A DNA stretch of 64,000 nt from Dehalococcoidia bacterium (GTDB lineage Bacteria > Chloroflexota > Dehalococcoidia > UBA2979). Below, one piece after another: positions 1 to 64,000 of the stretch. The notes beneath the pieces are model-generated. The model had not been told where the DNA came from and did no database searches. It saw only the letters and a list, made by a program, of their open reading frames with translations. The stretch covers positions 2,560,001-2,624,000 of the forward strand of contig OZ253555.1 in NCBI GenBank assembly GCA_965262725.1, read 5' to 3'. The first letter of the stretch is position 1. The number at the start of each line of letters is the position of its first letter. The position numbers were made by a program, and so were the translations under genes.

Positions 1-275
1 TCAACAGGATCCAGTCGGTGAACCCCGAACTGGTCGCCATCGAGGCGCGCCGTCTCGCCGACCGCAGGCCACCAGACGCCGCCGTCGAGAGACCGCACCT
101 GGAGCGCTACGACCGACCTGCCCCGCTCCTCGATGGCTACGATGCGCTGCTCTCGGGTGATTCCCGATGGCCCGGCACGTCGCCGGGCGGGCGCTCCCGC
201 GCTCCGCGGTCTGCCGAGAACGCGTCGCACACCACCACAACCGCCGTCACCGCTGCGGTGTCGACGGCACGCTGA
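1..275 (+). CDS. istA: IS21 transposase IstA, C-terminal part (partial at window edge)
   Basis: Same sequence as the C-terminus of the 27680..29314 ORF. Confidence 0.9.
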   Translation, partial: NRIQSVNPELVAIEARRLADRRPPDAAVERPHLERYDRPAPLLDGYDALLSGDSRWPGTSPGGRSRAPRSAENASHTTTTAVTAAVSTAR

Positions 276-291
276 CCACAGGAGGCACCCG

Positions 292-1074
292 ATGACAGCA
301 CCCCTCACCGACCAGGCCGCGGAGCTGACAATCGAGGCGATCTGCCGCGAGCTCCGTCTCCCCACCGTCAGGAAGCAGGCGCTCCCGCTCGCCGAAGCCG
401 CGGTCCGAGACCGGATCACCCATCTGGGCTATCTCGCCGAAGTGCTGGGAGCCGAACGCGATGACCGTGAGGAGCGGCGCCGTCAGCGCCGTATCGTCGA
501 GGCGCGGTTCCCGCGTTTCAAGTACCTCGCCGACTTCGACCTCGAGGCGGCGCCGACAGTCGACGCGCCGGCGCTCGCCACGCTGGAGCGCTGCGACTGG
601 GTCGAAAGGGGCGAGCCCGTCGTCCTGCTCGGTGACAGCGGCACCGGGAAGTCACACCTGCTCATCGGCCTCGGCATGGCCGCCTGCCACCTGGGGCTGC
701 GCGTGCGGTACATGACCACGGCCGCCCTGGTGAATGAACTGGCCGAAGCGTCGGATGATCGCGCGCTCTCACGCCTCGTCGCCCGCTACGGCCGCCTCGA
801 CCTGCTCTGCCTGGATGAGTTCGGGTACGTCCACCTCGACCCGCGCGGTGCCGAAATGCTGTTCCAGATCCTGACCGAGCGCGAGGAACGGGCATCGGTC
901 GCCGTCGCCTCCAACTCCCCGTTCTCCGAGTGGGGCCGCATCTTCACCGACCCTCGTCTCGCCGCGGCCGTCGTTGACCGCCTCACCTACCGTGCCCATA
1001 TCATCGAGACCGGCACCGAGTCCTACCGGCTCCGGGCCTCGACCTCCCCGAGAGGAGGTGCCCCAACGACCTGA
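292..1074 (+). CDS. istB: IS21 helper ATPase IstB
   Basis: AGGAGG RBS before ATG 292; Walker A GDSGTGKSHL, Walker B LLCLDEFGY, DRL motif. Confidence 0.93.
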   Translation: MTAPLTDQAAELTIEAICRELRLPTVRKQALPLAEAAVRDRITHLGYLAEVLGAERDDREERRRQRRIVEARFPRFKYLADFDLEAAPTVDAPALATLERCDWVERGEPVVLLGDSGTGKSHLLIGLGMAACHLGLRVRYMTTAALVNELAEASDDRALSRLVARYGRLDLLCLDEFGYVHLDPRGAEMLFQILTEREERASVAVASNSPFSEWGRIFTDPRLAAAVVDRLTYRAHIIETGTESYRLRASTSPRGGAPTT

Positions 1075-1141
1075 TCCCGGTCCCCGGGGGTGGGGCCAGA
1101 TCAGAGGATCAAAGTGGGGCCAGATGTAAGCATCATTCCCA

Positions 1142-2756
1142 GTCCCGGTCCAACCGGTGCAGGTAGACATTGGCCAGCAGCGGGGACATCACCCCGCCCT
1201 GCGGCGTACCCGTCGCGCTGTGCTGCACGACCCCCGACTCCATCACACCGGCACGCAGCATCGCCCGTACCAGCTTCAGGAGATTGCGGTCGCATATCCG
1301 TTCCTCGACGGCCGTCATCAGACGGTCGTGTAGGGTCAGGGGCTGGCGCGGTGCGAGCCGTAGGCGGTGGCGCATCAGTTCCAAGCCGGTTTCCCGGTGG
1401 TGCCCAACTCCACGGCCATAGCAGCGTCCGTCTCCAGCCCCTGCCACATCGAACCGGACGTGAGGTTCTCCCTCATCCGGCTCACCGATGCCCTTCACCA
1501 GATGGCATGCAGCGCTCCCCACAACGTGGGTCGTGCCTTGGCCAGCCGGTACAGCATGTGCGGAGAGCCTCGAACCCTACCAAGTGGTTGCTAGCCCCGA
1601 GGGGCACTCACCAGTCCACACCCCCAGCAACATGCACGGACAAAGTAGGGGTCCTTCCCATCACCGGCGGTTATGTTGTCCGTCCGGCTCCAGCGGTACT
1701 ACGACCCCCTCCGCCACCCTTCCGGCTGGCTGTCCACTTCCCGGCTCTGACCGGTTATAGGACGCCTCGCTCCGACGCCCTCTCACAGGGTGCCGGGCCG
1801 GGGAGGGCTTCTCCGGTTCCCGTCGCTACCTTCCGTACGTTCCACGTCCCATACGCCGGGAGGTTTCTTGAGGCTGCATTCCAGGATCTTCACCTCGTCC
1901 ATGGCCTTCGCCCTGACCACCCGGGCTCGGCTCCTCCTTGGTCCTGTCAATAGACAGGCGAGTCTCACGGCGCGGCAGACTTCGCGTCATGCTGCGGACC
2001 GCACGTTTGCTCCCCCTCATAGGGCTCTTGACGTCGGGCTTCGACGCAGACCGTTTCCCGTCCACGCCGCCGACCTGCTAACGGGCCTCCTGACAGTTAC
2101 CCGTGCCGGACTCTCACCGGCTGGCAGCAACGAGCATGTCTCCGGACCGGTCACGTCATCACGTCACCACCCCTTCGACTTCCGGACGCACGCGGTATCG
2201 ACTCGAAACACGAGGCGATGTCCGTCTCCACTACCCACCGCCTGCCCCGCCACGCCTCGTCAATGAGGACCTGCAGGGCGTCATGGGCCGAACGCTTCGG
2301 GCGGAAGCCGAAGCTGCATGGCAGGAAGTCGGCCTCGAAGACCGGCTCCGTCACGAGCTTCAGCGACGCCTGCACGATGCGGTCGCGGACCGAAGGAATC
2401 GAGAGCGGGCGCTCTTCCGACCGACCGGGCTTGGGTATCCAGACCCGGCGGCTCGGCTGCACCCGGTAGCTTCCCTCCTTCAGTTCCGTGGCCAGTTCAT
2501 CCAGCAGGCGCTCCACGCCGTAGCGCTCGACCTCGGCGAGCGTGACGCCGTCGATACCGGCTGCGCCGCGATTGCGACGCACCTGCTCCCACGCGCGCTC
2601 CAGAATGTCTCTGCGATAAACCTTGTCGTAGAGCGCATGAAAGCGTCTATTGGGGTCGGCCTTGGCCGCCCGGTAAAGCGTGCGTTGTAGTGTTCGGACC
2701 TTGTCTTGGATGGAGTTAGCCGCTTGGGCACTCACCGATTCATCCCTACTCCCCAC
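1142..2756 (-). pseudogene. ltrA: Group II intron reverse transcriptase/maturase, split (2756..2192 + 1329..1142)
   Basis: RT motifs GAAGIDG, IPKPG..RPLSIP..RDRIVQ, SFGFRP, DIASCFESIP|HDRL and GTPQGGVMSPLLANVYL; removing 1330..2191 restores the frame; truncated by IS21. Confidence 0.9.
1330..2191 (-). mobile_element. ORF-less group II intron (inner intron of a twintron)
   Basis: 5' GTGCG at 2191; domain V GAGCCGGATGAGGGAGAACCTCACGTCCGGTTC near 1483..1451; 3' end ...CCTGACCCTAC at 1330; only short RT remnants in domain IV. Confidence 0.9.
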
Positions 2757-3307
2757 GCGTGAGCAAAGCAGGGGTCCTTCCCATCACCGGCGGTTGTGTT
2801 GTCCGTCCGGCTCAAGCGGTACTACGACCCCCTCCGTCACCCTTCCGGCTAGCTGCCCACTTCCCGGCTTTGACCGGTTATAGGGCACCTCGCTCCGACA
2901 CCATCTCGCAGGGTGCCGGGCCGGGGAGGGCTTCTCCCGTTCCCGTCGCTACCTTCCAAACGTTCCACGCCCCTTACGCCGGGAGGTTCCTTGAGGCTGC
3001 AGCGCAACGCGCATTCAGGATCTTCACCTCGTCCATGGCCTTCGCCCTGAATTGCCGGGCTCGGCTCCTCCACTATCCGTTAACGACGCGGCAGGCTTCG
3101 CTTGATGCTGCGGACCGCTTGGTTGCTCCCCCTGATAGGGCTCTTGACGTCGGGCTTCGACGTGGACCGTTTCCCGTCCGCGCCGCCGACCTGCTAACGG
3201 GCCTCCTGACAGTTACCCGTGCCGGACTCGCACCGGCTGGCAACGACGAGCATGTCTCCAGACCGGTTACGTCATCACGTCACCCGCCCTTCGACTTCGG
3301 GACACAC

Positions 3308-3353
3308 CAACCTCGCCGGCTATCTCAATCGCATTTCCAATTCAGGACACTAG
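3308..3353 (+). mobile_element. IS630-type right end (host site of the outer intron)
   Basis: CAACCTCGCCGGCTATCTCAATCGCATTTCCAATTCAGGACACTAG matches the ends of the MITEs at 21930..22116 and 25217..25402; encodes ...NLAGYLNRISNSGH*, typical of an IS630 transposase C-terminus. Confidence 0.85.
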
Positions 3354-3957
3354 GCACCTGCGGGACTTCAACAGGAAGGAGCGAGTCATCCTCCTCCGCG
3401 AAGCACTCGGCGAAGACACGTTCACGCTCGATACGAGCTTCAGGGAGCGGCTGGGAGCGAAGGTCGGCGTGAATATCCCTGCTGACGCGTTCGTTGCAAT
3501 GGACTACCACCTCGACTGGTTGCAGATGGCCCTGTACTTCGCCGCAACACCTTCGCCACCGTCCCCCATTCCGAACGACGATCTGTTCATGGCCAATCCG
3601 GAGGACACCGATCTACTCATCGCGTTCGACGAGGACGAGACGACCCACATCGTGCTGCTCGAGGCGAAGATGGAGACCGGCTGGATCAACGAACAGCTGC
3701 ACTCGAAGGCGCAGCGACTCGATCTGATCTTCGGGGCCGGCCGGCCGGGCGTGAATCTTGCCACCCCCTACTTCGTGTTGGCGTCACCGAAGCAGTCAGA
3801 GCAGATCCTGGTCAGCGGGTGGCCCGCGTGGATGACTCGTCGCGGCGTGCCGCTCTGGATGGCGTTGCCGCGACCGCCGGGGCTTCAGAAGGTGACGCGT
3901 TGCACGGCCGACGGGAAACGATCCAAATCGGGCCTGTCCCTGAAGCTCCGCTCGTAG
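3352..3957 (+). pseudogene. Hypothetical protein with a PD-(D/E)XK-like motif, N-terminus cut by the IS630-type insertion
   Basis: Frame is open from 3352 (RHLRDFNRKER...); D.DLL...IVLLEAK motif. Confidence 0.55.
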
Positions 3958-4190
3958 CCCGAGACGCCGATCCAGCCGATTACCGCCACCCCAGCCCAAG
4001 CGTCAGCCCGCAGCCCCGGTCTTCCAGAGGATTGAACGAAGAAGGTGCCCGCCGAGCAATTGTGTCGGGTGGCCGTGGCGGCACTGACAACGGCGTTGCT
4101 CGTCGACATCGACCCTCAGTCCATGAAGCTGAGACTCATGCGCGGTGCATGCGAAGGTGGGGGGAGGTGGGCGGATCTGCCCGCGAGTCC

Positions 4191-5017
4191 CTATGAGACT
4201 TCGATTTCCAGGCGGCAGTGGTCGCTGGGACCCCACTGATCCGGCTCGCTGAGCGCGCTCACTCTCACGGAATCCGCAAGTCCCCTCGAGACGAAGGCGA
4301 AGTCCAGCTGCCGTGTCGCGGTCTCCGGCGTCTGGCTACTCGTGTAGTAGGTCGGGACGTTCTTGCTTCCCTCGGGCAGCTCACGCGGGCACGGATCCGC
4401 CTGGCGCCCGCGCGGGGCCTGGGGCCCACGAAGGGGAGCCCCAGTGCCCCCATCCTGTCGAACACGGTTCCGTAGCGCGAGGCCCAGTACCTGCTGCCGT
4501 AGTCTCCGTACCCATGGAGAATGTTGAGGTCGCCGGCCGCCAGGATGCTGTGACCGGACTGGCGGCCGATCAGCGCGGAGAGGTCAGAGACGACACGGTG
4601 CGCAGAGGCATCCGAGAGAATCCAGCTGCTGCCGGTGGAGGCGTGGGGCCTGCTCCAGAGCGAGTACATCGAGACGGCGAAGAAGGGCTCGATCTCGGGG
4701 GCGGGGACGGGCGCGACGGCGAGCGAGCCGGAACGTCTGACGGCCAAGTCGTTCCCGGTCGCGTCCTCGAGCGATCTCGCCTCGATCCACTCCACCGTGA
4801 CGCGCTGCGAGAGCCTGGCGACGGCCGTCCGCCAGGGCCGCGAGGCGTCCGTGCCGGCGGTCGACCAGGACGCCTCGTCGACATCGACTCGCCCGGCCAC
4901 GTCCTGCGGGGGCTCTGCGGCCTCTTGCAGGAGCGCGACGTCGGCGCCCATCTCGGCAAGGATGCGCCACGACTCGGGGTTGCGCCGGACGTTCCAGGAG
5001 ACGATCTTCACGGTCAA
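4191..5017 (-). pseudogene. Endonuclease/exonuclease/phosphatase (EEP) family protein with a frameshift near 4420
   Basis: IVSWNV, DVALLQEA and AGDLN motifs; the C-terminal QLDFAF...GPSDHC is in another frame, ending at TAG 4191..4193. Confidence 0.8.
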
Positions 5018-5410
5018 CGGGCAGACGTACCTTCGTGCTCACGAACATGGCCCGCGGATGCGGAGCGAACCCGTGCAGTCGGCGGCGATTGTAGCGGCAG
5101 GGCGCCGAACCTCCCGCCCCGAGTTCGATCCGCGACCGCTGATCGCCCGCCCGACGGCGCGCCGGGTGTCGTGACATTCGACTCGCAGGCAGCGAGGCGT
5201 CCGGCGGCACGACTCACCCGCGCCACTGGCGCTCTTGGCGCAACAGCGCCCGCTCGTCGCCGGCCTGTGCTGGACGCGAGACCCGGCGCTGATCCCAGCG
5301 CGATCGTTGGGTGGCGGGGCGATATGGTCTCGCCACCGATCTTCTGGGGATTCGGCACGTTGGTTTAGGTCGTCCTTGCGACCAGACTAGGCCCGCAGGC
5401 AGGTGATGAC

Positions 5411-7159
5411 ATGCAGATCCGACAGATCGACATTCGGCACTTTCGTGGGTTTGACTCGCTGCGCATTACGCCATCGGGCCACGTACTCCTTGTGGGTGAG
5501 CCCCGCGCAGGTCGGTCTGATGTCGTGGAGGCTCTGACTCGAGTCTTCGATCCCGACGCCACCCGAGCACCGCTCACCGAGGACTTGGACTTCTTTCGGC
5601 GGGGCACTGGGACCAGGGCGGAGGTCGAAGTCGTCATCGGCGATCTTGGGGTTGAGTTGGAGCAGCGATTCTTTGACCAGATCGAGTTTTGGGACGCCTC
5701 CCACGGGTCGCTGGTGCCTGCAGCAGGCCCGGGAGAAGTTGCACTCGAAGACTGGGAGCCAGTGGTTCGCCTCTGCTATCGAGCCGAGTGGCAACAGAGC
5801 GAACAGCTCGCCGATCACTGGGTCGACTTCCCAAAATTCTCCGATCCCGACGCGGATGACGTCCGCCGGATTCGGCGTGTCGATCACGCAGCGCTTCCCT
5901 TCCAGCGCGTGAATGCGTCGGGTCTCCCGCTGAGGCTCACATCCCGCTCGCCCTTTCGACGGATTGTGGCCCAGTCGGATGGCGACGACTTCCCGGAAGC
6001 ACTCGACCGGATGGTGGAGGAACTCCGCGGCGGTTCCGGAGAGTTCACTGCTAGTGCTCAAGTGCAGGCTGCTCTGAAGGCAGTCTTTCGCGATATTTCC
6101 CATCCGCTCCGGGTGCCCGACACACTGCCTGAAGATATGGTGAAGTTCATCCCTGACGGAGGGTCGCTTCCGTTTCTGCTCCGGTCCTTCAGCCCTACGG
6201 TCGATCTCGGCGACGAGGCAGGTCAACTTCCCATACAGCGGCACGGGTCGACGACCGAGGCTCTCATGGCAACGGGCGAAGCACTTGCCACTATGCACGG
6301 TGGGTCGGCCATCGTCGTAGTCGATGACTTCGGTGAGGGAATGGACGCGGCGTCCGCAAAGTTCGCTGCACAAGCTCTCCGAGCGGCGGCGCGGCAGGGG
6401 TGGGTGTCTACAAGAAGAGGATCAGTCGCGGAAGCATTCCGCCCCTCGGAGATGGTGCGTCTGGCCCGGACAACCGATTCGAAACGATCGTCCTTCCAGG
6501 GCAAAGAGCCCAGTAGCAGAGCGGAGCGACTCGCTGCGCGCCACCTGGCGTTACAGCTGCTACCCGCGATCGCGGCCCGCGCACTGATCGTGGTCGAGGG
6601 TCCCCATGATCACGCTGCATACCAAGCGCTCGCGACCCGGCTGTTCGAGGACGAGGGGATCCCTCCCCCAGGTGCACACGGTGTACACCTCATCCACGCG
6701 GCGGCTGCAGATTCGGCAGGGGGGTCGAGCGCGACGGCCCGACTTGCCAGAGCTGCGCAGGGCCTTGGGTTTCGGGTCGCAACTGTCATTGACCACGACG
6801 GCGATGGCCACCAAGCACAGGCTGAGCTGGAGGCGAATCTTGAGTCAGCCGACGCGGTTGTGCGCCTGCCGACGCGAGTTGCCGTGGAACGCGCTCTGGT
6901 GAAGGGGTTGGCCGCCGCCACGCTTCGGTCCGTCATCAGTGATCTGGATACCGCATTCGACCTGCAGATCGAGGTGGCTGGCACGGCGGACGCGGACTTG
7001 GAAGATTTGGCTGTCCGTACGCTGAAATCGCGCGGTGGATTCCACGCGCAGTTCGTCGAGGCACTTCCGCCGGGCTGCATTCCGGGAATCGCTCGTCGAG
7101 TGCTGGAGACAGGTTTGCGTTGCGCCCTGGGCGAAGAACAGGGTCATCAGCAACTGTGA
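5411..7159 (+). CDS. OLD-family ATP-dependent nuclease (GajA-like): ABC-ATPase-like domain plus TOPRIM
   Basis: N-terminal I..FRG motif; degenerate Walker A GEPRAGRS; TOPRIM LIVVEGPHD and DHD; overlaps the UvrD gene by GTGA. Confidence 0.78.
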   Translation: MQIRQIDIRHFRGFDSLRITPSGHVLLVGEPRAGRSDVVEALTRVFDPDATRAPLTEDLDFFRRGTGTRAEVEVVIGDLGVELEQRFFDQIEFWDASHGSLVPAAGPGEVALEDWEPVVRLCYRAEWQQSEQLADHWVDFPKFSDPDADDVRRIRRVDHAALPFQRVNASGLPLRLTSRSPFRRIVAQSDGDDFPEALDRMVEELRGGSGEFTASAQVQAALKAVFRDISHPLRVPDTLPEDMVKFIPDGGSLPFLLRSFSPTVDLGDEAGQLPIQRHGSTTEALMATGEALATMHGGSAIVVVDDFGEGMDAASAKFAAQALRAAARQGWVSTRRGSVAEAFRPSEMVRLARTTDSKRSSFQGKEPSSRAERLAARHLALQLLPAIAARALIVVEGPHDHAAYQALATRLFEDEGIPPPGAHGVHLIHAAAADSAGGSSATARLARAAQGLGFRVATVIDHDGDGHQAQAELEANLESADAVVRLPTRVAVERALVKGLAAATLRSVISDLDTAFDLQIEVAGTADADLEDLAVRTLKSRGGFHAQFVEALPPGCIPGIARRVLETGLRCALGEEQGHQQL

Positions 7160-8796
7160 AGTTCGGTGATCTGTCGGACCAGCAACAGTCCGTGGTCACG
7201 GTGTCGGGTTCTACGACTCTCGTGCTCGGAGGTGCGGGAACCGGCAAGACCACAGCGGCCCTGTGGGTGGCGCGAACCGCCATCGAGCAAGGCGATGTTG
7301 GCCCCCACCAGAGGGTGTTGTTCCTGACCTTTTCGCGCACCGCGGTAAGCCAGATCGCCTCAAGATCGCTTGGTGTACTCGACGCGATCCGCGAGCGTGT
7401 CGAAGTGTCCACGTTTCATGCGTTCGGCCTGCGAATGCTGCAGGACTTTGGCCGATACACAGGCCTCGGCGCGGGGATACCGCGTGTGCAGTCTGTAGCT
7501 CGCGAACGACTGCTTGGGCGAGACCCCGCGTCTACTACCTACGACGAACTGGTACCGGCGGCGATTCGCATTCTCGGGGCGCCCCGAGTTGGGCCCCTCA
7601 TCGAGCGGCGCTGGCCGTTGGTCATCTGCGACGAATTCCAAGACACGAGCCCTGAGCAATGGGAGCTGCTCCGCCAGCTCTCACGGCACGCCCGGATGGT
7701 TCTTCTCGCCGACCCCAACCAGATGATCTACACCTTTGTACCCGGTGTAAGCCCGGAGCGACTGCAAACAGCACGAGCGCACGCCGACGTAGTGACCACA
7801 CTGCAGCCGAGTTCATTTCGAGATCCGAGTGGGTGCATCCCAGTGATGGCTGGAGCGATTCGAGAGCGGCGATTCTCATCCCAGGAAGTGCGTCACGCTG
7901 TGGCCGAAGGGCGCCTGACCGTGCACGCGGGCGTTACCGACGAAGCGGTAGTCGCAGTCATCAGGGCGGAGTTACAGGTCGCGAGAGAGACGGCCCTCCG
8001 CTCCGTAGGGATCTTTGCTCACTCGAACGAAGGCGTTGCGCAGCTTGGCGCAAGTCTTGCTGACGACGGAATAGAACATGCGCTTGTCGGCATCCCCGAG
8101 GCGCAGGGAGAGGCTCTGGCTACGCTCGCCGCGCTTTGTGGGTACGGCGCAGGCCTTGTTGACGAAGAGGGCGTCGGACAGGCGCTGGGAACGTTTCTTA
8201 CCGCCTGCACGCGTGGTGCCCCACCGGGTCTAGCGAAAGGCATGGCGTTTGGGAGCCCACTACTTCCCAGTGGGCTCCTCGTTCGCCTCCAGACTCTGAA
8301 GGAGGCACTCCTCCAAGCCTCACAAGAGAACCTCGATCGCCTAGTGGCCACTGCATGTGGTGCCTGGGACCAACTTGGCATTATTGGTGGCAGCCGCCCC
8401 TGGCGGCTGGCCGCAATCCGTTTCGCCGCATCCGCTCGACGTCTGACTCAACGTGACCGCCCGCTGCAGGAGTCGGTACTGCAACTGATTCAACAGGCCG
8501 AGCGTGACCGCGCGTCAGTCCTGGTTGGGAACGACTTCGTCGACCATCACCCGGTGCAGATCATGAACTTCCACCAGACAAAGGGAAGGGAGGTCGACCA
8601 GGTCATCCTTCTCTACCGCTCAGGTGACTACCTAGCGGACCGCCGTGCAACTGAGCCGTTTGCCGATGCATCACGTGTCCTCTATGTGGCACTCACTCGC
8701 GCTCGGCAGCGGGTCGTCGTCATGCTGCCCAGCGATCCACATCCGCTGATCGCGCCTTTCGGCCAACTTCTAGATCCGCCACACTGGTCGTCGTGA
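7156..8796 (+). CDS. UvrD/REP superfamily 1 helicase (GajB-like)
   Basis: GGAGTGKT, LTFSR, STFHAF, DEFQD, DPNQMIY, HQTKGRE and LYVALTRAR motifs; GTG 7156 is coupled to the upstream stop. Confidence 0.88.
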   Translation: MKFGDLSDQQQSVVTVSGSTTLVLGGAGTGKTTAALWVARTAIEQGDVGPHQRVLFLTFSRTAVSQIASRSLGVLDAIRERVEVSTFHAFGLRMLQDFGRYTGLGAGIPRVQSVARERLLGRDPASTTYDELVPAAIRILGAPRVGPLIERRWPLVICDEFQDTSPEQWELLRQLSRHARMVLLADPNQMIYTFVPGVSPERLQTARAHADVVTTLQPSSFRDPSGCIPVMAGAIRERRFSSQEVRHAVAEGRLTVHAGVTDEAVVAVIRAELQVARETALRSVGIFAHSNEGVAQLGASLADDGIEHALVGIPEAQGEALATLAALCGYGAGLVDEEGVGQALGTFLTACTRGAPPGLAKGMAFGSPLLPSGLLVRLQTLKEALLQASQENLDRLVATACGAWDQLGIIGGSRPWRLAAIRFAASARRLTQRDRPLQESVLQLIQQAERDRASVLVGNDFVDHHPVQIMNFHQTKGREVDQVILLYRSGDYLADRRATEPFADASRVLYVALTRARQRVVVMLPSDPHPLIAPFGQLLDPPHWSS

Positions 8797-9118
8797 TGGC
8801 GCAGACGCCGTGCCTCGTTCGTGGCACGACCCCCAGTCCATGAATCTGAGGCCCCAGTGACACCCCGCATCCGCCTCCCCGAACGATGCCTCGATGCCGG
8901 AGCGCCCCTCCCCCATGCCGAATGTAGCGATCGAGCGCGGAGTCCCGCTCGGCGACTCATCAACCGCTAGACCTGGCGTGCGAGCTACCCGACTCGCACG
9001 ACCTACGCCCTCCTGCGGCCCCTGGTGCGCCACGATGTGACCAGACTAAGATCACGCGCCTAACTCGCTGGCCAGCAATGGCGAGCGCCAAGACCTCCGA
9101 GAGGAAAGGAGCCGGGTT

Positions 9119-10388
9119 GTGGCCGGACACCGCGGACTGATTGCCGAGCTCAACCGGCAGACTAAGCAGGACGCCAGGCGGCGGGAGCAGAGGCAGCGGC
9201 ATGCAGCGTGAAGAGGCAGCCGCGCAACGGAAAGCAGAGCAAGCGGTGAGGGCGGAGCAGCGGGCCAGGGCCCAAGCGGAAAGGGCGCGCGCTGCCGAGC
9301 AGAGGCATACTGACCAGGAGGCCAAGCGTCTCCACATTGAGTCGATGGAGGCCGAGGTGTCTGCCCGGAACGCAGCACTTGCGGCCACCTATGGCGAGAT
9401 CGACAGCATCCTCGCCCACACGCTGGAGGTCGACGACTACGTCGACCTCGAAACGTTGCGCCGGGTTGCGGAGCACCCGCCGTTCGAGCCGGGGCAGTTA
9501 GCCACTCCCAATTCGCGGCCTGACCCCATCAAGCCGCCGCTTCGTCCCAAATTCGTCGCACCAACTGGCAAACCGAAGAAGTTCTCTCTGGTGCCCGGTG
9601 CCAAGAAGAGGTATGCCGCGTTGCTGGCACAGGCACAGGCCGACCATGACGAAGCCGTCCGTGCTTGGGAGTCGGAGGTCGCGAGTGTCCCCACGCGGCA
9701 AGAGGAAAAGGACCGTGCGTATGAGGCTGCGGAGAATCTCCGTGTGCAGCAACTCGAGGCCGCGAAAGCAAACCACGACACGGAGTGCGAGCAGCGCGAG
9801 GCCGAGGTCGCTGAAGCGAATCGCGCTCTCGACGAACTCATCACGAACCTCGCGTACGGCGTCGAGGATGCCGTACAGGAGTATGTATCGATCGTCTTGG
9901 GGAACTCCGTGTACCGCGACTCGTTCCCTGTAGCGCACGAGTTCGCCTTCGACTCGACGCAGGGTGAGTTGACACTGAAGGCCACTGTACCCGCGCCCTC
10001 CTCGATGCCAAGCATCCGCCAATACAAGTACATCAAGGCACGCGATGAAATCACGGAGACCGCGCTGTCCCAGAAGGAACAGAGGGAGCGCTACGCAAAC
10101 GCGGTGGCCCAAGTCGCCGTCAGGACGCTGCATGAGATATTCGAGGCTGACCGGACGGGCCGCATTCAGACGATCTCGCTCACGGTTGCAACCCAGACGA
10201 TCGACCCTGGCACGGGCCACATGACCGACATTCCATTCGTTGCGGTCGCGTCGGACCGTGCGACCTTCGAGTCCCTCGAGCTCACGAACGTCGTGCCAGC
10301 CGCTACTCTTGCACACCTAAAGGCCGCTGTGTCGAAGAACCCGTTCGCGTTAGTGGCGATTGACCTGTCCAAGGGCGTCCGGGGCTAA
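9119..10388 (+). CDS. Uncharacterised coiled-coil protein; probable true start GTG 9119 with a frameshift near 9200 (main frame 9141..10388)
   Basis: GAAAGGAG RBS before GTG 9119 (MAGHRGLIAELNRQ...); long Ala/Glu/Arg-rich helical N-half and a globular C-half; ends 7 bp before the next gene. Confidence 0.65.
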
Positions 10389-10395
10389 CTCGGAC

Positions 10396-11790
10396 ATGAG
10401 CGACCGCGTGTTCAACCCTCCCCCCAACTGGCCGAAACCGCCAGACGGGTGGATCCCGCCAACCGGGTGGAGGCCCGATTCGTCATGGCCTCCACCGCCA
10501 GACGGGTGGGAACTCTGGATCGCGCCCAACACCGACACAACCGATGTGGCCGAAGACCCGCCAGGCGCCACCGGTCCGCCTCCTTGGCCCGCGGCTCTTA
10601 CGCCACCATCGGGGTCTCCAAGCGCATCGCATCCTGGCAACGACCAACACGATGCCGAGGCGCTCGCTGAAGAGGTACGCCTGCTACAAGCCGAGGTGGA
10701 GTCGCTCCGGGGTCGCGACACCCGAGGCGGTGACGCGCTCGTCGACCTTGACGACGAGCGCGTCCTCCAAGAGGTCGGTATCTACAACTACCACCACCCC
10801 CTAGAGAATGCCGAGCAGTACCGGTCCAAGCTCGGTGCCATCAATCAGAGAATCAAGGAAATGGTGAAGGCCGGGGACGCGATTCTCGCCTCGGACATGT
10901 TCACGTACAACAACTCGCTGGCTAAGGGCCGCAAGATGACCGCCGACTTCTCGAAGCTGATGCTGCGGGCCTACAACGCCGAAGCCGACAACTGCGTCCG
11001 CGCGCTGCGGGCTGGCAACATTGCCACCGCCAAGAAGCGGCTGGAGGGGGCGGTGCAGGCTATCGCCAAGCTCGGGGCGATGATGGAGATGCGCGTGAAC
11101 CCTAGCTACCACGAACTCCGATTCGAGGAGTTGGAGTTGACATCGGACTACCTCATGAAGAAGCAGGAAGAGAAGGAGGCCGCGCGGGAGGAGCGCGAGC
11201 GGCTTCGCGAGGAGAGGCGGGCGGAGCAGGAACTAGCCGCTGAGCGTGAGCGACTCGACAAGGAGCGTTCCCACTACCTCGCGGCGCTCGAGGCGCTTCG
11301 TGCCAATGCCGACGAGACGGCAGTTGCCGAGATGGAGCAACGGCTCCGGAATGTCGACGAATCGATCGCACAGAATGACGATCGCGTCGCGAACATCCGT
11401 GCTGGCTACGTCTACGTGATCAGCAATCCCGGCTCGTTCGGGAAACGGATGGTCAAGATCGGGATGACACGTCGACTTGAACCAATGGATCGTGTCCGTG
11501 AACTCGGCGATGCCTCGGTGCCCTTCCCGTTCGACGTGCACGCGCTGTTCTTCGCCGACGACGCGGTCGCTGTCGAGCAAGAGCTGCACGACGCATTTGC
11601 GGAGGCGAGAGTCAACCGCGTGAACACGCGCCGCGAGTTCTTTTTCGCAACCCCCCTCGAGGTCCGCGACGTACTGACGGAGAAACTCGGCGCGCTTCTC
11701 GAATTCACCGAACAACCCGAAGCCACACAGTACCTCCAGAGCCGCAAGTACTGGCCCACGGACCCACCGGCCACTAGTCCGCCTCACTGA
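10396..11790 (+). CDS. DUF4041 + T5orf172/GIY-YIG nuclease (SNIPE/PD-lambda-1-like) with a Pro/Trp-rich N-terminus
   Basis: KLMLRAYNAEADN (DUF4041-type); AGYVYVISNPGSFG..VKIGMTRRLEP.DRV.ELGDASVPF.FDVHA and RVN.RREFF. Confidence 0.88.
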   Translation: MSDRVFNPPPNWPKPPDGWIPPTGWRPDSSWPPPPDGWELWIAPNTDTTDVAEDPPGATGPPPWPAALTPPSGSPSASHPGNDQHDAEALAEEVRLLQAEVESLRGRDTRGGDALVDLDDERVLQEVGIYNYHHPLENAEQYRSKLGAINQRIKEMVKAGDAILASDMFTYNNSLAKGRKMTADFSKLMLRAYNAEADNCVRALRAGNIATAKKRLEGAVQAIAKLGAMMEMRVNPSYHELRFEELELTSDYLMKKQEEKEAAREERERLREERRAEQELAAERERLDKERSHYLAALEALRANADETAVAEMEQRLRNVDESIAQNDDRVANIRAGYVYVISNPGSFGKRMVKIGMTRRLEPMDRVRELGDASVPFPFDVHALFFADDAVAVEQELHDAFAEARVNRVNTRREFFFATPLEVRDVLTEKLGALLEFTEQPEATQYLQSRKYWPTDPPATSPPH

Positions 11791-11909
11791 TCGAGTCTCC
11801 GGCGCTAGACGTACGCTGAGGCGCGAGATAGGCGGTAGCGGCCGCCCTTGCGGCTCGGGCCGCTTCTCGCCAAAGGTTGTCGGACTCGGGTGCCAGGAAG
11901 GTTCCGTCC

Positions 11910-13133
11910 ATGCCGCCGGCCGTTCTCGCGTGGCTCGACTATTCCGAGGCTGACCAGCGTCGGGCCCGGGAGATCATCGCGATATTCTCGCAGCGGGAGA
12001 GTCGCGACGAGCTGGGGCTCGGCGGGATTCGGGACGCGCTGAGCGACACGCTCTTCCCGGGCATCTCCGTGCTGCTCACGCGCGCCCGGTATCTCCTCTT
12101 CGTGCCCTGGCTCTTCCGCGAGGGGGCGAGCCGCGGCTACCGTGGCCCGCAACTCGCGTCGTGGGTCGACGGGCAGGAACGGCGTCTCATCGGCGCGCTC
12201 CGCACGGGCGGCGATCTCGGAGGGCTGATCGGCCGCAACGTGGGCCCTGCCGTCCGGATCCTTCCCTCCACGATCTATTGGCCCAGCCTCCGGCGCTTCG
12301 GGATCCTGCGGCACGAGGGGACGGTGGCCCAGGTCGCGGGTCTTCGCCAGATCTCGCGCACGCCGGACGATGCGACCGAGTTCCTCGAACGCTCCGATGC
12401 GGTTTGGGCTCCCTCGATTCCCGCGCCCCCGAGCGACTTCTCCGGCATGACTCGCTGCAACTTTGCGCTCACGCACGACGAGGCGACGTGGCTTGCCGAG
12501 AGGATCGTCGCGGCCGTACCCGGAACCCTGCTCGAATTCCTGGTGGCCGGGGGGCACCGTCCCTCGGCTGTCGCCGACTACGCCTGGGAGGATCCCTCGG
12601 CCCATGCGGCGACCGGGCCAGTCCGCGCCGCGCTCGACGAGACGCGCCGCTTCGCCGTCGCGATGCACGGAGCCCAGCTCCTCTACAACGTGCTCCTAGC
12701 CGAACGCGCCGAGGAGATCGGTCTCTCCGAGTCCGGCGGCCGCCGCGAGGTGTACACCTCCCGGATGGACGAGTGGCTCCGCGAGGTGGAAGCGAGCGAC
12801 ATCGGAGACTGGGACCTGGACGGGCTGTGGATGCTGGTCGCGGAGCAGGGGAGGCCGGCCCCGCCGCGGACGCGCGCCTTCGTGACGGAGTGGGTCGCCC
12901 TGGCGCAGGGTCGGAGCGGCCACGGGCTCGCGGGCGATCCACATGCGCGGGAGCTGGTTCGGAGCCGCGAGCTCCATCAGAAGGGCGGCCAGGCGCGGCT
13001 CCGCAACGACCGACTGATGCGGCAATGGGGCGGCGCCTCCGGATCCGGCCGCCTCAACTTCCGCTGGCCCGCCGTCGTGGTCCTTCTCGGCGACATCGCC
13101 GACGGGCGGGAGCGTGGCCATGCTCGCCCCTGA
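11910..13133 (+). CDS. DUF6361-family protein (first gene of an Azaca-like operon)
   Basis: WLDYS...RDELGLGGIRDALSDTLFPGIS...TRARY.LFVPW signature, recalled as DUF6361. Confidence 0.75.
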   Translation: MPPAVLAWLDYSEADQRRAREIIAIFSQRESRDELGLGGIRDALSDTLFPGISVLLTRARYLLFVPWLFREGASRGYRGPQLASWVDGQERRLIGALRTGGDLGGLIGRNVGPAVRILPSTIYWPSLRRFGILRHEGTVAQVAGLRQISRTPDDATEFLERSDAVWAPSIPAPPSDFSGMTRCNFALTHDEATWLAERIVAAVPGTLLEFLVAGGHRPSAVADYAWEDPSAHAATGPVRAALDETRRFAVAMHGAQLLYNVLLAERAEEIGLSESGGRREVYTSRMDEWLREVEASDIGDWDLDGLWMLVAEQGRPAPPRTRAFVTEWVALAQGRSGHGLAGDPHARELVRSRELHQKGGQARLRNDRLMRQWGGASGSGRLNFRWPAVVVLLGDIADGRERGHARP

Positions 13134-14919
13134 CAGCCGCGCGCTACTACTCGACGCGCTGAGGCCGCCCCCGGGTCACTCCCTCGATCACGCCGTCGCG
13201 ACCACCTTCACGCTCGATCTCGAGACGGCCCTCATGGTCCCACTCGCCTTCGCGGGCTTCCGATTCGATGAGCAGACGGATCCCATCGAGATCATGGAAG
13301 CCCTGCGCGGGATGGGCGAACGGCTCGACATCTTCTGCCAGGCCGGCGCGATCGGCGCGGGAAGATGGCCCTCCGATCTCGTGGCGCTGCTCGAAGACGC
13401 CATCCACCAGGTGAGCCCCTCCCGGCCGGGCCACATCTTCCACCCGAAGGTCTGGGTGCTGAGGCTCCTCGATCGGGACCAGGCGCTCTCGTACCGCCTC
13501 CTCGTGCTCTCCCGGAACCTCACCGACGACCGCAGCTGGGACACGATCCTCTGGCTGGACGGACGGCCCGAGGAGCGGCCCGTCGCGAGCAGCGAGCCGC
13601 TCGCGCGGTTCGTCTCGGCGCTGCCGGAGCTCGCCGTCACACGGTTGCCGGCCGACCGCCGGGCGACCCTGACCGCGCTCGCCGACGAGCTGGGGCGCGT
13701 CCGGTGGGACCTCCCGGCCGGCGTGCGGGAGATCCGCTTTCACCCCATCGGACTGCCGGGTGTGCCACCGTTCGCTGCCGACGAGCATTTCGACGGCTAT
13801 CGCACGCTCGCGATCTCACCATTCGTTCGGGCCGGTGCGATTCGCCGTCTCCTTCGACCAGAGGCGGGGCCGGCCGTGCTCGTCTCGCGCGGCGAGGAGC
13901 TCGATGCGCTTCCCGGGGGCGCTCTCGAGGGCCTGGACGTCTACGAACTCGATCCGGCCGCGAGTCTCTCCGGGGACGACGTCGAGGGGGAATCGGGGCC
14001 GGCCCGCCTCACACGTCTGCACGCGAAGCTCTTCGCGGTCGAGCGGGACCGGCAAGCGCACCTCTTCGTCGGATCGGCCAACGCGACGGACGCGGGTCTC
14101 GGCGGCAACGTCGAGTTCCTCTGCGAGCTCATCGGCTCCGTCGCGAGGCTCGGGGTCGACGCGCTCGTCGGCGACGAGGCGCCGCTCCGCGGCATGCTGA
14201 CGCCGTACGTCGCCTCCGAGGCGCGGCCCCCCGACGAAGCCGTCGCGGCGGGCCGCGCGCTCGAGGACCTGTTGCGCACCATCGCGGCGCAGCTCCGCTT
14301 CCGCACGAGCGTCACGAGAGGAGGGGGCGGATGGGTCGCACGCGTCACGGCCGACGGCGTGCTGCCGCGCATTCCCGAGGGCGCGCAGGTGACGCTCGCT
14401 CCCCACAACCGGCCGACCGAGACCCACGCTCTCACTCCCGCGGAGCCCATCGACGTGGAACTGCCGCCCCGTGAGCTCGCGGACATCACTCCGTTCCTGC
14501 GGCTCACGGGGCGCCGGACGGTCGGGCGGACGATGCTGGAGCGCTCGGCCGTCGTCCTGGCGCGGCTCGACGGTGCGCCGGACGACCGCCTCCAGGAGAT
14601 CCTGGCGCGGCAGATCGACACGCCGGAGAAGTTCCTGCGGCTGCTCGCCCTGCTGATCGGCTTCGCCGCGGGAAGGGGCGGCGCCGGTACCGTGACGGGC
14701 GATGGGGCGGCTGGCTGGTCGGGCGGCGCCGGGCAGGGCGTCCTGGAGCTGCTCGCGCGCGCCCTCTCGGAGAGGCCCGAGTCCATCGATCACCTGGAGG
14801 CGATCGTCGAGCACCTCCGTCGGTCGCCGAGCGGGAGGGAGGTCCTCCCTCCGGGCTGGGACGAGGTGTGGCTTCCGGCGCTCGAGGCGCGGCGCGCGAT
14901 GCGAGCTGACGACTCGTGA
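13120..14919 (+). CDS. Phospholipase D-superfamily (HxK) nuclease-like protein
   Basis: Two HxK motifs: FHPKVW...SRNLT and LHAKLF...GSANAT; overlaps both neighbours. Confidence 0.82.
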   Translation: MLAPDSRALLLDALRPPPGHSLDHAVATTFTLDLETALMVPLAFAGFRFDEQTDPIEIMEALRGMGERLDIFCQAGAIGAGRWPSDLVALLEDAIHQVSPSRPGHIFHPKVWVLRLLDRDQALSYRLLVLSRNLTDDRSWDTILWLDGRPEERPVASSEPLARFVSALPELAVTRLPADRRATLTALADELGRVRWDLPAGVREIRFHPIGLPGVPPFAADEHFDGYRTLAISPFVRAGAIRRLLRPEAGPAVLVSRGEELDALPGGALEGLDVYELDPAASLSGDDVEGESGPARLTRLHAKLFAVERDRQAHLFVGSANATDAGLGGNVEFLCELIGSVARLGVDALVGDEAPLRGMLTPYVASEARPPDEAVAAGRALEDLLRTIAAQLRFRTSVTRGGGGWVARVTADGVLPRIPEGAQVTLAPHNRPTETHALTPAEPIDVELPPRELADITPFLRLTGRRTVGRTMLERSAVVLARLDGAPDDRLQEILARQIDTPEKFLRLLALLIGFAAGRGGAGTVTGDGAAGWSGGAGQGVLELLARALSERPESIDHLEAIVEHLRRSPSGREVLPPGWDEVWLPALEARRAMRADDS

Positions 14920-17900
14920 CCCGGGAGAGCCGGGGAGGCCGGGCGGCAGCACTGAGCGACTTCCAGCGAGCGACGGCTCAGCACGCGTTCCGGCGCCTCT
15001 ATCTCGATGGGGACTCATCGCGACGCTTTCTCGTGGCCGATGAGACGGGGCTGGGGAAGACACATGTCGCCAAGGAGGTCATCGCCCTCACCCTCGATCA
15101 CCTGCAGCAGGTCGACCACGTCGAGCGCATCGACATCGTCTACGTCTGCTCCAACGCGGACATCGCCCGCCAGAACATCCGCAAGCTCACCATCACGGGC
15201 TCGGAAGGCCCGAGCTTCGCGACCCGCCTGAGCCTTCTGATCACGCAGCCGGACGTGCTCACACCCGCGCCCGGCCGCGAGGGGAAGGCGTCCACCTTCG
15301 TCGCCTTCACGCCGGCGACGTCCTTCCAGTTCGGGCTGCAGATGGGGACGGCTGCGGAGCGCGCCGTGCTCTACGTGCTCCTGCGCGATCACCTGGGCCT
15401 CCGGCGGGCACGGGCAACGGCGGCGCAGCGGATCTTCCGGGGAGCCGTGAGCAGCCGGCGCAGGTTCGTCAAATCGTACGTCGCGTCCGTTCACCCACGG
15501 CGCTTCGAGCCCGTCATCCGCCGGACGTTCCTCGAGGAGTTCGACCGGAGTCCCGAGCGCGCATCGCTCGTCTCCCTGGTCGATGAGGTCACGGGGCGGC
15601 GATCGCTGACCCCGCACCAGCACCGCGCGGCACGCCGTATTGTCGGAGGCCTGCGCCGGATGCTCGCACGAGCGGCTGTGCAGGCGCTCACGCCGGACCT
15701 CGTGATCCTGGACGAGTTCCAGCGCTTCCGGGATCTCCTCGACGTGAAGAGCGGCACCGAGGCGGCCGAGCTCGCGAACTACTTCTTCACGCAATCGGAC
15801 GCGCGCGTGCTGTTGCTCTCGGCCACGCCCTACAAGCCGTTCACCTACGCGGAGGAGAGCGCCGGAGGTGCCGGTCACTACGAGGACTTCCTGAAGACGG
15901 TGGAGTTCCTCGCGGCATCCGAGCGACCCGTGGATGCCGTGCGCGCAGACCTCGACGCCCTGCGGCAGGCGGCGCTCTCGGGCGAACCGACCGCCGCGAT
16001 CCGGGATCGCGTCCAGGCCCGCCTCCGGAGGTGGATCGCCCGGACCGAGCGGCCCACGGACGACCGGCGCACCACCACCCTCGATATGGCCGCGACTCCG
16101 TTCCGTGTCCGGGCGGAGGACTTCTCGGGCTGGGTCGCCCTCAAGCGGGTCGCGGACGAGGTCGGGGGGCCGCTCGGCATCGAGTACTGGAAGTCGGCCC
16201 CCTACTTCCTCAACTTCCTGAGCGGCTACCGCGTCGGCGAACACGTCCGCGAGCACATGAAGGTCCCGGACCGGCGGTCCCGGCTGATGCCGCTCTTCCG
16301 CGGCGCGCAGCGGATCGCGAGGTCCGACGTGGAGCGCTTCCAGCCGCTCGAGTGGGCCAACGCCCGCATGCGCGCTCTGGCCGCGGAGATGCTCGATCCG
16401 GGCTGGTGGCGATTGCTCTGGATGCCGCCGTCCCTTACCTACCAGGCGCTCGGCGGTCCGTACGCGTCGGTCGACGCCACCGCCATCACCAAGCAGCTCA
16501 TCTTCTCGAGCTGGGTCGCCGCTCCCTCGGCCATCGCCTCGCTCCTCAGCTACGAGGTCCAGCGGCGGATCTTCGCGGGAGCCGGCCACGTCGCGAACAC
16601 GCCCGCGGCCCGGGCCGCGATCTCGAGCCGCCTCGACTACCGGACGGCGGACGAGCGGCCCGCCTCGATGTCGGTGCTCGCGCTCTTCTGGCCGCAGCCG
16701 GAGCTGGCCTCTCGCACCGACCCGCTCGACGCCGCCCGCGAAGAGCCCGATCCGCCGAGCGTGGATCGTCTGCTCGAGTGGTCGCGGGGCCGCGTCGAGG
16801 CGCTCGTCGGACCTGCCGGCGAGACGATCTCCTCAGCGAGCGCTGCCTGGTACTGGTTCGCACCCGTACGCGCCGAGCGGGGCCGAGCCCTCGCATTCGC
16901 GCTCCTCGCGGCGCCGCGGAGCGCCCAGGCCGAGGCCCTGGCCGGAGCCTCCCCGGATCACACGCCGGACGTTCCGCGCGCACTGGACGCGCACGTGGAG
17001 CAGGTGATCCGGGCCCTCACCGGCTGGACACCGGAGTCGGAGCCGCCGGCGGACCTGGTCGCGACCACGGCGCTCCTCGGCGTGGGGGCGCCGGGAAACA
17101 TCGCGTGGCGGGCGCTCAACCGGCTGCGGCGGGCGGATGACCAGGCGACCGAGCTGGGGCGGTGGCGGGCGGCGGCGATCCTCGCCTCGGGGCTGCGGAG
17201 CCTCTTCGGCCGTCCCGACGCGATGCTGCTCATCGACCACGTCTACTCCGGCTCGGGCGGCACGCGCGAGGACGACGGTGCCTACTGGCGCCGGGTCGCG
17301 CGCTACTGCATCGACGGGGGCCTCCAGGCCGTTCTCGACGAGTACATCCACCACCTCGCCGGGGAATCAGGGGTCGACACGACGACCGACGAGGGGCTGA
17401 TCGCGCTGGCCGCGACCGCGCGGCGCGCGATCTCCCTCCGGGAGTCGGTCTACCGCGCGACCGACATCGATCACTTCGACGGCGAGGGGATCGCGTTCCC
17501 GAGCCGGTACGCGCTGCGCTTCGGCAGCACGCGCCACACCCAGGATGAGGCCCGCCTCCCCGAGGTCAGGGCGGCCTTCAACTCGCCGTTCTGGCCGTTC
17601 GTGCTGGCGACCACCTCCGTCGGACAGGAGGGGATCGACTTCCACTGGTGGTGCCACTCGATCGTCCACTGGAATCTCCCGGGCAACCCCGTCGACTTCG
17701 AGCAGCGCGAGGGCCGCGTGGACCGCTACAAGGGTCACGCGATCCGCAAGAACGTCGCGGCCGCTCACCGGTCGGCGGCTCTGGGTCCGGGAGTCACGGA
17801 CCCGTGGGCCGCGGTCTTCGACGCCGCCGCGGCAGGCGACGACCACGGCCTGGGGGACCTCACCCCCTGCTGGATATACCCGGGCGATGCCCGGCTCCAG

Positions 17901-18110
17901 CGGCGGATCATGGCCCTCCCCCTGAGTCGCGACGAGGAGCGATGGGACCGGCTGCAGGAGGCGCTGGCGCTCTATCGACTGGCGTTCGGGCAGCCGAGAC
18001 AGGAGGACATGCTGGCCGCACTAGAGCGTCGCGGCATAGCCGGGAGGCCGGAGCGGATCGCCGAGCTGCGGATCGACCTGAGACCGCCGGCGCTGCAAGC
18101 AAGCCCCTAG
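14916..18110 (+). CDS. Superfamily 2 helicase (third gene of the Azaca-like operon)
   Basis: ADETGLGKT, DEFQ, LLSATP, TSVGQEGIDFH and EQREGRVDR; its stop TAG is the CTAG target of IS5. Confidence 0.88.
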   Translation: MTRESRGGRAAALSDFQRATAQHAFRRLYLDGDSSRRFLVADETGLGKTHVAKEVIALTLDHLQQVDHVERIDIVYVCSNADIARQNIRKLTITGSEGPSFATRLSLLITQPDVLTPAPGREGKASTFVAFTPATSFQFGLQMGTAAERAVLYVLLRDHLGLRRARATAAQRIFRGAVSSRRRFVKSYVASVHPRRFEPVIRRTFLEEFDRSPERASLVSLVDEVTGRRSLTPHQHRAARRIVGGLRRMLARAAVQALTPDLVILDEFQRFRDLLDVKSGTEAAELANYFFTQSDARVLLLSATPYKPFTYAEESAGGAGHYEDFLKTVEFLAASERPVDAVRADLDALRQAALSGEPTAAIRDRVQARLRRWIARTERPTDDRRTTTLDMAATPFRVRAEDFSGWVALKRVADEVGGPLGIEYWKSAPYFLNFLSGYRVGEHVREHMKVPDRRSRLMPLFRGAQRIARSDVERFQPLEWANARMRALAAEMLDPGWWRLLWMPPSLTYQALGGPYASVDATAITKQLIFSSWVAAPSAIASLLSYEVQRRIFAGAGHVANTPAARAAISSRLDYRTADERPASMSVLALFWPQPELASRTDPLDAAREEPDPPSVDRLLEWSRGRVEALVGPAGETISSASAAWYWFAPVRAERGRALAFALLAAPRSAQAEALAGASPDHTPDVPRALDAHVEQVIRALTGWTPESEPPADLVATTALLGVGAPGNIAWRALNRLRRADDQATELGRWRAAAILASGLRSLFGRPDAMLLIDHVYSGSGGTREDDGAYWRRVARYCIDGGLQAVLDEYIHHLAGESGVDTTTDEGLIALAATARRAISLRESVYRATDIDHFDGEGIAFPSRYALRFGSTRHTQDEARLPEVRAAFNSPFWPFVLATTSVGQEGIDFHWWCHSIVHWNLPGNPVDFEQREGRVDRYKGHAIRKNVAAAHRSAALGPGVTDPWAAVFDAAAAGDDHGLGDLTPCWIYPGDARLQRRIMALPLSRDEERWDRLQEALALYRLAFGQPRQEDMLAALERRGIAGRPERIAELRIDLRPPALQASP

Positions 18111-19318
18111 GGGTTCTCTGAACAGGTCGCCGCGTCGTTACTGGAGCACATGCACACTCCGATGACTATATGCGATCATGGCACTCCTCCGGGAAAGGGG
18201 AGCGCTGCCATGCATCAGCCGACATTCGCGAGAGTCGAGTTCGAGCGGGATGGCTACAAGACGCGCCGCCAGAAGTTCCTCGAACGGCTGGATGGCCTCG
18301 TCCCGTGGCAGAGGTTCGAAGCAGCCATCGAGCCCCACTACCCGAAACCGGGCCGCGGGCGGAGGCCCTACCCGCTCTCCGTGATGCTGCGCATCCATAC
18401 CGTGCAACTCTGCTACAACCTCAGCGACCCCGGCATGGAGGATCTGCTCCACGAGGCCGAGTCGGTGCGAGCCTTCTGCTTCCTCACGCTCTCCGAGCCC
18501 ATCCCCGACGAGACGACGATCCTCAACTTCCGGCACCTGCTCGAGCGCCACTCCCTGGGTAGCAGGATCCTCCAACTCATCAACGAGCACCTCACGAGCA
18601 AGGGATTGAAGCTGAGCGAGGGCAGCATCGTGGATGCGACCATCATCTCGGCGCCATCGTCGACGAAGAATCGCGGGCGGGCGCGGGACCCGGAGATGCA
18701 TCAGACCAAGAAGGGGAAACAGTGGTTCTTCGGGATGAAGCTGCACATCGGCGCCGACAGGGATACTGGACTGGTCCACAACTTCACGACCACGCCTGCG
18801 AACGTGTCGGACGTGTCTGAGACGCACCGCCTGCTGCACGGCGAGGAAGCCGAGGTCTACGGCGACGCCGGGTACCGGGGCGTGCAGAAGAGACCCGAGA
18901 ACGCGGACTCCAGGGTCAAGGACTGGAACGTGGCGATGCGCCCGGGCCTCCGGCGTGCGCTCGACCCGGAGAGTCCTGAGGCCGTCGAGGAGAAGCGGAA
19001 GGCATCGGTGCGAGCGCTGGTGGAGCACCCGTTCTACAGCGTGAAGCGGCGCTTCGGCTACGCCAAGGTGCGGTACCGAGGTCTCTTCAAGAACCACGAG
19101 CGGTGTGCGGTCTTGCTGGGGTTCCACAACCTGCTCACCGCGAAGCCGCACCGTGCCTGACCGTGGGTGGAGTGCGCCCTCCCCGCCCCACACGGGGCGA
19201 GGAGGGGAGCCACAGGGGCCCGCGAGGGGGCGGATATGACCACTGTCATCGGGAATCCGCCTGAGAGCGCCTGATCGCGGCGAAACTGGGTCGCTAGACC
19301 CACCTGATCAGACTTGCC
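18111..19318 (+). mobile_element. IS5-family element, copy 1
   Basis: CTAG at 18107..18110 and 19319..19322; imperfect terminal IRs GGGTTCTCTGAACAGGT / GGCAAGTCTGATCAGGT. Confidence 0.92.
18210..19160 (+). CDS. IS5-family DDE transposase
   Basis: IPDETTILNFR, IVDATII, FGMKLHIG, YGDAGY and R..VEHPF..VKRRFGY motifs. Confidence 0.93.
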   Translation: MHQPTFARVEFERDGYKTRRQKFLERLDGLVPWQRFEAAIEPHYPKPGRGRRPYPLSVMLRIHTVQLCYNLSDPGMEDLLHEAESVRAFCFLTLSEPIPDETTILNFRHLLERHSLGSRILQLINEHLTSKGLKLSEGSIVDATIISAPSSTKNRGRARDPEMHQTKKGKQWFFGMKLHIGADRDTGLVHNFTTTPANVSDVSETHRLLHGEEAEVYGDAGYRGVQKRPENADSRVKDWNVAMRPGLRRALDPESPEAVEEKRKASVRALVEHPFYSVKRRFGYAKVRYRGLFKNHERCAVLLGFHNLLTAKPHRA

Positions 19319-19653
19319 CTAGGGAGAGCCCGCTGATGCGCCCATCGGAACAGCACGAGCGGTGGAGACTGAGTCTCCTTGGCGACCTCAAGCGACGCCT
19401 GAGCGGCTGCATCTGGTGTGGGTTCGGGCTTCGGCGCCAGCATTTTGTCCGGCTCAAGGAACCGTACAACGTGATCGTGTGGTTCGGACGCTCTGCACAG
19501 TGTGCTACGCTGCGCGAGCGGAGGCATGGGCCGGCCTCCTGAAGGAACCCTGTCACCCAGTCGGTGCCGGTTTGCGGGAGCTTCCTCACTCGACGGACGC
19601 TCTACCCCACGCCGCCACAAGCACCACCACCAGCGCCGGAGGAGGAGACAGCT

Positions 19654-20394
19654 ATGCTCCGTTCGAGGCTCGCGATCGCGGTGACGTTCGCTCTCGCGGG
19701 GCTTGTCGCCGCGGTGGGCGTCGCGGTCGCGCAGGCCGTCACGCACACGGCGGAGGTGAGGATCGTCGCTCAGCGCCTCGACGACGGGCGGGTGGAGTTC
19801 GGCCTCCAGCAGCGCGAGGGCGACGGCTGGGGCGACCGGATCCTGCCGCAGAGCCGCTTCTTCCCCGTCTCCAGCCAGGGCCGCTGGCTGTCGAGCTCAG
19901 CGATCGACGTGACAATCGAGGTCGCGGCGCCGACACCGACGCCGACAGTGTCCGGTATCGGGGAGTGGACGTACGTCGACGGCGAGGGCATCGACGGGAC
20001 GTATGAGGGCTACTACCTCGTCGCCGAGTCACACTCCGGCTACGACTGGCAGCTAGCTCCGATCCTCTACGTTCGCTGTGGCGGTGACAGCAACGAGTGG
20101 GACGACATCTTCGTTGCAACCCCCTTCCTGATCCACGGCGGCGATGACAACGAGGCCACCGTGCGGTACCGGTTCACGGCCGACTCGTCCGCGACGAGTG
20201 AAATTTGGTGGAGCGACGAGGAGACCGACTCCGCCGTTTTTAGCCAGAGCGGAGCATTCGGTTCTCGTCTGGCCGGGGCGTCGGGCACGCTTTATATGGC
20301 CTTCGTCAGTCACTACGACTACGACGAGGAGACGGCCACCTTCGACGTGACCGGGGCGGCTGAAGTCGCGCGTCAGCTCGACTGCTTCCCGTAG
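19654..20394 (+). CDS. Secreted hypothetical protein with signal peptide and Pro/Thr linker
   Basis: GGAGGAG RBS; hydrophobic N-terminus; EVRIVAQRLDDGRVEFGLQQR domain followed by APTPTPT. Confidence 0.8.
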   Translation: MLRSRLAIAVTFALAGLVAAVGVAVAQAVTHTAEVRIVAQRLDDGRVEFGLQQREGDGWGDRILPQSRFFPVSSQGRWLSSSAIDVTIEVAAPTPTPTVSGIGEWTYVDGEGIDGTYEGYYLVAESHSGYDWQLAPILYVRCGGDSNEWDDIFVATPFLIHGGDDNEATVRYRFTADSSATSEIWWSDEETDSAVFSQSGAFGSRLAGASGTLYMAFVSHYDYDEETATFDVTGAAEVARQLDCFP

Positions 20395-20722
20395 GGGCTT
20401 ATGCAGGCGTGCCGACGAGGGGCGCCAAGCTGCATTGACACGCAGGACATCGGCGGTGCCCCCTGATCAAGCTACGCGAAGCGGCGTGGAGCGCTACCTC
20501 GCCGATCAGCTCCTACCGGCTATCGGCAAGGCGTATCCCCAGGCCTTCCCCGTACCGTCAACCTCCCGCGGAATCCTCTAGGAGAGCGAGGAGCGGCTGT
20601 CACGGCCCAGGGAGGTCCCGGCTATTGCCACACAGGAGAGACGCACGGGGCCTTCAACACTTGGCCCCCGCGCCACTGAGGGGCTAGGACCAAACGTCGT
20701 GGCTGTGGCCGCGACGCACTAG

Positions 20723-21929
20723 GGCAAGTCTGATCAGGTGGGTCTAGCGACCCAGTTTCGCCGCGATCAGGCGCTCTCAGGCGGATTCCCGATGACAGTG
20801 GTCATATCCGCCCCTCGCGGGCCCCTGTGGCTCCCCTCCTCGCCCCGTGTGGGGCGGGGAGGGCGCACTCCACCCACGGTCAGGCACGGTGCGGCTTCGC
20901 GGTGAGCAGGTTGTGGAACCCCAGCAAGACCGCACACCGCTCGTGGTTCTTGAAGAGACCCCGGTACCGCACCTTGGCGTAGCCGAAGCGCCGCTTCACC
21001 GTATAGAACGGGTGCTCCACCAGCGCCCGCGCCGATGCCTTCCGCTTCTCCTCGACGGCCTCAGGACTCTCCGGGTCGAGCGCACGCCGGAGGCCCGGGC
21101 GCATCGCCACGTTCCAGTCCTTGACCCTGGAGTCCGCGTTCTCGGGTCTCTTCTGCACGCCCCGGTACCCGGCGTCGCCGTAGACCTCGGCTTCCTCGCC
21201 GTGCAGCAGGCGGTGCGTCTCAGACACGTCCGACACGTTCGCAGGCGTGGTCGTGAAGTTGTGGACCAGTCCAGTATCCCTGTCGGCGCCGATGTGCAGC
21301 TTCATCCCGAAGAACCACTGTTTCCCCTTCTTGGTCTGATGCATCTCCGGGTCCCGCGCCCGCCCGCGATTCTTCGTCGACGATGGCGCCGAGATGATGG
21401 TCGCATCCACGATGCTGCCCTCGCTCAGCTTCAATCCCTTGCTCGTGAGGTGCTCGTTGATGAGTTGGAGGATCCTGCTACCCAGGGAGTGGCGCTCGAG
21501 CAGGTGCCGGAAGTTGAGGATCGTCGTCTCGTCGGGGATGGGCTCGGAGAGCGTGAGGAAGCAGAAGGCTCGCACCGACTCGGCCTCGTGGAGCAGATCC
21601 TCCATGCCGGGGTCGCTGAGGTTGTAGCAGAGTTGCACGGTATGGATGCGCAGCATCACGGAGAGCGGGTAGGGCCTCCGCCCGCGGCCCGGTTTCGGGT
21701 AGTGGGGCTCGATGGCTGCTTCGAACCTCTGCCACGGGACGAGGCCATCCAGCCGTTCGAGGAACTTCTGGCGGCGCGTCTTGTAGCCATCCCGCTCGAA
21801 CTCGACTCTCGCGAATGTCGGCTGATGCATGGCAGCGCTCCCCTTTCCCGGAGGAGTGCCATGATCGCATATAGTCATCGGAGTGTGCATGTGCTCCAGT
21901 AACGACGCGGCGACCTGTTCAGAGAACCC
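20723..21929 (-). mobile_element. IS5-family element, copy 2 (inverted relative to copy 1)
   Basis: Near-identical reverse complement of 18111..19318 (a few substitutions and one G indel); CTAG at 20719..20722 and 21930..21933. Confidence 0.92.
20880..21830 (-). CDS. IS5-family DDE transposase
   Basis: Same protein as 18210..19160 apart from two substitutions near the C-terminus. Confidence 0.93.
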   Translation of the reverse strand: MHQPTFARVEFERDGYKTRRQKFLERLDGLVPWQRFEAAIEPHYPKPGRGRRPYPLSVMLRIHTVQLCYNLSDPGMEDLLHEAESVRAFCFLTLSEPIPDETTILNFRHLLERHSLGSRILQLINEHLTSKGLKLSEGSIVDATIISAPSSTKNRGRARDPEMHQTKKGKQWFFGMKLHIGADRDTGLVHNFTTTPANVSDVSETHRLLHGEEAEVYGDAGYRGVQKRPENADSRVKDWNVAMRPGLRRALDPESPEAVEEKRKASARALVEHPFYTVKRRFGYAKVRYRGLFKNHERCAVLLGFHNLLTAKPHRA

Positions 21930-22116
21930 CTAGTGTCCCGAGTTGCAAATGCTGAAAACAATCGCACCGAGCCTCGCAGGCCTGGTCCGCTCAGTGGAGG
22001 CTTGGGTCGCAACTGGAAACGAGCACCGGAGGCGCTTCATCTGGCACAAGTCCGCGGACCAGATCCTTGACAACCTCACCGGATATCTCAATCGCATTTC
22101 CAATTCAGGACACTAG
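21930..22116 (+). mobile_element. IS630-derived MITE (~187 bp)
   Basis: Ends CTAGTGTCCCGAGTTGCAAATGC / GCATTTCCAATTCAGGACACTAG; internal remnant FIWHKSADQILDNLTGYLNRISNSGH. Confidence 0.85.
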
Positions 22117-22183
22117 GGCACTTCGAAGAATGACTATATCGTCGGCATGGTGAATGATATAGTCATTCTTCGAAGTGCCCTAG
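22113..22183. repeat. Perfect 28-bp inverted repeat with a 15-nt loop, bounded by CTAG
   Basis: CTAGGGCACTTCGAAGAATGACTATATC (22113..22140) / GATATAGTCATTCTTCGAAGTGCCCTAG (22156..22183). Confidence 0.95.
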
Positions 22184-22222
22184 GGCGTCTCGGCTCCGGG
22201 CCGCTGCTGGGAAGGCTTCGCG

Positions 22223-23146
22223 ATGTCTCAGTCCGATCCGCCCGATCCATCGATCCGTGACGACACTGGCTCTGCATGGCTCTCGCCGCGGAGGTGGCCT
22301 CCATGGCTGAGGCTCCCGTTGGTAGCAGCTGCGTGCATCTGGATCGTGACGTTTCCGTTTGCCTTCTCGCGCTCGTCTCGCGCCTCCTGGCTGCCGTGGG
22401 TCGGAGCAGTGACTGTGCTCATTCTGATGCTGGGGTTCGTCGGAAGTGGCAACACAAACCCAGATGAGTCAACCGGTGCATCAGCCACCTCGGCCAACTC
22501 CGCACCGATTACGACGCCATCGCCGCCGCCCGCGGTCGCGCCAGAGCGCGTGGCGATCGAACTACGCGAGTTACATTACATCGCATGGGAAGAACTGTTC
22601 CGGGGCGTGCGCGTTCATTTCGTAGCACGGATCGAAAACACGGGGAACGTACCTGCCGAAGTGCGTGACATCCGCTACGCGATGCGTGATTCAGGTGGCG
22701 CGCTGATCGAGGAAGGCGACGTCCCGCACTCGTTTCCTCAGAAGCTGGCGCCTGGTCAGATGGGCGTGATTGGACGGACAGTCACGGCCGACACCGCGAG
22801 GGGGCCGTGGGACGTAGACGATGTCGCCATCGCCTTCGACGTGCGGTCTGCCGAGAAGCCCGACAACCTGCTCACCATCGCTTCCGTGGATGCCCCCGAT
22901 CTGAGCGGTAGCGACGTCTTCGTCTCGGGTTCGGTGAGAAATACGGGTAGCAAGATGTATGACGATGTTCGGATCGCCGTCATCCTCATCGATGCCGGGG
23001 GCGCATCGGTCGGCTATAGCACGGCGGATCTCCCCGTAGATGAGCTTCCTCCCGGTGAGCTGGCTCGGTTCGCCACCGTGGCGGATCTTCCTGCGGAGCA
23101 ATTGCCGCAGATCGCAGCGGTCGAGGTCATCGCCTTCGACAGGTGA
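22223..23146 (+). CDS. Membrane-anchored protein with two FxLYD-like beta domains
   Basis: Two N-terminal hydrophobic segments, a Ser/Pro/Thr linker, then ...ENTG...Y.MRD..G.L and VSGSVRNTG...ILID.GG..VG repeats. Confidence 0.7.
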   Translation: MSQSDPPDPSIRDDTGSAWLSPRRWPPWLRLPLVAAACIWIVTFPFAFSRSSRASWLPWVGAVTVLILMLGFVGSGNTNPDESTGASATSANSAPITTPSPPPAVAPERVAIELRELHYIAWEELFRGVRVHFVARIENTGNVPAEVRDIRYAMRDSGGALIEEGDVPHSFPQKLAPGQMGVIGRTVTADTARGPWDVDDVAIAFDVRSAEKPDNLLTIASVDAPDLSGSDVFVSGSVRNTGSKMYDDVRIAVILIDAGGASVGYSTADLPVDELPPGELARFATVADLPAEQLPQIAAVEVIAFDR

Positions 23147-23415
23147 TGCCGGGCTGGCCCGTGCGTGCTCAGCGGGACTAGTGATGGCTCCCGCTGATCG
23201 AAGTGCGCGTCGGGACGCATGCGCTGGTGAGTCGACGATGCGAATGTCGACGCCAGCAGTCGTCGCGAAGCCGCCCACGAATCGTTGTCGTGGGAGTGGA
23301 TCATGGGTATGATCGACGATAGGAACCCGGTGCCGACGAAGCGAGGGCCGTTTAGAAAGCGGAAGGCTCAACAGAATATAGCCTCCCCTCACTTATCCAT
23401 GACAGCGGGGAGGCT

Positions 23416-24219
23416 GTGACAAACACCACGTCGCTCGAACGCTACAAGCACGACCTAGACAATCTGATCCGTACTGGCCGGACCCTGCAGCATGCATTTC
23501 AACATGAGTACAGGCAGGACCGGTTCACTGCACTCGCACATGAGCAACTAGGCGAAGGTGCACAGCGTTTTCTCGATGAGCTACCCTCATTCTCTCAGGA
23601 CTACCAACTTTGGTATTCGGAAGCTAAGGCGTTAGTCCGGCAGTTACTACCAGATCGCCTCGACGACTTCACGCGCTACTACGAGCGACCAAAGGTAGCC
23701 CGCAAGCAGATTACGTACTCGAATTATACTATCGAAGATGCTCTGTACGGGCTCACCGTCTCAGGGCATGGGCCAAGACCGGATGCGGCGCTTAACGCCT
23801 TTGATCAGCAGCTACAAATCGTCAGATCAATCGAATCGCGCTTTGAGAGCTCACTATTCGATATTCGCCAGTTGGCTCAAGCAGACGTGTTCGACTCTGA
23901 GTTAGAAGCGGCTAAAGAACTCGTGAAGAACAGGTTTCTCCGAGCGGCGGGAGTAGTCGCCGGAGTTGTCTTAGAGCGACACCTTAAGGAAGTGTGTGCT
24001 CGCCGCAACGTAACCATTCGCAAGCAACGTCCTCAAGTCTCGGACCTGAACAACAAGCTGAAGGACGCGGGGGTTATCGATACATCTCAGTGGCGATTCA
24101 ATCAGCACCTGAGTGGTTTGCGGAATCTGTGCGCCCATGACGGCGACCTAGAACCATCACTAGATCAAGTCAATGATCTCTTGGTGGGCGTGGCGAAGGT
24201 TACCAAGACCATCTCTTGA
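23416..24219 (+). CDS. Hypothetical protein with a C-terminal HEPN/DUF4145-like domain
   Basis: AAGVVAGVVLERHL helix and an RxxxxH motif (RNLCAH); visibly more AT-rich than its flanks. Confidence 0.68.
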   Translation: MTNTTSLERYKHDLDNLIRTGRTLQHAFQHEYRQDRFTALAHEQLGEGAQRFLDELPSFSQDYQLWYSEAKALVRQLLPDRLDDFTRYYERPKVARKQITYSNYTIEDALYGLTVSGHGPRPDAALNAFDQQLQIVRSIESRFESSLFDIRQLAQADVFDSELEAAKELVKNRFLRAAGVVAGVVLERHLKEVCARRNVTIRKQRPQVSDLNNKLKDAGVIDTSQWRFNQHLSGLRNLCAHDGDLEPSLDQVNDLLVGVAKVTKTIS

Positions 24220-24576
24220 GTTGGAGGAGCGTTTCCCCAAAGACAGTTCCTCAACTACAGTGCCAGACTATCCAGAAGTGAGTAGTGCACCCGGGGCTGC
24301 GCGAGAATCGAAACGAACCTGTGCTCGTGCCAAAGAGGATGCATCAGAGTTCTACATGGTGCTCGCGTTTGCCGGGACACCCCTCGCTAGGGCCAGGGTC
24401 GGCTCTCGGTACGTGACCGCGAACGTGGTGTGGTGGTCGCGGTTCCGCGGATCTGTTCCGGATCTCGACAACCTGGCCTATCCGGCAATCGCGACCGCCC
24501 TGATCGCCAACTCCTGCACGTGGACCTGCGCTCGTGCAGCTGCGGCGCTCAAGGCTCAAGACAGCTGAGCGACGGT

Positions 24577-25104
24577 CTAGCACCCTATCCGCTGAAAGTG
24601 CGGTGGGAGACCCCGCCCCCAGCACGACGCAAGGAGGGCATCTGTCCGAGCTATCAGCCTCTCGGCGTGTTCAGGCCTGGCCAACACAAAATAGACGCGC
24701 GGGGAGCGCCGTCTGTAGCGAAGTGCGGGCAGCTCGGCTTCGAGCCATGCCTGCCGCTTGGCCCGCGGAGTCTCCGCGAAGCTGAGCTCAAGGTTGAAGA
24801 ACGCCGTGCCGGTAGGCAGCGCGCTGCTCGCCTCCAGCCCTGAGATGGTTCGTGCGGTCGAGACCAGCTCCCGCATCGTCTCCCAGAGAGCTGGGTCACA
24901 CTGCTGGAGGAGCTGTTCCTCATACGGAGAGAAGATGTAGTCCGTGTGGCTCCCGTCGCCGGGACCCTCTCCCGAAGCCCCACCGCACCGGTACCAGAGC
25001 ACGCCGAGACGGAGTGCCTCGCCGTGCGGGTCGCGGGCACACAGAGCACGCAGCAACCCGTACTTTCCAAAGTCGCCGACATCTCCCACATATGCGTCCT
25101 GCAT
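24577..25104 (-). pseudogene. Conserved hypothetical protein (Y.GD.GD.GKYGLLR family), probably internally deleted
   Basis: Recognisable N-terminal motif MQDAYVGDVGDFGKYGLLRAL; abrupt junction near QAWLEAELPAL; lies next to an IS21 end. Confidence 0.5.
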
Positions 25105-25216
25105 CCAGACCGCCTCTCGGTGCTATCGTGTCGATCGCCAGGGTCATTGAGCCACGCGTCGCCACGGTCATTAGACCACCCGGGACGCCGGTAGGCGGCT
25201 TGATATCAGTGAGCGT

Positions 25217-25402
25217 CTAGTGTCCTGAATTGGAAATGCGATTGAGATATCCGGTGAGGTTGTCCAGGATCTGGTCGGTGGTCTTGTGCGAGATGAAGCG
25301 CATCCGGTGCTCGTTCCAGTTGCGACCCAAGCCTCCACTGAGCGGACCAAGCCTGCGAGGCTCGGTGCGATTGTTTTCAGCATTTGCAACTCGGGACACT
25401 AG
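25217..25402 (-). mobile_element. IS630-derived MITE, second copy (inside IS21-B)
   Basis: Reverse-complement homologue of 21930..22116, with CTAG at both ends. Confidence 0.85.
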
Positions 25403-25406
25403 CGCG

Positions 25407-26180
25407 TCAATCACCTCCCGTCTGCGCCTCGAGCAGGGCGCGGTGCGGCGAGAGCCGCTGGCGGTAGCTATCGCCCTCGATCACGATCTGGTAGCTGGCG
25501 TTCGCGAGCCGGTCGAGGGCGCTGTTGCCGAGGATCGGGTCGTCGAAGAGACCCAGCCATTCCTCCACGGCGCGGTTCGAGGTGATGACGAAGCTGGAGC
25601 TGCGGTGGCGCCCGATGACCAGCTCGTAGAGGTCGATGGACTGCTGCGCGCTGAGGCGATGGAGCCCGAGGTCGTCGAGGATGAGCAGGTCGGGCGCGAG
25701 GAAGCTTCGGAAGACCTTCTCGGCCGAGTGGTCGACGCGGGCCTGCGCCATCTCGCGGAAGTAGTGGTCGGCCGGGGCGAAGCGCACGCTGCGTCCGGAG
25801 CGGACGGCTGAGTAGCCGAGCGCTTGGGCTAAGAAGCTCTTGCCGACGCCGACGGGGCCGACGAGCAGGACGTGCTCGCGGCGATCGAGGAAGTGCAGCG
25901 AGAAGGCGGCGTCGAGCAGGCGGCGGTCGAGCCGGATGGCGGCCGCCCAGTCGAAGTCCTCGAGGCGGCAGAGCTGCTCGAAGCCGGCCTGGCGCAGGCG
26001 CAGCTCCAACCGCCCGTGGTCGCGGCGGCTCACCTCGTCGACGAGCAGGATCTGCAGGAAGTCCGCGTAGTCGAGGTGGTCGCGCCGCGCGAGGGCGATG
26101 CGCTCGGGCAACGTGTCGAGCATGCGGCCGAGCTTGAGGCGCTTGAGCAGCGGACGGAGGTCTGAGGTGGTGGCGGTCAT
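25407..26180 (-). CDS. istB: IS21 helper ATPase IstB (element B)
   Basis: GPVGVGKS, LLILDDLG, ITSNR and LDRL motifs. Confidence 0.92.
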   Translation of the reverse strand: MTATTSDLRPLLKRLKLGRMLDTLPERIALARRDHLDYADFLQILLVDEVSRRDHGRLELRLRQAGFEQLCRLEDFDWAAAIRLDRRLLDAAFSLHFLDRREHVLLVGPVGVGKSFLAQALGYSAVRSGRSVRFAPADHYFREMAQARVDHSAEKVFRSFLAPDLLILDDLGLHRLSAQQSIDLYELVIGRHRSSSFVITSNRAVEEWLGLFDDPILGNSALDRLANASYQIVIEGDSYRQRLSPHRALLEAQTGGD

Positions 26181-26419
26181 CGTGGTGCTCCTGTCGGGGT
26201 CTGCGTGCGGGACTGTGCGAAGACGGAGCCCGAGTGGGCGAAGCGCCCCGGAGGCGGCGGCAGCTCGGGCTGGTCTGGGGTGCTCTCCTGGTCGAGGGCG
26301 CGGACGAGGATGCGCTCGAGGCGGCGCACGTCGATGAGGTCGACCTCGAGCGCGCGGCGGCAGGCGGCATCGAGGCGGGCGGGGGAGTAGCGCTCGGCGA
26401 GGCGCAGCAGCTTGTGCCC
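26177..26419 (-). pseudogene. istA: IstA (element B), C-terminal fragment
   Basis: GHKLLRLAERYSPARLDAACRRAL..., stop overlaps the istB ATG. Confidence 0.8.
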
Positions 26420-27679
26420 CTAACAGGCTGCTGAAAAAGCCGCTGCGGTGGTGGCGAGAGGCGTCGGGCGGCGCTGAAGCCGCCCCGCGGCGGTGCGGTC
26501 GTTGCTCCTGAGCTGCCCTGCGGCTGTCTGCAGGGGCTGCAGACAGGCAGGAGGGCGCACTGCGCCTACGCCGGGTCGAGTTCGAGTTTGGCGATGCGGA
26601 CCAGGTTGTAGGCCGATGCGTTGAGCTCCAGCCAGAAGCGGTTGGCGGCGGCTCCCACGTAGCGGAGCTTGCGGCCTCCGCCCACGGTCTTGATCCAGCC
26701 GAAGACCTCTTCGACGCGCTTGCGCCGGCGCTGACTCAGCGCGTAGCCGTCGTGCCGCGTCGTGCGCCCGTCGATTGCCCCGTGACCCCAGCGGTGGTCG
26801 TTGACCGCCACGTGCGGGGTCACCCCGCGCGAGCGCAGCTGCGCCACGAAGTCACGCGTGTCGTAGCCGCGGTCTGCTCCCAGCGTGGCGCGGCCTGTGG
26901 TGCTGCGCTCCACCATCGCGACTGCCGCCTCGCGCTCGGCGCGTCCGTGCGCTTCGGTGAGTTCGACGTCCACCACCAGGCCGTGCCGGTTCTCCGTCAA
27001 CAGGTGACCCATGTAGCTGAGCGCCGCTTTCTGCCCCCGCCCCTTGCGGTAGAGCCGCGCTTCGGGGTCCGTGCTGCTGGCGTGGGTGTCGCTGCGCCGC
27101 TGCTGCCCCCGGAAATCGACCTCCGGGTTGCGCCCGCCCCCGGACGGCGGGTCCTGGTCGTCGCGCGGGCGGTAGCTCTTCAGTGACGCCCACGCCTCGA
27201 GCAGCGTCCCGTCGACGGTGAAGTGCTCGGCCGAGAGCAGCCTGCGCCGCCTCGCCTCGGCCACCACCTCGGCGAAGAAAGCGCGTGCGACGCTGGCCGC
27301 GAGCAGGCGCTCGCGGTTCTTGGAGAACGTGGTGGCGTTGAAGGGCTCGTCTGAGATGTTGAGGTCCAGGAACCACTTGAACAGCAGGTCGTAGCGCAGC
27401 CGCTCGCAGAACTGGCGCTCGCTGCGGATCGAGTAGAGCGCGATCAGCAGGCTCGCCTTGAGCAGATGCTCGGGCGGGATCGAGGGCCGCCCCTCCGTTG
27501 AGTACATCGTGTCGAACAGCGGCGAGAGCCGCCGCAGCGCGGCATCGACGATCTGGGAATGATGCTCTGAATTGGCCCCACCTGGAGCCGTTTTGATCCT
27601 TTGAATTGGCCCCACCCCCGACCCATCCAGGACCTACGCTCGGGTGACTGCATGACTCCCGGAGCGAGGGAAGAGGAGT

Positions 27680-29314
27680 GTGTCGAGAGTGGAGCTGTTC
27701 GAGTCTATCCGACGGATGGCGAGGGAGGAGGAGCTGTCGATCCATGAGCTGGGACGCCGGCATGGCGTGCACCGGCGCACGGTGCGGCAGGCTCTTGGGT
27801 CGGCGATACCCCCGGAACGCAAGCAGGCGACCCGCGTGGCCCCGAAGCTCGGGCCGTACGTCTCGGTCATCCGGGGCTGGCTCGTGGACGACCTCAGCGC
27901 GCCGCGCAAGCAGCGGCACACGGCCCGGCGCATCTGGGAGCGCCTCGTCGACGAACACGGGGCGACGGTGGCCGAGCCCACGGTCCGCGCCTGCGTCGCG
28001 CGCCTGCGTCGCGAGATCCAGGGCGGGCGCGCGGTTGTGACGATCCCGCAGGTCCATCCTCCCGGCGAGGAGGCGGAGGTCGACTTCGGCACGGTGACGG
28101 TGTGGCTGGAGGGCGTCGAGACCCGGCTGGCGATGTTCGTGATGCGGCTCTCGCATTCGGGGCGGGCGGCGCACGTCTGCTTCGTCGGCGAGGGCCAGGA
28201 GTCTCTGCTCGAGGGGCACGTGGTCGCCTTCGAGCGGCTCGGCGGAGTGCCGCGGCGCATCCGCTACGACAATCTGACGGCGGCCGTCACCACCGTGCTG
28301 CAGGGACGCGAGCGCCTGCAGACCGAGCGCTTCATCGCGCTCCGCTCGCATTACGGCTTCGACAGCTTCTTCTGTGAGCCCGGCATCGAGGGCGCGCACG
28401 AGAAGGGCGGTGTGGAGGGCGAGGTCGGCCGCTTCCGCCGGCGGCACTTCGTGCCGGTCCCGAAGGTGGCGACCCTCGGCGAGCTGAACGAACGAGTGCG
28501 GGAGGCGGACCGCACCGACGACGCCCGGCACATCGAGAGCCGCCTCGCCACCGTCGGCGAGATGGGAGAGAACGAGAAGGCCTCGCTGTGTCCGCTTCCG
28601 GCGGAGCGCTTCGACCCGTCAATCCCGCTGCGCGCGAAGGTCGACCGCAAGGCGCGCATCGCCGTGCGTAGCTCCCGCTACTCGGTCCCGGCGGCCTATG
28701 CAGGCCGGAAGCTGGACGTGCGGCTGTCCGGGAACAGCCTGACCGTGTGGGCCGAGGGGCGTGAAGTCGCCCACCACGAGCGCAGCGCCCGCACCGGAGC
28801 AGAGGTCCTGCTGCTCGACCACTATCTGGAGGTGCTCGCGCGCAAGCCCGGGGCGGTCCCGGGCTCGGTGGCGCTCCAGCAGGCGCGTGCGAAGGGACAC
28901 GTCACAGCCGAGCATCAGCGCTTCTGGGACCGCGCCCGCCGCAAGCTCGGCGACCGCGCGGGCACGCAGGCGTACATCGAGGTCCTGCTCCTGCATCGCC
29001 ATCTTCCCTTCACGGCGGGGCACGCCGCGCTCGGGACGGTCAACAGGATCCAGTCGGTGAACCCCGAACTGGTCGCCATCGAGGCGCGCCGTCTCGCCGA
29101 CCGCAGGCCACCAGACGCCGCCGTCGAGAGACCGCACCTGGAGCGCTACGACCGACCTGCCCCGCTCCTCGATGGCTACGATGCGCTGCTCTCGGGTGAT
29201 TCCCGATGGCCCGGCACGTCGCCGGGCGGGCGCTCCCGCGCTCCGCGGTCTGCCGAGAACGCGTCGCACACCACCACAACCGCCGTCACCGCTGCGGTGT
29301 CGACGGCACGCTGA
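27680..29314 (+). CDS. istA: IS21 transposase IstA
   Basis: N-terminal HTH; AEVDFG, RYDNL, EKGGVEGEV and YSVP motifs. Confidence 0.95.
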   Translation: MSRVELFESIRRMAREEELSIHELGRRHGVHRRTVRQALGSAIPPERKQATRVAPKLGPYVSVIRGWLVDDLSAPRKQRHTARRIWERLVDEHGATVAEPTVRACVARLRREIQGGRAVVTIPQVHPPGEEAEVDFGTVTVWLEGVETRLAMFVMRLSHSGRAAHVCFVGEGQESLLEGHVVAFERLGGVPRRIRYDNLTAAVTTVLQGRERLQTERFIALRSHYGFDSFFCEPGIEGAHEKGGVEGEVGRFRRRHFVPVPKVATLGELNERVREADRTDDARHIESRLATVGEMGENEKASLCPLPAERFDPSIPLRAKVDRKARIAVRSSRYSVPAAYAGRKLDVRLSGNSLTVWAEGREVAHHERSARTGAEVLLLDHYLEVLARKPGAVPGSVALQQARAKGHVTAEHQRFWDRARRKLGDRAGTQAYIEVLLLHRHLPFTAGHAALGTVNRIQSVNPELVAIEARRLADRRPPDAAVERPHLERYDRPAPLLDGYDALLSGDSRWPGTSPGGRSRAPRSAENASHTTTTAVTAAVSTAR

Positions 29315-29330
29315 CCACAGGAGGCACCCG

Positions 29331-30113
29331 ATGACAGCACCCCTCACCGACCAGGCCGCGGAGCTGACAATCGAGGCGATCTGCCGCGAGCTCCGTCTCC
29401 CCACCGTCAGGAAGCAGGCGCTCCCGCTCGCCGAAGCCGCGGTCCGAGACCGGATCACCCATCTGGGCTATCTCGCCGAAGTGCTGGGAGCCGAACGCGA
29501 TGACCGTGAGGAGCGGCGCCGTCAGCGCCGTATCGTCGAGGCGCGGTTCCCGCGTTTCAAGTACCTCGCCGACTTCGACCTCGAGGCGGCGCCGACAGTC
29601 GACGCGCCGGCGCTCGCCACGCTGGAGCGCTGCGACTGGGTCGAAAGGGGCGAGCCCGTCGTCCTGCTCGGTGACAGCGGCACCGGGAAGTCACACCTGC
29701 TCATCGGCCTCGGCATGGCCGCCTGCCACCTGGGGCTGCGCGTGCGGTACATGACCACGGCCGCCCTGGTGAATGAACTGGCCGAAGCGTCGGATGATCG
29801 CGCGCTCTCACGCCTCGTCGCCCGCTACGGCCGCCTCGACCTGCTCTGCCTGGATGAGTTCGGGTACGTCCACCTCGACCCGCGCGGTGCCGAAATGCTG
29901 TTCCAGATCCTGACCGAGCGCGAGGAACGGGCATCGGTCGCCGTCGCCTCCAACTCCCCGTTCTCCGAGTGGGGCCGCATCTTCACCGACCCTCGTCTCG
30001 CCGCGGCCGTCGTTGACCGCCTCACCTACCGTGCCCATATCATCGAGACCGGCACCGAGTCCTACCGGCTCCGGGCCTCGACCTCCCCGAGAGGAGGTGC
30101 CCCAACGACCTGA
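29331..30113 (+). CDS. istB: IS21 helper ATPase IstB
   Basis: Same protein as 292..1074. Confidence 0.93.
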   Translation: MTAPLTDQAAELTIEAICRELRLPTVRKQALPLAEAAVRDRITHLGYLAEVLGAERDDREERRRQRRIVEARFPRFKYLADFDLEAAPTVDAPALATLERCDWVERGEPVVLLGDSGTGKSHLLIGLGMAACHLGLRVRYMTTAALVNELAEASDDRALSRLVARYGRLDLLCLDEFGYVHLDPRGAEMLFQILTEREERASVAVASNSPFSEWGRIFTDPRLAAAVVDRLTYRAHIIETGTESYRLRASTSPRGGAPTT

Positions 30114-30359
30114 TCCCGGTCCCCGGGGGTGGGGCCAGATCAGAGGATCAAAGTGGGGCCAGATGTAAGCATCATTCCCAACGATCGGCTTGATGCGGCG
30201 AATCGGGTGGTCGTCCGGGATGAAGGAGTCCGGCGTCACCGCCAGCAGCATGTTCGTCTGACGCTCGGCGTCGCCTCGCATGGGGCAGCCTCCAGGCTAC
30301 GCCCCCGCCGCCAACTCCATCTTGCCAGACGATCAGGGGTTTTTCATCACCCTGCTAAT

Positions 30360-32018
30360 CCCTGATCCACCGAAGAAGAGTGCGCGAGCGGCTGGGGTTG
30401 GGTGCTCCGCTGTAGCTGGGACAATGGTTTTTGACCGAATCACGTCACAGCCACAGGGAGCACCCATTCGATGTTAGCAACGAGCAGCCCCGACCGGATA
30501 CACATCGCCTTCGACGACGACCGCCTCGTGGACCACGCGGGCCTGCTGCTCCCGGCCACGCTCGCTGGCCGGCTCGGCCTCCGTGAACTGGCAGACGCCC
30601 ACCTCGACCTCGGTGACGCAGCGGGGCGGGCGAACGTCGGCGACAAGCTGATGACTCTCATCGCCTCGGCGCTCGCGGGCGGCGACTGCATCGATGACGC
30701 CGATGCCATGCGCTCAGGCGGCGCCGGGCGCGTGCTCGGCTGCACGGTGAAGGCGCCGTCCACCCTCGGGACGTTCCTGCGCAGCTTCCGCTGGGGCCAC
30801 GTCCGCCAGCTCGACCGCGTCAGCCGCGAGTTGCTGGCCCGCAGTTGGGCGGCCGGGGCGGGACCCGGCGCGGCACCGTTCACGATCGACCTCGACTCGA
30901 CGCTCTGCGAGACCTACGGACTGGCGAAAGAGGGCGCCCGGCACCACGGCTACACGGGCGTGCGCGGCTATCACCCGCTGCTCGCGGTGGCGGCCGGGAC
31001 GGGTGAGGTGCTGATGGCCCGGCTGCGCGGGGGCCGTGCCAACACCGCTCGGGGGGCCGCCCACTTCCTGCGTGAGACGGTGGGCCGGGTGCGCGACGCC
31101 GGGGCGAGCGGGCAGCTCACGGTGCGCGCCGACAGCGGCTTCTACAACCACGCTGTCGTCGCCGTCTGTCGCAAGCAGGATGTCCGCTTCTCCATCACCA
31201 TTCGCCAGCAGCCGAACGTACGCCGGCTGATCGAGGCGATACCGGAAGAGGACTGGACGCCGATCCCGTACTGGCAGGACGACGGCGCCGCTGTCGCCGA
31301 GACGACCTACACGCCGTTCCAGCACACGAGGGACGCCACCGCGGTGCGGCTCATCGTGCGGCGCGTCAAGCCGACGCCCGGCTCACAGCTCGCGCTCTTC
31401 GTGAACTACAGTTACCACGCCTTCATCACCGATCGCGCGGGGGAGATGATGGAGCTGGAGGCCGACCATCGCCGTCACGCCGAGATCGAGAACGCGATCC
31501 GCGACCTCAAGTACGGCGTCGGGTTGAACCATCTCCCCTCGGGCCGCTTCGCCGCGAACGCGGCGTGGCTCGCGGTGCAGGTGATCGCGCACAACCTCGC
31601 CCGCTGGACGGCACGCCTCGGGCTCGGCGAGGGGATCGTGACGACCAGGACGCTCAGGCGGCGCTACTTCTCTCTCGCCGGACGGCTCACCCACTCTGCC
31701 CGGCGGTGGACCCTGCACCTCCCGAAGCGCTGGCCCTGGGCCGGGCAGCTGGCAGCCGCGCTCGCGCGACTACGGGCGATACCGCTCCCGACCTGACGCC
31801 CGCTCACAGCGCCGAACCGGAGCCGAAGCTCGCGCCAGCATGCCCGCGCACGCCTCGCGCACCCTCGCGCCCGCACCCTCAGCGCCCCCGAGCGGCGCTG
31901 AGCGACGACTCCTGGCTCCGGCCCGCCCCCGGCGCCGCCCGGCGAACGCCGACACACCCGTCGAACTCTCCGGCAGCCCGGCACCCCGCCTCGTCAAGCT
32001 TCGTTCGGTGGATTCGAG
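30360..32018 (+). mobile_element. IS1380-family element
   Basis: IRs CCCTGATCCACCGAA / TTCGGTGGATTCGAG; CTAAT duplicated at 30355..30359 and 32019..32023. Confidence 0.87.
30471..31796 (+). CDS. IS1380-family transposase
   Basis: TIDLDST, GYHPL, RADSGF, EIENAIRDLK and F.ANAAWL motifs. Confidence 0.92.
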   Translation: MLATSSPDRIHIAFDDDRLVDHAGLLLPATLAGRLGLRELADAHLDLGDAAGRANVGDKLMTLIASALAGGDCIDDADAMRSGGAGRVLGCTVKAPSTLGTFLRSFRWGHVRQLDRVSRELLARSWAAGAGPGAAPFTIDLDSTLCETYGLAKEGARHHGYTGVRGYHPLLAVAAGTGEVLMARLRGGRANTARGAAHFLRETVGRVRDAGASGQLTVRADSGFYNHAVVAVCRKQDVRFSITIRQQPNVRRLIEAIPEEDWTPIPYWQDDGAAVAETTYTPFQHTRDATAVRLIVRRVKPTPGSQLALFVNYSYHAFITDRAGEMMELEADHRRHAEIENAIRDLKYGVGLNHLPSGRFAANAAWLAVQVIAHNLARWTARLGLGEGIVTTRTLRRRYFSLAGRLTHSARRWTLHLPKRWPWAGQLAAALARLRAIPLPT

Positions 32019-32067
32019 CTAATGGGCTCCGACTGGTGACCTGGAGCGATCTGGGAGACTGGTCCCA

Positions 32068-33075
32068 GGCCCGCCAGCCGGGGACCTCGTAGGGCTCGCC
32101 GTCCCAGGGAGCGAGGAGAGGGAGCTCCTCCTCCCGGAAGACCTCGAGCGGCCGGCGGCGGGTCGTGCCGTGGATGCGCTGTCCCGCCACCTCCAGGCAC
32201 CAGCTGCGGGCGGCGGAGCGCAGGTCGACGACGTCCCGGAAGTCGCCGCCCTTGAAGAGGCGCTCGCGCACGTAGGGGATGCTGCGTTCGACGCGCGGCT
32301 TGTCGCGGGGATGACGCACGCGCGCCGGGTCGGTGATGAAGCCTCTGTGGCGGGCGTACTCGAGGAAGCCCCGGGTGAGCCGCGGGTGCAGCGCGTCGGC
32401 CCCGGCCACGGCGGCCGGGAAGTTATCGATGACGAGGTAGCGCGGCACGCCCCCGAAGAAGGCCCAGGCCTCCTCCAGGCCCTCGATCACGGCGTCCAGC
32501 TTCTGGCTGGTGGTGGGCCACACAAAGCAGTGGCGTGAGTAGCGCCAGACGACGACCAGCGCCCACACCGCGCGCCGGCGGCCGCTCTCGGGGTCCCGGA
32601 TGAAGCCGAGGCGGCCGAAGTCCATCTCCGCCACCTCGCCCGGCGGCCCGTCGTCCATGCGCACGGTCGACGGCAGCCGGTGGCGCCAGCCGCGGCGCCG
32701 GATGAAACGCCGCAGCGTGGTGTAGGAGACCTCGCAGCCTCGTCCGGCGAGGAGCTCCTGGATGCGCGTCAGTTGCAGGCGGTCGGTCTCAAGCCAGCGC
32801 TCGATCTGCTCCGCCCAGGGCGAGAGCAGCTCCTCGCTCGGCGCCTCGACCTGCCGCGGGCCGGAGAGGCTCAGCGTCGCCAGCGCGGCGAGCTGCTCCT
32901 CACTCGGCTCGGGACCGCCCGGCGTGAGGCCGGCCGCCTCGGCCGCCTCGACGTAGCGGCGCACCGTCACGCGCGATAGCCCCGTGCCGCTGGCGATGCG
33001 GCGCTGGCTGAGCCCCGCCTGCCAGCGTCGAATGATCTCCTGGATCTCCACCCCGTGTACCTCCCGGTAGGCCAT
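32068..33075 (-). pseudogene. istA: IstA (element B), N-terminal part
   Basis: MAYREV...HTH, EMDFG, VIDN and KPRVER; breaks off after EVPGWRA. Confidence 0.88.
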
Positions 33076-33232
33076 CGCTGCTCCCTCCGCTGGGGATGCA
33101 GGCGATGGTGGCCGTACCGGCGACCCGGGCGGGCAGGAGCCCCTGACGGGGTGGATCAATGACCCTGGCGAAGTGGATCAATGACCCTGGCGATCTGGCG
33201 ATTTCGTGGTCTATAGACCTTGGCGATTCACA

Positions 33233-33345
33233 TGCTGAGCGACGGCTCCTGGCTCCGGCCCGCCCCCGGCGCCGCCCGGCGAACGCCGGCACGCCCGCCG
33301 AACTCTCCGGCAGCCCGACACCCCGCGTCGTCAAGCTTCGTTCGG
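33233..33345 (+). mobile_element. 3' remnant of a second IS1380 copy; its right IR is split by an intron and completed at 35263..35272
   Basis: Homologous to ~31896..32008; CTTCGTTCGG + TGGATTCGAG rejoins to the intact IR at 31999..32018. Confidence 0.85.
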
Positions 33346-35262
33346 TTCGCGGTAGGGATGCCGGTTGCCCGGCACCCCCCGCACAGATCCGGACGTGCCC
33401 TCTCGGGCATCCGGCTCCTACCTCAAGTGCGTGACGGCAAATCGCTCCGCAGGCCACGGGTGAAGGATGGAGATTCGGGGCCAGTGTTTCTGGCACAGGG
33501 CAAGGATGCGCTCCCACGTGAAACGGTCGCGCTGCGACCGCCGTCGGAGAACGCGCAGCCAGAGCCGCTTCACGAAACGAACAAACCGCGTGAGCGCCGG
33601 CGAGCTGGTCGGCACCGCGTAGTAGCCAAGCCACCCACGCAGTACCCGCCCCAGCCACTGCCCCGTCGTCACGGGGTTGTCGTGCATGCGCCGCCACAAC
33701 TCGGCCTTGATGACCTTCAGCGTCCGGCGCATCCGCTTCGCAACGGGCTTGCGCCCCAGCCCGAATCTCCCGTCGCGTCGGGTCCGGCAGTAGTGCGTCA
33801 TGCCGAGAAAGTCGAACGTTTCCGGTCGGCCCTCCCCGCGCTTCCGCCTGTTCGCCAGCGCGAACCTGCCGAACTCAAGTAGACGGGTCTTCTCCGGGTG
33901 CAGCTCCAGCCCGTAGGCCGCGAACCGCTCCCGGAGTGCCTCCATGAACCGCACCGCATCGCTGCGGTGCTGGAAACCCAGGACGAAGTCATCGGCATAC
34001 CGCACGATGTACGCCTCGCCCCGGACCTCCCGCGGTCGCCACTCGCGCGCAAACCAGTCGTCGAGCACGTTGTGCAGGTACACGTTCGCAAGCAGCGGCG
34101 ATATCGGCGCCCCCTGCGGCATCCCCCGCACGAAATCGACTTCCGGCTCCGCGTCCATGACGCCGACGCTCAGCCACTTTCGTATCAGGCGCAACACCCG
34201 CTGGTCCCCGATGCGCATCTCCAGAAACGACATCAGCCGCCCCCGGTCGATGCTGCCGAAGAACTCCCGGATGTCCACCTCGACAATCCAGCTGACCTTG
34301 CGCCGTTCGACCGCGTAGGCCAGTGCGTCCAGCGCGTCATGCGCCGAACGCCCCGGCCTGAAGCCATGCGAGAAGCCGTAGTAGCCCGATTCGTAAATCG
34401 GGTTCAAAAGATTGTCCACCACCGCCCGCTGAACGATCTTGTCCTCCAGCGAGACGATACCGAGCGGCCGTATTCCCCCGTCCGGCTTGGGTATCTCTAC
34501 CCGCCTGACGGGCTTCGCCCGGTACGCTCCACGGTGTACGCGGCCATGCAGGTCGAGCAATCGCTCGTCCAGCCCGTCCCCGTATTCTCGCCACCTCACC
34601 CCGTCCACGCCCGGAGCCGCATCCCGCTTCAACGCGAGATACGCCTCCCGCAGCGCCTCCGGCGTGATGTGGTGCAAGAGCGCGGTGAGTTTCTCTCCCG
34701 GCTTCCGTTCCACGAACTGCCGTATCCTCTCCGCTCCGGGTGACACCGCACCCCGACTCTGCGTCCGGACCGTGCCGGTGCTTTGAGGATTCCTCTCGGT
34801 TGGGGCCCTTTGCTCCAGCGACTCCGCCGGGGCTCGCGCCCCCTTGTTCGCCGCCTTCATCGCTCGTACGGCCCCATCAGACTGCTGCGCATCGTTCATC
34901 ATCGGCTACGGTTTACGTCCCTTCCCGACGCGGTCCCGGCGTACGACTCGTCGGGACAACGCGCAGCTCTCCCAAGTCCCGGCGATAGACGTGTGTGCGT
35001 GCATGGGGTCTTCGACACCGTGGGGCCCGACCACGACTCGCCAGTAGCGCCGTCGCCGGTATTGCCTTCGACCAATCCAAGAGCCTCGGCACCCCAAATG
35101 GCCCTTTCGATGCTCATTAGCCCCGCCCGCACACCCCGCTGCCGACGCTTCACAAGCCGCCTCGCGACGACCCGCGCACGGCTCGCGGAATGACATGAGT
35201 GGCTAGCTCTTTGCCATAGAGGACTTCCACCTCCTGCCTACTCGCCAGTTAGCCTGGCGCTC
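33346..35262 (-). mobile_element. Complete group II intron inserted in the IS1380 right IR
   Basis: Boundaries fixed by comparison with the empty IS1380 end; 5' GAGCGCCAGG; domain V GAGCCGGATGCCCGAGAGGGCACGTCCGGATC; 3' ...CCCTACCGCGAA. Confidence 0.88.
33418..34902 (-). CDS. ltrA: Group II intron reverse transcriptase/maturase, no endonuclease domain
   Basis: APGVDG, IPKPDG, GFRPG, PQGAPISPLLANVYL, YADD and FDFLG motifs. Confidence 0.95.
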   Translation of the reverse strand: MMNDAQQSDGAVRAMKAANKGARAPAESLEQRAPTERNPQSTGTVRTQSRGAVSPGAERIRQFVERKPGEKLTALLHHITPEALREAYLALKRDAAPGVDGVRWREYGDGLDERLLDLHGRVHRGAYRAKPVRRVEIPKPDGGIRPLGIVSLEDKIVQRAVVDNLLNPIYESGYYGFSHGFRPGRSAHDALDALAYAVERRKVSWIVEVDIREFFGSIDRGRLMSFLEMRIGDQRVLRLIRKWLSVGVMDAEPEVDFVRGMPQGAPISPLLANVYLHNVLDDWFAREWRPREVRGEAYIVRYADDFVLGFQHRSDAVRFMEALRERFAAYGLELHPEKTRLLEFGRFALANRRKRGEGRPETFDFLGMTHYCRTRRDGRFGLGRKPVAKRMRRTLKVIKAELWRRMHDNPVTTGQWLGRVLRGWLGYYAVPTSSPALTRFVRFVKRLWLRVLRRRSQRDRFTWERILALCQKHWPRISILHPWPAERFAVTHLR

Positions 35263-35414
35263 TGGATTCGAGCTAAGCCAGTCCTCAAGGGTCACTTCCG
35301 AGGCCCTGTACGTGTCGCTACTACTCGGTGATACGACAGTCTAGTGCGCCATGCCCGACGGACGGGGCGCCGCGGTGGCCGACCGGTCTACGCGTGGTGC
35401 CCCCGGCGCCGGGG

Positions 35415-35816
35415 TTACGGCTCCTGTTCGCGATCACGCGCCTCGAGCGTCCTGGGGTCGCGGGTCACGAGCCACTTGAAGAGCGCCTCCAGTTCGGTGG
35501 GCTCGAGTCCGTGGGTGTCGAACCAGAGGTCCCGGAAGCGGAAGTACGTGCGGATCGCCTCGTCGTGATCGCCCGCTGAGCGGTGGATCCCGATCAGGGC
35601 GCGCACCGCGTTCTCGTCCAGCGGGTCGGCGTCGAGCGCCACGTCGATCGCCCGCCGTGCCGCCGGCAGATCGCCGCACGCGATCTGCTCACCGATGTAC
35701 TCCCCGAGCACGTGACGGGTGCCTCCCCACGGCTCAGGGACAGTGGCGGCCGCGCGTGGACGGATGCGCCAGCTCGCGCCGACCGGGGACATCAACGGGG
35801 TCCGCAAGGTCTTCAA
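35415..35816 (-). pseudogene. BTAD (bacterial transcriptional activator domain) fragment
   Basis: ALDADPLDE.A.RALI....GD..EA...Y...R......GLEP pattern. Confidence 0.6.
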
Positions 35817-35923
35817 GGTGCTGACCGAGTCGCTGCGGGAGCTGGACGACCCGCGGGCCGGGCCCGCCCAGGAGAGGAGGGAGCTGCTCGCCGAACTCCT
35901 GGCCCGGGAGAAGGGGTGGTGGT

Positions 35924-36481
35924 GTGACCGGGCACACTGCGGGCGGGCGCCCTGCGTGGCTGATGAGGGCCCGGGAGCCGTGGGCCGTGTACCCGGTGCT
36001 CCCGGGAGCAGCCCTCATGGCCGGGGCGATCCTGGGGATGCGCGGGCGGGAGCCTGTGGAGATCGCTTCGGGCGCGGGCTTCAGTGCGATCTTCGTGGCG
36101 CTGGACTGGTCGGACCTCCGCCGCCGCGTCATCCCGAACCGGATCGTCTACCCGGCGCTGGTCCTGGAGCTCGCCGCCTTCGGTGACTGGCCCGAGCGCG
36201 GATTCGCCGAGGCGCTCGCGGGCGGGCTCGGCGCGCTCGCCGTCGCGATCGCCACCCGCGGACTGAGCGGCGGCGGCCTCGGCGGCGGGGACGTGAAGAT
36301 GGCCGCGCTGATGGGAGCGGTCGTGGGCTACCCGGGGGTGCTGTCGGCCGGACTCTGGGCCGCGTGCGCGGGAGGCGTGACCGCTGCGGCGCTGCCGGCC
36401 ACGCGGCGAGCCGGGTGGGGTGCGCGAGTGCCCTACGGGCCGTTCCTCGCGCTCGGCGCGATCGCCGCGTTGGTGGGCTGA
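35924..36481 (+). CDS. A24-family prepilin peptidase
   Basis: DLRRRVIPN, GLGGGDVKM and VPYGPFLA motifs; several TM segments. Confidence 0.85.
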   Translation: MTGHTAGGRPAWLMRAREPWAVYPVLPGAALMAGAILGMRGREPVEIASGAGFSAIFVALDWSDLRRRVIPNRIVYPALVLELAAFGDWPERGFAEALAGGLGALAVAIATRGLSGGGLGGGDVKMAALMGAVVGYPGVLSAGLWAACAGGVTAAALPATRRAGWGARVPYGPFLALGAIAALVG

Positions 36482-37065
36482 TGCTGCTCGTAGGCACCAG
36501 CGAACGGTCGCGGAAATGGTGTGACCCACCCTGGACGTACTCGTCACTCTCCACACGCTCGTCACTTTCCGCACGCCCCTGGGACGGCTCGCACGACGCC
36601 CCCGGCGTCCGCGTCGACTGGGACTATGCGTCGAGATCCGGGGACACCGGTGCCCACGGCGGAGACACGTTCTACTTCAACTGGGACGGGAACCCCCAGA
36701 GCGGTCCTGCCTGCCCCGGCAGACTCTCGGACGAGACAACCCGAGTGGTCTCATCCGAACGCCTGCTGGCGACAGGTGGATGTTGGTGTGGCTGCGGTGC
36801 CGAGACCACGATCGGCTCCTTCTTCTGCCGGCCACGACAAGACCGTCGAGTCCGACGTGATCTCGGTCGAGTTTGGCGGCGTTCCTGAGTTCCCGCTTCA
36901 GCACGGCTACGGCCCTGCGGGCAAGAACGCCGCACGCGAGGTGTCGAAGTGGCGCGCCGAGGGCGATGAGGTGCGATGACCACGAGCCGACGCGGACGGA
37001 GAGACTCCGGCGGGGAGACCCGACCGTGCGGGAACGGCAACGTGGCCGACTACCGTTGCGACTAC

Positions 37066-37155
37066 TGGCGGATGGCCGACGCCCTGCGCGGCAGCATGGA
37101 CGCCGCCGACTACAAGCATGTCGACCTCGGGCTGATCTTCCTCAAGTACGTCTCC
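37066..37155 (+). pseudogene. hsdM: Type I R-M HsdM N-terminal relic
   Basis: [30 protein letters not shown]. Confidence 0.8.
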
Positions 37156-37306
37156 GGAATCGTCGCAACTCGTGCTCGCCGATAGGCGGGGGAGCGGCAG
37201 TCGGCCGACTGTGGCGCCACTCCAACGACCGGAGGCATCTCGCCTGCTACGAAGCGGGCGAGTAGACTGCGGACTCTAGTCGCGGTGAGTGACCGGCAGG
37301 CGTTGC

Positions 37307-39766
37307 ATGACGATCAATGAGTCCGCACTTGCCCGCCTGAAGTCGCAGCTCGCGCGGGGGGAGATCGTACTCTTCACCGGCGCAGGCTTCTCAAGCGGAG
37401 CCAAAGACCGTACAGGCTTGAACGTACCAGGTTCCACGCAGCTCGCTGAAGAACTATGGTCGCTCAGCTTCCCTGATAGGCCTTTTGATATAGCCGCCCG
37501 TCTTGGCGACATTGTTGAGGCGGCGCGACGACGTAATCGGCGCGGCCTGGCGGCAGCCCTAGAAAGGCGCCTGAGCGTCGACCCGGCCAGCATTCCAGAC
37601 AGCTACCGGATATGGTTCTCGGCTCCATGGCGCCGGTGCTACACCCTCAACGTTGACAATATCGAGGTTGCGGTTTCGAATCGCTTTGATATTCCACGAT
37701 CAATACGGTCATTCAGTGCTACGACGACAACGGATATCGCACAGCCTCACGAGGACGTGCTTGAGGTCGTGCACTTGAATGGGATGGTCGGGGATGCTCT
37801 CGACTCTCTGACATTCTCAGAATTCGACTACGGCCTCCGGCAGACGCAGCCGGATGCTTGGTTCAGCAACTGTACCGCTGACATCTTATCGAAGCCGGTG
37901 GTTTTCGTGGGTACGGAACTGCGCGAACCTACGATTTGGCAGTACTTGAGCTACCGGCAATCCAAAGGAGTCCGCGGGACGCATGAATACCGGCCCGGCT
38001 CCTATCTCGTGGTTCCCAAACTGGACGCAGCTCGTATTCTCATGCTGGACAACCTGAATATCACGCACGTTCCACTCGACGCGGAAGGCTTCGCTGAGAT
38101 CTTAGCCTCGCTCACTGAAGAGACTGCTCGTGGCTTGCGAGCCCTCGGCGAAAGGGTCGACTCCGCAGCACTGCACCGACGTCCCAGCCGCGTGAGCGAA
38201 CTCGTCGGTGAGAAGGCGCGCCCGGATCGTGAGTACCTTCTCGGCGACGAACCGACTTGGTCCGACTTGACAGAGGGTATTGCGGCGGTTCGTCAATTCG
38301 ACACTGAGCTAGCCGACACTGCACTAGCTGCCCTCCGTCGCGAGGAGACTCTCGAGCCAGTACTTATTACCGGCACGGCAGGCTCCGGTAAGAGCACGAG
38401 TCTGATGAGCCTGGGGCTACGCCTTACTGCAGCCGGAATTCCCAGCTATTGGATCGATGAGACGTTCGACATTCGGCCGGCGGCAATTAGTGAAATCCCT
38501 AGGATCGAGGAAGGTCCTGTTGCGATCTTAATTGATGACATTGACCTGTGGGGTGGAATAGGCGCGTCATGGATCCGAGATATTCCTCCCACTAGGCCGA
38601 GTGTTCTTCTAGTGGCAGCGCTACGTTCCGCTCGTGTCGAAGGGCGCTTTGACAGCACAGCCTTGGGCGGCGTCCGCACGGTCACTGCGCCAATGCCACC
38701 ACTTGACGACGGCGATATACGCAGCATCTTGGCGACTTTGAAGTTGCATAATCGCCTGGGCGTTCTTCGTGGCATGAGTACGCAGGACCAGGTCCAAGCA
38801 TTCAAGATGAAGGCCGGACGGCAATTGTTGGTAGCGATGATAGAAGCTACCTCAGGTGTCAGCCTCCGTGAGAAGGTCTATGAGGAGTTCAGTCAGCTAC
38901 AGGAGGCAGAACGCCTCCTGTATGCAATTGTGTGCGTAGTTACGTCGCAGCGATATAGTATGGACAGAGAAGGCCTACTGCTTGCGGTCGGAGACGCAAC
39001 TAATAGCACTCTCAATGCTCTTGAGAGTTTAGTGCGTAGCCATCTAATTACCCGCGAGACAATACACGCCGGTTACCAAGCTCGGCACCGCGTAATCGCC
39101 GATGAGGTTGTAACCGAGATGCGTAACGGCAATCTTGCGCGTCAAGCCCTCAGTGGAATCTGCTTCATGCTCGCGACACGTGTGAGGCGCGATACTGAGA
39201 CACAAAGTCGTCCATTCCGACAACTCATCCGCTTCATCAACCATGACTATCTGTTCCGGATGGCCGGGGCTGAGACTGCACGTGATATCTATCAGGATAT
39301 TGAATCCCTCCTCAGTTGGGACTATCAGTACTGGCTCCAGCGAGGCAGTCTCGAACTCGAGAATGATGGCTTGTCACTCGCGGAAAACTTCCTCGGTCAA
39401 GCACGCAGCATGGCCAGCGGGCATCCCCAAGTCGAGACCGCATACGCTCATCTACTCTTGAAGAAGGCCGCAGCTGAGCCTAGCCATCCAGAGGCACCGC
39501 AGTGGTACGACAATGGGAAGCGCATCCTGACGGCATTGATTGCCAGCTCGGGACGCACCGACAGCTACGCCTACCACATTCTGGGAAGTCAGACGATCTC
39601 ATGGGTTCGTCGCGAACAGTTGACGCGTGAGGCTTCGCGCGATCTACTTGGCGAGGTGCGCCTTCTTGTGCGCGAGGGTGTTCGCAACCATCCTTCGCAT
39701 TCGCAGCTTAGGAGACTCGAAGAGGATCTGGGACGCGAGTGGCTGATGACCGCAGTTAGTGAGTAG
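37307..39766 (+). CDS. SIR2-like (putative NADase) + P-loop STAND-type ATPase + helical-repeat C-terminus; predicted antiviral protein
   Basis: LFTGAGFS, YTLNVD, HLNG and VVFVG; Walker A GTAGSGKS, Walker B ILIDD; more AT-rich than its flanks. Confidence 0.82.
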   Translation: MTINESALARLKSQLARGEIVLFTGAGFSSGAKDRTGLNVPGSTQLAEELWSLSFPDRPFDIAARLGDIVEAARRRNRRGLAAALERRLSVDPASIPDSYRIWFSAPWRRCYTLNVDNIEVAVSNRFDIPRSIRSFSATTTTDIAQPHEDVLEVVHLNGMVGDALDSLTFSEFDYGLRQTQPDAWFSNCTADILSKPVVFVGTELREPTIWQYLSYRQSKGVRGTHEYRPGSYLVVPKLDAARILMLDNLNITHVPLDAEGFAEILASLTEETARGLRALGERVDSAALHRRPSRVSELVGEKARPDREYLLGDEPTWSDLTEGIAAVRQFDTELADTALAALRREETLEPVLITGTAGSGKSTSLMSLGLRLTAAGIPSYWIDETFDIRPAAISEIPRIEEGPVAILIDDIDLWGGIGASWIRDIPPTRPSVLLVAALRSARVEGRFDSTALGGVRTVTAPMPPLDDGDIRSILATLKLHNRLGVLRGMSTQDQVQAFKMKAGRQLLVAMIEATSGVSLREKVYEEFSQLQEAERLLYAIVCVVTSQRYSMDREGLLLAVGDATNSTLNALESLVRSHLITRETIHAGYQARHRVIADEVVTEMRNGNLARQALSGICFMLATRVRRDTETQSRPFRQLIRFINHDYLFRMAGAETARDIYQDIESLLSWDYQYWLQRGSLELENDGLSLAENFLGQARSMASGHPQVETAYAHLLLKKAAAEPSHPEAPQWYDNGKRILTALIASSGRTDSYAYHILGSQTISWVRREQLTREASRDLLGEVRLLVREGVRNHPSHSQLRRLEEDLGREWLMTAVSE

Positions 39767-40404
39767 CCCGACAGCTCGCAATGGAGCGGAACAAGGACCA
39801 GCTTCTCCCACTTGCCTTCGATGCCTCGTGCGGGTGAGCCACCGGAGCCGCTGGCGCGATTGCCCAGAATCGGGCTCGACGGTGACACGTTGTCCGAGCA
39901 GTCCGGAGCGAAGCTGGGTGCCCTCGGGCTAGATGGTCTCCGAGCGGCTGGCTCGACAGTGGTTCCGGCGTCCAGGCGCTCCGTTGCCGGGATGTAGCTG
40001 CGGACGGCGACGCGGGAGATCCCGTGGGGCGCACGCCGGGAAGGACTCGGACCCTCGAGCCTCAGTCCATGAATATGGGGTTCCGAGTAGTTGGCCGACG
40101 GCCTGAGCGCATCGGGAGACGCGGATTCACCCCCGGCTCACGGACGCAAGCTCCTCGCGCCGTCGAGTGGAGCCCCGTGCGACCTGCTGGCGGAGCCAAG
40201 AATCGAACAAGGAGAAGCACGGCTTCATCCGAATCCTCGTGGTTGCGGGGAAGATTGCCTCTGGGATCGTTCCGCGGCTAGTAAGGTTGATGCGCGGCCC
40301 ATCGAGTGTCCCGGGGCTCGTCCAACGCCGCGTCGGTTCGCTTTCATTGTCATCCAGCCAGCACAAGTTCGAGAGCGTGGCGACCGTCGTTGCGCCGGGC
40401 ACGA

Positions 40405-42183
40405 CTACGGCGGCGCTGATTGGCGGCGGAAGGTGCCGCAGTTGCTGACTCGGATGGACGACCAGTCGGACAGCACGGTGAGCGTGATCGTCCCAGAGCC
40501 ACCAGCGACACGTGCGGAGCGGTGGTCATAGACCCGGCAGAGGGCCTGGGCATCGGACGTGACGTAGGCGCCCGGCGCGACCTCCTCCGGCACAAGATAC
40601 GTGCCATCACCGAATGTCGTTCGAACGGTCGGCGTGTGGGGGCGGAAGGTGCCGCAGTTGCTGACTCGGATGGACGACCAGTCGGACAGCACGGTGAGCG
40701 TGATCGTCCCAGAGCCACCAGCGACACGTGCGGAGCGGTGGTCATAGACCCGGCAGAGGGCCTGGGCGTCGGACGTGACGTAGGCGCCCGGCGCGACCTC
40801 CTCCGGCACAAGATACGTACCGTCACCGAATGTCGTTCGAACGGTCGGCGTGTGGGGGCGGAAGGTGCCGCAGTTGCTGACTCGGATGGACGACCAGTCG
40901 GACAGCACGGTGAGCGTGATCGTCCCAGAGCCACCAGCGACACGTGCGGAGCGGTGGTCATAGACCCGGCAGAGGGCCTGGGCGTCGGACGTGACGTAGG
41001 CGCCCGGCGCGACCTCCTCCGGCACAAGATACGTGCCATCACCGAATGTCGTTCGAACGGTCGGCGTGTGGGGGCGGAAGGTGCCGCAGTTGCTGACTCG
41101 GATGGACGACCAGTCGGACAGCACGGTGAGCGTGATCGTCCCAGAGCCACCAGCGACAGGTGCGGAGCGGTGGTCATAGACCCGGCAGAGGGCCTGGGCG
41201 TCGGACGTGACGTAGGCGCCCGGCGCGACCTCCTCCGGCACAAGATACGTACCGTCACCGAATGTCGTTCGAACGGTCGGCGTGTGGGGGCGGAAGGTGC
41301 CGCAGTTGCTGACTCGGATGGACGACCAGTCGGACAGCACGGTGAGCGTGATCGTCCCAGAGCCACCAGCGACACGTACGGAGCGGTGGTCATAGACCCG
41401 GCAGAGGGCCTGGGCGTCGGACGTGACGTAGGCGCCCGGCGCGACCTCCTCCGGCACAAGATACGTACCGTCACCGAATGTCGTTCGAACGGTCGGCAAT
41501 GTCGGTGTGGGCGTCTCGGAAGCGCTAGGAGTCGCAGCGGGCAGCTCGGCGGCGGTCGGTGTCGCCGCCGGCAGCTCGGTGACGGGCGGTGTCGCAGCGG
41601 GCAGCTCGGCGGCGGGCGGTGTCACCGCCGGCAGCTCGGCGGCGGTCGGTGTCGCCGCCGGCAGCTCGGTGACGGGCGGTGTCGCCGCCGGCAGCTCGGC
41701 GGCGGGCGGTGTCACCGCGGGCAGCTCGGCGGCGGGCGGTGTCACCGCGGGCAGCTCGGTGACGGGCGGTGTCGCCGCCGGCAGCTCGGTGGCGGTCGGT
41801 GTCGCCGCCGGCAGCTCGGCGGCGGGCGGTGTCGCCGCCGGCAGCCCGCGACCCGGCGCATCGTCGACCAGAATGTGCGACTCGAGTTGCACGGGCGGCC
41901 TAGGGATGTCGCGGGCGATGTTCTCGACGCGCTCGCGGGCACCATCGCAATCGATAGTCGCTACCTCAAGGCCGTCCCGTACCTCAGCAACCCCGATCAC
42001 CAGAACACCACCCTCGGCAGCGAGGCCGGCAATCGCGCGCGCCAGTGCTCTGTTGTTGTTCGGGAACTGGCTCTTGAACTCCAGCACTCGACTCTCGCGC
42101 AGCTCCCCCGAGTCGATGCGCTCCTTCAGCTCAGCGATACTCGTCGGCCGATTCGGCAGTCTCATCAGCTCCGCTCCTAGCAT
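40405..42183 (-). CDS. AlbA_2/Schlafen-like N-terminal domain fused to a Pro/Ala/Thr linker and five 72-aa repeats
   Basis: ESRVLEFKS...AIAGLAAEGGVLVIGV; (LPAATPPAAE)n; 5x TFGDGTYLVPEEVAPGAY...NCGTF. Confidence 0.72.
   Translation of the reverse strand: MLGAELMRLPNRPTSIAELKERIDSGELRESRVLEFKSQFPNNNRALARAIAGLAAEGGVLVIGVAEVRDGLEVATIDCDGARERVENIARDIPRPPVQLESHILVDDAPGRGLPAATPPAAELPAATPTATELPAATPPVTELPAVTPPAAELPAVTPPAAELPAATPPVTELPAATPTAAELPAVTPPAAELPAATPPVTELPAATPTAAELPAATPSASETPTPTLPTVRTTFGDGTYLVPEEVAPGAYVTSDAQALCRVYDHRSVRVAGGSGTITLTVLSDWSSIRVSNCGTFRPHTPTVRTTFGDGTYLVPEEVAPGAYVTSDAQALCRVYDHRSAPVAGGSGTITLTVLSDWSSIRVSNCGTFRPHTPTVRTTFGDGTYLVPEEVAPGAYVTSDAQALCRVYDHRSARVAGGSGTITLTVLSDWSSIRVSNCGTFRPHTPTVRTTFGDGTYLVPEEVAPGAYVTSDAQALCRVYDHRSARVAGGSGTITLTVLSDWSSIRVSNCGTFRPHTPTVRTTFGDGTYLVPEEVAPGAYVTSDAQALCRVYDHRSARVAGGSGTITLTVLSDWSSIRVSNCGTFRRQSAPP
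40425..41497. repeat. Five near-identical 216-bp tandem repeats
   Basis: GGCGGAAGGTGCCGCAG recurs at 40425, 40641, 40857, 41073 and 41289. Confidence 0.95.
41531..41844. repeat. 30-bp tandem repeat, about 10.5 units
   Basis: GTC(G/A)C(C/A)GC(C/G)GGCAGCTCGG... every 30 bp from 41531 to 41831. Confidence 0.93.
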
Positions 42184-42395
42184 ATCGTCGACACTTCGAA
42201 GCCTACGGTAGGCAGTGGCGCGGCACCGCGCAGTACCCCTTCCACAGCCGTATCAACATTTGAAGGGGCGGAGTATCAGGTGGACAGCCGACCCGCACCG
42301 TGCCCTCGTGCGCGCCCCGGCTCCGTAGTGGCCCGCTCAGTGGACCGGAGTGCCCCCAGAGGCCACCTGAGACATCGACGCCGCATCTGGCGTGC

Positions 42396-42440
42396 TGGCA
42401 CCCTCGGCAGGATTCGAACCTGCGACCCGCGGATTAGAAG
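42396..42440 (-). other. att site: 3' half of tRNA-Arg(TCT)
   Basis: Minus strand reads CTTCTAA-TCCGC-GGGTC-GCAGG-TTCGAAT-CCTGC-CGAGGGT-G-CCA; 5' half absent; next to the integrase. Confidence 0.85.
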
Positions 42441-42688
42441 CGTCGTGTCGTCATCGTCCCGGGGGTCTGATAGCCCATCGCCCTGAGGGGCCGCGCGCAT
42501 TGGCTCCCAGATGCGCCGCGTCCGATCTCGGGGCAGCCGCATTGGCTGTCTGACGACCGGCGGTCTGGCTTTCGGTGCTCCGCCGCGGCCCACTTCGTGG
42601 ACTTCCGTGGACCGACCTATGTGCTCCGCGCCTCCGCCGTGAAACGATCACGCCACGAGCCTACGGACCAGCGGGAGGGGCGCTACCA

Positions 42689-43849
42689 GTGCCGGCATCA
42701 GCAAACGGGAGCAAGCGGGCGAGAGGGACCGGATCGGTCCGTTCACGGCGCCGTGGCGTGTGGCAGGTCCGCTGGGAGACCGGACACGGTGCCGAGCGCG
42801 TCTACCACGCGGAGACCGTGAAGGGCACCAAGACCGAAGCGGAGGCGCTCCTGCGCGAGGGTCTGGCCGAGAAGGAGCGAGCCCGGGCTGCGGGCACGCT
42901 CACCACGGACCCGAAGCTCACCGTCGGCGAGTGGCTCCTCCGCTGGCTGGACGACGTGGCGGTACACAACGTCCGGCCCCGCACCCTCAGCGCGCACACG
43001 GGCATCGTCCGGCGCGAGCTCATTCCGGCGCTCGGCCACATCCGCCTGAACCAGCTCGGCGTCGCCGAGGTGCAGGCGTTCATCAACGCACGACGCGACC
43101 GGCAGAAGGCGCGGTGGATCCAGCACCAGCGGGCAGTCCTCCGCAGCGCGCTTAGCGAGGCGGAGCGCCAGGGGCTCGTGGGCCGCAACGTGGCCCGCCT
43201 CGTCAAGACGCCGGCCCCGGACCGCGAAGAGGTCCGGCCACTCAGCTCCGACCAGGCGCGGGCGTTCCTGGCGCAGGTCAGCGGCGACCGACTGGAGGCG
43301 CTGTACGCGCTCACGATGGCGCTGGGCCTACGCCGGAGCGAGGTGCTGGGCCTGCGGTGGGAGGACGTGGACCTGGAGAACGGCACGCTCACGGTGCGCC
43401 ACGGGCTACAGCGCTACAACGGCGCGTATCACCTGGACGACGTCAAGACTCGGCGCAGCCGGCGCACGCTCGTGTTGCCGGCGCCGCTGGTGGAGGCCCT
43501 CCAGGCCCACCAGGACCGGCAGGCGTTCGAGCGGGGCCGTGCGGACTCGTGGCTGGGCGACGACTGGAACCTGATCTTCTGCCGTAAGGACGGCTACCCG
43601 CTCGAGGGCGCGGTCGTGACGCGGGCGTTCCAGAAGCACCTCAAGGCCGCTGGCCTGCCACACGCCCGGTTCCACGACCTCCGGCACGGTGCCGCCACGT
43701 ACCTACTCGGGGCAGGCGTGCCGATGCGCGTCGTCATGGACCAGCTCGGACACTCCCAGATGTCGACGACGAGCGACCTCTACTCGCACGTGCTGCCCGA
43801 GGTGCAGCGTGAGGCGAGCGAGAAGGTCGCGTCGGTGCTGTTCGGCTAG
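42689..43849 (+). CDS. Tyrosine recombinase / phage-type integrase
   Basis: GLRRSEVLGLRW, FHDLRH and LGHS....TSDLYSH; GGGAGG RBS before GTG 42689. Confidence 0.93.
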   Translation: MPASANGSKRARGTGSVRSRRRGVWQVRWETGHGAERVYHAETVKGTKTEAEALLREGLAEKERARAAGTLTTDPKLTVGEWLLRWLDDVAVHNVRPRTLSAHTGIVRRELIPALGHIRLNQLGVAEVQAFINARRDRQKARWIQHQRAVLRSALSEAERQGLVGRNVARLVKTPAPDREEVRPLSSDQARAFLAQVSGDRLEALYALTMALGLRRSEVLGLRWEDVDLENGTLTVRHGLQRYNGAYHLDDVKTRRSRRTLVLPAPLVEALQAHQDRQAFERGRADSWLGDDWNLIFCRKDGYPLEGAVVTRAFQKHLKAAGLPHARFHDLRHGAATYLLGAGVPMRVVMDQLGHSQMSTTSDLYSHVLPEVQREASEKVASVLFG

Positions 43850-43882
43850 CCTCGCAACACGGAAGCCTCGCCACGTCGACGA

Positions 43883-44443
43883 TCAGCCGAGAACACCCAG
43901 CTGGCTGATGATCGCGAGAGTGGACGCGACAACAACGACCGCCGTCGGGAGCGTACGGAGAGCCCGACCAAGCAGCGTGAACTCGATCGGGGCTGTATCG
44001 AATCCGGCGGCACGCAAGACATAGAAGGGCGCCCGACTGAGCCACCACAGAGGGTTCCAAGTCCGCCTCTTCGACGCACGGTGCTCGCGTTCGTAGACGC
44101 CGATCGCACGTTCCACACGGTCGATCACGTGTCTTTGCGAAATCTCGATTCGCGTCAGACTGAACATTTCGACGAAGAGGTTTACGTCAAAGTGCACCGT
44201 TGGCGAAGGGCGCGTCGTCTCGATTGGGCTCACACCTGCGGCGACAACGATGTCCTCGATGTCTCTCAACGCCTTGTTCAGCACTGATCGAACTGCTTGT
44301 CTTTCCGAGTCAGAGGAGGGCATTCGAATGTAGCGCTCGAGCCTTATGCGGAATTCGTCGAGTCGCTGACGCCGACGATCGTTCTCCCTGACCGTGACGG
44401 ACCGATAGTCATCCACGTGTCGCGGGCCCTTCCGCTGACCCAA
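43883..44443 (-). CDS. Hypothetical protein with a C-terminal hydrophobic segment
   Basis: 186-aa ORF with protein-like composition, convergent on the integrase. Confidence 0.55.
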   Translation of the reverse strand: MGQRKGPRHVDDYRSVTVRENDRRRQRLDEFRIRLERYIRMPSSDSERQAVRSVLNKALRDIEDIVVAAGVSPIETTRPSPTVHFDVNLFVEMFSLTRIEISQRHVIDRVERAIGVYEREHRASKRRTWNPLWWLSRAPFYVLRAAGFDTAPIEFTLLGRALRTLPTAVVVVASTLAIISQLGVLG

Positions 44444-44592
44444 CCCATCGTCGTCCCGCTAATGCTCGGCCATCTCACTCCCTCGTGCCACTCTGGAGTT
44501 GTGGCTCTACCTTGGGGGCTCCATGATCTGGGCCGCTACGCCACCAAGGCCGAGCCAACGCCCGGCGGGGTACGCACGGCGAGGGTGAGGCG

Positions 44593-44844
44593 ATGCCCAG
44601 GAGAGTCAACAGCGCAAAGAGGCTAGAGAACCTAGACAAGCTGGAGGCGATGGGGGCCGTCGATGTCCTCGTGTCCGTCGTTCCGGGTTGTGATCTGGAC
44701 CTTCCCCTCTTCAGTCCCGACGCCCCCACACCGGGCTCCCTCCTCACGATCCGGGACTTCCGGGACCACGTCGAAGCTCACCCCGACTGCCAGAGACGCG
44801 TGCTCCGGTCGAGGCTGCCCTCCGGCCAAGGCCGTCAGCTCTAG
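44593..44844 (+). CDS. Small hypothetical protein
   Basis: GAGG RBS; 83-aa ORF. Confidence 0.4.
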   Translation: MPRRVNSAKRLENLDKLEAMGAVDVLVSVVPGCDLDLPLFSPDAPTPGSLLTIRDFRDHVEAHPDCQRRVLRSRLPSGQGRQL

Positions 44845-45013
44845 TCCCCCGGGGGTATATCCCAGCGGTGGGCAGCTGCTGCACAGCCCTCGCGGAACCG
44901 TGTGCGGCAGGGCCAGCGGGAGCGAACTTTCCCGTTCTTGGAGGCCCACCCGCACCGCACGGTCGAAGGCGCCCTCTACCAGATCGACCGGAACGTCACG
45001 AAGCAGGCCCCGT

Positions 45014-45797
45014 GATGCCACACCGGACGCGCCTGACCATCACGCTGGAGCTGGCGCTCGACCTACGGGGCGCGCTGGCGCAGGCCCTCGACTACGCGTC
45101 CTCGATCGCGCAACTCGGAGACGACGATCTCGAGGATCTGCTGCGTCCCGGATTCGCGGCGCTCGGTGACGCCGAGGAGCTGTCCCGGGCGGTGCAGCGG
45201 CAGCTCGACGGAGCGGAGGGCGGCCGCGAAGTCGCCGTCGTCCTCGCCGGCGTCGGCGTGGATGCCAGACTCGAGCGCATCGCGGAACACCTGGGCGGCT
45301 ACGGCGTGCCGATACGGATCGTGGACTTCCAGGTGTTCGAGCCCGCGGAGGGCTCACGCCTCCTGATCCGCGAGGTCACCGAGGAGGAGACGCGCCCACC
45401 GCGCCGCGAGGGACGGACATACAGCGTCGACACGATCCGGCATCGAGCCCGGGAGGCCGGCGTGGAGGCGCCGTTCGAGCGCTTCCTCGAGATGGTACGG
45501 GAGGCCGGCCTCGTGGTGCGGCCGTACAAGCTCGCGGTGACGATCGCTCCTCCCGCGAACCGCAACCGCTACCTGATGTACGCGCGGCCCGAGCAAGGCG
45601 GCATCGTTCTCAGCGCGGGGCCGGCTGCGTTCGCGGAGTTCTTCCCGCCTCTGACCGAACACGAGGCGTCCGCCGCGATCGGTTCCCCTGAGCCCGAAGG
45701 CGCCCCGCACCTCTCCGGGTCGGACCTCGAGGCCCGGCTCGACCAGATCGAGACCTTCCTGCGATCGCTGTCGCGTCCGGGCAATGACGTGGCATAA
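45014..45797 (+). pseudogene. C-terminal part of a probable NucS/PD-(D/E)XK-like protein
   Basis: LAQALDYAS motif; the catalytic N-terminus is not seen. Confidence 0.45.
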
Positions 45798-46161
45798 CGC
45801 TGCTCGCCGGCAGCAGGCCGCCGCTCGCGCGCCGGTGTGCCCCCCGTCGCCCAGGCTCCGATGCCCAGCGGTTTGAGCGTCACGCGGCCACCTCTGGGCA
45901 TCGCGTCGCCACGGCCCATTCGACGGGCAGCGACCGGGCATCACCGACGCCATAGCCGGCTGGGCCGGCCGAGCTGCATGCTGTGGGCGTACGGCCGGCG
46001 AGTTCGCGAACTCATCGCCGCCCCGCGGCACGGTCCGCGGTAGCTGCATGAACCTCGACGACCTCGCCGGGCACGTCGACAGGGACCTGCTGGCCGCCGC
46101 GTTCGCCGCCGCCAGCACTCTTGCCCTGCTGCTGTAGCCTCGCCCTGTTGGACGGTGCGGG

Positions 46162-46338
46162 CTACTGCTTCACCTTGGGCTGGTTGACGAGCATCAAGAA
46201 CGCGATGAGCCACCCGAGCCACCCGAGGAATAGGGGCCACAGGAGCCATGCCATGGAACGACCGCGAGAGCTGCTCATCATGCCGATGAAGACCATGGGC
46301 AACACCCACACTAAGCCGATGATGAGCAGGACTTCCAT
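46162..46338 (-). CDS. Small 58-aa two-TM membrane protein (not in the ORF track)
   Basis: MEVLLIIGLVWVLPMVFIGMMSSSRGRSMAWLLWPLFLGWLGWLIAFLMLVNQPKVKQ*; GAGG upstream. Confidence 0.65.
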   Translation of the reverse strand: MEVLLIIGLVWVLPMVFIGMMSSSRGRSMAWLLWPLFLGWLGWLIAFLMLVNQPKVKQ

Positions 46339-46662
46339 ACTAGCCAGCCACCTCTCGTGCCGGCGATGCTAGCACGTGCGTATGACTACGGCGGCCCCGC
46401 TCATCGACCACCACCTTCGCAGGTTTGACATGTGGTCAGTGCCGCCCAGAAGGCTGAAGTGCCACTCCGATGATGTCGAGCGCCAGCCCAACCGTGACGA
46501 GGATACTGCCGAGCATGGGCGCCCCAAGAGAGATATCCGAATGCCGCGTCGGACACAGTAGCCGCGAATGCCCTCTGCCCGCCCCTGCTCCGTAATGGCC
46601 CGCTCAGTGGACCGGAGTGCACTCGGAGGCCACCCGATAGCCCGAAATCGCATCTGGCGTGC

Positions 46663-46707
46663 TGGCACCCTCGGCAGGATTCGAACCTGCGACCCGCGGA
46701 TTAGAAG
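46663..46707 (-). other. att site: second identical 3' half of tRNA-Arg(TCT)
   Basis: 45 bp identical to 42396..42440, with further similarity about 75 bp leftward. Confidence 0.85.
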
Positions 46708-46729
46708 TCCGCGTGCGGCGAAATCAGGG

Positions 46730-46777
46730 TGGCGCGCCGGGAAGGATTCGAACCCTCGACCCTCAGTTCCGAAGACT
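46730..46777 (-). other. att site: 3' half of tRNA-Arg(TCG)
   Basis: Minus strand reads AGT-CTTCGGA-ACTGA-GGGTC-GAGGG-TTCGAAT-CCTTC-CCGGCGC-G-CCA. Confidence 0.8.
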
Positions 46778-47264
46778 CGCAGTGCTTGCCACTCGTGAAC
46801 CGTGCCGCCCGGCCACGTCTCGCGGGGGCTCCGCGGCCTCCTGCAGAAGCAGGCCATCGGCGTCCATCTCGGGGAGACGGTGCCAGCGGAAGTCCCGTTC
46901 CCCGTTGAGCGTCGCCTCTACGTCGAAGGAGCCGCAGGGCGACCTCCTCACCGCGTCGAGCAGTCGCGGTGGCGAACGCCGCCGTCGCACGCGATCTCGT
47001 GGGCTGCATGCGGCCGGTCCTCGCGACGTGTTCGCAGCATGCGGCAACACGCGCCGGGCCCGCGTTGAGCCAATTCTGGCCTCTTGGAACGAATTCGGAG
47101 CGGGAATCAGGAACGTTTGGAACGCTCGTGGAACGAATCCGGAACTTTCTGTGAACGCCTGATCGCACGCTAGCCCTGCATCGCCGCACGCCGCCAATCG
47201 AGGCGAGCGCGCACCGATGCGGAAGGGGCTGGCCGTGCGGGTCCGCTGCTCGCCGTCGCCGGAG
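46743..47264. repeat. ~520-bp direct repeat, copy 1
   Basis: Highly similar to 56035..56555: tRNA fragment, EEP relic, GGAAC array and first codons of the VirB6-like gene. Confidence 0.93.
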
Positions 47265-47472
47265 GAGGTGAACCGCTTCCTCCGCGGTGGGCGGCCGACT
47301 TCGGTCATGTGCCGTCAAGTGATGAACGGGCGCGGAGGCGGATAGGCGAATGCGCCGTGCCTGTTGGCGGCGAGCCGACGCATGGCCGTGAGTCGAGTTG
47401 GCCTGCGCAGGTCGTGGTGACGGTCCGGGAACGGCGCCGTAGGCTGAGGGAGAGTGGATCCGGTGGATCGCG

Positions 47473-48942
47473 GTGCGGCTGCTTGCGCTGGCGGCAATCG
47501 TCGTCCTCGTGATCACTGGCTACCGGTGGGCCGGAGAAGGGTCGATTTCCTCCGCCGCCCGCATGCTGGGCGACGACCTCGCAGTGCTGGCCACGTGTCC
47601 GACGGAGTTCGGCCGCGTCCGCGACTTCGTCCGGAGACCGGTCCCGGAGAGCGGCTCCGAATCGTCCATGTCGCAGCGCCATGGAGCTGGTTGGGAACAC
47701 GAGGTCTGCGATGGCGACCTCAACCTTCGCGAACCGGCGGGTGCTGAACGGGCGGGACCGACGGCTGCGACACCGACCCTCGCCCGGATCCCGAACCTCC
47801 AGCCGCAGATCGAGGCCGCCATTGAGGAGGCGCTGGGGTCGGCGCCCGCCGAAGGGACGACCCTCGACATGGCCATCGCCAGGGCGGCAACCCCGCAACC
47901 AGCGTCTCGCCCTCGCGACTTGCCCGCCGAGCGCCACGTCGGGTTGAAGCGGTTGATGCTGCAACTCATCAATGCCGAGCGAGCGGCGGTCGGGCTCATG
48001 CCCGTCGCGCTCGGCGAGAACGCAGCCGCCCAGCTACACGCGGAGGCGTCACTGCGGGGCTGCTTCTCCTCCCATTGGGGACTCGACGGGCTGAAGCCGT
48101 ACATGCGCTACAGCCTCACGGGCGGCTACCAGGCGAACGCCGAGAACGCGTCCGGTCCAGGCTACTGCATCACCGACGCCGACTCCTCCGCGAAAATCAG
48201 GAGCGTCGAGCAGGAGGTCCGGGAGGCGATGGCGGGGTGGATGGAGAGCCCTGGCCACCTCTCGACCATCCTCGATCCATGGCACAGGGCCGTCAACATT
48301 GGATTGGCCTGGGACCGTTTCAACTTCTTGGCGATCCAACACTTCGAGGGTGGGTACGTGCGGTATCAGCTGCTCCCCGAGATCAGAGAGGGGTACCTCA
48401 TCGTCGATGGGGCTGCGACGAATGGCGCGGGCGTCGAAGGGAACGACGGTCTTGGCATCCAGGTGTATTACGACCCCCCGCCGGGCCCACTAACGCCGGG
48501 GCAGCTCGCCCGGAGCTACTGCTACGGCAGCGGCCTTCCGGTCGCAGCGCTTCGACCTCGCCCCGACGTCCTCCACTACTACGCCCAGAACGAATTCACG
48601 GCTGCCTACAGACCCTGCCCCAACCCCTACAACGCATCCGCGAACGCTCAAGCGCCTCGCTCCCCTGACGAGGCGCACGTGTACTGTCGGGCTGCCTACG
48701 AGGCCAGCCAGACCGCGGAGGAACATGCTGTCACCGTCCCATGGGTGACCGTGCGGGAGTGGGAGGTCACAGGGCAGACCTTCGCAGTGAAGGCGGACCT
48801 GTCACACGTGATCGCCATCTACGGGCCCGGCGTCTACTCCGTGGTGGTCTGGGGACGCATCGGCGATCAGAACGTGGCGATTTCGGAGTACTCCATCTTC
48901 CACGACATCGACCCGCCTGAGGGTTACGCGCAGTTCCAGTAG
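47473..48942 (+). CDS. Exported CAP/SCP-domain protein
   Basis: N-terminal hydrophobic segment; LINAER..GL, AAQLHA, SHW and WMESPGH..ILDP motifs. Confidence 0.85.
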   Translation: MRLLALAAIVVLVITGYRWAGEGSISSAARMLGDDLAVLATCPTEFGRVRDFVRRPVPESGSESSMSQRHGAGWEHEVCDGDLNLREPAGAERAGPTAATPTLARIPNLQPQIEAAIEEALGSAPAEGTTLDMAIARAATPQPASRPRDLPAERHVGLKRLMLQLINAERAAVGLMPVALGENAAAQLHAEASLRGCFSSHWGLDGLKPYMRYSLTGGYQANAENASGPGYCITDADSSAKIRSVEQEVREAMAGWMESPGHLSTILDPWHRAVNIGLAWDRFNFLAIQHFEGGYVRYQLLPEIREGYLIVDGAATNGAGVEGNDGLGIQVYYDPPPGPLTPGQLARSYCYGSGLPVAALRPRPDVLHYYAQNEFTAAYRPCPNPYNASANAQAPRSPDEAHVYCRAAYEASQTAEEHAVTVPWVTVREWEVTGQTFAVKADLSHVIAIYGPGVYSVVVWGRIGDQNVAISEYSIFHDIDPPEGYAQFQ

Positions 48943-49390
48943 CTGCAGGTGTTGTCCCGCCAGCCCTGATGGTAGGGGCACCACCGCAAGAAGGGACGCA
49001 CGTCGCGATCGCGCTCAGCGTCGAGGCCGCCGGAGTCCGTGAGCGCGCAGGTGCGGCAGGCGGAACGCCATGCGCTCGACGGGCTCGCCGGCGACCGAGG
49101 CCTCGATGAGGCCCGAGCGGTCGTAGGTGATCGAGGCGGGGGCACGATCTCCGCCTTCATACTGCAGGCTCGCTTGCGGACGGTGACCCGAGTCTGCGAC
49201 GGACTGGCCGAGCGCTTCCGCCTCCGGATCGGCCCCGCTCGGCCATCAGGACTCGGATCTAGAGGGAGCATCCCTGCCTTCCGCCCGAAGGAGGCGCACC
49301 TCAGCGAGTGTAGCCCGCGGGATCCGTCGGGCGGCGGCGCGCACGGGCGAGCTGACCTCGCGATCCTGCGCAGCGGGGCGAGCGGCGTCG

Positions 49391-50620
49391 CTAGAACTCG
49401 TCGGCGCACCAAGGGGCAGTGTGCCAGGCGAAGAGGGCATCCGCACGACGTAGGGCCTCGGGGCCGCCCACGATGCGACCGGCTCGAGCGAGCGCGGAGG
49501 GGGAGACCCCGCCTAGGTAGACCGCGGCGAGGTCTGCGGCGCCCAGGGTGACGTCGGGCGAGGCCTCGGTTGGGCGGCAGCCGGCTCGCCCACCCTCGAC
49601 CACGAGCTCTACTCGGCCAGAGGCCCACGGGCCGAACGGATCGCGAACGTCGAGAATGAGGCGGCCATCGGCGAGGTAGATGCGGCCTTCAAGCGCCCGT
49701 GGCACGTCGACGATGCGCAGCCAGAGAGTGTCCTTGGGCAGGCGCCGGAGCTGGCGGGGGTCGTTCAACATCCACAGGAGGGGGTCGTCGGTCGGGCGGT
49801 TGTGGGCCTCGATCGTCTCGACGAGATCGATGCCGAAGAGGTAGCGCCAGAGCGCGGCCTCAGCGGCGGGATTCACTGCGACCAGTTCGTGGACGCGAAC
49901 GGCGCCCCGGGGGACCCCTTCGGGCCAGTCGCCCCTGACGGCGTAGATGGCGTATCCCGCGAGACCGTCCGGGCTGGTGTACTCGACGTACTGGCGCTTC
50001 GAGAAGCCGTCCTTGGGCCTCTCGGCGCGTGGAATAATGAATGCAGCCCAGTGGCCCGGGACGCGGGCCATCATGCCCGGACGGGTTTCGCGCAGGCCGT
50101 CGTAGAGGAGCGGCCAGCGCTCCAGGGCGGCGTCTGAGTCGACGAAGCGCACCCCGCCGGGGGCATCCGGGACTTGCCGCACGAACTCGGTGTGGCGGCG
50201 GTCGATGCTGACGCGGTCAGACTGCGCCGCCAAGCCGTAGCCGAAGCGGCCGTAGATGAGGCTCTCCGAGGCCCATAGGGCGGCGAGGGGCTCGCCGCGA
50301 TCACGAATGTCGTTGAGCTGGCGTCGCATGAGTTCGGTGAGGACGCCCCGCCGGCGGTGGGTGGGGAGAACGGTGACGGCGGTGACGCCGGCCGTCGGCA
50401 GGTGGCCACCGGGGACGCTCATCGAGAAGGAGACGGCGTGCGCCTTCCCAACCATCTCGTCTCCATCGAAGGCGCCGAGGCTGCGCTCGAAGTCGAGCAG
50501 GGGCCGGCCCGGCGCGTTCGTCTCGGCGGCGACTTCGATGTCGGAGAGGAAGCCGCGGGCGTCCCCGGCGACCCACTCGTCCCAATCGTCCTCGGTGAGC
50601 ACCCGGTAGGTGATGGCCAT
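49391..50620 (-). CDS. Eis-like GNAT acetyltransferase (two GNAT domains + SCP2-like domain)
   Basis: VTVLPTHRRRG, LWASE..IYGRFGYG and LWLRIVDVPRALE.R.Y motifs. Confidence 0.9.
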   Translation of the reverse strand: MAITYRVLTEDDWDEWVAGDARGFLSDIEVAAETNAPGRPLLDFERSLGAFDGDEMVGKAHAVSFSMSVPGGHLPTAGVTAVTVLPTHRRRGVLTELMRRQLNDIRDRGEPLAALWASESLIYGRFGYGLAAQSDRVSIDRRHTEFVRQVPDAPGGVRFVDSDAALERWPLLYDGLRETRPGMMARVPGHWAAFIIPRAERPKDGFSKRQYVEYTSPDGLAGYAIYAVRGDWPEGVPRGAVRVHELVAVNPAAEAALWRYLFGIDLVETIEAHNRPTDDPLLWMLNDPRQLRRLPKDTLWLRIVDVPRALEGRIYLADGRLILDVRDPFGPWASGRVELVVEGGRAGCRPTEASPDVTLGAADLAAVYLGGVSPSALARAGRIVGGPEALRRADALFAWHTAPWCADEF

Positions 50621-51107
50621 GCTTCAACTATCGGCGGAACGAGGGCAACAGCACAGACGGCGGCTGCCACAATCGGTTACCTGTTGGCATGAGCGCAATC
50701 GGCAGGCTGGCGCTGGGTCGGGTCAGCGGAGGCAGCAGCGGCGGTCAGTGCATTCGGCTCGCAGAGCTCGCCTACATCCGCAACACGGCCCCGTGGCGGG
50801 TGATGCGAAGGGCTACTCCTGGCGCGAGTCCCATGCGGTCCCGCCGCCGTGCAGGGCCCCCGGCCGCGAGATGGTTGAAACAGGATCCTCGTCCTGTCGC
50901 GGGGCGCGGCGATGTCGGATCAGCGTGCCGACGGGCACTCGGATCCGGCCGGTCAGCCCTGGCAGAGGGACCGAATCGACTCGTACGGACGGGGCCGCCA
51001 TGGACAGCACCCGTCGTGGCGCGTGACGGGCCACGAGTCTGTCCGCTCCTCGGATAGATGGTTTCCTCCGGTAGCGGGGAAAGCCGGTCGTCCGTGGCGC
51101 CGAGGCC

Positions 51108-51632
51108 TCAGGCAGCGACCCACCCTTCAGAGAGGACTTCCGCCTGTTCCAGCACCGTCAGCGTCGCCTGCTCCTGCTTGTCCGGCGGGTAGCCGTGTCG
51201 TCGCAGGATGCGCCTCACCAGGCGGCGAAGGTTGGCGCGCACGTTCTCGCGCAGTGTCCAGTCGATCGTGACGTTGCGGCGGACGGTCTCGACGAGCTCG
51301 CGGGCGATGGCGCGCAGCGCCTCGTCCCCGAGGACCTGCACCGCGCTGTCGTTGGTCTCGAGGGCGTCGTAGAAGGCGAGTTCGTCCTCGGTCGGGCCGA
51401 GCTGCTCGCCGCGCAACGTCGACAGCCCCCGAATGTAGATGAGCTGCCGCTGAGCTTGCCCGGGATTCCCGCGACGCGCATCCAGACGGGCCGTGAAGTA
51501 GTGCACGCCGCGGATGGTGTCGTCGGGGAACAGCGTCGCGGCCAACTTGCGAAGGTCCAGCCACCGGAAGGGAGTGTCCTTGAGGGCACGATAGTAGAGA
51601 TTGAAGCCGTCAACGTAGACGTTGGTGATCAA
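51108..51632 (-). pseudogene. In-frame chimera: NYN-domain N-terminus fused to a type I HsdR C-terminus (DUF3387-like)
   Basis: [10 protein letters not shown]...HYFTA joined at ~51413 to [15 protein letters not shown]...TIDW...[15 protein letters not shown]. Confidence 0.82.
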
Positions 51633-51712
51633 TCGCTACCCTCACAGAAAGACAGAGACCGCCGCGAGGGCGGTCTCCACCCTGCCGTCGAATCGGCAGG
51701 GGTAGTCGAATG

Positions 51713-51741
51713 ACACTACCGCGGCCACCGCCCCCCGTCAA
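51713..51741 (-). promoter_or_regulatory. Sigma70-type promoter for the NYN gene
   Basis: TTGACG (51741..51736), 17-bp spacer, TAGTGT (51718..51713). Confidence 0.6.
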
Positions 51742-51846
51742 CGGATTCGGGACTACTCACATGAGTGGCGTCCGGGGCGCGAGCGGGGCTACCGGAGCGG
51801 AGCGTGTCCCACAACGCGCCTCGGGTGGGGCGGTGGGCTGCATGCG

Positions 51847-52329
51847 TTGCGCGCCGCCGGCCAACGCCCGGTCGTCCGGCGTCCCGCCGCGTGCTGCGGG
51901 CTTGCCTCCGCGATCTCGCGACGCATGCCGGTGGAATCTGAGCCGGTGTTTCGCGGATCTCACGTCTGGAGCCCTCAGGCCACTCGTCGGAGGGATCGCG
52001 GCGATGGAGATGCGGGGCGCGTCAGCCAGTGGGGTCCGTTCGGCGGGCACGTCGAGAGAGGTGAAGAGCTGGAGCAGGCCCTGCGCCGCGAGGCCCGCGA
52101 AGAGCTCGGCATCGACGTGCGGACGTTCAGGCGGCTCGGGAAGATACACGACCCGAAGGACATAGAGCCCGCGGTGATTCATGTCTATACGGTCCTCTCG
52201 TGGGACGGCGAGCCCGCGAACGCGGCACCCGAGGAGCACACGGAGGCACGCTGGTTCCGTGTGGGCGAGTTGCCGGTGTCCGAGGCGCTTGATGCCTATC
52301 GGGCGCTCATCCCCGAGGCGCTACGCTGA
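51847..52329 (+). pseudogene. NUDIX hydrolase; the N-terminal part appears disrupted
   Basis: Nudix box GGHVERGEELEQALRREAREELGI. Confidence 0.75.
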
Positions 52330-53036
52330 GTTCCGCGGATCGGACATGACCGGCCTCGCCCCGCCGGTCCGTCGGAACAGGATCGTTGTGACGGATCCCC
52401 AACGTCTGTCGACAGTCGCCTGTGTGGCATTCGCTCTAGCGCTCGCTGTCGCCTGGTCTGGCGCGGAGGATCCGGTTTCACCTCCGACCGCAACCGCGAC
52501 GCCGACTCGGTCGCCCGCGCCCGCCCCGGTCGCACCATCGGCGACTCGGGCACCGCCGACACCCACCGTGGCGACCGCGGCACGAACCCCCGGGCCCCTC
52601 CAAAACCCGTAGAAGCGCCGTCCTTTCAGGCCCACCACAGCTTCGAATTCCCTGAAGACTGTTCGCTGGGTTTCCCGTGCTCGCGCACGTACAGGACATC
52701 GATTGAGTCTAAGCCCGATTACGCCGATTGGCGCTCTGTTCACCCTCATGCTTCTGACGGTGGGCAGCGCCGGGCGGTCCGGCTCGCGCGAAGAGACCGG
52801 CTGTGCGAGGGATCGGCCGCGACGGGATTGAGTGCCGCCCTCGGTGGCCATCCCAGTTGCGCCGCCTCACCACTTCTTGCGCACCAGGCAAGTTCTTGCG
52901 CACCTGGCAAGTCGTTGCTGCTCGGACAACGATGGGTTGTCCGTCGAGATGCGTTTCCGGTAGGCCATCGGGGAGGGGGTCCGGTCACACAGTCAAGCGC
53001 TCCATTACGATTACGTCGATCCCCATAGGAGCGCGA

Positions 53037-55967
53037 ATGACCCCGGCCCCCGACACATCGGCCTCAACGTTCGCCGCCAAGTGGCGAGAGAACGCCCGGC
53101 GTGAGCGCCCTTCATCGCAGGAGCACTTCATCGACCTGTGCCGCCTGCTCGACGTTCCCACTCCGAACGAGAGCGACCCCAGCGGCGACTGGTACACGTT
53201 CGAGGCCGGCGCCGAGCGCACCAGCACAGGCAAGCAAGGATGGGCGGACGTCTGGAAGCGCGGGCACTTTGCGTGGGAATACAAGGGCGCCCACGCGAAT
53301 CTCGCAGCCGCCTACCAGCAGCTCCTCGACTATCGCGAGGCCCTCGAGAACCCGCCCATGCTCGTCGTCAGCGACATGGACGTGATCGAGGTCCGTACCA
53401 ACTTCACAAACACAAGCCGCAAGCTCTACACAGTCACCCTCGCCGACCTTGCCGCGGGTGGTGAGACGACTGCCGAAGTCCTTCGGGTCCTCCGCGCGGT
53501 CATGCTCGAGCCCGAGGTCCTGCGGCCCGAGCACACGCCGGACGAGATCACCAAGCAGGCCGCCACCCGCTTCGCGACGATCGCGCGCTCGATGCACGAG
53601 CGTGGCCACGATCCCGAGGCCGTGGCCCACCACCTGAACCGCATCATCTTCTGCCTCTTCGCGGAGGATGCTCGACTGCTGCCGCAGCGCCTCTTGACCG
53701 GGATGCTCGAGTCGCGGCGCTCCGACCCCCACGAGTTCGCGCGGGGACTCTCCGAGCTCTTCCGCCTCATGTCGGAGCGTGAGGCCGGCCGCTACTTCGG
53801 AAACGAGCGCGTCGAGTGGTTCAACGGGGGGCTGTTCGATGGCCCCGGCGTGATCCCGTCCACGACAGATGAGCTGGCGACGATGCTCGAGGCTGCGCAC
53901 CTCGACTGGTCGCGCGTCGAGCCGGCGATCCTCGGCACGCTATTCGAGCGGGGACTGGATCCGGACAAGCGCGGCCAGCTCGGCGCCCACTACACCGACC
54001 GCGAGAAAATCATGATGATCGTCGAGCCCGTCGTGCTCGAGCCGCTGCGCCGCGAGTTCGACACCGCGCGCGCCCGCGTCGAGGCGCTGATGGCGGGCCG
54101 AGACCCGACTCCGGTCACCCGGGAGGGTCGCCGCCGCGAGCGGCTGCCGGCCTGGGAACGAGGCGCCGAGGTGGAGTGGCGCTCCTTCCTCGACCGGCTG
54201 CGCACCGTGCGCGTGCTCGATCCGGCCTGCGGATCGGGGAATTTCCTCTACGTCACGCTGCGACTGCTCAAGGACCTGGAGCACTCGGTGATCCGTTGGG
54301 GTGCCGAGCGGTTGGGCATCACGGGGGAGTTTCCGCAGATCGGCCCGCACAACGTGCTGGGGATTGAGATCAACCCCTACGCCAGGGAGCTGGCCGGCGT
54401 CTCGATCTGGATCGGACACATCCAGTGGATGCTGGACCACGGCTACGGCTTCCCGCGCGACCCCGTGCTGCAGCCGCTCGACAACATCGAGCTGTGCGAT
54501 GCGATCCTCGCCCGTGACGCCGACGGCATGCCTGTCGCGGCGACGTGGCCGGATGCCGAGTTCGTCGTCGGTAATCCACCGTTCGTGGGAACCAAGCGGA
54601 TGCGCCTCGCTCTGGGAGATGACTACGTGGACGACATCTTCACGGCGTGGAACGGCGAGGTCGCGCGAGAGGCCGATCTCGCGTGCTACTGGCACGAGAT
54701 GGCCCGTCGGCAGATCGCTCGCGGCGCCACGCGCCGTGCCGGCCTGCTCGCGACGAACTCCGTCCGCGGCGGCGCGAATCGCACCACGCTCGATCGCGTC
54801 AAGGAGAGCGGCGACATCTTCACGGCATGGTCCGACGAGCCGTGGGTCGTCGACGGCGCTGCCGTGCGAGTCTCGATCGTGGCGCAGGACGACGGTTCCG
54901 AGGAGCAGCGAATTCTCGACGGAGAGTCGGTCGAGCGAATCAACAGCAACTTGACGACCGGCGTGGATCTCACGCGGGCGCGCATCCTTCCGGAGAATCA
55001 GGGCGTCTCCTTCATGGGGGACACCAAGGGCGGAGCTTTCGACATCCCCGGCGCACTGGCCCGTGAGATGCTGTCGCTCCCGACGAACGTCAACGGTCGC
55101 ACCAATGGCGACGTGGTCGTGCCGTGGCTCAACGGGATGGACATCACGCGACGACCGCGAGGGATGTTCATCATCGATTTCGGCACGGACATGTCCGAAG
55201 CCGATGCCGCGGCATACGAAGCGCCTTTCGAGTACGTCGCGGAGCACGTGCAGCCAGTGCGCGCTCGGGCCCGAAGCACTCAACCACACTGGTGGATACA
55301 CGAGCGTCCCCGGCCGGCGATGCGGGCAGCCTTGGCCCCGCTGTCGCGATTCATCGTTACGCCAAGAGTGGCAAAGCACCGGCTGTTCACTTGGTTCTCG
55401 GCGCCCACGCTCCCGGACAGCGCTACGATCGCGATCGCGCGCGAGGACGACTACGCCTTCGGCGTGCTGCACTCGCGGGTGCATGAGCTGTGGGCGCTGC
55501 GCACGGGGACGTGGCTCGGCGTCGGCAACGACCCACGCTATACACCCACGACCACCTTCGAGACCTTCCCCTTCCCGTGGTCGCTCGACACGCCGGACAA
55601 GGCACTGACGGCGCAGCAGCGAGGGCATCGCGACGCGATCGGCGCCGCGGGGCGGGCGCTGGACGAGGCGCGGCGGCTCTGGCTCAACCCGCCGGAGTTG
55701 GTGCGCGAGGAACCGGACGTGCTGCCCTCGTTCTCATCGCGCTTGATTCCGGTGGACGGGGACGCCCAGCAGCAGCTGCGCCAGCGCACACTCACCAATC
55801 TCTACAATCGGCGCCCCACCTGGCTCGTCAACCTTCACAACGCCATCGATGCTGTGGTCTTCGCCGCCTACGGTTGGCCAGAAGCGGGCGCGCCATGGGA
55901 AGTGGGGGACGAGGAACTGCTGGAGCGGCTCCTAGAGTTGAACCTCGGCCGTGGGGGCCTGTCATGA
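53037..55967 (+). CDS. MmeI-like type IIG/IIL restriction-modification enzyme (N6-adenine MTase)
   Basis: ADVWKRG.FAWEYK, FNGGLF, GAHYT, VLDPACGSGNFL and VGNPPF motifs; C-terminal TRD; AGGAG RBS before ATG 53037. Confidence 0.9.
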   Translation: MTPAPDTSASTFAAKWRENARRERPSSQEHFIDLCRLLDVPTPNESDPSGDWYTFEAGAERTSTGKQGWADVWKRGHFAWEYKGAHANLAAAYQQLLDYREALENPPMLVVSDMDVIEVRTNFTNTSRKLYTVTLADLAAGGETTAEVLRVLRAVMLEPEVLRPEHTPDEITKQAATRFATIARSMHERGHDPEAVAHHLNRIIFCLFAEDARLLPQRLLTGMLESRRSDPHEFARGLSELFRLMSEREAGRYFGNERVEWFNGGLFDGPGVIPSTTDELATMLEAAHLDWSRVEPAILGTLFERGLDPDKRGQLGAHYTDREKIMMIVEPVVLEPLRREFDTARARVEALMAGRDPTPVTREGRRRERLPAWERGAEVEWRSFLDRLRTVRVLDPACGSGNFLYVTLRLLKDLEHSVIRWGAERLGITGEFPQIGPHNVLGIEINPYARELAGVSIWIGHIQWMLDHGYGFPRDPVLQPLDNIELCDAILARDADGMPVAATWPDAEFVVGNPPFVGTKRMRLALGDDYVDDIFTAWNGEVAREADLACYWHEMARRQIARGATRRAGLLATNSVRGGANRTTLDRVKESGDIFTAWSDEPWVVDGAAVRVSIVAQDDGSEEQRILDGESVERINSNLTTGVDLTRARILPENQGVSFMGDTKGGAFDIPGALAREMLSLPTNVNGRTNGDVVVPWLNGMDITRRPRGMFIIDFGTDMSEADAAAYEAPFEYVAEHVQPVRARARSTQPHWWIHERPRPAMRAALAPLSRFIVTPRVAKHRLFTWFSAPTLPDSATIAIAREDDYAFGVLHSRVHELWALRTGTWLGVGNDPRYTPTTTFETFPFPWSLDTPDKALTAQQRGHRDAIGAAGRALDEARRLWLNPPELVREEPDVLPSFSSRLIPVDGDAQQQLRQRTLTNLYNRRPTWLVNLHNAIDAVVFAAYGWPEAGAPWEVGDEELLERLLELNLGRGGLS

Positions 55968-56034
55968 CGTTGCGAAGTGTTTCCGGGTAGGTCGGGACGC
56001 TGCAGCATCTGCTGCCCGCGGCGGCACCCCGCGG

Positions 56035-56555
56035 AGGATTCGAACCCTCGACCCTCAGTTCCGAAGACTCGCAGTGCTTGCCACTCGAGAGCCGTGCCGC
56101 CCGGCCATGTCTCGCGGGGGCTCCGCGGCCTCCTGCAGAAGCAGGCCATCGGCGTCCATCTCGGGGAGACGGTGCCAGCGGAAGTCCCGTTCCCCGTTGA
56201 GCGTCGCCTCTACGTCGAAGGAGCCGCAGGGCGACCTCCTGACCGCGTCGAGCAGTCGCGGTGGCGAACGCCGCCGTCGCACGCGATCTCGTGGGCTGCA
56301 TGCGGCCGGTCCTCGCGATGTGTTCTCAGCATGCGGAAACACCACCCGGACCCGCGTTGAGCCAATTCTGGCCTCTTGGAACGAATCCGGAACGAATCAG
56401 GAACGTTTGGAACTCTCGTGGAACGAATCCGGAACTTTCTGTGAACGCCTGATCGGAGGCTAGCCCTGCATCGCCGCGGCCCGCCAACAAGGGCGAGTGC
56501 GCACCGATGCGGAAGGGGCTGGCCGTGCGGGGTCCGCTGCTCGCCGTCGCCGGAG
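56035..56555. repeat. ~520-bp direct repeat, copy 2 (includes a tRNA-Arg(TCG)-like att fragment at ~56020..56069)
   Basis: Matches 46743..47264. Confidence 0.93.
56378..56446 (+). promoter_or_regulatory. Array of (G/T)GAAC direct repeats at mostly 11-bp spacing, upstream of the conjugation operon
   Basis: Motif starts at 56378, 56389, 56400, 56409, 56420, 56431 and 56442. Confidence 0.6.
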
Positions 56556-57694
56556 CGCTCGTCTGCTGGCTGCTGCTGGCCGCGCCCGCCCACGCGGAGC
56601 AGGCGCCGGATCCGCTCGCCGCCCTCACCCGGGCCGGCGCGCCTCTCGTCGCCGCGGCGCCGCCCTCACCCGCCGGCCCCACCGCACCGGCGGCGCCGAT
56701 GGTGGCCTCCGCGACGGCCCCGCTCACGGCACAACCCGGCACCGCCCCCGCGATCGGCATTCCCGGGCTCCCGAGCCCCTCCGACCTGCTGAGCGGGCTC
56801 GACCCGCGCGAGTGGGCGGCCGCGATCCTCGACGGCGTCGTGAGCGCGCTCGGGCGGGAGCTGCTCGGGGCGATGCGCAGCTTCATCGACTGGGCGCTCG
56901 GCTTCGGGGACTCCTCGCTCAACTTCGTGACGCGCACGCCCGCAGCGGGCTCCTACGAGAGCCCGACCGTGCGTGCCCTCTGGGACTTCTCGCGCGCGAT
57001 CGCCAACGCCGGTCTCGCGCTGGTGGTGATGTGGGGCGGCTTCAACGTCATGGTCCGGCAGCACATCGGCAGCCCCTACCACGGGGCGATGGAGCTCCTC
57101 CCTCGCGTCATCCTCGCCGCTCTCGCCGTGAATCTCACGCTCGAGTTCGCGGGCGTCCTCATCGAGGTCAACAACGCCTTCGCTGCCGCGATCGGCCAGG
57201 TCGGCCTGCCCGGCTACGAGCAGGCGAACGTCGCGCAGGAGGGGATCGCGCTCGTCGTCGTCTCGATCGCGTACGCCGTGATGGCGCTGCTGCTGGTCTT
57301 CCAGATGCTGATGCGGCTCGCGCTCCTGGACGTTCTGATCGTGCTCTCGCCGCTGATGGTGCTGCTCTGGGTGCTGCCGCAGACGCAGGGCTGGACGCGC
57401 TGGTGGGCGCATCTCTTCCCGATCACGGTCTTCCAGCAGGTGGTCCAGCTCGTCGTGCTGCGCCTCGGTGCGGCGCTGATGGTCGAGCTGGTGCCCGGCG
57501 GCGCTGCGGACGCGCTGCTGACTCTGCTCCTGGGCATCGCCATCGCCGCCCTGACGCTCCGGGTGCCCTCGCTCCTGCACGGCCAGGTGCAGCAGGCGGG
57601 CACCGGGGCGGGCGTCGCGCTCGTCGTGGCCGGCCGCGTTGCCGGCGTCGCAGCCGGCCGCGGTACCGCCGCCGCCGGCGCGGTGGGGAGGTAG
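56507..57694 (+). CDS. TrbL/VirB6-like polytopic conjugation protein
   Basis: Signal peptide and multiple TMs; LLPRVILAA..VN and R.A.L..L..LSPL...LWVLPQT..W...W patterns. Confidence 0.78.
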   Translation: MRKGLAVRGPLLAVAGALVCWLLLAAPAHAEQAPDPLAALTRAGAPLVAAAPPSPAGPTAPAAPMVASATAPLTAQPGTAPAIGIPGLPSPSDLLSGLDPREWAAAILDGVVSALGRELLGAMRSFIDWALGFGDSSLNFVTRTPAAGSYESPTVRALWDFSRAIANAGLALVVMWGGFNVMVRQHIGSPYHGAMELLPRVILAALAVNLTLEFAGVLIEVNNAFAAAIGQVGLPGYEQANVAQEGIALVVVSIAYAVMALLLVFQMLMRLALLDVLIVLSPLMVLLWVLPQTQGWTRWWAHLFPITVFQQVVQLVVLRLGAALMVELVPGGAADALLTLLLGIAIAALTLRVPSLLHGQVQQAGTGAGVALVVAGRVAGVAAGRGTAAAGAVGR

Positions 57695-57697
57695 CCC

Positions 57698-58108
57698 GTG
57701 CTCCAGGCAGCGCTCATCGCCAGCTCGCTCTTGGGCGACCTCCCGCGCGAGGCGATGCGCATCGCCGGCGCGGTCCTGCTGCTCGTCCTCGCCTCCGTGC
57801 TCGTGGTCGTGATCGCCGTGGCGGCGATGGTGGCGACGCTGCTCGCGGCACTTCCCGGCGTCGGCGGTCCCGAACCGCCTCCGCCTCCGCCCGAACACGC
57901 CACTGCCATCCCCGGTGTGAGCGCCGCGAGCGGCGTGCCCGGGGAGCTCCCGGTAATGGCGATCACCCCGGTGGGGCGCGGCTTCGGCGCCCGCGCGGCG
58001 ACACCGCCGCCCGGCGCCGCGCCGGTGCCCGGCCGCGTGAGCCACGCCGCCGAATTCATGACGGCACCCCCGCCCTCGCCGACCGCGTCTGCCGAGGCAG
58101 CGTCGTGA
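57698..58108 (+). CDS. Membrane-anchored Pro-rich hypothetical protein
   Basis: Tightly packed in the operon; one TM segment. Confidence 0.6.
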   Translation: MLQAALIASSLLGDLPREAMRIAGAVLLLVLASVLVVVIAVAAMVATLLAALPGVGGPEPPPPPPEHATAIPGVSAASGVPGELPVMAITPVGRGFGARAATPPPGAAPVPGRVSHAAEFMTAPPPSPTASAEAAS

Positions 58109-58647
58109 CCGGGCGCGGACCGGGCTACGCGCTGCTCGCGCTCGCCGCGCTGCTCGTAGCGATGGCCGTCACCTCCGCCTGGAGCGGGGCCTCGCGCCTC
58201 GCCGGGCGAGGTGAGGACGGCGCCGCGCGCGCGGCTGCCGATGCCGCCGCCGTGGAGGCCGCGGCGTCCGCGTTCGTGTCCGCCTACGGCGGCTTCGACT
58301 ACCGCGATCCGGATGGCTACACCGCGCGCCTCGCCGCGCTCTCCGCCGGCGAACTGCGCACCGCGCTCGCGGGCGCTGCGGTCGACCCCGCCGCCACCTC
58401 CGGACGGCGCCGGAGCCGCGCGTCCGTCGAGTCGGTCGCGGTCGAAGCACTCGCCGGCACTGCCGCGGAGGCGACGGTCCGTTCGCTGCAGCAGCGGAGC
58501 TGGCTCGACCCGGCGTCCGGACGCGCCGCCGGGGAGGAGGTCACGCAGGAGGTCCACCTGCGGCTCGTCCGCGAGGGCGGCCGCTGGCTGGTGACGGAGG
58601 TGCTTGTGATTAGCGAGGAGCCGGCCGGCGCACGGGGCGCCGACTGA
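58105..58647 (+). CDS. Single-TM protein, possibly VirB8/NTF2-like
   Basis: GTGA overlap; TM followed by A..FV.AY..FDY...LRLVREGGRWLV. Confidence 0.6.
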   Translation: MTGRGPGYALLALAALLVAMAVTSAWSGASRLAGRGEDGAARAAADAAAVEAAASAFVSAYGGFDYRDPDGYTARLAALSAGELRTALAGAAVDPAATSGRRRSRASVESVAVEALAGTAAEATVRSLQQRSWLDPASGRAAGEEVTQEVHLRLVREGGRWLVTEVLVISEEPAGARGAD

Positions 58648-58658
58648 GAAGGGAGCCA

Positions 58659-58892
58659 GTGATGGAAGAGGTCAACACGCTGTTCGGGAACCTGCTCAAC
58701 ATCGGCATCGGTGTGGCGGCGGCGGTCTCGGCGTTCTTCGTGATGTGGGGGGCCTTCCTCTACATGTCGGCGGCCGGATCGCCGCGCCAGATGGAGGCGG
58801 GCAAGACGGCGATCCTCAACGCGCTCGCGGGGTTTGCGATCGTGCTGCTGGCGCGCACGATCGCCGGCATCGTGCAGGGGGCGATGGCGTGA
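58659..58892 (+). CDS. TrbC/VirB2-like pilin
   Basis: Two TMs with GAFLYMSAAG.P...E.GK..I.NA..G. Confidence 0.8.
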   Translation: MMEEVNTLFGNLLNIGIGVAAAVSAFFVMWGAFLYMSAAGSPRQMEAGKTAILNALAGFAIVLLARTIAGIVQGAMA

Positions 58893-59287
58893 TGAGGCGC
58901 CACGAGATCCCGACCCACCTCGGCGTCGCCGACAGGGCCGTCCTCGGCCTGACGATGCGCCAGCTGCTCTCTGCCGCGGCCGGCCTGGCGCTGGCCCACG
59001 GCGCCGCGAGCGACCTGCCGCTGCCCCTGCCCGTCCGCCTCTGCGCGGCCGCGCTCGTGCTGGCCGCGGTGCTGCCGCTCGTCTTCTGGCGGCCCGCGGG
59101 GCGCCCGCTCGAGGAGTGGGTGTTCGTGCTGCTGCGCTACTGGGCCGTGCCCCGCGTCGCCGTGTGGAGGCCGCGTGAGCGTTCCGTGCCTCCGCGCGCG
59201 GCTCGCGAGGTGGTGCTGCGCCCGCTCGCAGCACCACCCGTCCACCCGGTGACGAGGAGGGGAGACGTGCATGCGACCGCGTCCTGA
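58892..59287 (+). CDS. PrgI-family (VirB3-like) protein
   Basis: HEIPTHL.V.DR...GLT.RQ and P.GRPLEEW motifs. Confidence 0.8.
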   Translation: MRRHEIPTHLGVADRAVLGLTMRQLLSAAAGLALAHGAASDLPLPLPVRLCAAALVLAAVLPLVFWRPAGRPLEEWVFVLLRYWAVPRVAVWRPRERSVPPRAAREVVLRPLAAPPVHPVTRRGDVHATAS

Positions 59288-59498
59288 CCGGAGACGGCGG
59301 TGGCGGCCGTTCGGGAAGCGCGCTCACCCGGCCGAGCAGCGGGCCGAGCAGCGGGCCCATCAGCGGTCCCATCAGCGGGCACGACGGGAAGCACGCAGGC
59401 AATCGCACCGGATCAGGAGACGCACGTGGCGAGCACGCATGAGGCGCTACCGCTGATGGAACGCGGAGCCCGGCCGGTGACGAGGAAGGGAGTGGCAC

Positions 59499-62012
59499 AT
59501 GTGGTCACGCGGTAGCAGGAGGCGGCGCCTCGCGAGCGTGCAGGAGATCCTGCCGCTGGAGGAGATCGCGGGCGACGTCGTGTGCCTGCGCGGCGGCGAC
59601 TACCGCTGCGTGCTCGAGGCCCAGGGCGTCCACTTCGCGCTGAAGTCGGAGCCGGAGCAGGAGGCGATCCTCGCCGGGTACCGGCGATTCCTGAACGGAC
59701 TCACCTACCCGCTGCAGGTGCTGGTGCGCCTGGTCCCGGCCGACATCGAGGGCTACCTCGCCGGTCTCGGGGGCGCCCGCGCGGGCACGGAGACGCTGCG
59801 GCGGCTCGCGCTCGACCACGAGGCCTTCGTACGGCGCATCGCCCGCGAGCGGACGCTGCTCGACCGCCGCTTCTTCGTCGTCCTGCCGGCGGAAGTGGAC
59901 GCAGCACCCGGGCGGGCCGCGCCGGGCTGGCCGGGCCTGGGCCGGCTGTTGCGACCCGGCACGCAGTCCCCGCGGCAACAGAGCGACCTCGCCCGGGCGC
60001 GCCGCACGCTCTCCTTCCGCTGCGGCGAGGTGGCGCAGGGCCTCGGCTCATTCGGGGTGCGCACGCGGCGGCTCGACGCGGGCGAGCTGGCGGCGCCGCG
60101 AGCGTCAGCGGCTACGAGCCGCCGGTCGCCACGCCCGTCGTCACATCGCCCGCCGCCTTCTCCGGGCGCCGGCAGGAGGCCTCCCGTGCCTAGCCCCGCG
60201 GCACTCCTTCGGCGTCGGGATCGCGGCGCAGGCAGCGCGGTCGGGGCGCGGCGCTTCGCCGCGGGCGAGCGCTCCACCGCCGACCTGATCGCGCCCTCAG
60301 CGATCGAGGAGACGCGAGACCACCTCGCCATCGACGGGCAGCTCACGCGGGTGCTGGCGCTCACCGGCTACCCGCGCCACGTAAGCCCGAACTGGCTCGG
60401 GCGGCTCATCGACCAGGGCGAGCCGCTCGACCTGAGCCTGCACCTCGAGCCGCTGGACTCGGGGGAGGCGGTACGCGGCCTGACACACCGTCTGGTCGAG
60501 CTCCAGTCATCGCGCCTGCTCGACGCCAGGGGCGGGCGCATCGCCTCCGCCGAGCGCGAGGTCGCCTACGAGGATGCCGAGCGGCTGCGCGACGCGCTGG
60601 AGCGCGGCGACGAGCGCGTCTTCTCGGGGGGCCTCTACCTCAGGATGCACGGTCGCTCGGGCCCGGAGCTCGACCGGGCCGCGGCGCGCGTCGAGGGGAC
60701 GCTCGGCGGGATGATGGCCACGGCGCGGCCGGCGCTCTACGAGATGATGCCGGGGCTGCTCTCGTGCCTCCCGGCCGGTCAGGACCACCTGGGGCGCCGC
60801 CGCAACCTCGACACCTCGAGCGTGGCGACGATGATCCCCTTCACGTCGAGCGCGCTCGCCACCGGCCGCGGGCTGCTCTACGGCGAGAGCGTCCACAACA
60901 GCTCGCTGGTGGTCTTCGACCCCTTCGGTGCGGACCAGGAGAACGCCAACAAGGTCGTCTTCGCCAAGAGCGGGGCCGGCAAGTCGTACGCCTGCAAGGT
61001 CGAGGCGCTGCGGGCGCTGCTGCTCGGCGTCGAGTACTACGTGATCGACCCCGAGGATGAGTACGGCCGGATCTGCGAGGCGGTCGGTGGGCAGATGGTC
61101 CGCCTCTCCGGAGGCTCGCCCGTCCGCATCAACCCCTTCGACCTGCCGCCGGGCGGGCCGGAGCCGGCCGGAGCGGATCCCGATGCGCGCGACCCGCTCG
61201 CGGAGCGCGTGCTGGCGCTGCAGGGTCTGCTCGCGCTGATGCTGGCAGGGCCCGGCCAATCGCTCGGCCAGCACGAGCGGGGTGTGCTCGACCGGGCGCT
61301 CTACGAGAGCTACCGGCGGGCCGGGATCACCGCCGACCCGGCGACGCACGACCGCCCCGCGCCGGTGCTGCGCGACCTGGTCGAGGTGCTGCAGGACGCC
61401 GGCGATGAGCACCGGCTCGCGGGGCGCCTGGAGCGCTACGTCTCGGGCAGCCTCGGCCGCGTCTTCTCGGAGCGCACCACGGCCGAGCTCGACCGCCCCT
61501 TCGTGGTCTTCAACGTGGAGGGCCTGGAGGAGGAGCTGCGCCCACTCGCCACTTACGTGATCGCCGATCACATCTGGGCGCGGGTGAAGCGCGACCCGAA
61601 GCCGCGCGTGCTCCTGATCGACGAGGCGTGGTCCCTGATGCGCTACCCCGAGGGGGCGCGCTTCCTCGCGCAGCTCGCGCGCCGGGCGCGCAAGCGCTGG
61701 CTCGGCCTCACCACGGTCACGCAGGACGTGGAGGACTTCCTGGCCTCGCCCGAGGGTCACACCGTGCTCGCCAACAGCTCGGTGCAGCTCCTCATGCGGC
61801 AGGACAGCTCCACGGCCGGGCTCGTCGCCGAGACCTTCGGGCTCTCGGCCGCGGAGCGGGAGTTCCTGCTCGCCTGCCGCAGGGGCGAGGGGCTCTTCCT
61901 CGCCCGCGGCAACCACATCGCGCTGCGCGTCGAGGCGAGCCCGCTCGAGCACGCCCTCGCCACCACAGACCCCGCGGAACGCGCGACGGACAGGACGGAG
62001 GTTGAGCCATGA
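59499..62012 (+). CDS. virB4: VirB4-like conjugative ATPase (probable own start GTG 60186), in frame with an upstream TraC-N/TrsD-like gene
   Basis: AKSGAGKS, VIDPEDEY, INPFD, IDEAW and RRARK...TQ motifs; internal AGGAGG RBS at ~60175. Confidence 0.85.
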   Translation: MWSRGSRRRRLASVQEILPLEEIAGDVVCLRGGDYRCVLEAQGVHFALKSEPEQEAILAGYRRFLNGLTYPLQVLVRLVPADIEGYLAGLGGARAGTETLRRLALDHEAFVRRIARERTLLDRRFFVVLPAEVDAAPGRAAPGWPGLGRLLRPGTQSPRQQSDLARARRTLSFRCGEVAQGLGSFGVRTRRLDAGELAAPRASAATSRRSPRPSSHRPPPSPGAGRRPPVPSPAALLRRRDRGAGSAVGARRFAAGERSTADLIAPSAIEETRDHLAIDGQLTRVLALTGYPRHVSPNWLGRLIDQGEPLDLSLHLEPLDSGEAVRGLTHRLVELQSSRLLDARGGRIASAEREVAYEDAERLRDALERGDERVFSGGLYLRMHGRSGPELDRAAARVEGTLGGMMATARPALYEMMPGLLSCLPAGQDHLGRRRNLDTSSVATMIPFTSSALATGRGLLYGESVHNSSLVVFDPFGADQENANKVVFAKSGAGKSYACKVEALRALLLGVEYYVIDPEDEYGRICEAVGGQMVRLSGGSPVRINPFDLPPGGPEPAGADPDARDPLAERVLALQGLLALMLAGPGQSLGQHERGVLDRALYESYRRAGITADPATHDRPAPVLRDLVEVLQDAGDEHRLAGRLERYVSGSLGRVFSERTTAELDRPFVVFNVEGLEEELRPLATYVIADHIWARVKRDPKPRVLLIDEAWSLMRYPEGARFLAQLARRARKRWLGLTTVTQDVEDFLASPEGHTVLANSSVQLLMRQDSSTAGLVAETFGLSAAEREFLLACRRGEGLFLARGNHIALRVEASPLEHALATTDPAERATDRTEVEP

Positions 62013-63097
62013 GTCACATCGACATCGAGCAGCTGAAGCGCCGCAACCCGATCACCGAGGTCGTACGGCGCCACGGGATCGAGCTGCGCGGGCAGGGGAA
62101 GCGGATGACGGGGCGCTGCCCGTTCCACGAGGACCGCACCCCGAGCTTCTGCGTCTATCCCGAGACGGAGTCCTTTCACTGCTTCGGCTGCGGCACCGCA
62201 GGCGACGTGATCGACTTCATCCGCCGCACCGAGGGCCTGGGCTTCCGCGAGGCCGTTCTGCGGCTCGGAGGCGGAGCCGTTGGCGGCGGTTCCGATGGCA
62301 GTTCGATCGGGACCGCCGCCGCCGCACCCCCGCCCCCGCCGCGGGCCCGCCCGTCGCAAGAGACCGACCAGGCCCCGGTGCTGTCGCTCGACGACCGGCT
62401 GATCCTCACGGCGGCCTGCGAGCTCTACCACGAGACGCTGCTCGACACGCCCGGGGCGCTCCGCTACCTCGATGAGCGCGGGGTTCAGCCCTGGCTTGCG
62501 AAGCGCTGCCGGCTCGGCACGAGCGACGGCCTGAGGCTCGTGCCCTACCTGAAGCGGCGCCGGCTCAGCCTGAAGCGCGCCGGGGAGCTCGGCCTGCTGT
62601 TCGCCTCCGGCGACGAGGCGATGGCCGGCCGCCTCGTGATCCCGGAGCTGCGAGGCGCACACTGCGGCTGGATGGTCGGCCGCACGCCGGAGGGCGGCGG
62701 CGGTCCGAAGTACCGCGGGCTCTCGCTCCCGAAGCCGTTGCTCGGCTACGAGCGCGGCAGGCGGCGCCTCTTCCTCACCGAGGGGCCGTTCGACTGGCTG
62801 ACGCTCACGGGCTGGGGGCTGCCGGCCTGCGCGCTGCTCGGGACGCAACCCGGCCGGGGCGTGCTGCGGTTGCTCGAACGCGCTCGCTCGGTCGTGCTCG
62901 TGATGGACAACGACGAGGCAGGCAGAGGCGCCGCGCAGCGGCTCTCCGCCGAGCTCGGAGGGCGCGCGCGGGTGCTCGAGCTGCCCGCGGGCGTCAAGGA
63001 CGTGAGCGAGCTCGGCGCGCGTCCCGGCGGCCGCGACACCTTCTTCCGGCTGCTGGGCGCGGAGAGGAGGCACGCGGATGTCGCGAGCGCGCATTGA
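62009..63097 (+). CDS. DNA primase-like protein (CHC2 zinc finger + TOPRIM)
   Basis: CPFHEDRTPSF...FHCFGCG..GDVIDF; LTEGPFD and DNDEAG motifs. Confidence 0.88.
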   Translation: MSHIDIEQLKRRNPITEVVRRHGIELRGQGKRMTGRCPFHEDRTPSFCVYPETESFHCFGCGTAGDVIDFIRRTEGLGFREAVLRLGGGAVGGGSDGSSIGTAAAAPPPPPRARPSQETDQAPVLSLDDRLILTAACELYHETLLDTPGALRYLDERGVQPWLAKRCRLGTSDGLRLVPYLKRRRLSLKRAGELGLLFASGDEAMAGRLVIPELRGAHCGWMVGRTPEGGGGPKYRGLSLPKPLLGYERGRRRLFLTEGPFDWLTLTGWGLPACALLGTQPGRGVLRLLERARSVVLVMDNDEAGRGAAQRLSAELGGRARVLELPAGVKDVSELGARPGGRDTFFRLLGAERRHADVASAH

Positions 63098-64000
63098 GAC
63101 CACCCATCTCGCCGAGGTCGTCGCGCCCCGGGATCTGGAGGCGAGCATCGCCTCGGCGCGCGGGATGTTCGGCGCGCTGGCCGGCGAGTCGATCTCGCTC
63201 GAGATCGCGACGGGCGCGGCCGGCCCGCGCTGGTACGTGCGCTCCGGCACCGAGGCGGGCCTCGATCGCGCGCTCGCGCAGCTGCGCGCGGCCTACCCGC
63301 AGGTGCGGGCCGAGCGCATCGCGCCGGACCGCGCCGACCTCGACCCGGTCCGCGTGCTGGGGGCGGAGCAGGCCGCCGTCGTCGAGCTGCGGCCGTCCAC
63401 CGGGGACATCCTCTCGCTCCGCAGCGACTGGCGGAACGAGCCCTCACCGCTCGTGGGCGTGCTGGCCCGGGCGGCACCGCGGGGCGACGAGCGGGTCGTC
63501 TGCCGGCTGACGCTCGGACCCGCGCCGGCCGGGGCGGCCGGCCGCCTCCACCGCCGCGCGGCGCCCGACGGCGCGCCGCGGCGCGAACCTGCCGGACACG
63601 CGGGGCCGAGCCCGGTCCCGCTCGTCGGGGCGCTCGCGATCGCCGCGGCCGGCCTGCAGGGACGGGAGTGGTACCTCGATGGGGAGTGGCCGCTGCTGGT
63701 CGCGGGCGGTGCCTGCGTCTTCGTCGGCCTGCCGCTCGCCGGGGCGCTCGCCGTCCGCATGCTGCGCTCCCCCGACCCGCTGCCGCCGAGGGTGGTGGAC
63801 CAGAAGCTCGGCTCGCCGCTGGTGAGCGCGAGCCTCGAGGTCCACGCGATCGGCTGGCATGACTCGGGCCCCGAGCGCCTGCGCCTGCTCGCGCGTGAGA
63901 CTGCGGCGGCCTACGGCGTGTACGACTCAGCGGGCGGGGGCTTGCGACCCGCGGCCCCGCGCGCGCCTCGCCGCAGGCCGGACCGGAAGCTGCCGCTGCT
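63078..64000 (+). CDS. Probable type IV coupling protein (VirD4/TraD-like), N-terminal part; partial at window edge
   Basis: AGGAGG RBS, ATG 63078; reads MSRARIETTH...SLEIA...WYVR...QLRAAYP, then TM segments; ATPase motifs not reached. Confidence 0.55.
   Translation, partial: MSRARIETTHLAEVVAPRDLEASIASARGMFGALAGESISLEIATGAAGPRWYVRSGTEAGLDRALAQLRAAYPQVRAERIAPDRADLDPVRVLGAEQAAVVELRPSTGDILSLRSDWRNEPSPLVGVLARAAPRGDERVVCRLTLGPAPAGAAGRLHRRAAPDGAPRREPAGHAGPSPVPLVGALAIAAAGLQGREWYLDGEWPLLVAGGACVFVGLPLAGALAVRMLRSPDPLPPRVVDQKLGSPLVSASLEVHAIGWHDSGPERLRLLARETAAAYGVYDSAGGGLRPAAPRAPRRRPDRKLPL

Follow-up and report, generated by a model that had tools for sequence, protein, structure and literature searches.

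In the 64,000-nt stretch of a Dehalococcoidia genome analysed here (the window), an 862-nt ORF-less group II intron (1330..2191, minus strand) lies inside the RT gene of a related group II intron whose start is at 3307. There are 28 inner-type copies in the genome, and the related RT genes are split between residues 197 and 198 in all cases, i.e., in 12 of 12 genes of the family of the outer intron and in three of three genes of a second related family. The element is very probably a non-autonomous deletion derivative that invades the RT genes of its relatives by means of EBS1 and EBS2 and borrows the RT from the genes it interrupts.

The inner intron begins with GTGCG at 2191 and ends with CCTAC at 1330. 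The initial annotation had described the locus as a twintron and had placed, on the minus strand, the loop GTGGT (1920..1916) and the exon ACCGC (2196..2192) of the inner intron, and the loop CAATT (3054..3050) and the exon GGTTG (3312..3308) of the outer one; we found both introns and each of these motifs again at the same positions. One complete intron does lie wholly within another, and its exact excision in silico restores the outer RT frame. The two RT halves match positions 2-137 and 140-352 of the NCBIfam profile TIGR04416, contiguously around the inner intron. A relative of the same genus (G003) has an unsplit homologue of 2073 nt, whose 86% identical RT reads ...DIVSCFESIPHDRLM... without break, with CFESIPHDRLM across the insertion point. 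The same 862-nt boundaries were found in 24 genome copies. They also appear in contigs of the public run X8, whose library type is unrecorded and which might represent the empty-site DNA of a relative: these contigs join 1329 to 2192, skipping exactly 862 nt.

Exact removal of the inner intron leaves an open frame of 461 codons in seven of the 12 outer-family twintrons. It had been suggested that production of the maturase depends on splicing out the inner intron. This part of the earlier interpretation may hold for these seven copies; it does not fit the copy in the window, because there the RT gene is also cut by an IS21-like element. The inner intron is presumably spliced in vivo. The metatranscriptome run X1 contributed a small share, i.e., one contig identical to 1778-2040 and several pieces covering only domain V, with three differences. 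The pieces from X1 and X2 (the latter RNA by guess) are short, with no splice junction among them, and speak neither for nor against splicing.

Covariance models confirmed the nature of both ribozymes. The inner intron (1987-2123, 102.8 bits) and the outer intron (3103-3239, 95.3 bits) both exceed the gathering score of RF02003 (group-II-D1D4-4, 49 bits). The 5' end of the inner intron, GUGCG at 2191..2187, conforms to the group II consensus GUGYG. Its EBS1, GUGGU (1916..1920, minus strand), occupies a 9-nt hairpin loop closed by GCCC/GGGC, a hairpin predicted from an alignment of three sequences. Its EBS2, GACUCG (1959..1964, minus strand), falls in a hypervariable arm of the alignments and complements the CGAGUC found at positions -14..-9 of the RT site. 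The 5' side of the insertion (2192..2205, minus strand) thus carries both ACCGC and CGAGUC, and pairs there with EBS1 at five of five positions and with EBS2 at six of six. Domain V (1451..1483, minus strand) is matched by three D5 models, RF00029 and plastid D5 models among them, and its helix shows two compensatory changes across three lineages. Domain VI (1333..1447, minus strand) is an unusually long helix (about 115 nt) that is capped by GAAA and has its bulged A at 1336, at a distance of 7 nt from the intron's 3' end. The RNAalifold consensus of domain VI has compensatory pairs in the lower stem (49-158 and 53-154) and near the tip (96-111), together with a one-sided change from CG to GU at 98-107. 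The alignment to RF00029, which models domains V and VI, ends exactly at 1330. It scores 37.5 bits and misses the gathering score of 40, owing to some 100 nt inserted in domain VI; the outer homologue reaches 41.5 bits via a short internal hairpin. We did not use the minimum-free-energy fold of the whole intron (z-score -2.3) for domain assignment. Two columns of the GCAAACGUGCGG segment were compared with exon position +1 in five lineages as candidates for EBS3, and were dropped since neither was consistent; the 3' exon begins with A at the RT site, as it does at seven of the 12 other sites.

The view that the inner intron is an ORF-less deletion derivative was confirmed by its domain IV. This is a remnant of about 115 nt, of which about 85 nt derive from the 5' end of the RT frame and about 30 nt from its 3' end, and the intervening 1.22 kb or so (about positions 656-1878 of the outer intron) are missing. 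The ORFs overlapping the inner intron are all short (61-129 aa).

The 5' part of the outer intron (2192..3307, minus strand) comprises domains I to III, the start of domain IV and the RT codons up to residue 197; this N-terminal RT half matches RVT_1 and TIGR04416. Over their first ~630 nt the inner and outer introns have a mean column identity of 90%. EBS1 of the outer intron, CAAUU (3050..3054, minus strand), occupies the same alignment columns as GUGGU in the inner intron and forms five of five pairs with GGUUG, two of them G-U. Its EBS2, CGGAUA (3074..3079, minus strand), makes six Watson-Crick pairs with UAUCCG at -15..-10 of the 5' exon in most copies, and five of six in the window, where the exon has UAGCCG. 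The 5' exon (3308..3322, minus strand), with IBS1 at 3312..3308 and IBS2 at 3322..3317, overlaps the 3' end of a DDE_3/HTH transposase gene in antisense. An empty outer-intron site beginning at 3308 is present in contigs of runs X2 and X3.

Downstream of the inner intron, RT codons 198-262 (1137..1329, minus strand, identified by tblastn) form its 3' exon and are 100% identical to canonical positions 1-193. Here the gene is cut at 1136/1137 by the IS21-like insertion, which is 2621 nt long and has canonical positions 181-193 on both sides. Its right part occupies 1..1136 on the plus strand and includes an IstB ORF (133..1074; Pfam IstB_IS21, E 1e-60). The rest of the outer intron lies off the window, at genome positions 2558515..2557738, and is 100% identical to the canonical copy; an identity of 88% for this remainder was an alignment artefact and was discarded. 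In the 461-residue frame of the outer RT a domain search found only RVT_1 and GIIM, and no endonuclease domain. Among named plasmid-borne RTs, those of Streptomyces and Rhodococcus come nearest (56-61% identity).

The choice of target follows the two loops. Outside the RT site we found 12 further inner copies. CGAG(U) and NCYGC, which are complementary to the GACUCG and GUGGU loops, occur in the 5' flanks of these copies. Pairing at these 12 sites averages 8.8 of 11 positions, against 4.85 (sd 1.6) at 200,000 random genomic positions, of which 1% reach at least nine, and is hence far beyond chance. GUGGU pairs at four or five of its five positions at all 12 sites; copies at sites that do not complement this loop, which would have spoken against the proposed targeting, were not found among them. 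CGAG(U) is also present upstream of all 12, with a spacing shifted by 1-3 nt in some, and the fixed-spacing EBS2 score is low at three sites unless such a shift is allowed. In this genome (70.6% GC) long open frames occur on both strands, so that sense or antisense placement cannot be called at the ectopic sites, and we dropped their coding context from the analysis.

Differences between the inner and outer domain I are clustered at two loops, which confirms the proposal that the inner intron was retargeted. Co-variation of EBS1 with IBS1 was equally borne out: in a fixed register, the loop of each of five lineages pairs best with its own exon (5, 5, 4, 4 and 4 of five positions) and at 0-3 positions with the exons of the others. 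A free-register matrix allowing G-U pairs was non-discriminating, since many loops can pair with the GGUUG exon, and was replaced by the fixed-register one. EBS2 and IBS2 also co-vary, which the initial annotation had not reported. The own-exon scores of EBS2 are 6, 6, 6, 5 and 5, and the own exon is the unique best partner in four of the five lineages; for the EBS2 arm of G003 the exon of another lineage matches equally well or better.

The count of inner-type copies rests on domain I: of the genome's 44 RF02003 matches, 28 have a domain I of the inner type. Full-length copies account for 24 of them, and all 24 are 100% identical over 862 nt. The 12 outer-family copies are 99.7-100% identical to each other. 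The second family of interrupted RT introns is about 80% identical to the outer family and carries the identical inner intron. We found no intact related RT gene, i.e., no match of at least 70% identity crosses residue 197/198 in the genome (estimated completeness 91.55%). Two inner introns stand in tandem at one site. The genome also contains three-level intron nests.

These observations suggest the following scenario. An RT-encoding ancestor would have lost about 1.2 kb in domain IV, giving rise to the non-autonomous inner intron. Its EBS2 (GACUCG) and EBS1 (GUGGU) would direct reverse splicing into DNA reading CGAGUC-N3-ACCGC, a sequence that, in the RT domain of its relatives, encodes the conserved F-E-S-I-P-H stretch. 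A target of this kind would account for insertion into every RT gene of two families and, more rarely, at look-alike sites. Since the inner intron encodes no protein, the RT/maturase must be borrowed, and the presence of 28 copies at EBS-matching sites suggests that it is supplied in trans. The interrupted RT genes would provide it once the inner intron had been spliced out: they are the only closely related RT genes, and functional enzyme could therefore come only from transcripts freed of the inner intron. As for RmInt1, replication forks are the probable place of priming for cDNA synthesis, and this would account for the orientation of the copies. With the origin and terminus placed by the minimum (0.40 Mb) and maximum (2.51 Mb) of the cumulative GC skew, 25 of the 28 inner copies point in the direction of replication. 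In this count nested copies depend on their hosts; the 12 copies outside the RT site, taken alone, follow replication in 11 cases. The strand bias and the lack of an endonuclease domain fit fork-dependent mobility of the RmInt1 type.

The filled RT sites might have another origin. After a single ancestral insertion, the twintron might have been amplified as a unit, either because the outer RNA retrohomed with the inner intron still in it or because the host IS moved, and the saturation of the RT sites would then reflect shared ancestry rather than efficient re-invasion. We regard this as a serious possibility, though not as the probable one. All 12 outer copies have the inner intron at the same position and are nearly identical, and composite mobility is one of the possible routes given by Mohr et al. 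(PMC2882425). The 12 outer-family copies have three variable sites in the 2074 nt of the outer intron and none in the 862 nt of the inner one, too few to distinguish repeated homing from copying of the whole twintron, and we dropped a test based on SNP density that lacked power for this reason. Yet, the inner intron is present, and identical, in all three RT genes of a family that is only about 80% identical. The tandem pair and the 12 other EBS-matching sites show that it clearly moves on its own, and there are at least three flank variants among the host IS copies with the outer intron. Amplification as a unit would in any case still require an RT, and hence either removal of the inner intron by splicing or a foreign helper.

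Such a helper might be found in an unrelated family of RF02005 type, with 12 contiguous RT genes in the genome, or the inner intron might splice by itself; neither would depend on its own excision. We consider this very unlikely. The RF02005-type RTs share just 37-40% identity with the outer RT, and the ribozymes of that family fall under another Rfam D1-D4 model. The inner intron, moreover, retains the 5' domain IV/ORF-start segment of its own lineage, and this segment is the usual maturase-binding region. Some IEPs of Thermosynechococcus elongatus do serve several introns, but these promiscuous proteins share 87% identity and the introns they act on are closely related (PMC2882425). Least probable of all, the copies might be dead relics, inactive now, of an earlier burst that recombination or gene conversion spread further. 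IS elements or other introns disrupt many copies, including the one in the window, and 14 target sites of the outer intron with an intact IBS are still empty. On the other hand, the invariance of the 24 full-length inner copies and the restorable frame of seven twintrons point to very recent activity, and recombination does not produce exact boundaries such as those at the 12 dispersed EBS-matching sites.

If the inner intron is indeed a mobile derivative that borrows its RT from the genes it interrupts, it might also be an obligate hyperparasite that gates two families of retroelements, the enzyme for splicing and mobility of all three elements being made only after its own excision. We put this forward tentatively, and rather doubt it. 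Were it true, the system would contain a self-reinforcing loop, where absence of the enzyme entails absence of splicing and thereby absence of the enzyme. The loop could switch retroelement activity on or off within a lineage. It would also account for the 14 outer targets that stay empty while 15 of 15 RT sites are filled.

This arrangement is already known in kind. In T. elongatus, the ORF-less intron TeI3 is found inside the RT-encoding TeI4 (Mohr, Ghanem & Lambowitz 2010, PMC2882425). As described there, and as observed here, an ORF-less derivative of the resident RT introns lies within the reading frame of the outer IEP, inner copies are identical, the intron families have diverged EBS, and introns also target an insertion sequence (PMC2882425). 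Mobilisation in trans by the outer IEP was shown experimentally in T. elongatus (PMC2882425), whereas we deduce it. TeI3 is located between the first and second ATG, so that translation from the latter can give the IEP with no need for splicing, and two TeI4 introns are described with continuous ORFs (PMC2882425). Here, in contrast, the insertion is in the middle of the RT domain (TIGR04416 position 137/140), occupancy is 15 of 15 and none of the 15 related RT genes is continuous. Lineage and host are also different, with introns of RF02003 type, no endonuclease domain and a GC-rich genome. The tandem and three-level nests resemble those of Methanosarcina acetivorans, where ORF-less and RT-encoding introns coexist (Dai & Zimmerly 2003, as reviewed in PMC4424553); the host is in that case an archaeon, and the nests are described as having up to five levels and no coding exons (PMC4424553).

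RmInt1 of Sinorhizobium meliloti encodes an IEP without endonuclease domain and has its homing site inside ISRm2011-2 (PMC1802570, PMC8914252). It inserts into the template of the lagging strand at replication forks (PMC8914252). The outer intron similarly lies in a DDE_3/HTH transposase gene, lacks the endonuclease domain and has a matching orientation bias. The likeness is one of domain content, IS-borne site and orientation, and we met no natural ORF-less hyperparasite of RmInt1 in the RmInt1 literature compared. A group II twintron is also known in another bacterium, Trichodesmium erythraeum, where RNA analysis revealed sequential splicing, the inner intron first (PMC4649490). That twintron interrupts a conserved host protein gene (PMC4649490), whereas the outer intron is here antisense in a transposase gene, with no host coding exon. 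Bacterial twintrons and ORF-less bacterial group II introns are both described as rare (PMC4424553, PMC4649490). Our results add an example to a known kind and establish no new principle. They do reveal an unusually complete natural system, with a 28-copy non-autonomous intron and two putative helper families in which every RT gene is interrupted. The interrupted position is a motif of the catalytic domain, and the 12 ectopic insertions read out the targeting rules. Such a system would permit direct tests of how parasitic introns exploit and throttle their helpers, and of whether twintron splicing limits spread via the supply of RT.

The inner intron was not found at high identity in 40 relatives, and an exact search for the 35 nt of its EBS2 arm in one genome per species, its own genome excluded, gave no match. 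Among the 40 relatives, G003, G008 and G018 contain homologues that are all RT-encoding (78-84% identity), and G016 has a weak 57-nt match to the region of domain V. Domain V of these introns is itself the target of a further intron family in the genome.

The ORF-less group II intron (862 nt; 2191..1330, minus strand) starts with GUGCG, ends with CCUAC and splits an open reading frame that reads ...FESIP on one side and HDRLM... on the other. All of the coordinates quoted in the initial annotation were correct when the sequence was read again. The two halves of the frame matched the NCBIfam profile of group II intron RT/maturases (TIGR04416) at positions 2-137 and 140-352, as well as Pfam RVT_1 (positions 1-83 and 90-204), after which comes a match to GIIM. 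The Rfam model RF02003 (group-II-D1D4-4, gathering score 49) matched the minus strand at 1987-2123 (102.8 bits) and again at 3103-3239 (95.3 bits). In G003, a congeneric genome, a 2073-nt homologue lacks the interruption: its frame of 472 residues shows 86% identity and continues gap-free across the point of insertion as ...DIVSCFESIPHDRLM.... Contigs from the public sequencing run X8 run directly from 1329 to 2192, omitting precisely 862 nt; since the library type is not on record, they confirm the boundaries of the inner intron and are not usable as evidence of spliced RNA. Together, the profile halves, the uninterrupted homologue and this junction confirm the exactly nested twintron that had been proposed from the sequence. 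The interpretation given with it, an intron homing into the RT gene of its helper, is supported; judging from sequence, the inner intron would be spliced, would be mobilised in trans and would feed back on maturase production.

In a permissive Rfam scan, RF00029 (domain V-VI) matched 1330-1485 with 37.5 bits, slightly below its gathering score of 40, and the alignment terminated exactly at 1330. Domain V is canonical, with two compensatory changes across three lineages. Domain VI of this lineage is a predicted helix of ~115 nt with a GAAA tip (1333-1447, minus strand), where the Rfam model has a short hairpin; its lower stem shows compensatory changes at pairs 49-158 and 53-154, and adenosine 1336, 7 nt from the 3' end, is bulged in the prediction. 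A short internal hairpin that ends with GCUAC or CUAU mimics domain VI and a 3' end that would lie ~87 nt too far upstream; it explains the score of RF00029 on the outer intron (41.5 bits). The third family (a second RT-encoding family related to the outer one) has not conserved this hairpin, and the DNA boundaries place the 3' end at 1330.

The inner intron retains the first ~85 nt of an ancestral RT frame, with the GGUGAGUGCCC segment and a stretch that shares 84% identity with the codons for ...TLQRTLYRAAKADP...; the last ~30 nt of the frame are also retained, and ~1.22 kb between the two are lost. Identity between the inner and outer introns is 86% over D1-D3 and 89% over D5-D6, which makes the inner intron a sister lineage of the outer one rather than a fresh deletion of it.

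The genome (a single contig of 3.67 Mb, 70.6% GC) contains 24 full-length copies of the 862-nt intron, all 100% identical by blastn, and four further copies that are truncated or interrupted. An Rfam scan of the genome gave 44 RF02003 matches: 28 inner-type, 12 outer-type and four third-type. Thirteen inner copies lie within 12 outer-family introns, and three occupy the same codon of the third family, itself only ~80% identical to the outer one; one is at another place in an RT gene of another family, and 11 are elsewhere. The RT genes are split at residue 197/198 in 12/12 outer-family and 3/3 third-family introns, and a tblastn search of the genome with the RT joined in silico found no match of at least 70% identity crossing this point. 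An unrelated family, 37-40% identical to the outer RT, has 12 contiguous RT genes. Exact removal of the inner intron restores a 461-codon open frame in seven of the 12 outer-family twintrons. One RT site, off the window (genome 549500-551223), holds two identical inner introns head to tail, as expected if the second had homed into the 5' junction of a filled site. The copy in the other-family RT gene (genome 1522300-1526000) lies at a different motif, immediately before YGFSHGFRPGRSAHD, in a gene that a DDE_Tnp_1 transposase element has disrupted as well. One 263-nt contig of a sponge metatranscriptome (run X1) matches window positions 1778-2040, within the inner intron, at 100% identity; it gives a hint of transcription and of the habitat, and may also reflect DNA carry-over.

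The D1-D3 regions of the inner and outer introns have a mean column identity of 90%, and their differences are concentrated in an arm with an 18-nt indel and in four bases of the 9-nt loop on a GCCC/GGGC hairpin stem. The inner loop GUGGU (EBS1) pairs at 5/5 positions with ACCGC at -5..-1, and the arm GACUCG (EBS2) at 6/6 with CGAGUC at -14..-9. The 12 inner copies outside the shared RT insertion point are a natural specificity experiment. A check for copies at sites not complementary to GUGGU found none among them: all 12 sites pair with it at 4-5 of 5 positions, and each is preceded by CGAG(U), with a pentamer resembling NCYGC at -5..-1. At fixed spacing, pairing averages 8.8/11, vs 4.85 (sd 1.6) at 200,000 random positions, just 1% of which reach at least 9/11; the low EBS2 scores of three of these 12 sites come solely from a displacement of the motif by 1-3 nt. 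The proposed co-variation of EBS1 with IBS1 was borne out in five lineages (inner, outer, third family, G003 and another relative, G018): in fixed register, each loop paired best with its own exon (5, 5, 4, 4 and 4 of 5, vs 0-3 for other exons). For the EBS2 arm, the longest Watson-Crick match to the own exon was 6, 6, 6, 5 and 5, against mostly 3-4 off the diagonal; in G003 the exons of other lineages scored 5 and 6, so its own is not uniquely best. The five-lineage comparison led to no assignment of EBS3.

On the minus strand, the outer intron begins with GUGUG at 3307. Its RT frame runs from ~2756 to 2192 and continues at 1329 until an IS21-like element, inserted at 1137/1136, interrupts it; the IstB ORF of this element lies at 133-1074 (Pfam IstB_IS21, E 1e-60). 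This insertion is 2621 nt long, and the same 13 nt of intron sequence (canonical positions 181-193) stand on both sides of it; the remainder of the intron is off the window and 100% identical. Split by both the inner intron and the IS21-like element, the twintron of the window is thus doubly broken. The IS21-like element, whose end reads TGGGAATGATGCTTACATC..., is found again where other intron copies are broken, e.g., at genome 409808, 1591543 and 291404. The outer intron lies antisense in a 380-residue transposase gene, 16 codons before the stop; the protein has DDE_3 and HTH_32/HTH_29 domains and is presumably IS630-like. Across the genome, 12 copies of this target are occupied and 14 are empty with intact IBS sequences; two of the empty ones are in the window, in transposase genes near 22070 and 25263. 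The inner intron occupying 15/15 RT genes while 14 outer targets stand empty suggests that the helper is throttled.

We found no endonuclease domain in the RT frame using Pfam. The cumulative GC skew is lowest near 0.40 Mb and highest near 2.51 Mb, which by the usual rule would be the origin and terminus. Given these positions, 25 of the 28 inner copies, and 11 of the 12 outside the shared RT site, are co-oriented with fork movement; one exception is within ~26 kb of the skew maximum. Co-orientation means that the intron lies in the strand acting as lagging-strand template. RmInt1 of Sinorhizobium meliloti, which also lacks the endonuclease domain, is described as inserted likewise (PMC8914252).

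A 2015 review (PMC4424553) describes ORF-less introns as rare among bacteria and as almost always accompanied by related introns, whose IEP perhaps acts in trans. It states that several bacterial twintrons are known, reports repeated site-specific homing of Methanosarcina introns into other group II introns, and refers to Dai & Zimmerly 2003, a paper that by its title concerns homing into related intron ORFs. Sequential splicing was demonstrated in vivo for a Trichodesmium twintron in a study terming bacterial twintrons rare (PMC4649490), and in Porphyridium plastids an inner intron occupies the same D4 site of two different outer introns (PMC4476101). The present twintron belongs to this known kind, as do those of Thermosynechococcus elongatus. 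There, as described by Mohr et al. (PMC2882425), a second ATG permits expression without splicing and two TeI4 introns have continuous ORFs, whereas here the insertion is in the middle of the RT domain, leaving no bypass, and occupancy is complete over two helper families; the intron lineage and the host also differ. The literature search, not built to prove absence, returned no description of the elements of this organism.

A full-length intron of the RF02005 (D1D4-6) type, among ~12 in the genome, lies at 33346-35260 (minus strand); its RT gene is contiguous and shares 37-40% identity with the outer RT. At genome 734423-736345, an RT-encoding RF02005 intron lies inside domain V of an inner-type intron, between ...GGAUGAGGG and AGAACCUC...; this inner-type intron is itself in a third-family intron, resulting in a three-level nest. 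Other copies of the family in genome G000 target differently (...TAAGCCCTGATCCA|CCGAAG). An RF02005-type intron splits the same domain V position in G008, a relative of another genus (locus L015).

Follow-up and report, generated by a model that had tools for sequence, protein, structure and literature searches.

A candidate two-protein variant of the SNIPE defence nuclease encoded by a linked gene pair in a Dehalococcoidia bacterium

The gene pair and its surroundings

The window, a 64,000 nt stretch of contig OZ253555.1 (assembly GCA_965262725.1) from a Dehalococcoidia bacterium, contains two adjacent genes on the plus strand that we named A and B. The TAA stop codon of A ends at 10388 and B starts with the ATG at 10396, leaving the 7 nt gap that the first-pass annotation had reported, and the Gabija-like and Azaca-like operons between which it had placed the pair were both located, one on each side:

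5411-7159 and 7120-8796, Gabija-like neighbours GajA and GajB, respectively
9141-10388, plus strand, open frame of gene A; main open reading frame 9201-10388, from the ATG at 9201 (395 aa)
10396-11790, plus strand, gene B (464 aa), predicted SNIPE/PD-lambda-1-type nuclease lacking a transmembrane (TM) helix (Pfam, PADLOC and AF2)
11877-18110, Azaca neighbour ZacA/B/C

No Rfam family was found in 8600-12000, and a promoter and terminator scan of the plus strand returned nothing useful.

Gene A belongs to no Pfam or NCBIfam family and matches the PADLOC mREase_IV model PDLC03663 over positions 25-380 of 544 (356 positions, E 1.7e-33), which is the non-nuclease portion of an Mrr-fused protein. 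The Mrr_cat (PD-(D/E)xK) nuclease domain itself is absent, there being no Pfam hit and the PADLOC match ending at position 380 of 544, and no TM helix is predicted. The following parts were distinguished in A:

9119-9211, plus strand, detached 5′ piece (GTG start, 30 codons, then TGA at 9209-9211)
9205-9209, plus strand, frameshift site, where the window is 2 nt short (at about 9207)
9201-10388, plus strand, main open reading frame, with most of the predicted coiled-coil hairpin, the acidic tip region and the C-terminal domain
9855-10385, plus strand, acidic C-terminal alpha/beta globular domain (residues 247-423 of the intact homologue P0004), predicted with AF2

The AF2 model of P0004 (88% identical to A; pLDDT 91.4) has helices at residues 5-96 and 162-246 and an alpha/beta domain at 250-423. 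As modelled, the gene A protein is a long coiled-coil hairpin joined to an acidic alpha/beta domain whose fold was not recognised, and the model and the fold searches agree with the earlier description of a long coiled coil and a globular C-domain without a recognisable catalytic motif. Both the head domain and the tip are acidic, the head with a mean net charge of -5.8 over 47 homologues. Foldseek of the model against the PDB gave no match at E<=1e-3, the wide VIA-align search was dominated by coiled-coil rows, and its best row for the head domain, 3ib5_A (a CamS-type sex-pheromone precursor; Z 7.8, rmsd 3.0, 103 aligned), has a score in the range that VIA-align calls common. In the ESM Atlas, residues 247-423 fell into unnamed clusters only. 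The head domain was folded only within the whole protein, and novelty of the fold is therefore not claimed. The alpha-beta-beta-beta-beta-alpha order of the head had suggested a hidden PD-(D/E)xK site, which was rejected because the conserved columns contain no D...ExK and no nuclease fold was matched. No relatives of A were found in phage records.

The 5′ end of A is broken in the window. The sequence 9119-9208 encodes the conserved basic N-terminus of the family in a different frame and aligns with intact 423-aa homologues, and the GTG start and the purine-rich stretch upstream of it are kept in relatives in the DNA alignment. In the same alignment, all seven relatives carry two more bases than the window at about 9207, and reading through the frameshift gives 30 + 393 = 423 residues, the length of the intact family. 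The frameshift at about 9200, for which the first-pass annotation had suggested a check, was followed up with contigs from four public runs (two samples, two studies), which have the identical 2-nt-short sequence with 0 differences and 0 gaps over 8900-9600. The first 28-30 codons of the window copy of A have been lost through a real 2-nt deletion. Truncated A is probably translated from the ATG at 9201, which has a GAGG 7 nt ahead of it and overlaps the end of the upstream 30-codon frame; the shortened protein may be impaired. With its partner gene frameshifted, the locus in the window may thus not be fully functional. Beyond this lesion, the frames of A and of the whole of B stay open, with 80-88% identity to intact relatives.

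By its sequence, gene B is a predicted DUF4041 plus GIY-YIG nuclease of the PD-lambda-1/SNIPE family, with the following features:

10411-10518, plus strand, Pro/Trp (PW) module (residues 6-41, about 37 residues), repeated PPxGW-type units with five invariant Trp
10531-10641, plus strand, Pro/Ala/Ser-rich linker (about residues 46-82), predicted to be disordered
10954-11121, plus strand, DUF4041 domain (residues 187-242; PF13250, E 3.6e-21)
11404-11679, plus strand, T5orf172/MUG113 (GIY-YIG-type) domain (residues 337-428; Pfam E 9e-16)

A whole-genome search placed DUF4041 at the same site. Within the nuclease domain, GYxY, KIG, RR and E414 are invariant in 50 homologues, and the invariant glutamate would be equivalent to E414 of the E. 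coli protein. Residues 83-451 of B match positions 93-471 of 491 in the PADLOC PD-Lambda-1 model PDLC03976 (E 5e-110), and the N-terminal ~92 positions of that model are unmatched. The first-pass annotation had seen no hydrophobic N-terminal helix in the nuclease, and the Kyte-Doolittle scan, a crude predictor used with a 19-residue window and the usual threshold of 1.6, likewise found no TM-like segment, either within the N-terminal 150 residues in 77 homologues (maximum 1.47) or over the whole length of 47 homologues (maximum 1.53). Instead, the Pro/Trp repeat already noticed at the N-terminus turned out to be strictly conserved, with W12, W19, W25, W31, W38 and several Pro invariant in 50 homologues. 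In the AF2 model of B (pLDDT 76.4), the module has a pLDDT of 76-85, no helix and almost no strand; the linker that follows has a pLDDT <50 and differs widely in length and sequence between homologues. Judged by this conservation, the repeat is a module and not low-complexity filler.

Conservation of the pair and occurrence of its modules elsewhere

In loci chosen by A, B lies directly downstream on the same strand in 77 of 80 genome loci; in two further loci B begins but is cut off by the contig end, and in the last one the contig ends 6 nt past A, hence the informative total is 79/79. In loci chosen by B, A lies directly upstream in 72 of 80 metagenome loci, and seven of the remaining eight have no upstream DNA (72/73 informative). 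The sole informative exception is locus L148, in which a transposase gene replaces A and the N-terminus of B. The linkage spans several phyla and holds from both sides, and A and B lie next to each other far more often than chance would allow. Among 47 pairs with clean gene calls, 33 have overlapping stop and start codons, and from these sequences the two genes are judged to be translationally coupled in most loci. Pairwise identities of A and B are correlated (Pearson 0.93, 1081 pairs), and two natural A-B fusion proteins exist (P0123 and P0184); the search for longer homologues, which covered proteins of at least 742 aa, yielded a single fusion protein. A prediction of the A+B complex, made without controls and with the A alignment led by P0004, gave an ipSAE of 0.18 in both runs, below the mark of 0.32, and counts neither for nor against an interaction. 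The partner is no general requirement of anchor-less SNIPE relatives, since the phylum sample contains four other DUF4041 proteins that have neither a TM helix nor an accompanying A.

PADLOC-DB 2.0.0 has separate models for the two genes, mREase_IV and PD-Lambda-1, and we found no published description of the pair in the literature. Of the suggestion that it is an undescribed two-component variant, the part concerning a co-conserved unit stands, with overlapping codons and fusions in its favour; its mode of action is a proposal that we weigh below. Intact pairs are present in culturable Streptomyces, Kribbella and Nocardioides and on a Kocuria rosea plasmid, where DUF262 and HEPN genes adjoin the pair. 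Among the flanking ORFs, 14 of 134 matched PADLOC at E<=1e-10, in 11 of 25 loci, a count that covers half of the flank set and has no control.

The module that makes up A is also found in other proteins. In a profile search it was fused to Mrr_cat, TerD or NACHT/AAA domains, being placed C-terminally in NACHT/AAA proteins and N-terminally in Mrr nucleases. All nine longer homologues of A in the phylum sample consist of A plus Mrr_cat, and the Mrr_cat-bearing relatives are 486-583 aa long and annotated as restriction endonucleases; it was the profile search that brought up these Mrr-fused proteins (about 500-580 aa), which lie below the 742-aa floor of the longer-homologue search. Together with the PDLC03663 match, they bear out the resemblance of A to the non-catalytic part of Mrr-fused proteins that the first-pass annotation had suggested.

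A tblastn search recovered the PW module at 78 of the 80 genome loci. Locus L062 has A and a B without the module, which is therefore dispensable in some places, and in 8 of 150 other loci the module is out of frame with the B core, indicating that broken copies or assembly errors exist. Proteins other than DUF4041 account for 17 of 53 PW matches; they have TIR, SNase, GmrSD_C, HIRAN or PASTA domains or are multi-TM proteins. TM helices are predicted in 15 of these 17, which would indirectly favour the suggestion that the partner or the repeat replaces the membrane anchor or acts as sensor, and two HIRAN proteins have the module and no predicted TM helix. Its occurrence on TIR, SNase, GmrSD-type, HIRAN and membrane proteins suggests a general localisation or docking signal. 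PW proteins were seen mainly in Actinomycetota; within the window's own genome the module occurs only in B, and none was found among 300 other sampled genomes of the same class.

Comparison with known defence systems

The discovery of SNIPE (PD-lambda-1) of E. coli was reportedly published in a separate paper (PMC9519451). Characterised in 2026, SNIPE is a single membrane-anchored nuclease whose anchor prevents cutting of the host chromosome; without its TM helix it is toxic via DUF4041-dependent binding to the nucleoid (PMC13190303). According to the main text of the same source, 34% of SNIPE homologues have no TM helix and are proposed to reach the membrane through other N-terminal domains, listed as DivIVA-like, T3SS-ATPase-like, PH and DUF4428 (PMC13190303). 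The anchor therefore marks the SNIPE prototype and not the whole family. Like B, SNIPE consists of DUF4041, a long helix and then a C-terminal GIY-YIG/T5orf172 nuclease, and B matches the PADLOC PD-Lambda-1 models over their full length except for the N-terminus. The effector chemistry of B is probably the same, DUF4041 binding the DNA and the GIY-YIG domain cutting it. Unlike SNIPE, B has no TM helix and has the conserved Pro/Trp module at its N-terminus. SNIPE also works as a single gene, whereas B is encoded behind a 423-aa partner gene in all but one informative locus, and this genomic evidence of obligate linkage speaks against B working alone. The main text of PMC13190303 does not name the PW module among its N-terminal domains, nor does it name a partner gene for SNIPE.

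The Mrr-fused restriction endonucleases (PDLC03663) share with A the same module of coiled-coil hairpin and alpha/beta domain. They carry Mrr_cat in cis (about 490-580 aa), whereas A ends short of that domain and has as its partner in trans a nuclease of a different superfamily. Type II toxin-antitoxin-like pairs resemble A-B in that the first gene is non-catalytic and runs into the start of a gene for a potentially toxic nuclease, but A greatly exceeds typical antitoxins in size and lacks the DNA-binding repressor domain.

Proposed mode of action and alternatives

We lean slightly towards reading the pair as a two-protein variant of SNIPE (PD-lambda-1), in which the nuclease is regulated or escorted by a partner and the Pro/Trp module takes the place of the anchor. 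Given the strict linkage to the partner gene, this branch of a single-gene defence appears to be two-protein. B would be the effector, its DUF4041 domain binding DNA and its GIY-YIG nuclease cutting phage DNA, and the PW module, itself cytoplasmic, would direct it to the membrane's inner face or to a hub associated with the membrane. A would be the obligate partner, co-produced with B through translational coupling; it would bind B, mask or position its DNA-binding and nuclease parts up to the entry of phage DNA, and then license cutting. We infer the binding of A to B, the membrane targeting by the PW module, the masking and licensing by A and the anti-phage activity of this branch. In keeping with the proposal are the acidity of A's head and tip, the toxicity of SNIPE without its TM helix (PMC13190303) and the defence surroundings of the pair, with Gabija and Azaca in the window and DUF262 and HEPN genes on the Kocuria rosea plasmid. 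Zorya and Kiwa are membrane-associated two-part defences whose effector is a nuclease or binds DNA. Their logic is that of the proposed arrangement, a non-catalytic partner positioning or licensing an effector aimed at DNA close to where phage DNA comes in (PMC12904381), but these systems have no homology to A-B and their partners are integral membrane proteins, unlike A. Against the proposal stand the fold of A, which yields no functional clue, the frameshifted A beside an intact B in the window, the B of locus L062 that has no PW module, the two HIRAN proteins with the module and no predicted TM helix, and the four TM-less DUF4041 proteins without A. If A were indispensable for restraining a toxic B, a null allele of A would not be expected to survive, so that an inhibitory role fits only if truncated A works.

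Whether the pair works in the window is a separate matter, and there the copy may be a decaying remnant in which the 2-nt deletion inactivates A, a possibility that we take seriously while regarding it as somewhat less than probable. The deletion is present in the contigs of four runs and absent from all seven relatives, the lost N-terminus is conserved family-wide, and PW modules out of frame in 8 of 150 other loci point the same way. The start at ATG 9201, with GAGG 7 nt upstream, would nevertheless give a protein of 395 aa that keeps all domains, the remainder of the pair is open at 80-88% identity to intact relatives, and contigs drop rare variants, which leaves room for an intact allele in the population.

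For the pair as such, A could alternatively be a cytoplasmic sensor of a phage cue that frees B to degrade DNA indiscriminately, that of the host included, much as in toxin-antitoxin or STAND-type systems, so that infection is abortive and the membrane irrelevant. Consistent with this are the position of the A module at the sensor end of NACHT/AAA proteins and the regulatory end of Mrr nucleases, the placing of A ahead of B with overlapping codons, as in antitoxin-toxin pairs, the acidity of A, as expected for masking a DNA-binding surface, and the toxicity in E. coli of SNIPE without its TM helix (PMC13190303). We nonetheless find an abortive mechanism unlikely: it leaves unexplained a strictly conserved PW module that elsewhere sits mostly on membrane proteins, the characterised SNIPE acts on entering DNA without killing the cell (PMC13190303), and the frameshifted A persists alongside intact B in the window genome.

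Still less probable, and in our view improbable, is a type IV restriction system in which A supplies the DNA-reading half of a modification-dependent enzyme of the Mrr type and B replaces the nuclease domain in trans. The match of A to the N-terminal part of PDLC03663 and its closest longer relatives, the A plus Mrr_cat proteins annotated as restriction endonucleases, would agree with it, but DNA reading by the A module is a supposition, no DNA-binding fold was recognised in A, its globular domain and tip are acidic, fusions to TerD and NACHT are ill-suited to a DNA reader, and B has a DNA-binding DUF4041 of its own (PMC13190303). Chance juxtaposition of two independent single-gene systems, which an island of unrelated systems and the separate PADLOC models might suggest, is contradicted by the 79/79 and 72/73 linkage across several phyla, the overlapping codons and the fusions, and its probability is negligible.

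Beyond the two-protein SNIPE reading lies a broader proposal that we put forward tentatively and consider rather doubtful. It holds both that the A module is a general regulator or sensor of unrelated effectors, acting on Mrr, TerD and NACHT in cis and on the SNIPE nuclease in trans, and that the PW module is a new cytoplasmic signal for membrane-proximal targeting or hub binding, both being undescribed and mobile. The A module is found on thousands of Mrr-type 'restriction endonuclease' proteins as an N-terminal part without a known role, and since the partner of B is this same module, its role would explain a large class of unstudied defence proteins. Intact pairs in culturable hosts make experiments feasible, for which the window copy is less suited owing to its frameshift. 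One-third of SNIPE homologues have no anchor with which to avoid self-damage, and the obligate partner and the Pro/Trp module are a concrete candidate answer to how they do so. If true, the A and PW modules would make up a soluble, partner-controlled entry-site nuclease, and so a second way, besides the membrane anchor of SNIPE, of solving the self/non-self problem.

A gene pair inside a defence island

The genome around the window is a single 3.67-Mb contig, and positions 1–24000 are GC-rich (about 0.62–0.74). The pair studied here consists of gene A, encoding a coiled-coil protein, and gene B, encoding a nuclease with DUF4041 and GIY-YIG domains.

Features of the pair and its surroundings
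133–1074: gene for an IstB-like IS21 helper ATPase, at the island's left edge (Pfam E 1e-60)
5411–7159: GajA-like gene, upstream of the pair (weak match, best E 1.5e-31)
7120–8796: GajB-like gene, upstream of the pair (E 4.5e-63)
9141–10388 (+): gene A, open reading frame; ATG at 9201 gives 395 aa (P0001)
10396–11790 (+): gene B, 464 aa (P0002), 7 nt after gene A
11877–18110: complete Azaca operon, downstream of the pair (ZacA 1e-120, ZacB 9e-162, ZacC E 0)
18150–19160 (+): DDE_Tnp_1/DUF772 transposase, encoded by the insertion sequence downstream of ZacC

With the GajA- and GajB-like genes of a Gabija-like pair upstream and the genes for ZacA, ZacB and ZacC downstream, the pair lies inside a defence island, as the first-pass annotation had described it, and the IS21 helper gene at the left edge indicates that the island is bracketed by mobile elements. 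The GC content is about 0.62–0.64 over the pair compared with 0.71–0.74 over Azaca, suggesting that the two were acquired separately. Just 3′ of ZacC, inverted insertion-sequence copies at 18107–19322 and 20719–21933 enclose about 1.4 kb in a composite-transposon-like arrangement (arms of 1123 nt at 99% and 96 nt at 100%). Elsewhere in the genome, a weak second T5orf172-type match in a 233-aa frame (G000:C1:403728-403958, minus strand, L084; E 2e-7) is unrelated to the pair.

The intact relatives of A are 423 aa long and their N-terminus opens with a conserved basic motif. In the window this basic N-terminus is encoded in a different frame, at 9119–9208, followed by a TGA at 9209–9211, and DNA alignment showed that at about 9207 the window is 2 nt shorter than 7/7 relatives, which bears out the frameshift suspected earlier at ~9200. 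Four public runs, covering two samples and two studies and perhaps including the window's own source, yielded contigs that matched 8900–9600 with 0 differences and 0 gaps; the deletion is therefore not a single-assembly error, and a minor intact allele could go unseen in such contigs. The ATG at 9201, with GAGG 7 nt 5′ of it, overlaps the 3′ end of the short frame that precedes it, and a 395-aa product that would keep all domains is plausible. Nevertheless, the window's copy of the pair may be impaired through the frameshift.

Linkage of A and B

Conserved linkage was assessed from both sides. We scanned a genome collection with a 15-sequence A alignment, and among the best 80 loci of 300 relatives a B homologue was located directly 3′ of A on the same strand in 77. 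The remaining three stop within about 350 nt of A: L012 and L052 retain the Pro/Trp-encoding 5′ end of B some 20 nt beyond A, and L056 ends 6 nt past A, so that A is followed by B in 79/79 informative loci. According to the record titles, these A-selected loci span Actinomycetota, Acidobacteriota, Nitrospirota, Gemmatimonadota, Pseudomonadota, Chloroflexota and others. Conversely, scanning metagenomes with a B alignment (80 loci kept of 558 relatives) placed A directly 5′ of B in 72 loci; seven of the other eight begin inside or at B, and the sole informative exception is L148 (2-1384, +), where a transposase-like ORF, presumably of the mutator/IS256-like family, occupies the place of A and the N-terminus of B. 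The feature is thus real and its linkage very strong.

The A stop and B start overlap in 33 of the 47 cleanly called pairs (by 4 nt in 21 pairs and by 1 nt in the other 12), and two proteins, P0123 (893 aa) and P0184 (762 aa), are A-B fusions; in P0123 the C-terminus of A runs in frame into the Pro/Trp module. Hence, A and B form an inherited, co-translated unit. Pairwise A-A and B-B identities are correlated (Pearson 0.93, Spearman 0.76; 1081 pairs), a pattern that demonstrates co-inheritance and is not a sign of binding. L062 has A and a B that lacks the Pro/Trp module, and in 8/150 loci (L014, L023, L042, L055, L067, L068, L070, L162) the Pro/Trp-coding start and the B core lie in different frames; broken copies or indel errors of long-read metagenome assemblies account for these eight.

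DUF4041 was detected in five of 400 other genomes sampled from the phylum, one of which has the pair type, A included. The remaining four proteins are only about 40% identical, have coiled-coil N-termini and lack both the Pro/Trp module and A; accordingly, the partner belongs to this branch and not to all anchor-less SNIPE relatives.

On a mobilizable plasmid of Kocuria rosea, the pair (A annotated as 'hypothetical protein', B as 'DUF4041 domain-containing protein') adjoins DUF262 and HEPN genes, and a search of phage records found no relatives of A. A scan of the flanks covered 134 out of 272 ORFs and 25 out of 50 full-length loci; 14 ORFs in 11 loci matched PADLOC models at E<=1e-10 (GajA-like, SoFic, mad2/3, AriAB, type II R-M and candidate systems); this uncontrolled count is only suggestive of defence-gene surroundings.

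Two modules and a nuclease

No Pfam or NCBIfam family was found for gene A. A word-indexed search returned 908 relatives at E<=1e-3; the 120 matches listed are mostly 409–428 aa long and lack any precomputed Pfam domain, and JGI names some of them 'restriction system protein'. The AlphaFold2 model of P0004, an intact homologue 88% identical to the window's A (pLDDT 91.4, 97 sequences), has helices at 5–96 and 162–246, which we read as a predicted antiparallel hairpin, a structured tip region (97–161) and an alpha/beta domain (250–423), in agreement with the coiled coil and globular C-domain noticed initially. Foldseek, VIA-align (best Z 7.8) and ESM Atlas gave no convincing known fold. Across 47 homologues, the mean net charge is −5.8 for the head domain, −6.0 for the tip and +3.4 for the first 30 residues.

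A profile search recovered 3147 cluster representatives at E<=1e-3, 697 of them at E<=1e-30. Pfam scanning of 21 matches chosen as unusually long or divergent identified Mrr_cat C-terminal to the A module in five, TerD in three (one with Mrr_cat as well), an N-terminal AAA or NACHT domain in two and an A-DUF4041-T5orf172 fusion in one; 11 had no Pfam family. In the phylum sample, 12/400 genomes (G344 and G272 included) have an A-module match, one being the pair type, and all longer A-module ORFs scanned carry Mrr_cat (9/9, or 8/8 without L183 from the unpublished genome G344). This confirms gene A as a stand-alone version of the non-catalytic portion that an Mrr-fused family carries, a resemblance noted in the first-pass annotation, and the module elsewhere partners nucleases in cis. 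Its fusion to TerD, Mrr_cat and AAA/NACHT domains points to a module with a general regulatory or sensing role in conflict systems. P0231, P0267, P0269, P0177 and P0179 are examples with TerD (with or without Mrr_cat) or with the A module C-terminal in AAA/NACHT proteins.

Gene B has DUF4041 at residues 187–242 and T5orf172/MUG113 at 337–428 (Pfam), and matches the PADLOC model PD-Lambda-1 (E 5e-110, residues 83–451) except for the model's first ~92 positions. In a 50-sequence alignment the GYxY, KIG, RR and Glu-414 positions of the nuclease domain are invariant, as are five Trp and several Pro of the N-terminal repeat already pointed out (consensus from the alignment tool, FNPPPGW-PxPPxGW-xPPxGW-xPDPxW-PxPPxGW-xLW), and the following linker differs in length and composition. 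The AlphaFold2 model of B (pLDDT 76.4) shows the Pro/Trp module at pLDDT 76–85, free of helix and nearly devoid of strand, and disorder at 46–82; helices then lead to DUF4041, which a helical stretch of ~100 residues separates from the nuclease. By a hydropathy scan, a crude test, no B homologue reached the usual membrane-helix threshold, consistent with the missing hydrophobic N-terminal helix reported before; B is a SNIPE-family member without a predicted anchor.

Searching with residues 1–45 of B returned 53 proteins, 36 with DUF4041. The other 17 include two TIR, two PASTA, two HIRAN, one zinc-ribbon, one SNase-Excalibur and one GmrSD_C-Excalibur protein, and several have predicted TM helices and no Pfam family. 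At least one membrane helix is predicted in 15/17, the exceptions being the two HIRAN proteins; the Pro/Trp module thus keeps company with membrane proteins. Single-pass examples run from the Pro/Trp module through a basic stretch and a helix to extracytoplasmic domains, a layout which, by the positive-inside rule, would place the module in the cytoplasm beside the membrane. Five pair-bearing genomes hold three more copies, one on a short single-pass protein. Fusions to TIR, SNase-Excalibur, GmrSD_C-Excalibur and HIRAN occur in P0307, P0313, P0300, P0308, P0323 and P0325, and the module is C-terminal in P0302, P0319-P0321 and P0325. Another of the three further copies is in Nocardioides tweenelious, where a gene convergent with the pair and about 1 kb 3′ of it (L179:664-1866, minus strand, identical to L036:7856-9058, minus strand) codes for two degenerate Pro/Trp modules ahead of an Mrr_cat domain (Pfam E 6.5e-11); its product is a second effector of this locus that bears this type of module at its N-terminus.

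A variant within the SNIPE family

SNIPE depends on its TM helix, DUF4041 and nuclease; without the helix it is toxic through DUF4041-dependent nucleoid binding, and 34% of 474 homologues lack the helix and are proposed to reach the membrane via DivIVA-like, T3SS-ATPase-like, PH or DUF4428 N-termini (PMC13190303). The main text of that paper contains neither 'Mrr' nor 'restriction endonuclease', and its 'operon' refers to manXYZ and to a gene-deletion method (PMC13190303). The portion consulted of a defence review covering DUF4041 mentions no partner gene (PMC12904381), and searches with Pro/Trp motif strings returned no relevant paper. Within the literature searched on DUF4041, SNIPE and the Pro/Trp motif, the pair is not in print.

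We propose that the Pro/Trp module would direct B to the membrane's inner face or to a hub located there, that A would bind B and keep its DNA-binding and nuclease regions masked or in position up to the entry of phage DNA, and that B would then cut this DNA. The main rival explanation is a purely cytoplasmic sensor-effector pair with an abortive mechanism. The acidic character of A and its lack of a recognisable DNA-binding fold make a type IV restriction system less likely. Taken together, the A-B pair is a new variant within the known SNIPE defence family, and it carries two uncharacterised modules, the A module and the Pro/Trp module, that deserve experimental study.
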